Part shown: positions 1 to 64,000 of the stretch, piece after piece
Layout: every line of letters starts with the position of its first letter
Numbering within the stretch: position 1 is the first letter of the stretch
Assembly (NCBI RefSeq): GCF_009914755.1
Contig: NC_060927.1
From: the human T2T-CHM13v2.0 reference genome, Homo sapiens
Direction: 5' to 3' (one strand)
DNA length: 64,000 bases
Translations under genes and position numbers: made by a program
Notes under the pieces: generated by a model
Told to the model about the DNA's origin: nothing
What the model saw: only the letters and a program-made list of their open reading frames with translations
Databases searched by the model: none

Positions 1-84
1 GCATCTAGCTGAGTTCCCTAAACATAGAAAATGTTCAATGTAAATTTAGCAAAAGAATGGGTGAATGAAAGAATACAATTTTCT

Positions 85-392
<308 letters not shown>

Positions 393-1729
393 CACTGTAT
401 TAAAATGAATCATTTTCATCCTATGATTTTACTACAATTTGAAATCCATTGTCAATCAGGCTTTGCAAAATAGGTAATATGCCTCCCTATAAAGAGATCA
501 TAACAAATGTGCCTTTGAAGAACCTGAGAAAAAAGGGACCTGTGCTCAAGTAAGCGTTACATACCATATCTTGTCTCCGTAACACTTAGAAGCTTCTCTG
601 TGAGTAGAAAGGATCATTTTAGAGTGTGAGGCAAAGTAAGGTGTTCACAGCAACAGATATGTTTAAAATGTTTCATTCAGGCTGAGCAATGACCTGTCTC
701 AATCAAACCACCATTGCCAACCTTCTTGTTCCATCATCACTTTGTTACGGAGACATACGATGACTTACTCAGGGAGAAATCTTTGCTTTTATCTGATCCT
801 CGGCTGAATCTTGTCTGCATATTGTTCCTTTGCTTTTACTGTTTTTCTCTCTGTGACTATGGAATTTTCCCTTTGGTTTCTCTTCAAGGGGTCCTCGTGT
901 TTAAGGGGTGAGGGAATGATTGTCTACTGCAGTCTGCCTTAATAAAAGTGGCAAGCTCTTGGCTTCCCCGTGGTATGGCTCTATCCACCACGGGGGCAGA
1001 GCTTAACTACACCATGTAGATGTGCCTGCCAGTCAGGGACCGCTGTAACTGTCGCCCCTTACGTGTGCTGTGTGCCCTACCGGGCTTCCCCAGAGAATGG
1101 TGACAACCAAGGCAAGGTAAACCCTGTTCCATGTTAACTGGGAGCGCAGAATTCCTTTAAAGTCAAACTTTGCGAACAAGAATAATCTTGAAAAAGACCC
1201 TTTAGGCGCAAATCAACGCTCAAGAACGTTGCCAATCACTTGTAACCTCCTTAGGCATTTCACGGATGTGTTATTTATGCTCAAGGAGGGGTCTCCTTTC
1301 AGCCCGGCAACCCAAATCTTTGCTCTGTGCTTCGGACTCAGTGGGGGCTTGTCGGATGAGCCACTGGGAAAATATGCGTCCCCTCACTTCTCCTTAATCA
1401 ACTAAGGTCACCTTGACGGAGCGCTTCCCTGTCCCTCTGGGGCTACCTCTGTGGTACCCTGACCTGTCCCTCTACGAGAAATTCTCTACCTGTTCTGGAG
1501 GTTTCCTGGGAATCCCGGGTTCCTAGCTCCCTGGACCTGCCTGCAAGCAGAAATATCCGCCGGTCTCCACCCCCCACCCCCAAACTCTGGGACAGCAGTG
1601 GGTACTGCACTAGCCATTAATGGCCATCATCTATTTTTAATCGGAAGATCACAAGAAAGATGGTAAGCGAATCCCAGTCGCAAGTCAATTTAAATAACAT
1701 TCCTGGGGAAATCCAATCACTTAAAACGG

Positions 1730-3520
<1,791 letters not shown>

Positions 3521-5945
3521 GCGGCAGACCCCCCAAAATCCCTCAGTGTCTTCCTGATCTAGCAAATAGTCACAGCTGGTGTTTCACAATTAGGTGGAGT
3601 GCGGGGAGTGGGCTAGGGGGGACACCTGTGATACAAGGTTAGCTGCTGTACCTACTCAGGGAACAGCAACCATGTATATCCATTCGGCTGGACTTTTGAT
3701 TGTTCAATAACTGAGGAGGTATTTATATTTATTTGTCTTTTATTCTAATATTTTTACCATGCATTGAACGCAACAGGAGGGTATTTCAGCAAATTCACGA
3801 CAAGGTAATCGTCTTATCACTTTTTGTAGGCCATTAATGGTCAGGAAATTGCCCATACTCTGTCATTATTGTTTAATAAATCATTAAATTATTTCATTAA
3901 AAAAGAAAAACAGGTATGGTCAAACGAGGAAGCATATGTGACATAAAAAACATGAAGGATATCTTATTTTCACTATTTGAGAAGAATATATTTTATTTTT
4001 AGTACTGTGGCATAATATATAACTTTTTATAATAATAACTGTATGCATTATGTAGTATAGCTTTTAATTGTATCATTCATCACAGTTATATGTAAAAATA
4101 ATTGACATGTATATGCCATACCATGAAGCATATGATGTTGTGCACTTTCTCCTCCATTTTTCATTTGGAATACATTCCACAACATGATCCAAAACATAAG
4201 AACTTACGACTTGTAACTCGTTTAAAGCCATTAATTGTGCAGTAATGTGCTACAGGATTCAATCAGCTTCTCTTAAGAAACAAGTGTCATTGTATCAGTT
4301 TCCTGTTCTGTGACACGCCCTTTAAAAGTAAAAGATAATATAACATATTTTAATACATTGTGTGTAATGTACATATGCATATTGTCTATGTACTATATAC
4401 ACATTGTTTATAATATTGTTATTACAGTTTGTCATTCACCTGAAAGGAGAAGGAAAAGTACGAAAGGTTTCTCTGCTTGGGAAAAGGTGAATGTTGTTAT
4501 ATCAAGAACGATTACACACATGGATCTCATACATGTTTTTAGAACATTGTTCTTCTGATTGAAGAAGTCTGATGCTCCTGAAAAATCTTAAAATATCTGA
4601 CTTGTATTGAAGAAAATTATTTAATTAAATTTTTAAAGGCTGGTTGAAAAAGTCTGACAGTTCTGAGAATTTTTTAAATGTCTGAATTGTAATAAAAAAA
4701 TGGTTTACTTTAAACTTCTAAAAACTAATGACCTTGTGACTAAAGAAAAATCATTTGAAGTGTATTAAAAAATAGCAAAACATTAAAATCTTTTCTCTGT
4801 GCAAATTTTATCAGATGTGTGGCTATATGGTAGTGTATCAAAATATGAAATATGTCTATTTGTCATTTAAAGCAATTTGAGCTGTGAATTGACAAAAGTA
4901 TCAGGAGTTGAGGCTATATCAGTTGAGAATGGTACAAAATTTAATTACATTATATAGATAATCACATATTAATGTTACTCAAATACCGTGTATTTTTGTT
5001 ATATGTGGCTATCAATACTACTCACCATTCAAACAAACTGGAAAGTTGCCATATTTTAAAAAATAATTTATTCTTTGAGGTTACACTGTTTTACACAGTT
5101 CACAAATGTTACCTGTATCTGAAACATCAACCTAAATATCCAAATACCTGTGCCAGTATATGAAGCATAGTCTATATGTTGTTACCATAACATCTTAAAG
5201 AAATTCAACAAAATCCTATGAAAAATACTTACAATACGGATCAAGTATATTTCTCTTTTATCAACTATGGAATATTTCTCTCCCTAAAATCTAGAATGTT
5301 TATAAAGTGGTAATTACACTTGATACCAATCACACAATGAGGTTCTACTGAATTTTAAAATGACAAGTTTTCACCTGTTTTTTATCTGCCCAACCCACAA
5401 GCTTTTATTCACATCCCTCAGTTCAATAGAAATGAGTTTGACTCCACAGTGGGGTTTTTTTTCTTGCAATCTATTGATTTACCAAGGACAATTTTGTTCA
5501 GGCATAATTGTGTGGAAAAATTCTTTAAAACAGTATTTTATTAATAAATGAGCATGTCTCATGGTAATATATACACATATAACACACCATATTAACACAC
5601 ACAGAACCTGTGTGTTTATAACCTGCATTGCCTGGATAGAAACATTTTTAAAGCAGTAAAGGCAGTATCTGGGTGTTAAGTTTTATAGATTTCACTTGGA
5701 AATTATTATATAGACAGAACCTATTATATATAATTGCATGTGTTTATTAATATAGAAAATAGTTATCCTGTTACCTGAAAAAAACTCACAAAGAAATGAT
5801 TTTACTTCTTTTTAATATTCTGTAGTAAAAGTGGAGGATAGAACATTGTGCTCTTTATATGTAGAATAATACACTATTAACTTATGGCATGACATGTTAA
5901 TGGAATTAAGATGGAACATAAATTTTATGGTATATATATATCTTC

Positions 5946-6261
<316 letters not shown>

Positions 6262-6499
6262 TAACTAAACCCACCTGGGCGTGCAGTGTTTTCCAGTACC
6301 AAGTGAGCTTTTGCTCCTGGTTTTCAGTTATCAAAGTAATTCGAATACTAAAACATTTTAAGCACATTTTATTTTCACTGACTTCTCAAGAGTAGGGAAA
6401 TAATGGTCCTGCATATTGTAATCCATCTGGAATGCAAAAAACATGATTGATTTTCTAAATTTAGGTGCTAGATATATAAATATGTATATTGTGTATGTA

Positions 6500-6824
6500 C
6501 AGTTGGTTCTCCTGTATCTGTGGGTTCTGCATCTGCAGATGCAACCAACTGCAGGTAGAAAATGTATTTTTTTAATTTTTTGAAAATATTTTTAAGAAAG
6601 AAAATATAACATTTAAAACTGCAAATTAATAATACGTTATAGCAACTATTTACATAACATTTATATTGTATTAAGTGTTATAAGTCATCTAGAGGCGATG
6701 TAAAGTATATGGGATGATATGCATAGGTTATATGCAAATACTACACCACTTTATATCAGGGAGCTGATTTTGACCTTTGCAGGGGGTCCTAAAACCAATC
6801 TCTATGGATACCTAGGGATGACTG
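6500..6824. mobile_element. Tigger3/MER7-like non-autonomous DNA transposon
   Basis: TA-flanked ends CAGTTGGTTCTCCTGTATC ... GGATACCTAGGGATGACTG resembling Tigger terminal inverted repeats. Confidence 0.75.

Positions 6825-6826
<2 letters not shown>

Positions 6827-6856
<30 letters not shown>
6827..6856. repeat. (GT)15 microsatellite
   Basis: Direct reading. Confidence 0.97.
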
Positions 6857-6859
<3 letters not shown>

Positions 6860-7749
6860 CACCAGTTGATTACAAGCAATTTGTTATGGGTGTTCAATAT
6901 CATAACCAAGGGGAAAATGTCTTCTTGAGATAGAATGATAGTTTTAAGAGGCCATTAATTGCTACATTCTGCAAATGTGAGTATGCTTCAACCATGGAAA
7001 ATGGGCATTGGCAATTATGTCAAAGGGCATGAAATGTACTCTATAAGGAAAACAAGATTCAATTGTAAAGGCCAGAGGGAATATTAAGGAAACGGACTCA
7101 GTTAACAATTTGAAAGGCAATATGCTAAGTACCTTAATGTTGTACTTTTTGTATACAGTTTCTCTCAAGTGGAATTAATAAAGGAAACAATTCAAAGCTG
7201 AAACTCATATAAACATGAATATGATGTCTAGATTTATACAATATTCTGATCTGACTTTTATTAAAAATTTTATGAATTGTAATTAATTTGGGTTTCCAGC
7301 TTGAGAGAAATAATGATGTATGTTGAGTTTTATTTTGAGCAACAAACATTAACCATCTCTTCAAAAGTGTAAGTTTCCTAAACCAATCAATAGTAGAATA
7401 TTTGGCAAGTTCATATCTGACCTCAGTAGTTTACAATTTACTTTTTCATTCTCCTTTCATGCATTGATGAAAAGACTAATAACTAAGGGTAACTAATAAC
7501 TAAGGATAAACTAAGGGAAGGTATTTTGTCAACCAAGGAATGAATCAGCAACAGCTAATGGCAAAAACTTAAGCCATTCTTTCTTCCACATGGGTAATAC
7601 CAGAAAAGTTACAGTATTCCTTTGTAAAATTTTGCCTGTAAAAATAATCAAATATCAAGTAAAACCAATACTTTTGTCATACTTAATTACATGTAGAACC
7701 TAATTTTATTATTCATTTATTCATTTTTATTTACAGAACTCACTTTTTA

Positions 7750-8062
<313 letters not shown>

Positions 8063-9554
8063 CACTTTTATTAATTTTATGGCAAAAATTATATGATGGT
8101 GGAGATACTTATGTTTGTCGCCAAACCAAACAGTATTTTTATCCCCTCTTCAGCTTCTTAGCTAAGTATCTTGTCTGATATCTTGCCGTTCTTACTTTCT
8201 TTTTGTGTGGTTGTTCTTATCCTGCTTGTCACATCTCTTAGAACTCCATGTTATTCTGCTGTGCTTTCATCTCTCTCTGGTATGGCTTCACCTTTTGCAC
8301 AGTTTCTTCTTTTGGTAAAATGGTATTTTCCAACGTACTTCCTTTGTTTTCTCTTTGCATCCGACTTCTGTAGCTTTTCCATGTTGATCCAGGCATGGTT
8401 TTTCCTCTTTATCCACTAAAGGACTGTAAACTTTTTTTATTTGTTATTATCTATGGAGTTTTTCTCTGTGATGCCGGACAAACAAATCTTTTCATGTGTC
8501 CAGCAAGGATTGTTCTAAATCTCAAATGTAATAGATCCAGATGTACTACTACCTCTTTATCTTCTGCTTTCTCACCTGGATTTTCCTGAAGGGATTATCA
8601 GCACTTTTCTCCCCATCTTTCCCCAAAGACGTGTTCTCTGCTATATTAGGACAAATAATTAGACCCTTGCATTTTAGTAATGACAGGGATCTTATTTTGG
8701 CTTCCAAACCTCAAGCATATTCTTTCTTCATGGACTATTACATCTTTCTACTCGATTTTTTTCTCACAGGCATCACTGTGGTATCCTCTATGTGTGTCAC
8801 TTTTTGTGAGTAATGATCACCTGTTTTCTTACTATCCTTGCTCACAGACATTCTATTTGTTGTACTAGTTAAAAGATCATATCCTCTATCTTTGTAGGAA
8901 AGACCTCATTTGAGTCACTGGACCTCAAAGGTAACTTGATTTACAATTGATTGCTCTATCTTTTATAACATTCTTACGGGTTTTTTGCATGGGCTCCTCT
9001 TAAACTTCCTCTGCATATGGTATCTCTTTTACTGGGTAGACTAGAAAATATCTCTACCTTTACATTTCTTTTATTCCTGCTTGCAGATATAATCTTGAAG
9101 TTATGCCTCGAATCCCCACTGTATTAGGACCTTATCTGAAGAACTATCAATAGTTTTATTTTCTGCCTCTTTGTTGCCTAAGTTAGTTTCATCAGACAGA
9201 GGATTAGAACCTTCCAGATTACTCCTGTTTCATTTTGGTTTGTGTGAAGTTTTTCTTCTGTATTGACCAAAGATACCACCGGATAAAAATTAATTTTGAT
9301 TATTTTTCTAAGTCTTAAAAATATCTTCTTTCCATTTGTAGATTTAAATTTTTATTGCAAATTCTTCATTAGTTTGTCATTCTTTTCCATGTGTATAATC
9401 CCTGTTGAACTAGCCAAACCATCAGATTCCTGAAGATTTATACCAGTTTTACGTTCTCCCATCTCACTAACCCCCTCCGCACCCCCCCACCCCCCACTAT
9501 GTTACACTCACTGTCTTTTGTTTCATAGCTCCATGTTCTGAGTTTTTCTCTTAG

Positions 9555-9867
<313 letters not shown>

Positions 9868-10016
9868 ATCTTCACAATATTCTTTTAAACTTTATTTACT
9901 TGAATCTTTTCTGTTGATGTAAGCAACTGAGACTCTTGCAGTTTTTATCAGTTCTGTATTTGGGTCTAGGATGTGGGGACATTCTCTGACTCAGCGTTTT
10001 TGAAAATTAAGCTTAT

Positions 10017-10304
<288 letters not shown>

Positions 10305-10730
10305 TTATATTCCTTTATATTAATTTCTCTTTGCACATATCTGTTTGGCTAGGCAAAGGTTTTAGATTCTTGAAAATCTTTATTTTTTAGGGTAGATCTG
10401 GTTCTTTGACTAGCTCAATCTTGCATGTTCTTTGGCCATGTCTCCAGTTTCAGAAGCATTAGTTTTAGATTCATATTAACAAGGATTACAAAAGAAGTTT
10501 TCTTGACAGATCTCCTGGTCGATTCTTATTTTTGTTCATTGGATCAAACATTTCTTCAAATCCATTATATACTTCCAAACGATGTTTTCGTTTGGGTTCT
10601 GTCATAAGTGTTTTCATTCCAATAAGTCTTCAACTGCACTGTTCTTTTTTCTTGATGGTTTCAATAAGTTACTGATAACTCTTGCTTGCGTCAATGTTTT
10701 CTTTTGGTGTTTTAAAAAGTTCCATATGAT

Positions 10731-11235
10731 TGTAATCATAATTGGTTCATCGCCTGATGCACAAGGGAGTTAATATGCAGAGACACCTGGTTGCAGCAGA
10801 GAAAGAGGTTTAATCATAGGGCCACCAAACAGAAGAGGAGATGAGAGAAAACCTCAAATCTGTCTCCCTGAGGATTTTGGTTTTGGAGTGGGCCAAAGTG
10901 TTGAGCTCGTTGATTGGTCAGAGTACAAAGGTGTGGTCATGGGGCAGCATCAGTATTCTTATGCTCATTTGGGTCCTCTGTGGTGGTCTTCAAACTGGTT
11001 GTCTCAGCTGTACTTCTGGAATTTAGGATCTGCTGAAGCAATTCTTAAACAAGAGTTTTATCATTTAAAGATCAGAAGTCCTATTTATGGAAAGAATGGG
11101 GATGCAACTGGTTAGTATCTAGTGCCACCCTGACTTTTGATTACAAGGAAGTGGGCCAAAGTACAGCCTGATTAATGCTTAATTGTAGCTGTATATCTGT
11201 CCAGAATTCTTGTTAACGCTGTAAGGAGGGCTTCA
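10731..11235 (-). mobile_element. Solo ERV1-class LTR (MER4-group like; subfamily uncertain)
   Basis: TG...CA bounded ~500 bp; GTTGCAGCAGAGAAAGAGGTTTAAT...GAAAACCTCAAATCTGTCTCCCTGAGG typical of reverse ERV1 LTRs. Confidence 0.65.
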
Positions 11236-11377
11236 TGGTCAGTTGACTAACCTTAAAAAAAGTTTTGTATGGTCTTCCACATCTTCTTTTGATTGAAAAC
11301 TTGTACAATCAAATTTGAACTCTAAATAAAATCTCTGTATGTTCTATATATTTTTTTCTAGTGCTTGGCTTTCTTGA

Positions 11378-11728
<351 letters not shown>

Positions 11729-11951
11729 TAGTTCTGTCTAATATAGTTGAATGCGTACTAAGGGTTTCCTATGAGCAAGCTTTTTAGAATTTGGAGTTTC
11801 TAAGATTCTATAAGCATTGGAATGTCTGCCAGATCTTCTACTAGATATACCTTAGAAATTTTCAAAAGTGTCTTGATGCCTGTAAAATTTTCTACCGATT
11901 CACATCTCCACAAAAGAGTTGTCATGAGGTTCTTGACACTTGTCAAATCTT

Positions 11952-12256
11952 GGTCAGGTGCAGTGGCTCACATCTGTGATACCAGCACTTTTGGAGGCCA
12001 AGGCAGGTGGTTCGAGACCTGGCCTTGAGGCCAGGCATTCAAGACCAGCCTGGGCAACATGGTGAAACCCCATCTCTACTAAAAATACAAAAATTAGCCA
12101 GTGTAATGGTGCACACCTGTAATCCCAGGTACTCAGGAGGATGAGGCATGAGAATCTCTCGAACCCAGAAAGCGGAGGTTACAGTGAACCAAGACAGCAC
12201 CAGTGCACTCCAGCCTGAGCGACAAAGTGAGACTGTCTCAAGAAAGAAAAAAAAAA
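11952..12256 (+). mobile_element. Alu (diverged, AluJ/S)
   Basis: Alu body and A-rich tail. Confidence 0.92.
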
Positions 12257-12384
12257 TATTCTCCTTGTTTTCTTTTTTTTTTCTAGTGGAAACAGAATCC
12301 AACTGGGCTTTATTTTACTTTTATTCCTTTTACAAATATTTCTTGAGAACATACTAAGTTCAAGTCACCGTTTTCATCTTTTTC

Positions 12385-12569
12385 ATTTTTTTACATTTTA
12401 GTTGACATATAATAATTGTACATATTTATGAGATACATAGTGATGTTATGATACCTATAATGTGTGGTGACCAGACCAGGGTAATTAGCAGATCATCATC
12501 TCAAACATTTATCATTTGTTTGTGTTGGGGACATTCAGTATCCTCCTTCTAGCTATTTGAAACTATTTA

Positions 12570-12572
<3 letters not shown>
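12385..12572 (-). mobile_element. L1 (L1MA-like) 3' end fragment
   Basis: TTTTAGTTGACATATAATAATTGTACATATTTATG...CATCATCTCAAACATTTATCATT typical of a reverse L1M 3' end. Confidence 0.7.
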
Positions 12573-12621
<49 letters not shown>

Positions 12622-12725
12622 TTGCTATGTTGCTCAGGCTAGTCTCCAACTCCTTTACTCAAGTGATCCTCCAACCTTGGCCTCCCGAAGTGCTGGGATT
12701 ACAGACGTCAACGACTGCGCCGGCC
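12573..12725 (-). mobile_element. (GT)n microsatellite plus Alu left monomer (FLAM-like)
   Basis: About 24 GT units followed by a reverse Alu monomer. Confidence 0.85.
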
Positions 12726-13829
12726 TTTATTTCTTTAGGAGTTTTGGTCTATTGGTGCCTGTCAGGTCTTCCATGGGTTCAATCTTTTTCACAGAAGTTC
12801 TTAGAAATTTCTTGATTGTTGTAAGAAGTCCAGCTGATTCGCACTGAGCCCTGGGTACTGTCCCAAGTTTCTTGTTGATTGTCCTCTGGGTTGGCAATTG
12901 GCTGTGGAGTTTTCCCAAGGCCCTTGGTTTCTGTTGGGTCTTCCGCCAGTTCTGGCTTTTCTTTAGGTATCCTAAACAATCTCTTGCTCCCTGTGAGGTT
13001 TCACCATTTCCACTTGGCAGATCTGGGGTTCTTGTTGCTTTCACTCTCTAGCTGTGCTGTCTGCTTTGGCATTTTCATAAGCCCTTTGATGCCTGTCAGG
13101 TTTTCTTCCTGACTGCATTTTCCCCAGTCATCCCCAGCAGTCTCCTGGGTTTGTGCTTTGAAGTGTTCCTAAACTTTCTGTTGACATCATCAACATTTAT
13201 TTGTTCCTCTAGTTCTTTCGGTGTTTACAGGAGCTCTCTGATAGCTGCCAGTCTTCTGTGGGTTTTGGTTTTATTTTAAGTGTCCTGGCATTTTCATGAG
13301 AATTCTTAGAGTTTCCGCTGGTTCTGTTTTGTGCTTTGGAGTGCTCATAAGATTTCTATGGGTGTTTCACCACTTAATTTGTTCCTCTGGTTCTTTCAGT
13401 GATTGTGGGTGCTCTCTGATACCTGCCAGGTCTTCCACAGCTTTTGCCTTTTCTTCAGCTCTTTTCATCAGTCTCTTGAGGAATGTTAGAGTTTCTATGG
13501 GTTCCCTATTATGCTTTGCAGTGCTCCTAAGATTTTTATGGCTACCTATTTTAGTAAACATCTGTAATCAGTTGTAATTAGTAATTTCATTAGTGAATTC
13601 CTGAAATTTATAGTTGCTGAGTTTGAACTCTGGCAATTCACTTTGATAAGTTAAATATCATTATTTCTAGCTTGCTCTGATTTAACATTCGGTAGCATTT
13701 ACATTTTAGCCTTTCTTCCAAAAAATAAAATATAGGCATTCATCCAACTTTAGATATAAGCTCAACATTTGCTGTGAGGGTGACACTTTTCATTTCTATC
13801 ATGATGACTATAACAAAAATAACTATAAT

Positions 13830-14060
13830 TCACTGAATGAAGACATATGTCAGGCACTGTTCTAGGCACTTTACATGTATTATTTCACTTAAAATTCACA
13901 ACAGGAGGAAGTGAGGATTATTAACCCCATTTTACAGATGAGAAAAGTAGGGCCCCAAGAGGTTGAGTAATGTGCCCAAAGTCACACGACTGATAGGTAG
14001 AAGATCCAGGAAGCTGATCCAGCCTGTTTTACTCCAGAGCTGCTGTTCTCAACCACTCAA
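13830..14060 (-). mobile_element. MIR
   Basis: CCCCATTTTACAGATGAGAAAAGTAGGGCCCCAAGAGGTTGAGTAATGTGCCCAAAGTCACAC core. Confidence 0.8.
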
Positions 14061-14094
14061 TGTCTCAACACACAATTAATTTAACCTTGCAGAA

Positions 14095-14109
<15 letters not shown>

Positions 14110-14128
<19 letters not shown>

Positions 14129-14410
14129 TTTTTTCCTGAGAGTCTTACTCTTTTGCCTAGGCTGGAGTGGAGTAGCACAATCAAGGCTCACTGCAGCCTC
14201 AACCCCCCCAACCCCTGGGGCTCAAGTGATCCTCCCATCTCAGCCTCCCAAGTAGCTGGGACTATAGGTGTGTGCCACCACATCCAGCTAATTTTTGGAT
14301 TTTTTGTAGAGACAGAGTTTCACCATGTTGCCCAGGCTGGAGTCTTGAACTCCTGAGCTCAAGCAATCTGCCTGCCTCGGCCTCCTAAAGTGCTGGGATT
14401 ATAGGCATGG
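14110..14410 (-). mobile_element. Alu (AluJ-like), preceded by (TA)n and poly(T)
   Basis: Reverse Alu body. Confidence 0.92.
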
Positions 14411-14905
14411 TGGCTGTAATTTGCTGTTTAAAGAAACCACTGTTAAAAACACCTTAGGATCTGTGCTGGGAATCTGTAATAATGACTCAAAATTATTTGT
14501 AGGCATGTAGAAATGTTTAATGGATAACATGGATACAATCTGAAATGTTTGACAAAAAACTACTCAGATACTGGTTTGGTTTTTTTGTTTGTGTTTTTCA
14601 TTTTTCCATTTCATTCGGCTAATGGGCCGTTAGTACCAAGCGTGCCTCCTTCCCAGTCTGGCTTAGTTAACTTTAAAAATTGAAAACCATTTCTTTAAAA
14701 TAGCTGGTAAATCTTTTCCAATATTTTAAAAAAGAAACATCAGGGGATTTGTATGCTCAGCATAAAAATGAGAACCATAGAGTCTAACATATCACTAAAT
14801 ACCCAATGGTAGCTAATATCAGAGCAAGGACAAAAATAGCACATTCTTAAATTAAGGTTCTGTTTATATTTTTGTGGTAGAATATGAATGTTAAGACTTC
14901 ATATA

Positions 14906-15206
14906 GGCTGAGTGTGGTGGTTTATGCCTATAATCTAGCACTTTGGGAGGCCAAGGCAAGGACTGCTTGAGCCTAGGAGTTCAAGACCAGCCTGGGCAAC
15001 AAAGTGAGACCCCACCTCTGTGAAAAATACAAAAATTAGCCGAGTGTGGTGATGCACACCTGTAGTCCTAACTATTCAGGAGGATGAGGTGGGAGGATCA
15101 CCGGAGCGCAGGAGATCGAGGCAGCAGTGAGCTATGATCATGCTACTGTATTCCAGCCTGGGCAACAGAAGGAGACTCTGTCAAAAAAAAATAAACAAAC
15201 AAACAA
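14906..15206 (+). mobile_element. Alu (AluJ-like)
   Basis: Alu body; TSD-like ACTTCATATA on both sides. Confidence 0.92.
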
Positions 15207-16226
15207 GAACTTCATATACATAGTGGTTTAGAGTTGGGCTGTGGAGTATGCAGAGTCTGCCTGCCTAGGTAAATCTCTGGTCTCTAGATTTACTAGTTAT
15301 GTGACCGTAAGCCACATAACTTGTTCCTTTGTGCCTGGAACATCAGAATGTATTTCCAGTGCCATTGTACACATACTGGTTGACACTGCATTCTTGGTGT
15401 GAAATTCAAATCTCTTTGTGGAAATTCCAAAACTTTTCTAATTAGTCCTGGACATTAATGATTTGAATTAAGAAGAATAGAAACACATTTATGTAAAACA
15501 AAATATAATTAACTTCACTTAAAAAAGCCTACAAAATGATCTTCATGACTGATTTTGGTTGAAGTGACACACTGAGTTTAAGATTGGGTCAGAAAACAGA
15601 AATAATAGGGTTGGGGCAGGCAAGGAAGGACTAGATGTGACACACTAAATGAGACTGGAGGGGTTGAGTGTGGACACCTTGCTGTTGAGAAGCCAGTGTA
15701 GTGGGCGAATGGTAAGAAGAGCCAGAGAGATTGGCCATGGGAGTCAGACTGGCATACTGGGTCTTGAGGCCACAGAAGTTGTGGCAGGCAGGGAGGTGCA
15801 AAACCTGAAAGCCCTGCTTGTTTTCCCAGTGGGGTGGCCTGGAGCCTGGGGCGGGTCCTCAGCCCTGCTCACCTCCTGTCTGGAAATAAACTCAGTGCTA
15901 TTGGAGGGGCATGTTGGGAGTGAGATGGGCCTTTCGGGCTGCATGGGAGCTGGGTGAGGCCTGTAACTGCTGGCTTTCTCTCACCTTCCTGGTGACCTGC
16001 ATGACACAGCAGACGCAGCCATAATCCCCCTGGGAACATAACTCCATTGGCCTGAGAACCAGACCTCCATCCACCACAGCAGCCGAAGCAAGCCCTGCCC
16101 AAGGAGAGTCTGAGCTCAGACACGCCTATCCCTACCCCGACCTGATGGACTTTCTCTACTGGCCCTGGTAGCTGAAGGCAAAGGACATAATCTCTTGGTA
16201 GCCCTATGGACCCACCCACTGCCTGA

Positions 16227-16611
<385 letters not shown>

Positions 16612-17257
16612 GCTGATGCTCTCTTGAAAGCACCACCTCCTGGCTAGAGGCCAACCAACACAAAACTAGCGCAATAAACAACAACACAACAAAGGACCCT
16701 CACAGAGTCCACTTCACTCTCCTGCTACCTCCACTGGAGCTGGTGCTGGTATCCAAGGCTGAGAGACCTGAAGATGGATCACATCACAAGACGCTTTGCA
16801 GAGACTCCTCAGTACCATGCCAGAACCTGGTAGCTCTGCTGGGCAGCTAGATACAGAAGAGAATTAACAATCACTGTAGTTTGGCTCTCAGGAAGCCTCT
16901 TCTCTGAGCACTCACATCCTCTGAGCACGGGAGCACCGTGTGGGACGAAAGAATCTGAACAGCAGCCCTTGAGCCCCAGATCTTCCCTCTGACAGAGTCT
17001 ACCCAAATGAGAAGGAACCAGAAAAACAATTCTGGTAATATGACAAAACAAGGTTCTTTAACACCCCCAAAAGATCACACTAGCTCACCAGCAATGGATC
17101 CAAACTGAGAAGAAATCTCTGAATTGCCAGAAAAAGAATTCAAAAGGTCAAGTATTAAGCTACTCAAGGAGGCACCAGAAAAAGGTGAATATCAACTCAA
17201 AGAAATTTTTTAAATGCTATAGGATATGGATGGAAAAATCTCCAGAGGAATAGAGAG

Positions 17258-17756
17258 TGTTATAAATAAAGTTTCAGTGCCTCAAAAGAAATAGCACTCG
17301 AATATAAAATTTTCTTTTTCTCAGCAAGGCAAGGTGCTTCTATAGAAGGGTGCGCCCTTACAGATGGAGCAATGATGAGCACACACTTGGACAAGGGAGG
17401 GGAAGGAGTTCTTATCCCTGAAGCACGTGGCCTCTGCTGCTGTGTTGTCCCCCTATTGGCTAGGGTTAGACTGCACAGGCTAAACTAATTCTGATAGGCT
17501 AATTTAAAGAGAGTGACGGGGTGAGTGGTTTGGCGGGAAAAATGGTTATGCAGCCTGGAGAATGAGTCAGGACGCAGCAGGTAGCAGGTAATTGGAATGA
17601 GTCAGGGTGGAGCAGGTGATTGAAATGAGTCAGGATGGAGCAGGTAATCGAAAAAGATTGCTTTATGAGGAAGTTAAGTTTAAAAGTAGAAGGCAAAGAA
17701 TTGAACATACTGACATATTGATTCTTTGAAAAGAAATTTAGAACTCATATCTAACA
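17258..17756 (-). mobile_element. Solo LTR10 (LTR10A/F-like, HERV-I) inserted in L1 ORF1
   Basis: Reverse strand begins TGTTAGATATGAGTTCTAAATTTCTTTTCAAAGAATCAATATGTCAG; internal tandem units carry TGAGTCA. Confidence 0.85.
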
Positions 17757-20032
17757 AGCATAAATAAAAAACAATCACAACTTCTAGAATGAAGGAGACA
17801 TTTAGAAAAATGCAAAATGCGGTAGAAAATCTCAGCAATAGAATCAAACAGGTAGAAGAAAGAACTTCAGAGCTTGAAGACAAGGCTTTCAAATTAACCC
17901 AATTCAACAAAGGCAAAGAAAAAAGAATTTAAAAAACAAACAAAGCCTCCAAGAAATTTGGGATTATGTTAAATGACCAAATCTAAGAATAATTGGTGTT
18001 CCTGAGGAAGAAGAGAAATCTAAAAGTTTGGAAAACATATTTGAGGGAATAATTGAGGAAAATTTCCTTGGCCTTGCTAGAGAACTAGACGTCCAAATAC
18101 AAGAAGTTGAAAGAACACCTGGGAAATTCATCACAGAAAGATCATCATGTAGGCACACAGTCATAAGGTTATCTAGAGTCAAAATGAAGTAAATAATTTT
18201 AAAAGCTGTGGAGGCAAAAGCACCAGGTAACCTATACAGGAAAACCTATCAGATTAACAGCAGATTTCTCAACAGAAACCCTACAAGCTCGAAGGGATGG
18301 GGGTTCTGTCTTTAGGCTCCTTAAACAAAACGATTATCAGCCAAGAGTTTTGTATCCGGTGAAACTAAGCCTCATAAATGAAGGAAAGATACAGTCTTTT
18401 TCAAACAAACAAATGCTGAGAGAATATGCCACTACCAAGCCAACAGTATAAGAACTACTAAAAGCAGCTCTAAGTCTTGAAACAAATTCCTCAAGACACA
18501 CCAAAATAGAACCTCCTTAAAGCATAAGTCTGACAGGACCTATAAAACAACACGATGTAAAAGAAAAAAGTTATTTAGGCAACAAATAGCATGATGAACA
18601 GAACAGTACTTCACATCTCAATACTAACATTGAAAGTAAATGACCTAAATGCTCCACTTAAAAGACACAGAATGGCAGAATGGGTAAGAATTCACCAACC
18701 AAGTTTCTCCTGTCTTCAAGAGACTCACCTAACATAAGGACTCACATAAACTTAAGGTAAAGGGGTGGAGAAAGATATTCCATGTGAATGGACACCAAAA
18801 GTGAGCTGGAGTAGCTTTTCTTATGTCAGACAAAACAAACTTTAAAGCAACAGCAGTTAAAAAAGACAAAGAGGGTCATTATATAATGATAAAAAGGACT
18901 TGTCCAACAGGAAAATATCACAATCCTAAATATATATGCACCTAACATTGGAGCTCCCAAATTTATAAAACAATTACTACTAGACCTAAGAAATGAGATA
19001 GACAGCAACACAATAATAATGGGGGAATTCAATACTCCACTGACAGCACTAGACAGGTCATCAAGGCAGAAAGTCAGCAAAGAAAAAATGAACTTAAACT
19101 ATACCCTACAACAAATGGACTTTGCAGATATTTACAGAATATTCTACCCAACAACTGTAGAATATACATTCTATTCATCAACACATGGAACTTTCTCCAA
19201 GACAGACCATATGATAGACAACAAAACAAGTCTCAACAAATTTAAGAAAATTGAAATTATATCAAGTACTCTCTCAGACCACAGTGAAAAAAAATTGGAA
19301 ATCAACTCCAAAAGGAATCCTCAAAACCATGCAAATACATGGAAATTAAATAACCTGCTCTTGAATGATCATTGGGTCAACAATGAAATCAAGATGGAAA
19401 TTAAAAAATTATTTGAACTGAACAATAATAGTGACACAACTTATCAAACCTTTGCTCTGGGATACAGCAAAGGTGGTGCTAACAGAAAAGTTTATAGCCT
19501 TAAATGGCTGCATCAAAAAGTCTGAAAGCGCACAAATAGACAATCTAAGGTCACACCTCAAGGAATTAAATGATAGCAAACCAAACCCAAATCCAGCAGA
19601 AGAAAAGAAAATAACAAAGATCAGAGCAGAGCTAAATGAAATTGAAACAGACAAACAAAAATACAGAAGACAAATGAAACAAAACCTGGCTCTTTGAAAA
19701 GATAAATAAAATCGATAGACCAAGAAAAAAAGATTAACCTAGAAAAGAGAGAAGATCCAAGTAAGCTCAATTAGAAATGCAAAGGGAGATATTACAACCA
19801 ATACAATGGAAATACAAAAGATCATTCAAGGCTACTATATATACCTTTATGCGCATAAACTAGAAAACCTAGAAGAGATGGATAAATTCCTGGAAATAAG
19901 CAAGCCTTCTAGAATAAACCAGGAAGAAATAGAAACTCTGAACAGACCAATAACAAGCAGCGAGATTGAAATGGTAATTTTAAAATTGCCAACAAAAAAA
20001 GTCCAGGACCAGACAGATTCACAGCTGAATCA

Positions 20033-20413
<381 letters not shown>

Positions 20414-21773
20414 CTAAATCATTCTATGAAGCCAGTATCACCATAATGCAAAAACCAGGAAAGGACATAACAAAAAAAAAGAAAAAAGAAAAGAAAACTA
20501 CAGACACAAAAATTCTCAACAAAATACTAGCTAACCAAATCTGACAGCGTATCAAAAAGATAATCCACCATAATCAAGTGGGTTTCATACCAGGGATGCA
20601 GGGATAATTTAACATATGCAAGTTAGTAAATGTGATACACCACATAAACAGAATTAAAAACAAAAATCACATGATCATCTCAATAGATGCAGAAAAAGCA
20701 TTTGACAAAATCCAGCATCCCTTTATGATTAAAACCCTCAGCAAAATCAGCACAAAACAGACATACCTTAATGTAATAAAAGCCATCTATCTATGACAAG
20801 CCCTTAGCCAACATTGTATTGAATGGGGAAAAGTTGAGAGCATTCCCCCTGAGAACTGGAACAAGACAAGGATGCCCACTTTCATCACTTTTATTCAACA
20901 TAGTATTGGAAGTCCTAACCATAGCAATCAGACAAGAGAAGGAAATAAAGGGCATCCAAATCAGTAAAGAGGAAGTCAAAGTGTTGCTGTTTGTTGATGT
21001 TATGATTACATGGCTAGAAAACCCTAAAGACTCATCCAAAAAGCTCCTAGATATGATAAATGAATTCAGCAAAGTTTCAGGATGCAACGTTAATGTACAC
21101 AAATCAGTAGCACTGCTGTGCACCGACAGTAACCAATCTGAGAATCAAATCAAGAACACAACCCCATTTACAATTGCTGCAAAAAAATAAAATAAAATAC
21201 TTAGGGATATACCTAACCAAGGAGGTGAAAGACCTCTACAAGAAAACTACAAAACACTGCTAAAAGAAATCAGAGATGACACAAACAAATGGAAACACTT
21301 TCCATGTTCATAGATGGGTAGACTCAATATTTTGAAAATGACCATACTGCCAAAAGCAATCTACAAATTCAATGCAATTCCCATCAAAATACCACCATCA
21401 CTCTTCACAGAACTAGAAAAAAACAATCATAAATTTCATATGGATCCAAAAAGGACCCCACATGGCCAAGCAAGACTAAGCAAAAAGAATAAATCTGGAG
21501 TCATCACATTGCTTGACTTCAAACTACACCATAAGGCCATAGTCACCAAAAGAGCATGGTACTGATATAAAAATAGGCACATAGAACAATGAAACAAAAT
21601 AGACAACCCAGAAATAAAGCCAAATACTTACAGCCAACTGAAAGCAAACAAAAACCAAAAGTAGGGAATGGACACCCTATTCAACAAATGGTGCTGGGAT
21701 AACCAGGAAGCCACATGTAGAAGAAGGAAACTGGATCCTCATCTCTCACCTATACAAAAATTAACTCAAGATG

Positions 21774-22227
21774 TATTGGGGTGATCAGACCCAACACCAG
21801 GCCATAGGGGCGACGAAGTCTGGCAGAGTCAAAGGATTGAGAAAAAGACGGTTTGAGAAGGAAAGTGGGACCAGGGGGCCATCGGGATTGTGGAGGCTGT
21901 GGAGGCTGCGGAGGCTGCGGAGGCTGCGGAGGCTGCGAAGGCCCCGATCTCTGGGAGCCCATGCTATTTATTGGTAATTCAACAAAGAAACAGGTGGTGA
22001 GAATGTGGGGGTCAAAAGGGCAGGCGCATGGTCTACAGCTGTTCTTGGTTTAGCATTTATATGGAACAAGTTCTGCTACTTGAGATAATGGGAATACAAT
22101 TGATCTAAGAGCGTAGGAGGGCTAGAAGCAAGGAGCCAGCCAGTCTAGACACATTCCAGAGGACATTATGTCAGACACACAAGCCCTGCCTCAGTTTTTT
22201 TCCCCAACACTCAGCTTTTTCCCAACA
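21774..22227 (-). mobile_element. Solo LTR3-like (HML-6/HERV-K3) LTR inserted in L1 ORF2
   Basis: Reverse strand begins TGTTGGGAAAAAGCTGAGTGTTGGGG; perfect 6-bp TSD AAGATG (21768-21773 and 22228-22233). Confidence 0.8.
21889..21940. repeat. 9-bp tandem repeat (GGAGGCTGY)x5 inside the LTR
   Basis: Direct reading. Confidence 0.92.
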
Positions 22228-22996
22228 AAGATGGATCAAGGACTTAAATCATATCTCAAGACCTGAAACCATAAGAATTCTAGAAGATAACATCGGAAAA
22301 ACCCTTCTAGAGATTGGCTTAGGCAAAGATTTCATGACCAAGAACCCAAAAGCAAATGCAACAAAAATAAAGATAAATAGATGAGACTTAATTAAACTAA
22401 AAGGCTTCTGCAAAGCAAATGAAACAATCAGCAAACAGACAATCCTCAGAGTGAGAGAAAATTTTCACAATCTATACATCTGGCAAAGGACTAATATCCA
22501 AAATCTACAAGGAACTCAAACAAGTCAACAAGAAAAAAACAAACCACCCCATCAAAAACTGGTTTAAGGACATGAATAGACAATTCTCAAAATAAGATAT
22601 ATAAATGGCCAACAAACATGAAAAAAATGCTTAACATCACCTATGATCAGATGTGGTTCAAAACCACAATGCGATACCACCTCACTCCTACAAGAATGGC
22701 CAAAAAAAAAAAGATGTTGGAGTGAATGTGGTGAAAAGGGAACATTTTTACACTGCTGGTGGGAATGTAAACTAGTACAGCCACTATGGGAAACAGTGTG
22801 GAGATTCCTTAAAGTACTAAAAGTAGTTCTACCATTTGATCTAGCAACCCAAACTGGGTATCTACCCAGAGGAAAAGAAGACATGATATGAAAAAGATAC
22901 TTGCATACTCATGCTTATAGCAGCAGAATTCACAATTGTAAAAATATGGAACCAGCCTAAATGCCCATTAATCAACAAATGGATAAAGAAAATGTT

Positions 22997-23066
22997 TTAT
23001 ATATATATATATATATTTTATATATATATACACACACATATATATCTATACACACACACACATATA

Positions 23067-23098
<32 letters not shown>

Positions 23099-23186
23099 CA
23101 TCTCCATGGTATGTATGGTATTCCATGGTGTATATATATGTACATATATATACACATATATATACACACATATATATAATATATAA
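22997..23186. repeat. (TA)n/(CA)n compound microsatellite
   Basis: Direct reading. Confidence 0.92.
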
Positions 23187-23229
23187 ACTCTCAAAAAAAA
23201 AGAAGAAAGGAAAAAAGATCTATTACTCA

Positions 23230-23630
23230 ATAACTTGTGTGAAAATGTTCATAACACCTTTACTTATAACAGCCCAAGCAAAAGTAGATACCACCCAAAT
23301 GTCTACCAAGTGATGAATGGATAAATAAACTGTGGCATATAAATATGGTGGAATATTATTCAGCAATAAAAGAAAGAACTGATACATGCTACATGGATAA
23401 ACCTCGAAAACATTGTGCTAAGTGTAAGAGGCCAGTTACAAAAGACCACACATTGTATAATTCCATTTAAATTAAATGCCCAGGAGGGGAAAATCTGTAA
23501 AGAGAGGAAGTTGATTAGTAGTTTCCTAGGGCTGGGTGGGGGATAGGGGAGGAGACGAGGATTCACTGCTAATGGGTACAGGGTTTTTTGGGGTTTTTTT
23601 GTGTAATAGAAATGTCCAAAATTGATTAAA
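23230..23630 (+). mobile_element. Old L1M 3' end fragment
   Basis: GATGAATGGATAAATAAACTGTGG...GATACATGCTACATGGATAAACCTCGAAAACATTGTGCTAAGTG. Confidence 0.75.
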
Positions 23631-23999
23631 AATATTTTTAATAAAAATAAAATTACAAAAGTGATATTTAAACACACATTGGAGAAAATTCAGTCTTAAA
23701 ATCTGTCCTTTATCTCACTACACTGAGATACTCCAATGAACTATAACCTTCCAGTCTTTTTTGTTTACATTTTCAACTCAAGTAATAACATATATATCTT
23801 CCTTTAAAAAGAAGGAAGGAAAGAAAGAAGAGAACATTACAACAAAGTCCTCTCTACTACCTTGGTCCTCAATCGCTGCCTACTCCTCTAAATTGAGATT
23901 TAACCAATGTTTGGTAAGTATATTTCCAGAATTTTCTCTGCATATTTTTGCTTCACGTGGATGTACCCAGAGTAAATGTATAGTACTGTTTTGCACCTA

Positions 24000-24890
24000 A
24001 GGTTTTTATTTATGTGCAATGTAATCATTTGGTAGCTTCATGTAACCATCACCACAATCAAGACACAGAACTGTTCTATCATCACAGGGCTTTCTGGTGC
24101 TACCTTTTAGCCTTAGAGCCACATCCATTCTCCCTCTCACCACTTCTTAACTTCTGGCAACCACTAATCTGTTTTCCATCTTACTATTTTTTCTTTCAAG
24201 AATGTTATATAAATGGACTCATACAGTGTATAACCTTTTGAGATTGCCTTTCTCACTTGGAATAATTCCCTAGAGATCCACCTAGGTTGTTGTGCCGGTT
24301 GTTTTCTTTTTACTACTGAATAGTGTTCCATGATATAGATGTACCATAGTTTGTTGAAGCATTCACTCATTGAAAGATACTTGAGTTGCTTTCAGTTCTT
24401 GGCTATTAAGAGTTGAGCTACTACAAACATTTGCATACAGCTTTTTACTTGAACATAAGTTTCCATTTCTCTGGGATAAATGCCCAAGAGTGCAATTGTT
24501 TGGTCATATGGTAAGTGCATGTATAGTTTTGTAAGAGACTGTCATATTTGTTTCCATAATGGCTATGGCATTTTTATATTCCCACCAGTAAAATGTAAGT
24601 GATCCAGTTTCTCTGCGTCCTTGCCAGCATTTGTTATCACTGGTTATTTCAGTCATTCTGATTGGCATGGTTTTAATTTGCATTTCCCTAATTGCTAAGC
24701 TATGGAGCTTCTTTTCATGTGTGTATTTGCCATCTGTATATTCTCTGTGGTGAAATGTCTGTTCATGTCCCTTGACCATTTTCTTATTGGATTGCTTATT
24801 TGTTTTTTATTATTAAGATTTGATAGTTCTTGGTAAGTTCTACATGCAGGTCCTTTGTCGAATAGGTGGTCCACATATTTTCTCCCATCT
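24000..24890 (-). mobile_element. Old L1M (L1MC/ME-like) fragment
   Basis: Reverse L1 3' region; ORF track shows AIREMQIKT and KCWQG. Confidence 0.75.
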
Positions 24891-26018
24891 TTTTTTTAAG
24901 GTCAGTGTTTATTTTTATTGAAGTTATACATGCACATATTTAAGTAGGCAAATACTTCTATAAGGTTTGTTGTGAAAAACAGTAGTACTGGATCCGTTCT
25001 TCTCAACCTTCCCCTCTGCAGAAACAATCACTTTCAGCTCTTTTAGTTGGCTCTTTTGGTATTTACCTTAATGCATCTATTAATAAATAACATGCTTATT
25101 ATTTACCAATGGTGGGGGAACAGTATCTATTGTCTCTCCACTATGAAAAATGAAGATTTAGCCTTTTTTACCCTTCCTTTCATCCCAAGCCCATGTATAT
25201 ATCCGAATTTTCACTCCAATTCCTCCAAAACAAATCTATAATCTCATATTCACAACTTAAGAATTGCAAATTTATGAACTACAAAAAGTTTTTTCATAAC
25301 TGACCCAATCTGAACTCATTTGGCAGCAAAACCTGAAGAAAAGCTAGAAAACTTGAAAAGAAGCTACTATCTTTATTTATACCACTTAATGTAAATATTC
25401 GTGTGTTACACGGCAGAAATACTGATGTGTTTAGGGAATGATCGCTGCGACCCTGCTGGGGATGTTCTGTAACAAACGCATAGTGTTATCAAGAACTTTG
25501 GAATACACACCATTTTTCTTAAACAGATTTGAATTCTGAAACAGATTTGACCCAGGGGTTTTATATGTGGGATTGTGGACCTGAATAGTAATTATTTGGT
25601 TATATAAATATTCAGTGTTTAGTTATTATGACTATTAAATAGAATCTATTCACAAGCAAGTCATGTTATGATGATGATCATTAATGTCAAAACCATACAG
25701 AATTATTTTTATAGATTAGCACATTTAAATTACAGAGGAATAACATAAGCTCCTCTAATAGGAATTTATTTGATGTTTTTCCTGTGTGTTTTTTTGCAGA
25801 AGTTTAAATTGAGCACCACTTCTTTGGGGTGTTTGTGCAAATCTCATCTTCTCAGTGACACCTTCCCATTACACCCTATTTATTGATTTATTTTTAATGT
25901 TGATTATTTTATTAATATTGTTATTATTAGCATTACCTATTCTTTTTTCGACTTTATTTTTAAATTAAAAAAAATTCAATAGCTTTTGGATACAAGTGGT
26001 TTTTGTATAATTGTATAA

Positions 26019-26372
<354 letters not shown>

Positions 26373-28878
26373 TGAGATTTAGTTCGCCCATCATCTGACT
26401 ACTGTACATTGTACTTAGTAAGTAGCTTTTTTCCTCAGCCATGTTCCACCCTCCCCTTCCTGAGTCTCCAGAGTCCATTATATCACTCTGTATGCCTTTG
26501 CACAGTACACCCTGTTTAAAATGACATTCCCCCATCATCTTCCTATCTCCTTCTTGTGCTGTCTCTGTTTATTAATTCTGAAATACTATATTTTAAAATG
26601 TTTGTTTATAGTATGTCTTCTCCCCATACATACTCATTAAAATGTAAGCAGGAATATTTCTTTCTTCTCACTACTGTTTCTTTATCACCTAGAACAGTTC
26701 CCAGGCCACAGTAGGTGCTCAATAGTGACTTGGTTAATAAATGGATTTTGCTATTTGCGGTGTAGGTATTCATCAAGAATGAGGAAAGATCCTTTATTCA
26801 TTGAAAACAAGTGCCAAAAAAAGGGATTTTGTCAACTTTTAATTATAAATGCTTCATTATTATAACTACTTTTCTGATAATTTTGACTGATTAATATTAA
26901 GTAGACTTAGAAGATAAAAAATTTCATTGCATAGCAGCTACTATCTCATATTGTCTTTTAAATTAAGGACAAATTGATTATAGTCCTGAACCTATTAATA
27001 TAATCCTTTTAAAATTATGTTTTGTGCATTTTGTTGTTCATATTTGTATCTACCTTAAAAACACAGAAAATGAAGAGACACTAATATTATGTTAATGGTG
27101 TATATTGAAAGACAGGGCAAGAAACATTGGAAAATTAGCCATAGATTCTACTATTATTTTAATTCTCCAGCACAGTACAAATATTACTTAATCCCTACTC
27201 TATGAAATTACATCCTAGCATTTAATGCTAATCACTTGGAGGGTCTTGGCTTACAAACTCTATTGATGTTTTATAGAAGTAAACATTATTTGTTTACTCA
27301 TTTACTGGCTAAATGAGTAGCCTTCTGGTACAGCCCTTGACTTGAAGACAAGAAAATACACTTTAGGTAGATATTTTATTGCTTCTTGACTGAGTCGTTT
27401 TAAACTCTCTATTTTGGCGATAATACTCTCAAAATGAAAAGGAGCTTAGAGCCACTACTTTATACTCAACTTACTAGGAAAATAATTTGTCATAATCATT
27501 TCCATGGAATTAAAATGTTTTTTCAATTAAAAGTACAAAAAATTTTAATGTGAAAGTTTCTTCACCATAGAAGATTATTAGAGTAAAAAAGAGTTTTAGA
27601 TAATCTAGAACATCTGGAACTGCCTGAAAGCATGAATTGCTCTGAATTGTTTCAAAATGGTTGTTTTGAAGTGGTCTGTTTTAGAAATTACTACATTTAA
27701 AAATTTATGCATAGTGCATGCTGAGTGTATGATCCCCTGGGTTGCAAATGGCCAGGCAGTGATATTCCAGCAGCTCAAGCCAATTCACAGGGACAGAGTA
27801 ACTTTAAAGTAAAGCAGACAGAATTTTTAAAAATTGACTTTGTTAGAGACTGTAAAAGGTTGGGAGAACCTCATAAATTTTCTGGCCCAGAGATCATTTA
27901 CCACTGAGCAGAAGACACTGAAGATATACAAGCTAAGGACAAGAAGATGATGAGTCTTTCCAAAAGAGCTGCTGCGTGTCCTTCTTTGGTTTCCAGATGG
28001 TTCTAAAAGAAATCCTGACAAGTGATTTTCACAAAATCCTACCCACAAATTAACAAGGAGTTCTTGGTAAATAACATGAATCCATACATTGTTATTGCTG
28101 CATATTACCTCTTAATGCTATGTACATTGTAAATTCTGAATTTTGTCAGTATAAGGATTAATAAGGAAAACGTATTTGAGGTATTTCTCCAAACAGGATT
28201 TATGTAGCATGCTTCATTTTCAGAAAGGTATATATTTTCTATATGTACAAAATGACAGACATTTGAAGACTTTCTTCAATAGGGACACATGGAAATATTT
28301 TATTATAGTAAACCATTTCCTAAGGTATATTTGCTTTACAACTTGTTTAAAATTTAGGTTCCATATTATATACCATACCCTCTATACCAAAACATTTTTT
28401 TGGATCATCATATTTCAGAAATATCATTAGTTTGTAACAGGGTCAGGTCCTAAGCATTCTGGATAAACAATCTTCTCTGTTTGATATGTTTATGAAATAT
28501 ACGAAATGTTTATACCTACATACAAAAGCACTAAGTTGTATCAAACCCTTCTAAAATGTAAAAAAAAAAAATTGGCTTTAAACCAACTGAAAACCTTCTA
28601 CAATAGATATTTTTTAAAGCATAAGACAAAAGCACATACAAGTGCAACATTGGATATGACTGAGGGAGTGACTTCCGTCACTGATTCACAGAAACTCGGC
28701 TTGGGAACAGAAAGAATGAATGGGTGGGGGATGAGGAATCTGGTTTCTTGATGACTATCTAATAACTAATACCTAATGAGACTGCACTGTGCTGCAATCA
28801 GTTACCAAAGGTAAAAATTATCAGTGGAATTTAGAAATGGTGGTAGACTCAACTCCAAAGGAAGGCGATCATTTGAAT

Positions 28879-29479
28879 TATAAACCAAAATGTATCTGAG
28901 ACAGGTCTCAATCAATTTAGAAAGTTTATTTTGCCAAGGTTAAGGACGCCCCTGTGACACAGCCTCAGGAGGTCCTTACACGTGCCTAAGGTGGTCAGTG
29001 TACAGCTTGCTTTTACACATTTTAGGGAGACATGAGACACAATCAATATGTGTAAGATGTACATTGGTTCCATCAGGTAAGGAGGGACAGCTTGAGGCAG
29101 GGGCTCCCAGGTCATAAGTAGATAAGAGACCAAAGGTTGCATTATTTTGAGTCCTTTGATCAGCCTTCCACTGAATACACAGTTTAGTCTTGCTCAGTGA
29201 ATCTGCATTTTTACATAAACGATAGGGGAGAAATATGGGATTTCTGCAATCAGATACGCATTTGTCTCAGGTGAGCCTCAGAGGGATGACTTTGAGTTGT
29301 CTTTTGTCCACAAGGAATTTCCTTGTGGGCAAATTGTGAGGGAGGTATGTAGCTTTTTCTTTTTGCAACTATCTTACTTAGGAATAAAATGGAAGGCAGG
29401 TTTGCCTGACATAGTTCCCAGGTTGACTTTTCCCTTGGCTTAGTGATTTTGGGGTCCCAAGATTTATTTTCCTTTCACA
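28879..29479 (-). mobile_element. MER4-type ERV1 solo LTR
   Basis: TGTATCTGAGACAGGTCTCAATCAATTTAGAAAGTTTATTTTGCCAAGGTTAAGG ... TTCCTTTCACA. Confidence 0.8.
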
Positions 29480-30565
29480 GGGGACATAAAGAAACACAAA
29501 ATAAAAAGAAATATAGTAAACATACAATCCCTTGGCTGTATCTATAATAGCTAAAGTTGAGAGTGAAAGAAAATGCTAGGGTGGATGTTGACCTTGAACC
29601 AAACTCAGATTTTGGTAAGTCTCAGCTATGGCCACTAGCCTCAGGCAACCCCCAAAAGGAACAATTATGCTAGGACAACAGAAGGTAGCTCTGGTCAGCT
29701 AGAGGGTACTTCATGTTGTGGGAGGGCAAACCCATAAAACTACTGAAATCAGTAGGTATAGTGTGAAGGAGCTGTTTCATTTCGTGGATAGTTATCAGCC
29801 TCCTGAAGAATCTTTACCAAAGTGGACTGTGAGAGTATCTAATTTAGGGGAAGTACCTTTGGTTTTGAATGCTGCAATGCAGAAGATTATGAGATTATGT
29901 TTAGGTTGATACAGGACCCACAGCTCACTATGGAACAATCATAGAAGGTTGTATGTGATCCAGACACACAGCAGGGTTATTCCAGAGGGAAGAGCTGGCT
30001 TGGTGGACTGGATAAAAGCCACTGTAAAGAGTGTATTTACCTTGAGAAGGACTTTCTGATTCTCTCTATAAATGTCAAGTGAAATAGCCCAGATGAAGCA
30101 GCTGATATGCTTTGTATGCAAACCACTGAAACTGGCTTTATGATTATCAGCATATTTATCTACTGAATATGGCCATTACCCAGTCATGGTAAATGCTGTT
30201 ATTAAAGGGACCCCTTTTGCAAAGGCACCCCATGTAAACTTACTCTTACAGAATTCAACAACAGAGAAGGCTTATTGGATTTTCTGTCTCTGCTTTTTGA
30301 TGTGGGTCATAAAGATATCAAGAACATTAATTAACAAGACAATGAGAAGAGACAGCAGAAACAAAGGATTCATTCCAGCAGGGTGGAAATTTTTAGATGG
30401 TTATTAAGAAATGAGATGAATAAAATGGGCACTGATGGGTTGAAATAAAGATCTTAATATAGCACTATAGAAGGTCGGGTGGACCAATGGGACCCCCTCT
30501 CCTGGGCCTCCAACATTAAAAGGACTCCTAAAAGTCTGCTTTATTTATCCCAGTTTGGAGGAATG

Positions 30566-30712
30566 TTTTTTTTTTTGTTTTTTTGTTTTTTGTTTTTAAT
30601 AGAGACAGGGTCTCATTATATTGCCCAGGCTGGTCTCAAACTCCTGGCATCAAGCTATCCTACCATCTTGACCTCCCAAAGTATTGAGATTACAGGCATG
30701 AGGAGACTGACC
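30566..30712 (-). mobile_element. Alu monomer (FLAM-like)
   Basis: T-rich tail and reverse left monomer. Confidence 0.8.
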
Positions 30713-31514
30713 TTGTATGGAAAATGCTGTAACCCTGTTAAACTTCTTTGTCTCTGCTTTTATAAAGGAAACCTTAACTTCTCCACTTTAGAGCACTGAC
30801 CCCATTCCTTTGGAATCTGTGTTTTCCGGGTGGCTATCCTCGAGCTTTTCAAACTCTATACTTAATCTTATTTTCTAAATCTAATGATTTGAGTTTGACA
30901 ACAGTAAAACAAGCCAAGTAAATCCACCCATCAAGCCATATTTATTGGACAGGATAAATGAGGATGAATGAGATTCCCAACCCCACACAGTCCATAATAG
31001 AAGCTGGAGTGTTGGTCTGGACAAACTCTTGGTGTAATCACCCTGCATAGAGCAGAGGGCTTCTGCAAAAGCCCATGAGTGCCTCACAGAAACAATGACT
31101 GGACCATTTAGATGTTGGACTAGAGAATTCCCATTTGAGGGGCAATTAATAGCTTGCTGTCAGACATTAATTGAAACTGCCTCTATGACTGAAGGACATA
31201 AAATAATTTTGAAAACTGTAATATCCATCGTATCTTGGTTGATGTCAGAGAAACACTAATGAGGAAGAAAGTGTTTGGAAGCGCTCCATAATAAAGTGGA
31301 AATGATTTGTATAGGAATACATACTGGGGGGATGTAGTGTACTCATCAGCTGGTAGACACTTTTCCCCTAGGACTGCCTTTGGAAGCCCCCAAGGAGCTG
31401 CCAGATTCTGTCATCACTTGGACAATATGCCATAAACAGCTCGTTTGATCAATAAATAGCTGTTTGGTTTATGGATAGCAGTTCCAATGTGATCAGACAA
31501 CATCATTACTCTGA

Positions 31515-31818
<304 letters not shown>

Positions 31819-32491
31819 TAAAAACAAATCAGCTTGGTGGGCTCTATTGCATGCTATTTATTCTTATGTTTGGGTTTCTACATACTCATTGGCGGTGGCC
31901 AGTGGCCTGGTCATATGGTCAGGCAGAAGAGCAATGGAGATTGGTCTATTAAAGGGATGCCCTTACACGGCATGGCCCTGTGGAAATCATTATGGGAATC
32001 TGAGTGGTGCATTAACGTAAGACATGTCAGTGCTCATAAGAGGACCTCCCTTCCAGCATCAAAAGGTGATTGGAGTCCATGAGCAGATATCCAGTTTATT
32101 CACTTGATATAACCACCTGGGTCCATAAAATGACTCTGGGGGAGCTGCAGCAATACATAGATGGCGTGAATATAGACATGCTCGTCTTACATCTTCTGAG
32201 GAAAAAACTACCAATAAAAATTGTTCTGTCTGCCAAAAAGAGAGACAGAGACTCCAGATAGACGGCCAGGGGGCAGATTTCCCAGGGAGAAGGCCCTACA
32301 CATAGAGAACAACTTACACTGATGCCAGTGGCCAGTGGCCATCGGCGAGCTACAAGTGGGTCCTGACAGGAGTAGGCACTCTGGACTGGGCTTTGCTTAC
32401 ACAGGGAGAGATGCAAATACTTAAGAGTATCAGTTATGCCCAGTCAGGTATGATCCTTTTACTATAAAAGATCCTGGGTCAAAGACAAGGG

Positions 32492-33584
<1,093 letters not shown>

Positions 33585-33595
<11 letters not shown>

Positions 33596-35124
33596 CACAG
33601 ACTTTTTATTTTTTGCATTTATTGTGGTAAAATATACATAACATAAAACCTTTTAACCATTTATTTTTAAACATTTTAAGCTTCTTATTGAAATATAACA
33701 ATATAGGAAACACATACACAGTACAACTTGTAAGTACACTGCTCAATCAGATTTCATCTGGATCAAGAACAGAATATTCCAATATTCCGGAAAAGAAAAG
33801 AAACATGTTAAAAAGAAAAGATTTTTATTTAAAAAACCTAGACATAGTAATTAAAATGGGGGTTAAGAGAGGTAATCTCTCTATCCCTTTGTGTGTGTGT
33901 GTATATATATATATATCATACATAATCCCATATCTATGCATCTATACCCACCCTATAATGTACCATTTTCAGAAATGGGTTTGCAGAAGACTTTCTAAGG
34001 GGTATTTGTTTTATTGTTTAAAAGATTATGTGGTAATAACTTTGGGATACACTAAATAGAGTAATCAAACAAGTTTGTCACCCAAGGAAATTTTCACAAA
34101 TTCAGACTTCAGGGCCTATTGACTGATCATTCTCAAGTCAAGAGAGGAATGAGGAGAATCCTTCTTGCCCATTCTAGATATATTTTTTAAATTATGATAA
34201 AATATACATAACAAAATTTACCATTTTAACCATTTTTATGGGTACAATTTAGTGGCATTAACATTCAAAATGTTGAGCAACCATCATCGCTATCCATTTC
34301 CAGAATTTGTTCATCCCAAACAGAAACTATGTACTCGTTAAACAATAACCCCACCCCCCATTTCCTCCTCCCTGCAGTCCCTGGCAACCACTATTCTCCT
34401 TTCTGTTTCTGTGAACTTGCCTATGCTGGTACCTCATAAAAGTGGCATCATATTTGGCCTTTTGTGTCTGGCTTATTTCACTTAGCATAGTGTTTTCAAG
34501 GTTTATCCTGAGGTAGTATTTATCAGAATTTCATTCCTTTTTAAAGCTAAATAATATTCCATTGTATGTATTATAGCACATTTGTTTATCCATTCATGAT
34601 AGACACTTGAGCTGTTTCCATCTTTTGCTATTCCAGTAATGCTGCTATGAACTTGGTGTATAAATAGTGGCATTTTATACATTTGTACAAATCCATCCTC
34701 ATGTATTTTTGTTCTATAAATAAACTTTTGGAGGCATTTTACAATTTAGAGGTCAAATAGAAATTAATGGTAACATACATTTCAAAGAGTCCAATGTTTT
34801 ATTATCGACATTAATATTTGTTCATGCTGAAGATTTAGGGATGAAGTAATGGGCAAAAAACTGACATATAATCGACACTACACAGGTATCTCTTAAGTAC
34901 ATAGTAATATTTTGCTAATTATTGGACTAAAAAATATAAAAGATAGAAATACATCAATTACTTTGTGTTTCATCTTTCTGCATGTACTTTTACACTAAAT
35001 ACACAGCAAGTACTTATACTCGGTTAAAGATTATGCTTTTTTCTTTAGCAACCAAAACATGCTTACCCTTGGTTAATCAGAACGTGTTTCAAAAGATAAA
35101 ATTTCTTAAAGATACGCATGGCAT
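33585..35124 (-). other. IFT80: IFT80 3' UTR (approximate end)
   Basis: Follows the TAA stop; minus-strand AATAAA at 34798-34803, 33618-33623 and 33605-33610. Confidence 0.65.
34180..34670 (-). mobile_element. Old L1M (L1MB-like) 3' fragment within the IFT80 3' UTR
   Basis: AAAATATACATAACAAAATTTACCATTTTAACCATTTTT...AATATTCCATTGTATG. Confidence 0.8.
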
Positions 35125-35304
<180 letters not shown>

Positions 35305-35335
35305 CTAAGAGTAAACAGATAGACTGTGTGACTTC

Positions 35336-35387
35336 CAAAAGATTAGAGAAAAAGAGAGCATCAAAAGATTAGAGAAAAAGAGAGCAT
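35336..35387. repeat. Perfect 26-bp tandem duplication CAAAAGATTAGAGAAAAAGAGAGCAT x2
   Basis: Direct reading. Confidence 0.92.
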
Positions 35388-35414
35388 CAAAGTTAAGAAG
35401 AAGAAATAATGCTT

Positions 35415-35725
<311 letters not shown>

Positions 35726-37389
35726 ATAATGCTCAAAAACCACAAAGTAGTTTTAAGAATAAGACCAAAAAATAAGAATTATATAATAAAAAGCAAAGAC
35801 TCTCATTGTGATTTAAAAGACCAAAATCTAGTCACAGCTATTTATAAAGGTACATCTAAACAGTCCCATGGAGCCTTAGGATTGTGTACACGTGCTCAGG
35901 GACAAGGTAGGGGATGAGATGGACCGCTGTCTTCCAAACGAGGAAAAAGTGGACCGGACTCTGGTTACCAAGCCATTTTTCAAATAGGCTTCACATCTTA
36001 TATACTGCAGTTTCCACTGGAAGCCTAGTTATGAGGAAAGACAGGGATTCATTAGCTTCCCCTAAGCATATTCTGTGAAAGTGGCTCCTTTGCACCAACT
36101 CTTAAAGTAAGACATGGTGGTCATTAAGACAATGAGGAAAAGATGTTAGAGAAAGCGAAGGGAAAGCAAGACTGGGAAACACATGAAAAGAATAACTGCA
36201 AAGTGCAAACATTTTTATTTGTTTGCTTCCCTTCTATCCGTTATGCAGTCTCCCCTCCCCTAGCCCAGCCCTATTCCTCTCTTAAGTTCATTAGACTTGT
36301 TAGGAATAGACTCTGCCCCTGAGTTCTATGAGCAACTTCTTTAGGAAAGCACATTCTACCAGTTAACAAAGTTTGGAGATCACTAATTTAGGAATGTTTA
36401 TCCTTTCTGAGGCAAGACATGGAAAAAATTGGGTCATAGATTAAACTAACTCTGATTTACAGGAAATAAATCCAAACCCCTGAGTCTGGGCCAAAAGTGA
36501 ATAGGTTTTCACCTCTGTTTAGGGGAGTTGAATGGAATAAGTAGTATTAAAGCAGAATGAAGTAATCTCAGTCTGCTTGAACAGATTTAGCTTAAGTAAG
36601 TGAGGGGTTAATTTAACTTTAATAGGACTTCATGCCTCTTTTATGCTGGAGGTTAAAGAAATTAAGTATTTTTTTTAATTCCAATATCCCATACCTGAAT
36701 TGCTGTGAAGCAATTTGTAAATATTTTGGCTCACCTTTATTTAAAATAACAATGCCATATACTTATGTATAATACATAAAATAGATGAATTAATAAACGA
36801 ATTCCTCTCACTCATAGAAGACAAATGTCTGTGCTAAGATGCAAGTGACAGCTCATTGAAAAGCCAAGCAGATGTTAGATTATTTGAAAGACTCATTTTT
36901 TCAATCAGGGCAAAATCTGATATTTTTTAAACGGCAAAGCACTCATTTCTATGTCTAACAAAACACTTATAGAGAAGACGAAACTTGATGGATGCTTTGG
37001 GTTTCTTCCAGCCTTAAATTGACTTACATACATTTCTCAAATCAATCACAATAAAACCATACATTGATAATATACTGAACAACTGCTGCTCTGTTGCAAG
37101 TAAATTGATGATATCTGTATTAGTTATTTGTTATAATACAAATCAGGGTGTCAGTGGATAGCTGTCCTACTGAAAATAAATGTTTCACTTTCGCTTTGGC
37201 ATTGATCTAGTTTTAAAAAGTGTTCTACAGATAATTTAGTTCGTGGATTAGAATATTTTTAATAGTAGGTTTTAGATAAGAATGTTCTCTGATAGTTGTC
37301 AAGTGATTTCTACACTAAAATCCATCTTTTGCTAGTATAGGGACTGCCAATATTATCTGGCACTCCTTATTCTACTCGCTAGCCAATTC

Positions 37390-38110
37390 TTAGTCACCTA
37401 TAAGCAATTTCAAAATCATACCAAAAGGCTCTCCATCCTCTAACACATTTCTCTTTCTCTTCCTCTCAGCTGAAGATCAGCTTCCTACTTTACAGAGAAT
37501 ATAGTGGCCATGAGGTATGAATTCACTTTATTTTCCTTCCTTGCATTCACGAACTTACCTGTATCTACACCCATCATTATCTTTCTCTTCCGTCTCAGGC
37601 CAACCTCTTAACATATGTCTCTGATTCCATTTTCTTTGACTCCTCTAGGACATCTGACTTCAATTATTCCTCACACATTAAATGTCCTTCTTTTCACTGA
37701 CTCGCTCTCATCATCCTTGGCTCTCTATGCTGTCTTCTCCCTGCAAGCTACCATCCTTCTTCTTCTCATTCCTGACTCTCATTCTCTTCCCTGTCCACTA
37801 TAATTCTGATCCTGTGACACTTTAAGAACTTTGCACTAAAACCACCTTCGGCTGTTTTCAGTCCTTATCTTATATACCTTCTCTGTATGATTCAATTTTT
37901 CATTCAACAAATATTTAGTGCTTAGTATATATCAAGGATTGTCTGAGGTACAAGGATTCACCAGTGAACAAAAAGATAGAAATCACTGTCTTCATAGAGA
38001 GATAATAAACAAAGATAAAAATGGAAAGGGCAGATAATAAACAAAACAAAAAATATATCTAGTATGCCAGAAGCGGTAAAGATTTTGAAAATAGAGAAGG
38101 GAGATAGTGA
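37390..38110. mobile_element. L2 fragments
   Basis: CATTCAACAAATATTTAGTG L2 3' end motif and pyrimidine-rich L2-like body. Confidence 0.55.
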
Positions 38111-38157
38111 GCACCAGGAATAGAATAGGAGGTTGCAATGTCATCAGTTTACTTCAC

Positions 38158-38418
38158 GGGAGGCCAAGGCAAGAGGATTGCTTGAGCCCAGGAGTTCAAG
38201 ACCAGCCTGGGCAACATAGTGAGACCCTGTCTATACAAAAAAATAAAAAATTTAGCTGGGCTTGGTGGCATTCATCTCTAGTCCCATCTACTTAGAGGGC
38301 TCAGGTGAAAGGATCGCTTGAGTCTGGCTATGTTGAGGCCACAGTAAGCTGTCATTGTGCCACTGCACTCCAGCCTGGGCAACAAAGTGAGACCCTGTCT
38401 CAAAAAAAAAAAAAAAAA
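38158..38418 (+). mobile_element. Alu (5'-truncated AluJ-like)
   Basis: Alu body and poly(A). Confidence 0.9.
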
Positions 38419-38656
38419 GGGGGACCTGAAGGAGATGAGTGAGACCCATGTGTATATCTGGAGAAGGGCATGGTGACATGCAGAAGTACACGGACGGCCC
38501 TGGAATAAGAGCCTTCTCTGGACCTTGCTGACCACTGCTCTTTGAAAAATCTCTCAAGACTGTATAATACCATTCTCTTCTGGCTCCTGCTCTCCTTTCT
38601 AAATGCTGCTTCTTTCTTTCTCTCTCTTTTTTCCCTATATTCTGCTCCCTAGACAA

Positions 38657-39431
38657 TGTTGGAGAAGAAATATAATTTCTCCTCAACGCTTGTAAGTTTA
38701 TTGATGGGAGAGATAGGTGAAAAGAGAAAAACAAGCCGGTTCAATAATATGTGCAGTGTACATCACAGCAGGAGAAATCTCAATGAAAGGTAACTCAAAA
38801 CAGTGTCTTGGAACTCTGGGTTACATAGCATTTTCAACAAAGAACAATAAATTTTAAAGATGTGACAAGACTGTTTTTAGAGAAGTGAAAACAGTTTTAG
38901 GCTTCCAGAGATTGGAAACCATGGGAAAAAAATATATGGGAAGAAACTAATCAGGTGAGGTTTGTTCTATTTTTGAGACAGGGTCTTGCTCTGTCACCCA
39001 GGCTGGTGTGTGGTGGCCCAAACATGGCTCACCGCAGCCTCAACCTCCTGCTGGGACCACAGGTGTATGCTACCACACCTGGCTAATTTTTTAAATTTTT
39101 TTAGAGACAAGGTCTCACTTTGTTACCCAGGCTGGTCCTGAACTCTTGGGCTTGGCTTACATGATCCTCCTGCCTTGGTCTCCCAAAGTGCTGAGATTAC
39201 AGGGGTGAGCTACCACGCCCAGCCACGGAGTAAGGTTTTTTGGTAGATTGCTCTGGAGTCGTCCCTGAGCTGACAAGAGTTGTCTCTAGTAAAGGAGAAT
39301 TTATATTTTGTCTTTAGGAGGAAAAGGGGGAGAATAGAGCTCTTCCATTTGCTGCAGCTTGTCTTTAGCTCAAAAATATAAGTGTCAAAGAGACATATTT
39401 TGGGGTGTCATATTTTGGTTTCCTTCAACAA
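38657..39431 (-). mobile_element. ERV1-class LTR (subfamily uncertain) with nested Alu at ~38969-39224
   Basis: TGTTGGAGAAG...TTTCCTTCAACA ends; CATATTTTGGGGTGTCATATTTTGG; nested reverse Alu. Confidence 0.6.
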
Positions 39432-40214
39432 CCTCTTAACTGTTAATATTCACCAGGGTCCAACCATAGCTTTCTCACACTTTCCCTAAGAAATATCAAT
39501 TCATATAGCTTCAACTATACCTAGATGGTCAAGGCAATAAATTTAGTTTTCTAGCCCTTATTTCTCCCTTGTCAATGTCCTTTTGTGTTCATATTTATAT
39601 TTCTAATTGCCTGCTAGATACCTCCTTCTGGACACCTGATAGACACTCTAATCACATACAAAATGGTATATTTTCATGTATTCAAACTCAAAGGTCCAAA
39701 ATGTGTATATTCTTATGTATTCTTTAGATTAATGGCATTCCCATCTATCAGCTGCCCACACTAGAAATGTTGAAGTCATTCTCAAATGCCCTGCCTTACC
39801 TCACCACCTCTCCTCCCACCCCCAGTCACCACAACTGTTCTCTTAATTTTACTTCTAAAATTTTTCTTAAATTAATCGTACCCTTTCCATTTCCTAATGG
39901 GATTATTATAGTAACTTCCTAACTAGTCTCCTACTCACCACGCTCGCCTCTAAGCTATCTTTCACGTCTGATGTTATCTTTCAAGTCATTCTCTTGATTA
40001 CAAATCTCCAAGTCTTCCCATTGCCTTCATTACGAAGTCTATTCTCTTATCCTGGTATTAAGACCTTTCAATGACTTTTCCCAACCAGTATTCCAACCAC
40101 CCAGGGTCCAGAGCAGTCACTCAGGATTCTTCCTCATTCATTCAATAACTCGTACGTTTGCTCTTATTTTCATCTCCTTCAAGTGACTGGCAAAATCTTA
40201 AGATAATTTTGTAA

Positions 40215-41352
<1,138 letters not shown>

Positions 41353-42921
41353 AAAAGGAAAAAGTGATCATGTTATTGCCCTCCAATGGCTTCTCTTATT
41401 TAATTTGCCCTATGAAACCCTAAAGTCAATCCCTCCATTGCTTTTACTCTTTCCTACTTTAAAGCCTTCCCTCTCCTGGAACATGTTATTCTCATCTCCT
41501 ACCCAACCTCTACCCTGCAGTGAGCTTCTACTATTCATCCTCTAAAGCTGAGTTCAAATATCATGCTCTTTGCTAGAACAGTCTCTGCTGATTGCCTCAC
41601 CATAGGTCAGGACCCCCATTCATAAAGTCTTATAGCACCACGTACATCTCCTTCAAGGCAATTATCACAATTGAAATGAACAATTACCTAGACAACTGTC
41701 ACCTCCATTTGAATATAAACTTCATAAAGCCAGGGCCAGTGTCTGTCACGTTTACTATTATATCCCAAGCACTAAGGAGAAAACACTGTCTACAGGAGGC
41801 ACTCAATAAATACTGAATGAATAAAAGGTAAATAATTACCCAGCAAATCAGTAATCAGCTAACAACTCCTCACTATTAACAATTCCTCCAAACTTAAAAC
41901 CTGTAAAGCAGCTTTTCGGTAGTAGCTAAGCCTAAAGTGGTTTGTCCTAAGTAGAGTGTTGACTCAGATCTTCAAAATTTTAAACTTTCTGAAATCCTGC
42001 TCATGAGTTTGATTTCTTTCACTCTTTTTCTTTTTCCTAGCAAATGTCTGAAGTATTTCCCAGATCTACTTTTCTTCTTGTGCAGAGTATATATTTAATA
42101 TAATAAATGTATTCTTTGAGTGGATTTTATTTGCTAGATTTAAAATTTGTTTTATAAATATTTACAGAACACTATTGTAGACCAAGTACAATAACTCTAA
42201 ATATCAGGGTTGTTGGAAAACAGTACTCCTTGTAAAAATCCCAGATTGCCATATTTTAAATTAGAAATGGCCAAATAACATTTCAGGGCTCATAAACTAA
42301 GTGTCTATCAAACTTCTCACTTCTTCCCTTATGGTAGATTCCATTCATTTATAAATTTCCAGATGGTATGCATTGTGAGCCCACCAAAATCACCAGATAT
42401 CTAGAATAAATTTCTCAATGTTATTTTTAAAAGACCCCTTTCTATTTAACTCTTAGTTCTGAAATAAAGCATTTATATAATCATAAGTCTGGCAAAGATA
42501 AATATGGATGATATATTATGACTAGATTATAGACTTAAATGAAACCAAAAGGTCAGCAAGTAATGCAGATATCCCCAAGAGCTATTTTCCCAGGGTTACA
42601 TTTTATTTCATTGGTGGGAAATTTTTAAGAAAAAAATAATTTTCATCATAAAATACTGCTTTATGATTTTTAGTTAACTCCAAATGACATTTATGAAGAA
42701 AAGTAGGAAACGAGAACATAGTACCATAGGGAGTCAAAGTAACCTATATAGTTTCTGGATGGAAAAAAAAAACCCTAAAATACCTAAGAAAGCCATGTTG
42801 TTCTGGTACTCTTATGATTAAAGTATTATATTTTGGTAACAGTTGAATATATGTATAATGAAAAAGATGATAAAGATGTTAATTTTTGCTATCTAAAATA
42901 TAATTTTCTTCATAGTAAGGA

Positions 42922-43283
42922 CTTTCTTTTCTTTCTCCTCCCCCCCCCTTCTTTCCTTCCTTCCTTCTCTCTTTCTCTTTTTTTCTTTCTCTCTTTTCTT
43001 TCATTCTGACAGGATCTCACTCTGTCACCTAGGCTGGAGTGCAGTGGCATGATCTCAACTCACTTCAGCCTTGACCTCCCAGGCTCAGGTGATTCTCCTA
43101 CCTCTCCCAAGTAGCTGGGACTACAAGCATGAGCCACCATGTCCAGCTAATTTTTAAATTTTTTGTACAGATGGGATCTCACTATGTTGCCTAAGCTGGT
43201 CTCAAACTCCTGGACTCAAGTGATCCTCCTGCCTCAGCCTCCCAAAGTGTTGGGATTATAGGCTTGAGCCACCACACCTGATC
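42922..43283 (-). mobile_element. Alu (AluJ-like) with CT-rich tail
   Basis: Pyrimidine-rich tail then reverse Alu. Confidence 0.9.
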
Positions 43284-44321
43284 AGAACTGTATTTCCTAT
43301 GTTCTCAAAAGTATCAAATGTGAATATTGAAAAAATATTGATGGCGAGGAGGAAAAAGCAGAGTAGTTTAATCTGCTTTAAAATTATACAATAAACAAGG
43401 TGGGTGCTCAGTTTTAACATATGATCATATATTCAAAACTGTGACACAAAGATCAGATTACCTGACCTTTGTGTCACAGTTCTTTGGGCTGCTTAGCACT
43501 GTTTTGGTGGTGGCTGCTGTCATATATTATGAATCAGAGTGTAGCCCCAGAGATCCCAGGGATGCTGTGTTTGTCCTAATAGTAGAGTATGCCCAAACTC
43601 CCAGGATTCACTTCAGTACTAAGCAGGTTCCAAATGAAATCAAAAAAAGGTTTGTGGAGCTTCTAAAAAACATATCTCCTTTCTACCATGAAACCCACAA
43701 CTTGTAGCTATCCTGGATCCAGATGTCGAAGTTGCACTGCTAAACTCTAAGAATGGTCTCAAAGGCCTCACTAACATGAAAATTGTTCTGAAGTGCAAAA
43801 ATGTAGATCAAGACACTACGTATTCTAAATACAATAAGTAGATAATGTTGGCTTTAATAGAAATTGTGGGTGCCTTCTCTCTATCTTCTCTCCTCTTCCT
43901 AAGTCTCCTCTAACCCAGTCTGCCCCTATGATCAATCAGAACATTCCATTTTATTCTACACCAAGAAGGTATGCTCCCACATAATCTATAAGCTCCAAAG
44001 AGACATAAGAGGCTGTATCTGATTTTAACCCCTAGCATAGTGTCTAGGCCAGAGTGAGATATCATACATTTTTTGAATAAATGAATGAATAAAAGGCTAA
44101 AGAAAGTGGTTCACAGAGCTGAAAGAAAGGTCAGCCCTGTCTTGTAATCACAGCTCTTAGGAGTCAAGCTTCTTGGATCTATATGGCTAGTGACATGAGC
44201 TCTGTTTCTGCTGTCTGAGCCTAAAAGAATCTGGCTAAGTGGCTATAATCAGTTATGCTCTAGGCAATGGGGCAAACTCATTCTGGGTCTCCTTGTGGGC
44301 TGATCTATACTGGAATGACTT

Positions 44322-44465
44322 CCTTCTTTTTATTTTTATTTGTTTATTTAGAGGTGGGGTCTTGCTATGTTGCCCAGGCTGGCCTTGAATTCTTGGGCTC
44401 AAGCAGTCCTCCTGCCTCAGCCTCCCAAGTAGCTGGGACTACAGGCATGCACCACTGCATCCCAG
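44322..44465 (-). mobile_element. Alu monomer (FLAM-like)
   Basis: Reverse monomer; TSD GAATGACTT. Confidence 0.85.
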
Positions 44466-44949
44466 AATGACTTTCTTCTAATTAGAGTAATAAAATCTGA
44501 GATTCTGGTAGGAGCCTGGAAGGCAAAGGCTGAGTCTTCTTTGGTTCTAGGTAGTGAAATCTACCTAGGCTAGGCACTTCTAGGAGGTGCAACCTAGCTT
44601 TCTAGAATTCTACAAAGTGACCAACTATGCATTTTCTGGTCAGTGCCCTCTGTGCATATATATTTCCCCTACAGCAGAAGAGGCAGCTTGTGGCAGGTGA
44701 AATTTAAGAGTTAGAAGCTTTTATTCCACCCACGTATATTATTTATCTAAAAATATCAAATAGCACCCAACCTTAGCACAAATGGAATATTATGAAGACA
44801 GACTTGAGTTAATCAAAATATGCCTGCAAGATTCCAGAGAAAAATTTAGTACTATAATTACAGTCAAAATAAGATGTCATAAGGCAAAAAGTAATTCTTT
44901 TAGAGGTTAAAAGATTCAAAATTTGAATCATTCACATTTTGTCTCATTA

Positions 44950-45270
<321 letters not shown>

Positions 45271-45458
45271 TCATCCATCTTGCAAATTCCTACTTATATA
45301 CTTCAGGGCCCAGATCAAACATGGCCTCTTCTCCCTGACCAGCTCTTCTTGTAGAAATAAATGACTATTATCTTATCTATGCTTCATACCATTTATATAT
45401 ATACTATTATTACAGCACTCCTTATAGTACAATTGTTATGAGTCTTTTTTCTCCACTA

Positions 45459-45905
<447 letters not shown>

Positions 45906-46535
45906 TTATTTTGACCATTTTCATAAGTCTATACTGAGTTTATAAAATTAAAAACTGGTATCTTTACATTATTACTATAGCAAATTAAAAATCTTATGAA
46001 AATAACAAATTGAGGCTAAGAAGTCTGAGAAAATGCCTTTTGCCATCTGAGTCTCAGGAAAAGTTGACAGTCATTTAAGTTTTATAATTCAATCAATATT
46101 TATGCAAGTTATTTTTAAAGTAATATTTTATTTAAATGGTAGATGATAACTAAATAAATTGCTGCTGAAAACAGTGGTATAAACTAAAGACATAAAATAT
46201 ATACACTGATGATAATTTGTAGGAGAATAAAAAGATTAATCCTCAGTTCCAGGCTTACTTTCACATGTGGGTTTTGGACAGCACCTCAGCCACTGCAATC
46301 CTGTGCATAACTCATATTAGTTGAGTCGGGAACAATCCAGTGGACTATAGCTCTCTTACACTGTTCACTGTCATCTTGTTTCAAAATAAGATAACAGTCA
46401 TCATAATAGTCAAAAGCACATTATTTCTCAAGTTCTCTTGCTTTCTAATATGACATACGACTTCTGAATATTCCAGTCAGGATTTATCAGAGCCAACTAT
46501 TATAAGTCTGTTGTTTTAGCAAAGCTGACTACTGA

Positions 46536-46916
<381 letters not shown>

Positions 46917-48379
46917 TGATCAAACTAAATAGTCACTTTAAAAAGTATTTTAGACATGGTGTATGTATTGATTGACAACTGATAGACTTTTGAGAGATAT
47001 TAAACACTTAATATGCAAAAATTATGAATGTAAGTTATATATAATACAAATGGTAATGCCAAAATTGGGCAAAATGATTTCTTATAAATTGACATACACT
47101 GTATTGTGAAATCCAAGGGTCAGTATTTGCTACCATCACACATTCTCACAAAATTCCCTCATTCCTCTGTGACCTTACGTCTTTCAGAAAAAAAAACAGG
47201 CAGAAAAGAATGTAAAGTTACTAGAATATAGAGGGGAAAAGTGGAAGATAAAGAAGGCAAAAAGCAATTCACGGAGGCTCAAAAAAGGAGAAACAGAAGT
47301 AAAGATGCCTCAGTTCTGCTAACCCTCTCCCATATAATCCCCCCATGTATATCCCTAAGGCTCTGATTCCAGTTGTGTATGTGTGAGTGGAGACTGATGA
47401 GCTACTTTTTTTTGTCACCTTAGAAGCTCCATCTCCCATTCTTTCTTTATGATTGTACATGATCAGGGAAGGAGATCTTGATTGTGCAAAACTGAAAGTA
47501 TTCTCAATGGGGAGTACATAAAATCATCCATTCTGGGTTGGAGCTTTTCCAAAATTCCGAATGAGATACTATGGTATGAAACATCAATACATTTAATTAT
47601 GTAGAAAGAATAGAATATGATGTCTAATCCTGCATTTAGATGCTAGATCCTAAGAATTATCTATCATTGTCATTATTATTATTATAATAAAATATGTATC
47701 GATTGAATAGCAATGGCTAAGGGTAAACATTCAAATGATATGTGCTATTTTAAATGTTCTCTAAAAGCACATACTGGGTAAAAAAATGTTTCTTCTCCAC
47801 ATTTAGGAGGGAACTTACTCCAAATTATCTAAGGGTTTTGGGAACAGTATGTCTCTAGTTTTAAAATGGTTATTTGGCAACCAAACAAATGTGACATTAG
47901 ATTCTAAGGCTGGAATAAATCCATGTATTTTAAATAGAAGGAAGTTATATAAAAAGATGTTATAACTTCAAAATATGATTTTTGCATAACTTGAATGAAG
48001 CGAAATCACTTTGTATAACTGAGATCAGAAATTATTTTTATTAATATGCACATAAAGGATTAACATGCATATTTAGAGTTTCTAGTTTCTACCTCTCTTA
48101 ACTTCAGTTTTTGAGAACAGACTACTACCAAATGTCCAAAGTGGATAGCAAACAGATAACTTGCTTACCTATAACTCTTCAAGAGCTGTACCTTATTAGG
48201 TTGCAGGCAATTTTCAAATTCAAACATGAAAGACAGAAGCATAAACCAGCAAGACTATGCTTCTCAAGTGGAATATCACATATGAACAAAACAAAATCTG
48301 TTCCCTTCTAGAGGATTTAAACAAATATAGAGATTCAGGGATATTAAAAGCAATCTAATGTATTTAGCATCTAACAAAT

Positions 48380-49135
48380 TCTATCCTTCTGGAATGATAG
48401 AATATCACCATTTTGTAAGCTCAAATTAATAGATTTGGGCAATGATCATCAATGGCTACTAACATCACAAAAAATACCATGAAAAACCACTACAGCCAGT
48501 CATTACAAAAACATCTAACACTACTATAATGAAGTCTTATCAAAAAAAAAAAAACCTAAATCTAATCAAGTTCCTAGATTCAACAACCAATATGCAACTA
48601 ATTCAGGGGACAGAGGACTATGTTAAAGTACACCACAAAGATGCAATGTTTGTCCAAAGATCCAATAATGTCCACACTATGGTAAATTCTATAGGTCCAG
48701 TTTCTTCAATGGGAAAATTGCAAGAAAACACAAAAAAGAATAGGAGAAGCTATAGATTAAAACAAATTTAAGAACATATCAACCAATCACAGTGTGTGGA
48801 TCTTTATTGGATTCTGATTCAAACAAACCATAAAACAAAACAAAACACTTATGAGTGAAACAGAGAAATAAGAACAGTGAATATAATTACTGTTTACTTT
48901 TGAAGGTATGACTGCAATATTGTGGCTATGTTAAAAAAAATTTAGAGATACATGCTGAAATATTTACAGAAAAAAATGATATAATGATTGGGGTCTGCTT
49001 TAAAATAAATGGTAGGGTAAGGGTAGAAATTGTTCACAAATTGATCATTGTCGAAGTGAATGATGGGTACATTCAGACTATTCTCTCTACTTTTGTATGT
49101 GTTTGAAATTTTCCATAATAAACAATTTTTTAAAA
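48380..49135 (+). mobile_element. Old L1ME-like fragment
   Basis: TGGATTCTGATTCAAACAAAC and GTGTTTGAAATTTTCCATAATAAA 3' end. Confidence 0.6.
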
Positions 49136-49534
49136 TTCCATCTTTTCATCCCTTCTGATCTCTATTGCTAAATTCTCTTCTTAAAGCACACCCTTAAATA
49201 TTGGTATTCAGCAGATATCTGCTTGCTGCTCTCTTTTCTTAAGTTTTCGTGATAAACCTCAGCCATACTCATGGCCTCAACTACTGTCTGTAGACTGATA
49301 ATTCCTTCACTGGCTTTCCCCTCAATGTCTAGGATCTCTCATGAACATTAAACTTGTATATCCCACTCCCTACTGGGCCTTATGAACTGGATGTAGAAAT
49401 TCAATTAAAGGTAAACAAATTCAAATTGTTAGATAGCTTAACCATTACCTTATACTTGTACAAAAAAATCTACTACAGCTCTGTTCTATACACATATTCA
49501 ATGTGGGCCTTCCCTGCAGCTAAAGTACATAAAC

Positions 49535-49662
49535 AAATTCAAGCCCTGTGCATAGGTTATATGTAAATACTACGTCATTTTATACGAAGAACTTGAGCAT
49601 CCCAGATTTTGGTATCCTGGGGGTCCTGGAACCAATCCTTACCCATCTCACGGATACCAAGC
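49535..49662. mobile_element. Tigger3/MER7-like fragment
   Basis: GCATAGGTTATATGTAAATACTACG...GGGGTCCTGGAACCAATC...GGATACC, like the 6500-6824 copy. Confidence 0.7.
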
Positions 49663-51257
49663 GATTACACTTAATTATCTGTTGAATGAATGAATGAATG
49701 TGCAGTTGGAACAAATACTCCAAATTGTTTCAGAAATATCTGTAGAACTTAGAAATAAAAACAATATATAAGTTTCCTGAGAGTTTCTTAGCAGCTATAA
49801 TTACTTTTGCTGAATATTTGCAGTCCTTTCTTATCCAATCTTGATATTTATGCTAAAAGCAATGGGAAACTATGAATTTCACTGAAGTGGGCTTTATTGA
49901 AGTGAATCAGAGGTCAAGAGTGATACGACCAGATTTCCATTGTGAAAAGATCACTATGACTGCAGAGTGAAGAATGGGTAGGAAAGAGACAGAGTAGATA
50001 TAGGGAGATCAGTGATGACATTAAGCAGAAAAACTTGGATCAACTTACGTAATGGTACTAGTAGTGAAGTGGATGAGTGTTAGAGGCATTTGGGAGGGAA
50101 ATGGTTGATAATAGGGAGGGCGAAGGTGAGGAAAATGTTAAAAGTAACTTCTACGTTTCCAGCTTTGTACAGCTGAAAGAATGATAAGATAAATTAGGCT
50201 GGAGGAGGACCAGGTTTATGAGGGAATAAACATAAATTTGAGCTAAAAAATGTGAGATATCTAATGGAAATGTTAAGTAGGCAGTTGGAGAATTGAATTC
50301 TGGAAGCAAATATGGGCAGAACAAAAGGCTAGATGAGAGATGCATATTTTGGAGTCTTAAGTGTATAGATAGTGTAGTGTATAAATAATGGTCAGAATCC
50401 AGGAACAATGCTCTGGGATCTTTATCATCTTTTCAGGTAGACTCAGAGATCTCTACCAGCACCTGACCAAACCACTGGCTTACAATTAGGTAAAAGCAAG
50501 AAACACATGAAAAGGAGATGCCAGGAGATAAGAAGAATGGAGGAGCACCCAGAATTCATTCTCTTTCCTCATTACATCTTCTTTGACCTTCTTGTTTTCC
50601 CTCTCCCTGAGATCTAATGATTTCAAGAGAAGGTCCCTTACTGAGAACTGGAAGGTGAAGGGGGGCATGCGGGGAACAGGATATAAGGATAGCAGGGAAA
50701 GTTTGAGGTCTCAGCAAAAAATAAGTAGAGACACATGATATAAGCCTTAAAGGACTGGAGATTTTATAAGATAGGGAAGTAAAGATGAGGGAGGCAAAAA
50801 GGACACCAACTCCACTCACACTGGATCCTAAGGAATGTAGAGTGGAGAGAATAAATTGACTCCATTTGAGAGGACTGGTAGAGAAGTGGTGTTCTCTTCT
50901 CCACCTTCTCTTCCAAATAAAGGTAGGTTTCATTTGGGTCAAGGAGGTACAAGAAATGTTCAGAAGGTTATATTATAGGCCATCAGAGGCAAATTTCCTC
51001 ACCTTCTTCTGTGATACCTACTCACTCACTGCATGTATCTACACCCAATAAATGTTTGAAGAGGAGGAATGCTGCAAAATGATGAAGAGTATTGCATAGA
51101 GAGTAAGGGCATGAATATTAACTACCTACTATGTATAGATAATGTGAAATGTTTCCGCTCTTCAGGAAGTATATAATCTGTAAGAGGAAAGACGATTTAA
51201 TATCTGCAAATATAAATAAAGAGAGAAATAGTAATCCAGTAAAAACAACATAAGCAT

Positions 51258-51530
51258 GGCCGGGTGCAGTGGCTACGTCTGTAATCCCAGTGCTTTGGGA
51301 GGCCAAGGCAGGCAGATCACTTGAGGTCAGGAGTTCGAGACCAGCCTGGCCAACATGGTGAAAGCCCGTCTCTACTACAAGTACAAAAATTAGCCTGTAA
51401 TCCCAGCTACTTAGGTGGCTGAAGTACGATAATCACTTAAACCCAGGAGGCAGAAGTTGCAGTGAGCCGAGATCGTGCCGCCGCACTCCAGCCTGGATGA
51501 CAGAGCGAGACTCCGTCTCAAAAAAACCAA
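51258..51530 (+). mobile_element. Alu (AluS-like, small internal deletion)
   Basis: Alu body interrupting the left arm of an inverted duplication. Confidence 0.92.
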
Positions 51531-51788
51531 AATGATATATGCAATGGTACCAGCCATAGATAATTGATTGCTTAGTGATAAATTGAGCTCTTCTTTGATA
51601 TTAGACAACTTGGGGGTTCAAATCCTAGATTTTGTGCTTATTTATATGTAAACCTCAATTTCCTCATTTGTAAAATGGGGCTGGTAATATCTAAACTTCT
51701 GGAGTTGCTGAGATAACCTAACGACATGATATATAGCAAGTGTCTAGCACAGTTAATTCCTAGCACATCATAACCACTGAATAAGTGG

Positions 51789-51920
51789 AGGCCAGTGTTT
51801 AGAAGTACTATTTCAACCTCTGTATGTTCCCACTAAACATTAGTATGTGGGTCATTTTTTATTCTTTAGATGGAAGTTTTTTTTTACAGAATTGATGTAC
51901 TGAACCGTATCAATCTAAAA
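51789..51920 (-). pseudogene. Degenerate partial copy (pseudo-exon) of the IFT80 173-nt exon
   Basis: Aligns to 53954-54084, including the acceptor TTTTAG|ATTGAT; substitutions and frameshift. Confidence 0.9.
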
Positions 51921-52502
51921 GGAGGAATGCTGCAAAATGATTATTAATGGTCACCAAGCAGTTAATTATGTACTGCTGGTACCATTGTTTATATTGTTTT
52001 TACTGGATTACTGTTTATCTCTCTAATTATTTATCTTTGCAGATATTTATGTTATCTTTCCCCTTATGGATTATATGCTTCCTGAACAGCAGAAACATTT
52101 TACATTACCTTTACATAGTAGGTAGTTAATATTCATTCTATGTGCAATACTCTTCATCATTTTGACATTTGACTATTATTAATGACAACGAAATGGAATT
52201 CCTAATTAGGTTACAAGCTTTTTAAGATAAAGACCATTACCTTAAATTTTTTTTTGTTAAATTGTACAGTATTCAGAATGCTATAGCAAGAGTAGTGTCT
52301 ACGATTTCAACATATTTTTTCAAAAACACTGGTCAAAAGAATGCTATAAACACAATTCTTCCCCATTTCTCTATTAGCTGGGTAATGATACATATAATTT
52401 TCTATAAGTTATTTAACATAAAATTTAAAAAATATTCACACTGTCTAAACTAGTTACCTTAAACTTTATGAATTATGAATAAATTCAGGACAAAGACAAT
52501 GG

Positions 52503-52768
52503 CTTATTTATTTATTTATTTAGATGGAGTCTCGGTCTGGTCGCCCAGGCTGGAACTCCCAGGTTCAAGCAATTCTCCTGCCTCAGCCTTCTGAGTAGCT
52601 GGGATTACAGGCGTGTGCCACCATGCCCAGCTGCTTTTTTTGTATTTTTAGTAGAGACAGTGTTTCACCATATTGGCCAGGCTGGTCTCAAACTCCTGAC
52701 CGTGTGATCCGCCTGCCTCAGCCTCCCGAAGTGTTGGGATTACAAGCATGTGAGCCACTGTACCTGGC
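52503..52768 (-). mobile_element. Alu (internally deleted)
   Basis: (TTTA)n tail and reverse Alu. Confidence 0.9.
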
Positions 52769-53904
52769 AGCCTATTTATTTTTATAGAATGAAAAACATC
52801 TTTCATGATCCTTTGTACAGATAAACAATGAATTTGTGTTAATAAGGGACAAAAATAGAGTAGCTAAATTATATGAATAGTATAGATCATTAGCCATAAA
52901 TTAAATAAGGAGACTACAGTATGTCAATCATAAAATTAACCATCTGCCATTTTTGTTACTTTTAGTCAAGGGAAAGACAGAGATAAAATATCTATAGAAA
53001 TTCTAATCTAAGGAAGTTTAACTAAAGAGCCTTGTAATTGACAGATACAGGGGTTATTTTTCAGCCCAGGCAGAAACAAAGATCATGAAAGACACTTCAA
53101 ACCTGGAAAAATATGTCAATTCCACAACAAACTACATCAGGAGTACATAAAAACTATAGTTTTGTTCACTGGGAGACATGTACCTGAGAGAATGAGTGGG
53201 AGGAACCTCTTATGTCACAGAGAAGAGCAGCATGCCACTTTGCCTCAGAAAGCAATCTGTCCGAGAGCCTAATGTAAGGCTGTTGATTGCTGTTGACCAA
53301 TCCTTTCCTCTTTCTTCCTTAGTACTACACATCTCTCTTGGTTCTTTTCTCTGCCTGTCCGACTGCTTTATGGAATAACATTTGGTGTCTTTCTTTCCTT
53401 TCATCCATCTCATAATGTAGCGGATGTCTTTTCATTCCACACATTCCCCAGGCAATTGCATCCATTTCTCTTGCTTCAACTACTATCCATTTGCTAATGA
53501 CTCCTAAATCTAAACCTCTAGTTCAGATATTTCTTATGAGCTCCAGGTCCATTTAATCAACGATTATAACTTTTTGCGAGTATTTCAAATTCAACTTGGC
53601 TAAAATGAAACTCAATATCTTCCCTATCAAATCTGCAAATGGTATGGTGTCATGATCTCTCCAGTTGCTAAAACCAAAAATTTAGGAAACACCCTAGCCT
53701 CTCTTCTTCACACCCCAACTTTTAATCAGTCAAAAGTTCAGAGAAGAAATAAATTGTAAACTATTCACAAATATGAATATGAATAAATTCTTCTGTGGTG
53801 TTAAGAAACTAAAATATAGTGGAAAATGTAATTTACTAAGTGGTAGATGGAAAAATACATTAAGGTCAAACAGATTTTGGAACTGATGGAAAGCATTCTT
53901 ATTA

Positions 53905-54078
<174 letters not shown>

Positions 54079-54171
54079 CTAAAAAAGAAAAGAAAAATAT
54101 TGAAGTAGATAGTAACAGAAATATAATAAATTACGCTAAGAAAAAACACATGTACATATATGTAAACATTA

Positions 54172-54270
<99 letters not shown>

Positions 54271-54639
54271 CTAAAGTAAAGTATGAGAACAATTATCTTA
54301 ACTATGTGACTGAACTGCCTTAAAATAAGCAGTGATTTAAATACTCATACTAAAATGATATTTTAATTTAAAAAATAAAAATTACTGAGCAGGGCATTAA
54401 AAAAAACTAATAATGTGGGAATTTCATTGTGGCCATTTTGTTAAAATATATTAATACACAGAAAACTTTTGAATGAAATTTTCAATTTTGAGTTATTAAG
54501 GATTTATTTCTGAATTTAAAATAATAACTCAAGGTTATAAACCTTCCAGTCTTTTTGACGAGGTGTCAAAAAATGTAATTTATAGGGAACCAAAGAAATA
54601 GTGAAGTTCTCAGACAATGATATTATGGTAGATTGCTAC

Positions 54640-55262
54640 TGATATACCAGTTAAGAAGAAATTACTTAGGCAGATAGTGAGGGTACAGAAGTCCTTTACG
54701 ATAAGGTTTTCCTTTTAATGAAAAGCAGCCCCCAAATCATTTTCTTTTCTAACAAAGAGCAGCCTGTAAAATAGAGCTGCAGATATAAACAAGCAAGCTG
54801 GAAGCTTGCATGAGTGAATGCCAGTAGTTGTGCCCATAGCAATATGCTACCTGGGACTGGGGATGTTCAAACAGCAGCTCCATCTTCTCTTTTTGCCAGC
54901 CATCTGTACAGTAAGGAGTATACAAGATGGCACTGGCCAGGTGGAAAGTCTATTTGCATAATAAGATTAGGGTGGGGCAACCAGCCTTCCCTGTGCTATG
55001 TAAATGTCACACCTGGTCAAACCAATCTGTGAGCACTATGTAAATCAGACACGGCCTCCTCAAGCCTGCCTATGAAATCTGCTGCAGTCCACCACTTTTC
55101 CCTTTTTGGATTCCTCTCTCTGGCAAGGAGCTGCTCTCCTCTCTCCTTTCTTCTGCCTATTACGCTTTCCACTCCTTAACCTACCCACATGTGTCCGTCC
55201 TTGATTTTCTTGGTGTGAGATGACAAACTCCGGGTATTTACCCCAGACAATGATGCTATTCA
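54640..55262 (+). mobile_element. Solo ERV1 LTR (MER61-like)
   Basis: TGATATACCAGTTAAGAAGAAATTACTTAGGCAGATAGTGAGGG ... GTATTTACCCCAGACAATGATGCTATTTCA. Confidence 0.65.
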
Positions 55263-55771
55263 CCACCAACAACCCATTGTTAAAAAAAGCATCTAAAAGT
55301 CATTTCACAAAAGTGTATTCTAAGGAATGTTCACTGATGTTCAATAAAAAAGGTCTATGGTCAAACATGTTTGAAAAATACTAGATTCAACCAAGTTGGA
55401 AAAAGGCTGATCGAAAGCAGAGATTCTTAACCTTAGCTGTACAAAACAATCATCTGAGGAAATTAAAAAATATGCCCAGGACTCAATCCAGATATAATGA
55501 ATTAGAATCTCTACGGGAGTAGAACTTGGGAACCTGACTTTCAGAAAACTTCCACAGAAGATTTTTATATGTGCCAGTATGGAAAAACAGTTTAAATTTT
55601 TATAGCGTCTTCAGAGAATAAATCACACAGCAACATGTATTCCTCTGTATTGCCCATGTCTTTACTTATAAAAAAAGACATGATCTTATTCACAATTTTT
55701 CCAGCCTTTAAGCCTATTATCATTACTCATTTTGCACAAAGGTAAACTACTATGAAATATATATACAACTA

Positions 55772-56203
<432 letters not shown>

Positions 56204-56395
56204 CTATATAAAGTAGCAAAAATTATTACATATTTGAGAGCTATTCCTAAGAGCATTTGAAATCATCTTTTTTTCCGAGGCTTAAGATAAATCACAACAA
56301 TAATTTATATAGCTTTAGCTTTTAAAAGTATTAAAGGGTAAAACAATAAAAAGTAAACCAAATTCCAAGACTATTTTCTCAGAATAAAAAGAGGT

Positions 56396-56532
56396 GAGCC
56401 AGGCACAGTGGCTCACACCTGCAGCCTTAACTACTTGGGAAGATCACTTAAGCCCAGGCTGCAGTGAGCCATGATTACACCACTGCATTCCAGCTTTGGC
56501 AACAGAGTGTGACCTTGACTCTAAAAATAAAT
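56396..56532 (+). mobile_element. Alu monomer fragment
   Basis: GCCAGGCACAGTGGCTCAC...GCAGTGAGCCATGATT...A tail. Confidence 0.8.
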
Positions 56533-57265
56533 AAGTAAAAAGAGATGACCTTTAAATAAAAAGACTAATTTTTTTTCATTAGTCCAAATACTTTTAAAAA
56601 TACGCTGTTTTATTTTGATGCCTCTCTGGTTTTGTTAAGGTTTTGAATTTGAATACTAAAAACAAACTCAAAACAGATTTGAAAACTAAGCTAAGGTCTA
56701 GAATTAAGAAGCCTTTGTATTCCTATTTTGTCAAGAATAAGAGATCTCCTTGCTATTTCTTAGAGAATTTAGGAATATAAATGGTTTGATTTTCTGAAGC
56801 ATATAAATTTTTAAAAATTTCAGTAACTTTGGTCTTTTCCTACTTTTAATATCAACCAAAAATTCAATTCTAGAGACATTTACATTCTTGAAAGTGTTAA
56901 CGTCAATGATAATCTGTGACAGCGTTGGGTAGTTGTCACAAGGTTGTGCATCCTGAAAAATCTTAAAGAGTGCCTAGACTAAAATCACTTGATCACACTG
57001 AGAAAACTACCTGAGCTACCATTACACAATATTAAGCTTGAAAATTATATTCATATAAGGGACAAATAAATAATTCATATCATACCACACTTTCAACTTG
57101 ATTCTGTCACTTAAGTCTCAAGCTAGCTTTAGCCGAACAATTTATTCATCAATAAATCTGACTGATGTGTAAAACACCTTGCAGGATTGAAAATAGAAGC
57201 CAAAACATGATACTCTATTAGAGTTTTATTTACTACAAAACAGAATTATACGCAGTAAAATGTTA

Positions 57266-57415
<150 letters not shown>

Positions 57416-57654
57416 TTAATTTAAAAAGAATGTTAATGTGCTATTAGCTTTAATATGTAAGAATTAAAAATAGATCTTTAAAATGCCTGACAAACAAAAT
57501 CCCATACAATTTCTGGTAGATATGACTCTACTTTCTGATTCTATAATGGTGAAAAACACATACCAAACAATCACACAAGAATTTACAGAAATATTTGAAT
57601 GCTTTACTTAGAACCCTTATATTTTTAATCTGTAAATCTTTCTTTCAGTGACAA

Positions 57655-58935
57655 TTTAGCTGCAGCAGCTAAAGACTTGCTAATAAGTTAATCCTCTTGC
57701 CCTCAGGCCATCAAGCTCCAGATGATCCTCAGTGAGGAATACCGTCCCCTCAATATTCAAGAGTCACTCTTCTACAGGGGACCCCTAGTCTGCCCATCAG
57801 TGGGACATGACAGAGGTGAAGTCCTCCCTTGTCTCCCTTGGACCTAGCTGCATACTGCTTTCACCAACCCACGGAGCCACCCTGCCCTGACAGCTAGCAA
57901 GAGGCCAAGATCCACAGAATAACCACCATTGCCCCTCTGTCAGCAGGAAGCAGTTACAGAAGACTGACTTTTGTCCATTTTCCCCATAGAATTGGGGTCT
58001 TGGACTCTTGAGGGTGGAAATGTTACAGCAGGTAGTCAGGCAGACATGAGCAAGTCAGGAGAGGCCCCTGCCACCAGCACCAGGAATGTCAGGTGACCAT
58101 CAGGTGATGGTCAGGCTGTTGTTAAGCTGTCTCTCTAAAATAATAATTGGTTGCAGCCAGTGCCAGGGAAAGGTAGTCTCTCAATATAAACACTGAAACT
58201 GGAAATCAGTAGCTTCTCAATAAGATCTCAAGAGCTAGGTGAGTGGGCTCACACATGACTAACAGGCAAAATGGTGGAGGAGTTTAACTGGTATACAAAC
58301 TTCCTCTAGAAACACTGGAGTGGTAAGGGAAAAACGCCTCAAGTGAGCATGTGTATAACTTTAGTAAACACACTGTGCATGTGGCCCCTCCCAGGTGTTG
58401 GCAGGCCACTATGCATGTGGACAGCCCACCCAAGGGAAGAATTAGGGCAGAAGGGTTGCAACTCCCCAGAAGCATGCCAAAGTATAAAACCCCAAGTCAA
58501 AGATCAAACAGTGCACTTGATCTCTCAAGCTGCCTGCTTGCCCTCTACCAAGTTTACTTTATTTCCTTTCTTTCCTGCTCTAAAGCTTTCAAATAGGCCA
58601 GGCCCAGTGGCTTACGCCTGTAATCCCAGCACTTTAAGAGACTGAGGCAGGTGGATGGCTTGAGCTCAGGAGTTCGAGACCAGCCTGGGCAACATGGTGA
58701 AACCTTGTCTCTACCAAAAATACAAAAAAATTTAGCTGGATGTGGTGGCACATGACTGTAGTCCTAGCTACTTGGGAGGCTGAGGCAGGAGAATCACTTG
58801 AGCCCAGGAAGCGGAGGTTTTGGTGACCTTGATCTTGCCACTCCACTCCAGCATGGGTGACAGAGTGAGACCCTGTCTCAATAAAACACAATAAAAATTT
58901 AAAAATAAAGCTTTTTAATAAACTTTCACTCCTAC
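57655..58935 (+). mobile_element. ERV1 remnant: env 3' end, polypurine tract and MER50-like 3' LTR (58021-58935) with nested Alu (~58596-58895)
   Basis: QAIKLQMILSEEYRPL...FYRGPL env-tail translation; GAGGGTGGAAA then TGTTACAGCAGGTAGTCAGGCAGACATGAGC; AATAAACTTTCACTCC near the end. Confidence 0.7.
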
Positions 58936-59048
58936 TTTTTTAAAAAAAGGGTTAAATAGCTAAGAAGTATTACAAGATCAAAACATTAAAACATTTCCAG
59001 ATTCATTCAAATTATTTATTACAGCAAATATAAGAAAGTTGACAATTA

Positions 59049-59213
<165 letters not shown>

Positions 59214-61039
59214 CTAAAATTTTTTTTAAATGTAAATACTGGGTTAGTTTTAGTGTTTGACATAAGATCATTTTAATTAATTATAAAATCATTTCCTTTA
59301 AGATCAATTAAATGTCATTTCCCCATTTATAATGATAAAATGTCCCTGTTAAATAATTTTAAACTGCCAATATGTTAATCGTTCAAAAGCTGCACTGAAG
59401 TATATTTGCCTGACATCCAAGGAAAAGATACCTCTTAAAATACAATAAAATAATATGTATTTTGATATTCTGTAGGCTGAGAAACACTCGATCTGTCCTG
59501 TCCTACCTTTCGTAGTCAAGGTGAAAGGGTCAGGCAATTCTGAGTATCATATGAGAGGTCTATTTTGATTAATAAGTTGCCTAACAACTATATCTTAAAT
59601 ATTTGTAAAAAAAATTTTGGAAATATGTGGAAATACATCATGTGTCCAGGGCCTTAAATTCTATAGATTCTCTCACATTCATTCTTGCAAAATAGGAAAC
59701 AAGCTTGTAATGTAGGTATTACTATACTTACTTTGCAAATCAGAAGACTAGACTCATATTCACTAAGTGATTTTGCTCAGAAAAAGCCAGTGTCAAGTAT
59801 ATCTACACTTGCAACTCAGACTTCTAACTCCAAGATCACTGCTTTTCATTTGCTAGTGAGATGAATTTTACTATAACTTGAAAATGTTTTAATATAGATT
59901 CATTTTAATTCAAACCAAGCAAGATTTATTTACCTCCTACAATGTCTGAAGACTTTGGTAGGAATTGTGAATTCAACCAGAATAATGACTACAACATCAA
60001 GTCATTGTATCAAAATGTACTATAAAAAACACTTTTTAAAGTAAAACAAAACACACATACACCTTTATCCAAATTGATGAATCAGTCATATACCAGTTCA
60101 TAATACATTTTAAAAAGTTCAACTCTTTCTGGAATACCATAATTTATATTTTAAGAAAGAAAAGAATTTGGTTTCATATATATCAAGGCATGCATGAAAT
60201 ATAACTCTAGGTATTTTCAAAATGGAAATGTTTCAGAGAAACTGATCTTTACAATAAAGAATTGCTTATCATCGTCATCATCATCATCAGAACCTAGTGT
60301 ATTCTTTTAAAAACACTGTTAAACAGATATGATTCTCCTAAGAAATTAAAAATCAAAGATGGATAGTAATTATAGTAATGCCTATGTACATAGGGGAAGA
60401 GGGGCTCCCCCACTTCATTCAGCAGGGCTTCCCCCATTTTCCTCTTGTCAAGTCCTACCACCTCCACATAGGTTCTATTCCTCCTGGGTTACTCTTTGTA
60501 GTGGGACATAAAAGCAGTTTTGTGTTCATTAGAACCGTCTCCCTTGCCCTACACTAATTAATATTCATTTACTAATACACAGACTTGAGTTCTAGTTTGG
60601 GCTCTGTTATTGGGAAGATCCTGGATATGAATTTCTTCCACATATAAAATAAAATAGATTGGGTGATTTTTCTATTATTTTATAGAATGTAAAATTTAAA
60701 AATCCTTTGTATTGCATACAAATGTACTGGGTAATTGGGTGAAGTGTGACATGTAGAAGACACTTCCATTCTTATAATTAGGAAATTATAAATTTCTTAA
60801 TTTTAATTGTAAATTAAATTATTTTAATTGTAAATTAGGAAATTCTTACACTTAGGAAAAGTGTTATAGAAAGAGTTATAACATTAAAATAAATATTTAA
60901 GCTTATTAATTGACTCTCCTTTCAATCCTACTAACAAAAATGACTGCATCTTGAAAAGCTGAGACATTTACTCCTTTTGATATGCTTAATCTTACTGAAG
61001 AGGAAAAACTCTGCTTATATAGCTTGGATTAAAAATGAC

Positions 61040-61645
61040 AATAACGGAGAGGTTATAGGGAAATAAGCACCTCATATATTACCAGTGCAAAGGTAAACTC
61101 ATACACTCTCTTTGGAAGATAACTTCACAATACTTATTAAAATTACAAATTCTCATATCCTTTGACCCAGCAACAATATTTCAAGAATAAATTTCACAGT
61201 TACACTAGCACATGTACAAGAAGATGTATATGCAAGGTAATTCATCTTGGCAATACTGTAATACTAACGGCAAAAGATTGGAAACAGTTTAAATTCTGAT
61301 ACATACATAAAATGTTATACCATACAGTGGGAGGAAAAAGGGTTGGGAAAGCACTTTATGTATAGATATGGAACTATCTCCAGAAAGACAGTATTATATG
61401 AAAAAAGCAAAGTGTAAAATTGTTTGTTACATTTTTGTAAAGGGGAGGAAGAGAACATATATCAGTTTTGTTGATACATACACTAAAAATCTCTGGAAGA
61501 ATATATAAGAGATTAATAATAATGGTAACTTATTTGGTGGAGAGGCACTACAGTGATGAATAATAGGTATAGTAGGGAGACTAACACTGTATACTTTTTA
61601 ATGCTTTTTGATTTCTGAACCATATGAATGTATTTGTTATTCAAA
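61040..61645 (+). mobile_element. Old L1ME-like fragment
   Basis: CATATCCTTTGACCCAGCAA, GCAAAAGATTGGAAACA and TGAACCATATGAATGTAT motifs. Confidence 0.6.
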
Positions 61646-61656
61646 TTTAAAACTAG

Positions 61657-61797
61657 GGCCAGGCATGGTGGCTCACATCTGTAATCCTAGAACTTTGGGG
61701 GTCTGAGGCGAGTGGATTGCTTGAGCTCAGGAGTTCGAGACCAGCCTGGGCAACATGGCGAAACCCTGTCTCTACCAAAAACAAACAAACAAAAAAA
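61657..61797 (+). mobile_element. Alu left monomer (FLAM-like)
   Basis: GGCCAGGCATGGTGGCTCAC...ACCCTGTCTCTACC then A-rich tail. Confidence 0.88.
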
Positions 61798-62382
61798 CTA
61801 ATAATTACAAAAATAAATATATAATTTTGAGTAACAGTTCACTAGAAGTATTAATAAAACTAAAAGTGTCTTTAGACCCTAATATATCAGCAATTTAGAA
61901 GGATAACTCAATGCAATGTGCTTCTTTTTCTAAGGCTAAAAATCAGAAACCAATAAACAACTTACAATTCAGGGTCTTTTGTACTTTGTATAGCGATTTC
62001 TTACTACAGTCTTAAAACCTAAAGAAAATGCTGGCTAAGAACAGGTCAATGAGAAAACTGCAAGATACTTAGAAACACAAATACATTTTTATTTACTGGT
62101 AAGTGCTAAAATTTTAATCAAAAAAGAACATGTAACTGAAAAACAGTGAAGAGTTTGACAACAGACATATAAGTCAGATCCTTTTTTTCAACTAATTTGC
62201 ATGTATAGCTTCCTATCACAAACTTTACCAGTGCTTAGTCTTTAACTGTGACATCTTTAGGCAAAATAGTCAATGGAGAATGCACATTGATTTTAAATAA
62301 AAAACTAATTCCTTTGTGTCCTCTTTAAAATGAAAACATTAATTTTGAAAAGGAAATAAATAAATAGTGGCTATTTACATTA

Positions 62383-62487
<105 letters not shown>

Positions 62488-62793
62488 TTAATTAATGTGT
62501 TATATTAGAATTTTTACTGGTAAAATTCAGTGAAACTATTATAATCCTTATAAGAAATTATTTAACTCTCTAGACCACAGAGAGAGCAGCAGCATCCAAT
62601 TTTAATTTATTAATGTGGTCACATTTCTTATGAAAACAATAAAACTGAATACTTCTTCCTAAAACACATTCCCTAATTAGAATTTTTATTAATGGTATGG
62701 CATTAATGCTCCACAGGCTCACAATGGGAAGTCCAAATGTGAATGTAATTTATAATTCTGATAACTTTGATTTAAACTAATATAACACCATAG

Positions 62794-63313
62794 TGTAGAG
62801 GCCAAAGGAAAACTTCCTCTTTGTCCTTTGAAGGTTAACTGAAAATCAACTCACAAAAGGCAGATTAATAGGAGAAATGGCATACAAATTTATTAGCTTG
62901 CATGGGGGAGAATCAGAGAGTGATTACCCTACCATACAATGGGGTGCAGATGGTTAAAAGCCACTTCTTCCCCTTCTTAAGGGAAATGGAGATGGGGAAG
63001 TGTGGATGGTTTTTAGAACGGGTAGTAAATGATTTCTAGGGGAATTCAGTGGGCATGAAGAACATACAGTGGCCTGGAACAGTCTGTTGGGCCCACAGAG
63101 CACACAATGGTTTGTGACAAAAGTCTGCCCAGGTGTGTTGACAGCTTTCTGTATTTCTTCCTGCAATATGAGTTTAGTTAAGGAAAACTCAGGGAAGGGA
63201 CCAGAGGGAATTGTTGTCTTCTTTGGTGGGTCTGAAGTTGAGGCAGATAAGGGAACTTCAGCACAGCATGTCAAAGCACCATATTTTGGGGTATCAGTTT
63301 CTAAGCCCCAACA
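62794..63313 (-). mobile_element. Solo ERV1-class LTR (subfamily uncertain)
   Basis: TGTAGAGGCCAAAGGAAAACTTCC...GGCAGATTAATAGGAGAAATGGCATACAAATTTATT...CTAAGCCCCAACA. Confidence 0.65.
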
Positions 63314-63409
63314 ATAGACCATCATATTCCGCAAAGGAAAAACATGTTGAATGTCTACTATAATGCCAGGCAACGTGTTATGTGCTACTCAGTTTTCTGT
63401 TATTAATAT

Positions 63410-64000
63410 GCTACTCTGGTACAATCAATAATTTATCTGGTCTTTGTCCTGGAGCTTCAAAAACCCTGAGAATTTCCTGAGTGATTAGAGTATCTTTATT
63501 ATTGCTAGTGAGGAGACTCTTGGTGGGCCCCTAGATAGCTTCAGGATAGGGGCTGATAATCAGATCAAGCATGTGGTTAGAAGGTCTGAACTTTCAGGTT
63601 CCCAGTCTCTGGAGATGGGAAGCAGGCTGCAGACTGGTTCATCATGTGGGCAATGATTTAATTAACCATGCCAATGTAATAAAACCCCATACAAATTCTG
63701 AACGCCAAAGCTCAGCGGAGCTTCCTGGTTAGTGAACACACTGATGAGCTGGGAAGGTGATGTGTCCTGAGAGAAGAGGGCACAGAAACTCTGTGTCTAT
63801 CCTTTATAATAAAACTGTAATAATAAGTATAGCTTTCCTGAGTTCTGTGAGTCATTTTAGTGAATTATCGAACTTGAAGGCATTGTGGGAACCCCAGAAT
63901 TTACAGCCAGTTGGTCAGAAAAGTAGGCAGCTGCAGTGGGGCTGGGGGAGCCTTAGACTTGTGGCTGTCATCTGAAATAGGAGCAGTCTTGTGGAAGACT
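63410..64000 (+). mobile_element. MER21-like LTR (runs off the window)
   Basis: GAATTTCCTGAGTGATTAGAG...GCTTCAGGATAGGGGCTG...GAGCTTCCTGGTTAGTGAACAC. Confidence 0.75.

What the first reader, a model, noticed from the sequence alone, without database searches (positions are those of the whole stretch)
13185..13545. About 180-bp (60-aa) higher-order repeat built from ~20-aa Ki-67 subunits: possible intermediate in Ki-67 repeat evolution
Seen: GTTCCTCT recurs at 13203 and 13381, 178 bp apart, within two aligned units: HKNLRSTAKHNREPIETLTFLKRLMKRAEEKAKAVEDLAGIREHPQSLKEPEEQIK and, correcting frameshifts, HRNLMSTPKHKTEPAETLRILMKMP..LKIKPKPTEDxAAIRELL*TPKELEEQIN. Known: eutherian MKI67 has ~122-aa repeats containing FMGTPVQKLD...TPKEKAQALEDLAGFKELFQTP, while non-eutherian Ki-67 proteins have shorter repeat units. 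Inference: the spacing here matches that eutherian core, but the period is about half. The copy may therefore preserve an older repeat architecture rather than derive from modern MKI67 mRNA.
Basis: partly seen in the sequence, partly recalled or inferred. Interest (0 to 1): 0.7.

Follow-up and report, generated by a model that had tools for sequence, protein, structure and literature searches.

The report
Fossil of an ancestral Ki-67 gene
A broken copy of the back half of the cell-division marker gene Ki-67 lies on human chromosome 3 and keeps half-size repeats and a long tail that today's human gene lacks, so it is likely an early-placental snapshot showing how the gene's repeats would have been built up by doubling.

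Summary
Two minus-strand units of about 180 bp (13540-13361, 13360-13183) are 75% identical. They are only the 5' tip of a 3.45-kb decayed MKI67 copy (13545 to 7727) split by Alu, L1 and LTR insertions and absent from the RefSeq table. It joins exons 13|14 and 14|15, ends in 3'UTR plus an A-rich run and shows no trace of the FHA/PP1 half: most likely a 5'-truncated processed pseudogene. It is not a deleted copy of primate MKI67 (AU p 0.002). It has 60-aa units, then 20-aa monomers, an end-of-array motif found in 0 of 163 boreoeutherian Ki-67s, and about 860 codons of tail where boreoeutherians have about 200. It is collinear with an intact unnamed Ki-67 (P0165; 60-aa repeats) that branches outside Boreoeutheria. 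The human 122-aa repeat splits into two homologous 61-aa halves, and the units match one of them. Likely path: 20 to 60 to 122 aa. Open: whether the parent was MKI67's direct ancestor or a lost paralogue; the unit tree leans to P0165's side and the date is tight. A dead fossil, useful for Ki-67 evolution.

The parts
13361..13540 (-). U1, first 60-codon Ki-67 unit (three ~20-aa sub-motifs); homology begins at about 13545-13560
13183..13360 (-). U2, second 60-codon unit, two frameshifts and a stop; 75% identical to U1
12729..13182 (-). Start of a third unit, then 20-aa monomer motifs; its end is homologous to the 3' end of human exon 13
12386..12728 (-). Later insertions: 3' fragment of a high-copy L1-like repeat (12386-12565) and a nested Alu-monomer-like element with TG run (12574-12728); family names recalled, not from a repeat library
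12261..12385 (-). Degenerate stretch between insertions, probably more array; weakly aligned
   Evidence: inference
11952..12260 (+). Alu insertion
11690..11951 (-). Last three 20-aa monomers and start of the post-array spacer; best matches are marsupial-like and monotreme-like Ki-67s
11389..11689 (-). Alu insertion with 15-bp target-site duplication
11247..11388 (-). Post-array spacer, collinear with P0165
10755..11246 (+). Old dispersed LTR-like insertion (class recalled); best genomic relatives 71-74% by BLAST over the full length, K2P 0.24; sets a minimum age
10309..10754 (-). End-of-array motif (EPK...Y.GF.EMF type) and tail collinear with P0165; absent from boreoeutherian Ki-67
10017..10308 (+). 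Alu insertion with target-site duplication
9870..10016 (-). Intronless exon 13|14 junction; human exon 14 starts aligning at 9984
9560..9869 (-). Alu insertion with 17-bp target-site duplication
8063..9559 (-). Long LR-domain tail, intronless exon 14|15 junction near 8222, old stop near 8163, start of 3'UTR
7741..8062 (-). Alu insertion in the 3'UTR
7701..7740 (-). End of 3'UTR match (7727) followed by an A-rich run, possibly a decayed poly(A) tail
   Evidence: tail is inference

Best explanation
The two 180-bp units are the front end of a broken 3.45-kb copy of the back half of MKI67 that lacks the last two introns and keeps 60-aa units, 20-aa monomers and a long tail missing from human Ki-67; it is likely a dead retrocopy made in early placental mammals from the ancestor of today's gene. 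Mechanism. Shown: joined exons, 3'UTR end, stops and frameshifts, neutral-looking decay, later insertions, collinearity with a non-boreoeutherian Ki-67, homology of the two halves of the 122-aa repeat. Inferred: L1 machinery reverse-transcribed a Ki-67 mRNA from a proximal poly(A) site and stalled about 3.4 kb in; the copy never had a promoter or the FHA/PP1 half and decayed at once. Inferred for the parent gene: a triplet of the ancient 20-aa motif became a 60-aa unit; on the boreoeutherian stem two such units diverged (halves A and B) and were amplified as a 122-aa dimer, while the monomer array and about 650 aa of tail were deleted; P0165's lineage amplified the 60-aa unit itself. No present function is proposed.
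For: Retrocopy: human exon 14 start aligns at 9984 directly after P0165-collinear coding sequence (98 of 155, score 62, 0 of 100 shuffles). Exon 15 plus 3'UTR aligns at 96 of 134 (0 of 500 shuffles). A 28-mer from the end of exon 14 matches 21 of 28 at 8257, just before the exon 15 match, the only such site among 63,972 minus-strand positions; human introns 13 and 14 are 877 and 2,002 bp. No FHA, PP1 or conserved-domain remnant in the window (best E 1.3 or worse), while the same profiles find the chr10 exons. Dead: 15 stops and 19 frameshifts over 689 aligned codons; U1/U2 differences 14, 15, 14 of 58 by codon position. Old architecture: P0165 aligns from 13538 to about 8950, score 459 v shuffle maximum 113; post-array tail score 340 v maximum 70 among 163 boreoeutherian proteins; across the human genome the C-terminal half of P0165 hits only this locus, its N-terminal half hits MKI67 (stricter first look, so a floor). 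P0165 branches outside 23 boreoeutherian Ki-67s (99.1/99) and inside marsupial-like ones (93.1/99). Top period 112-123 aa in 156 of 163 boreoeutherian proteins. Halves A and B are homologous (hhalign E 1e-5); U1/U2 score 84/83 against the B consensus (shuffle maxima 43/41). Age: K2P to MKI67 blocks 0.33-0.53 v 0.08 for the chrX retrocopy; the inserted LTR-like element is 0.24 from its closest relatives; short ORFs from other genomes at 43-57% identity match this copy, P0194 hitting it at E 7e-11 v 2.7e-4 for MKI67.
Against: The unit tree puts U1/U2 with P0165 units (UFBoot 95), not with A/B, though shared old characters could do that and the alternatives are not rejected. U1-U2 K2P 0.305 (0.21-0.41) gives at most about 0.15 per copy, at or slightly under the human-to-boreoeutherian-ancestor distance (about 0.16-0.19, recalled), so the time window is tight. 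The boreoeutherian stem in the conserved-domain tree is long (0.137, as long as the 0.130 branch below it). The exon 14|15 extension adds only 5 points to the local DNA score (65 v 60). No significant target-site duplication for the whole element. Intron positions in the ancestral gene are assumed equal to human. P0165 is unnamed and without genomic context. The end-of-array profile separates the copy from boreoeutherians by little (17.4 v 15.5 bits). Short, frameshifted 5' exons could escape.
Confidence: 0.65

Rival explanations
1. Retrocopy of a lost paralogue: early placentals carried two Ki-67 genes, a long-tailed 60-aa type (surviving as P0165) and the lineage that became boreoeutherian MKI67; the chr3 copy came from the first, which humans lost. 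The 60-aa unit is then a sister state, not the direct ancestor of the 122-aa repeat.
For: U1/U2 group with P0165 units (UFBoot 95; best tree in AU test). Long boreoeutherian stem. P0165 is only 116 of 207 identical to gorilla in the PP1/conserved region, near marsupial-like values (111 of 218, 117 of 225) and far below mouse (169 of 221). Per-copy decay of 0.15 would fit an insertion after the short-tailed gene existed. MKI67 has duplicated in tandem at least once.
Against: No second long-tailed relic was found in the human genome (floors only). The chr10 tandem relic is of the short-tailed type. Fast evolution of one gene explains the same trees with fewer events; alternatives not rejected (p-AU 0.22-0.30).
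Confidence: 0.22
2. Dead gene in place: the locus was once an expressed Ki-67-like gene (possibly the orthologue of P0165) whose 5' half was deleted or has decayed beyond detection.
For: Closest full-length relative is an intact protein collinear over about 700 codons; homology begins at the unit that matches the first unit of P0165 and of marsupial-like arrays.
Against: No introns at either junction; no N-terminal exons; even spread of U1/U2 differences over codon positions; the N-terminal half of P0165 maps to MKI67 exons on chr10; the other-genome ORFs are short and broken too.
Confidence: 0.08
3. Ordinary retrocopy of modern primate MKI67 with internal deletions that halved the period.
For: Both units match half B of the 122-aa repeat better than half A; the 3' end of human exon 13 is recognisable at 12900-12730; units inside the whole B clade are not rejected (p-AU 0.22).
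Against: One 48-bp blastn hit only; U1-U2 75% v 62-64% to B halves; placement among great-ape B halves rejected (p-AU 0.002); about 650 extra codons with homology to P0165 and marsupial-like proteins that no deletion can create; no match of that extra sequence to human intron 13 (65 of 100 shuffles score as high).
Confidence: 0.02

Closest known systems
MKI67 / Ki-67 (human chr10; Pfam KI67R PF08065)
   Same: Ki-67 motif, order repeat array - exon 13 end - LR domain - 3'UTR; units match half B of the 122-aa repeat.
   Different: Period 60 not 122; extra 20-aa monomers, end-of-array motif and about 650 more codons of tail; no FHA/PP1 half; no introns; broken.
chrX processed MKI67 copy at 45.968-45.970 Mb (probably MKI67P1; name recalled)
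   Same: 5'-truncated, exons 13-14-15 joined, ends early in the 3'UTR.
   Different: 92% identical to MKI67 (K2P 0.08), modern architecture; the chr3 copy is 4-6 times more diverged.
Unnamed Ki-67 P0165 (2,538 aa; FHA and PP1 domains)
   Same: 59-60-aa units, then monomer remnant and 849-aa tail, collinear.
   Different: Intact; 17 units counted between residues 553 and 1564; has lost most monomers and the end-of-array motif that the chr3 copy keeps.
Non-placental Ki-67 (marsupial-, monotreme-, bird-like P0164, P0166, P0176, P0174; chicken repeats ~60 aa per PMC8354752)
   Same: 20-aa monomer arrays, end-of-array motif, long LR tail; degenerate triplets at the array front align with U1/U2.
   Different: Their arrays are mostly homogeneous 20-21-aa repeats; the chicken '60 aa' may be a triplet of monomers and was not shown to share descent with the placental unit.

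Membership tests
Processed pseudogene | Introns of the parent absent at exon junctions | tested here: met
   13|14 at 9984 and 14|15 near 8222; assumes ancestral introns at the human positions
Processed pseudogene | Ends in 3'UTR with poly(A) remnant | tested here: inconclusive
   3'UTR match to 7727 is significant (0 of 500 shuffles); the A-rich run after it is only suggestive
Processed pseudogene | Target-site duplication | tested here: inconclusive
   Best pair is an AT-rich 11-mer with one mismatch, chance level; not expected to survive at this age
Processed pseudogene | 5' truncation, no promoter or 5' exons | tested here: met
   No FHA/PP1/conserved-domain signal in the window, controls positive; sensitivity for short broken exons is limited
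Processed pseudogene | Disabled frame, neutral decay | tested here: met
   15 stops, 19 frameshifts, seven insertion blocks; codon positions 14/15/14 of 58
Processed pseudogene | Empty site in outgroup genomes | not testable with these tools
   No other mammalian genomes are held
Ki-67 family (homology) | KI67R repeat above Pfam cut-off | tested here: not met
   24.8 v 32.4 bits, E 3.5e-5; the more intact homologous ORF P0194 passes (38.8 bits)
Ki-67 family (homology) | LR domain and collinear C-terminal half | tested here: met
Ki-67 family (homology) | FHA and PP1-binding domains | tested here: not met
Boreoeutherian-type MKI67 copy | 122-aa A+B repeat and ~200-aa tail | tested here: not met
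   Period 178-180 bp, both units B-like, about 858 codons of tail

The most novel reading that the evidence does not exclude
Hidden paralogy: early placentals had two Ki-67 genes, boreoeutherians and the P0165 lineage each kept a different one, and this retrocopy is the only trace in the human genome of the lost, long-tailed Ki-67.
Probability: 0.22. Interest if true: 0.68.

Novelty: new member of a known kind. Interest (0 to 1): 0.48.

Why it matters
Why Ki-67 repeats differ so much in size and number between vertebrates is called an unanswered enigma in a review (PMC8354752, section 3). This locus, with P0165, gives a concrete and testable path, 20-aa motif to 60-aa triplet to 122-aa dimer, and shows that the human protein probably lost about 650 aa, including most of a longer chromatin-binding tail. 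That suggests natural constructs (60-aa arrays, long tail) for testing what repeat size does to the chromosome coat. It is also an unannotated pseudogene that DNA search misses because its parent has since been rebuilt. It has no evident function today, which caps the interest.

Tried and rejected
Word-index protein search with U1 found nothing (24 candidates, none at E 10 or better; limited to 103-2,000 aa). Two further searches listed only boreoeutherians in their top 120 of 253 and of 358 hits, so no named afrotherian, xenarthran or marsupial protein was seen; labels such as 'marsupial-like' rest on my tree and on recalled sequence style. Sub-hypothesis 'U1 = half B, U2 = half A, so U1+U2 is the proto-dimer': rejected, both match B (84/83) better than A (51/43). 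'Lost tail became human intron 13': rejected. 'The chr10 tandem relic is the parent': rejected, no DNA match and short-tailed type. Third-sub-motif scores do not single out P0165 for U2 (monomers score higher). A profile of boreoeutherian C-termini found only two weak pieces (E 2e-4, 0.025); human LR protein alone did not beat shuffles. The tree used a wrong reading frame and is discarded; one search replaces it, with supports read. Literature searches (listings and abstract starts) showed no paper on this locus or on a 60-to-122-aa origin; pseudogene catalogues and supplements were not searched and may list it.

Full report
Observation. The 8-mer is at 13203 and 13381. Two minus-strand units, U1 13540-13361 and U2 13360-13183, align at 131 of 174 columns, far beyond 200 shuffles; a third unit starts and fades. 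U1 matches Pfam KI67R at E 3.5e-5, under the cut-off, and a genome-wide KI67R search returns MKI67, a chrX copy, this locus (E 0.31) and a relic upstream of MKI67.

Extent. Ki-67 homology continues to 7727. With seven insertion blocks removed (boundaries from target-site duplications where clear; repeat names recalled) the element is 3,450 bases. It has no row in the RefSeq table supplied and lies in an intron of the TRIM59-IFT80 readthrough, same strand. DNA searches with two parts find only the locus itself.

Closest relatives. A full HMMER scan with the read-through frame returned 50 proteins; the best are Ki-67s with 20-aa arrays and one, P0165, with 59-60-aa units. A frameshift-aware alignment of P0165 from residue 1381 covers 13538 to about 8950: score 459, 37% identity over 689 codons, 19 frameshifts, 15 stops, shuffle maximum 113; marsupial-like P0166 and P0176 score 396 and 286; gorilla scored 138 on an earlier, rougher strip. 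For the post-array tail P0165 scores 340, P0166 106, and 163 boreoeutherian proteins (isoforms included) at most 70. On FHA, PP1 and conserved blocks P0165 falls outside 23 boreoeutherian sequences and inside marsupial-like ones; I infer an afrotherian or xenarthran orthologue, but it is unnamed. Independently, a genome-wide search with P0165 hits MKI67 exons with its N-terminal half and only this locus with its C-terminal half.

Architecture. Order on the copy: two 60-aa units and the start of a third, at least seven recognisable 20-aa motifs, a spacer, an end-of-array motif, then about 1.9 kb of tail. The motif pattern is in the copy, in 11 of 36 long unnamed proteins and in 0 of 163 boreoeutherian ones; the profile margin is small. 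From the motif near the end of human exon 13 to the stop there are about 858 codons here, 849 aa in P0165 and a median of 200 in the 27 boreoeutherian proteins where the pattern matched. The top period is 112-123 aa in 156 of 163 boreoeutherian proteins; a 58-62 signal passes 30% of it in 1 of 163.

Origin. Human exon 14 starts aligning at 9984 with no gap after P0165-collinear sequence; the end of exon 14 and exon 15 with 3'UTR align contiguously to 7727 (140 of 206), followed by an A-rich run. No N-terminal domain is found in the window. The younger chrX copy shows the same anatomy at 92% identity. I infer an L1-made, 5'-truncated retrocopy, dead from the start: U1/U2 differences are even over codon positions.

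Age. It is older than an inserted LTR-like element that is K2P 0.24 from its 11 closest relatives (at least 0.12 per copy) and, barring conversion between units, no older than half the U1-U2 distance, 0.15 (0.11-0.21). With a recalled 0.16-0.19 to the boreoeutherian ancestor this brackets roughly 75-110 million years.

Repeat evolution. Boreoeutherian repeats split into homologous halves A and B (E 1e-5, probability 62%); U1 and U2 match B, then P0165 units, then A. At DNA level U1+U2 form their own clade (99) apart from human A and B. In a 60-column protein tree rooted on monomers, U1/U2 are short branches grouped with P0165 units (95), A+B group at 86, and all placental units at 90; only placement among great-ape B halves is rejected. 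The likely path is 20 to 60 to 122 aa, with loss of monomers and tail in boreoeutherians. The grouping with P0165, the long boreoeutherian stem and the tight date leave a lost-paralogue parent open (0.22).

Literature. PMC8354752 (passages and first part of section 3 read) gives 16 human repeats of ~120 aa, ~60-aa repeats in chicken, and calls the variability an enigma; 'pseudogene' does not occur in its text. bioRxiv 10.64898/2026.06.18.733134 (passages only) gives 13 repeats of 29 aa for Xenopus. Seven searches listed nothing on this locus; supplements and pseudogene catalogues were not seen.

Verdict. Real, larger than reported, most likely an ancient processed pseudogene that preserves an extinct Ki-67 layout. 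New member of a known kind; interest 0.48.

Noticed in passing
G000:C10:129,028,500-129,040,540 minus (L025-L027; L021): Degenerate tandem duplicate of MKI67 just upstream of the gene: FHA exons (129,036,690-129,036,410), exon 12, one repeat half with the end of exon 13, exon 14, and matching intron sequence at 65-77% identity; short-tailed type. Annotation status not checked.
   Followed up: partly
L030 (G000:C23:45,967,850-45,969,715 minus): Young processed MKI67 copy, exons 13-14-15 joined, 91-92% identical, Alu inserted at the 14|15 junction region, ends about 40 bases after the stop.
   Followed up: yes
P0165: Intact unnamed Ki-67 with about 18 units of 59-60 aa that Pfam KI67R does not recognise; top autocorrelation at 119 suggests it is forming its own dimer period.
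   Followed up: partly
P0135, P0137, P0139; P0060, P0080: Horseshoe/leaf-nosed bat Ki-67s show a top period of 81 aa and mole-rat Ki-67s 56 aa beside the 122 signal: further lineage-specific repeat remodelling.
   Followed up: no
P0178, P0207: Non-mammalian-branching Ki-67s with a strong 122- or 119-aa period besides the 20-aa array; probably an unrelated repeat elsewhere in the protein.
   Followed up: no
G000:C10:129,048,274-129,049,059 minus (L027): GC-rich 262-codon open frame about 24 kb upstream of MKI67, CpG-island-like.
   Followed up: no
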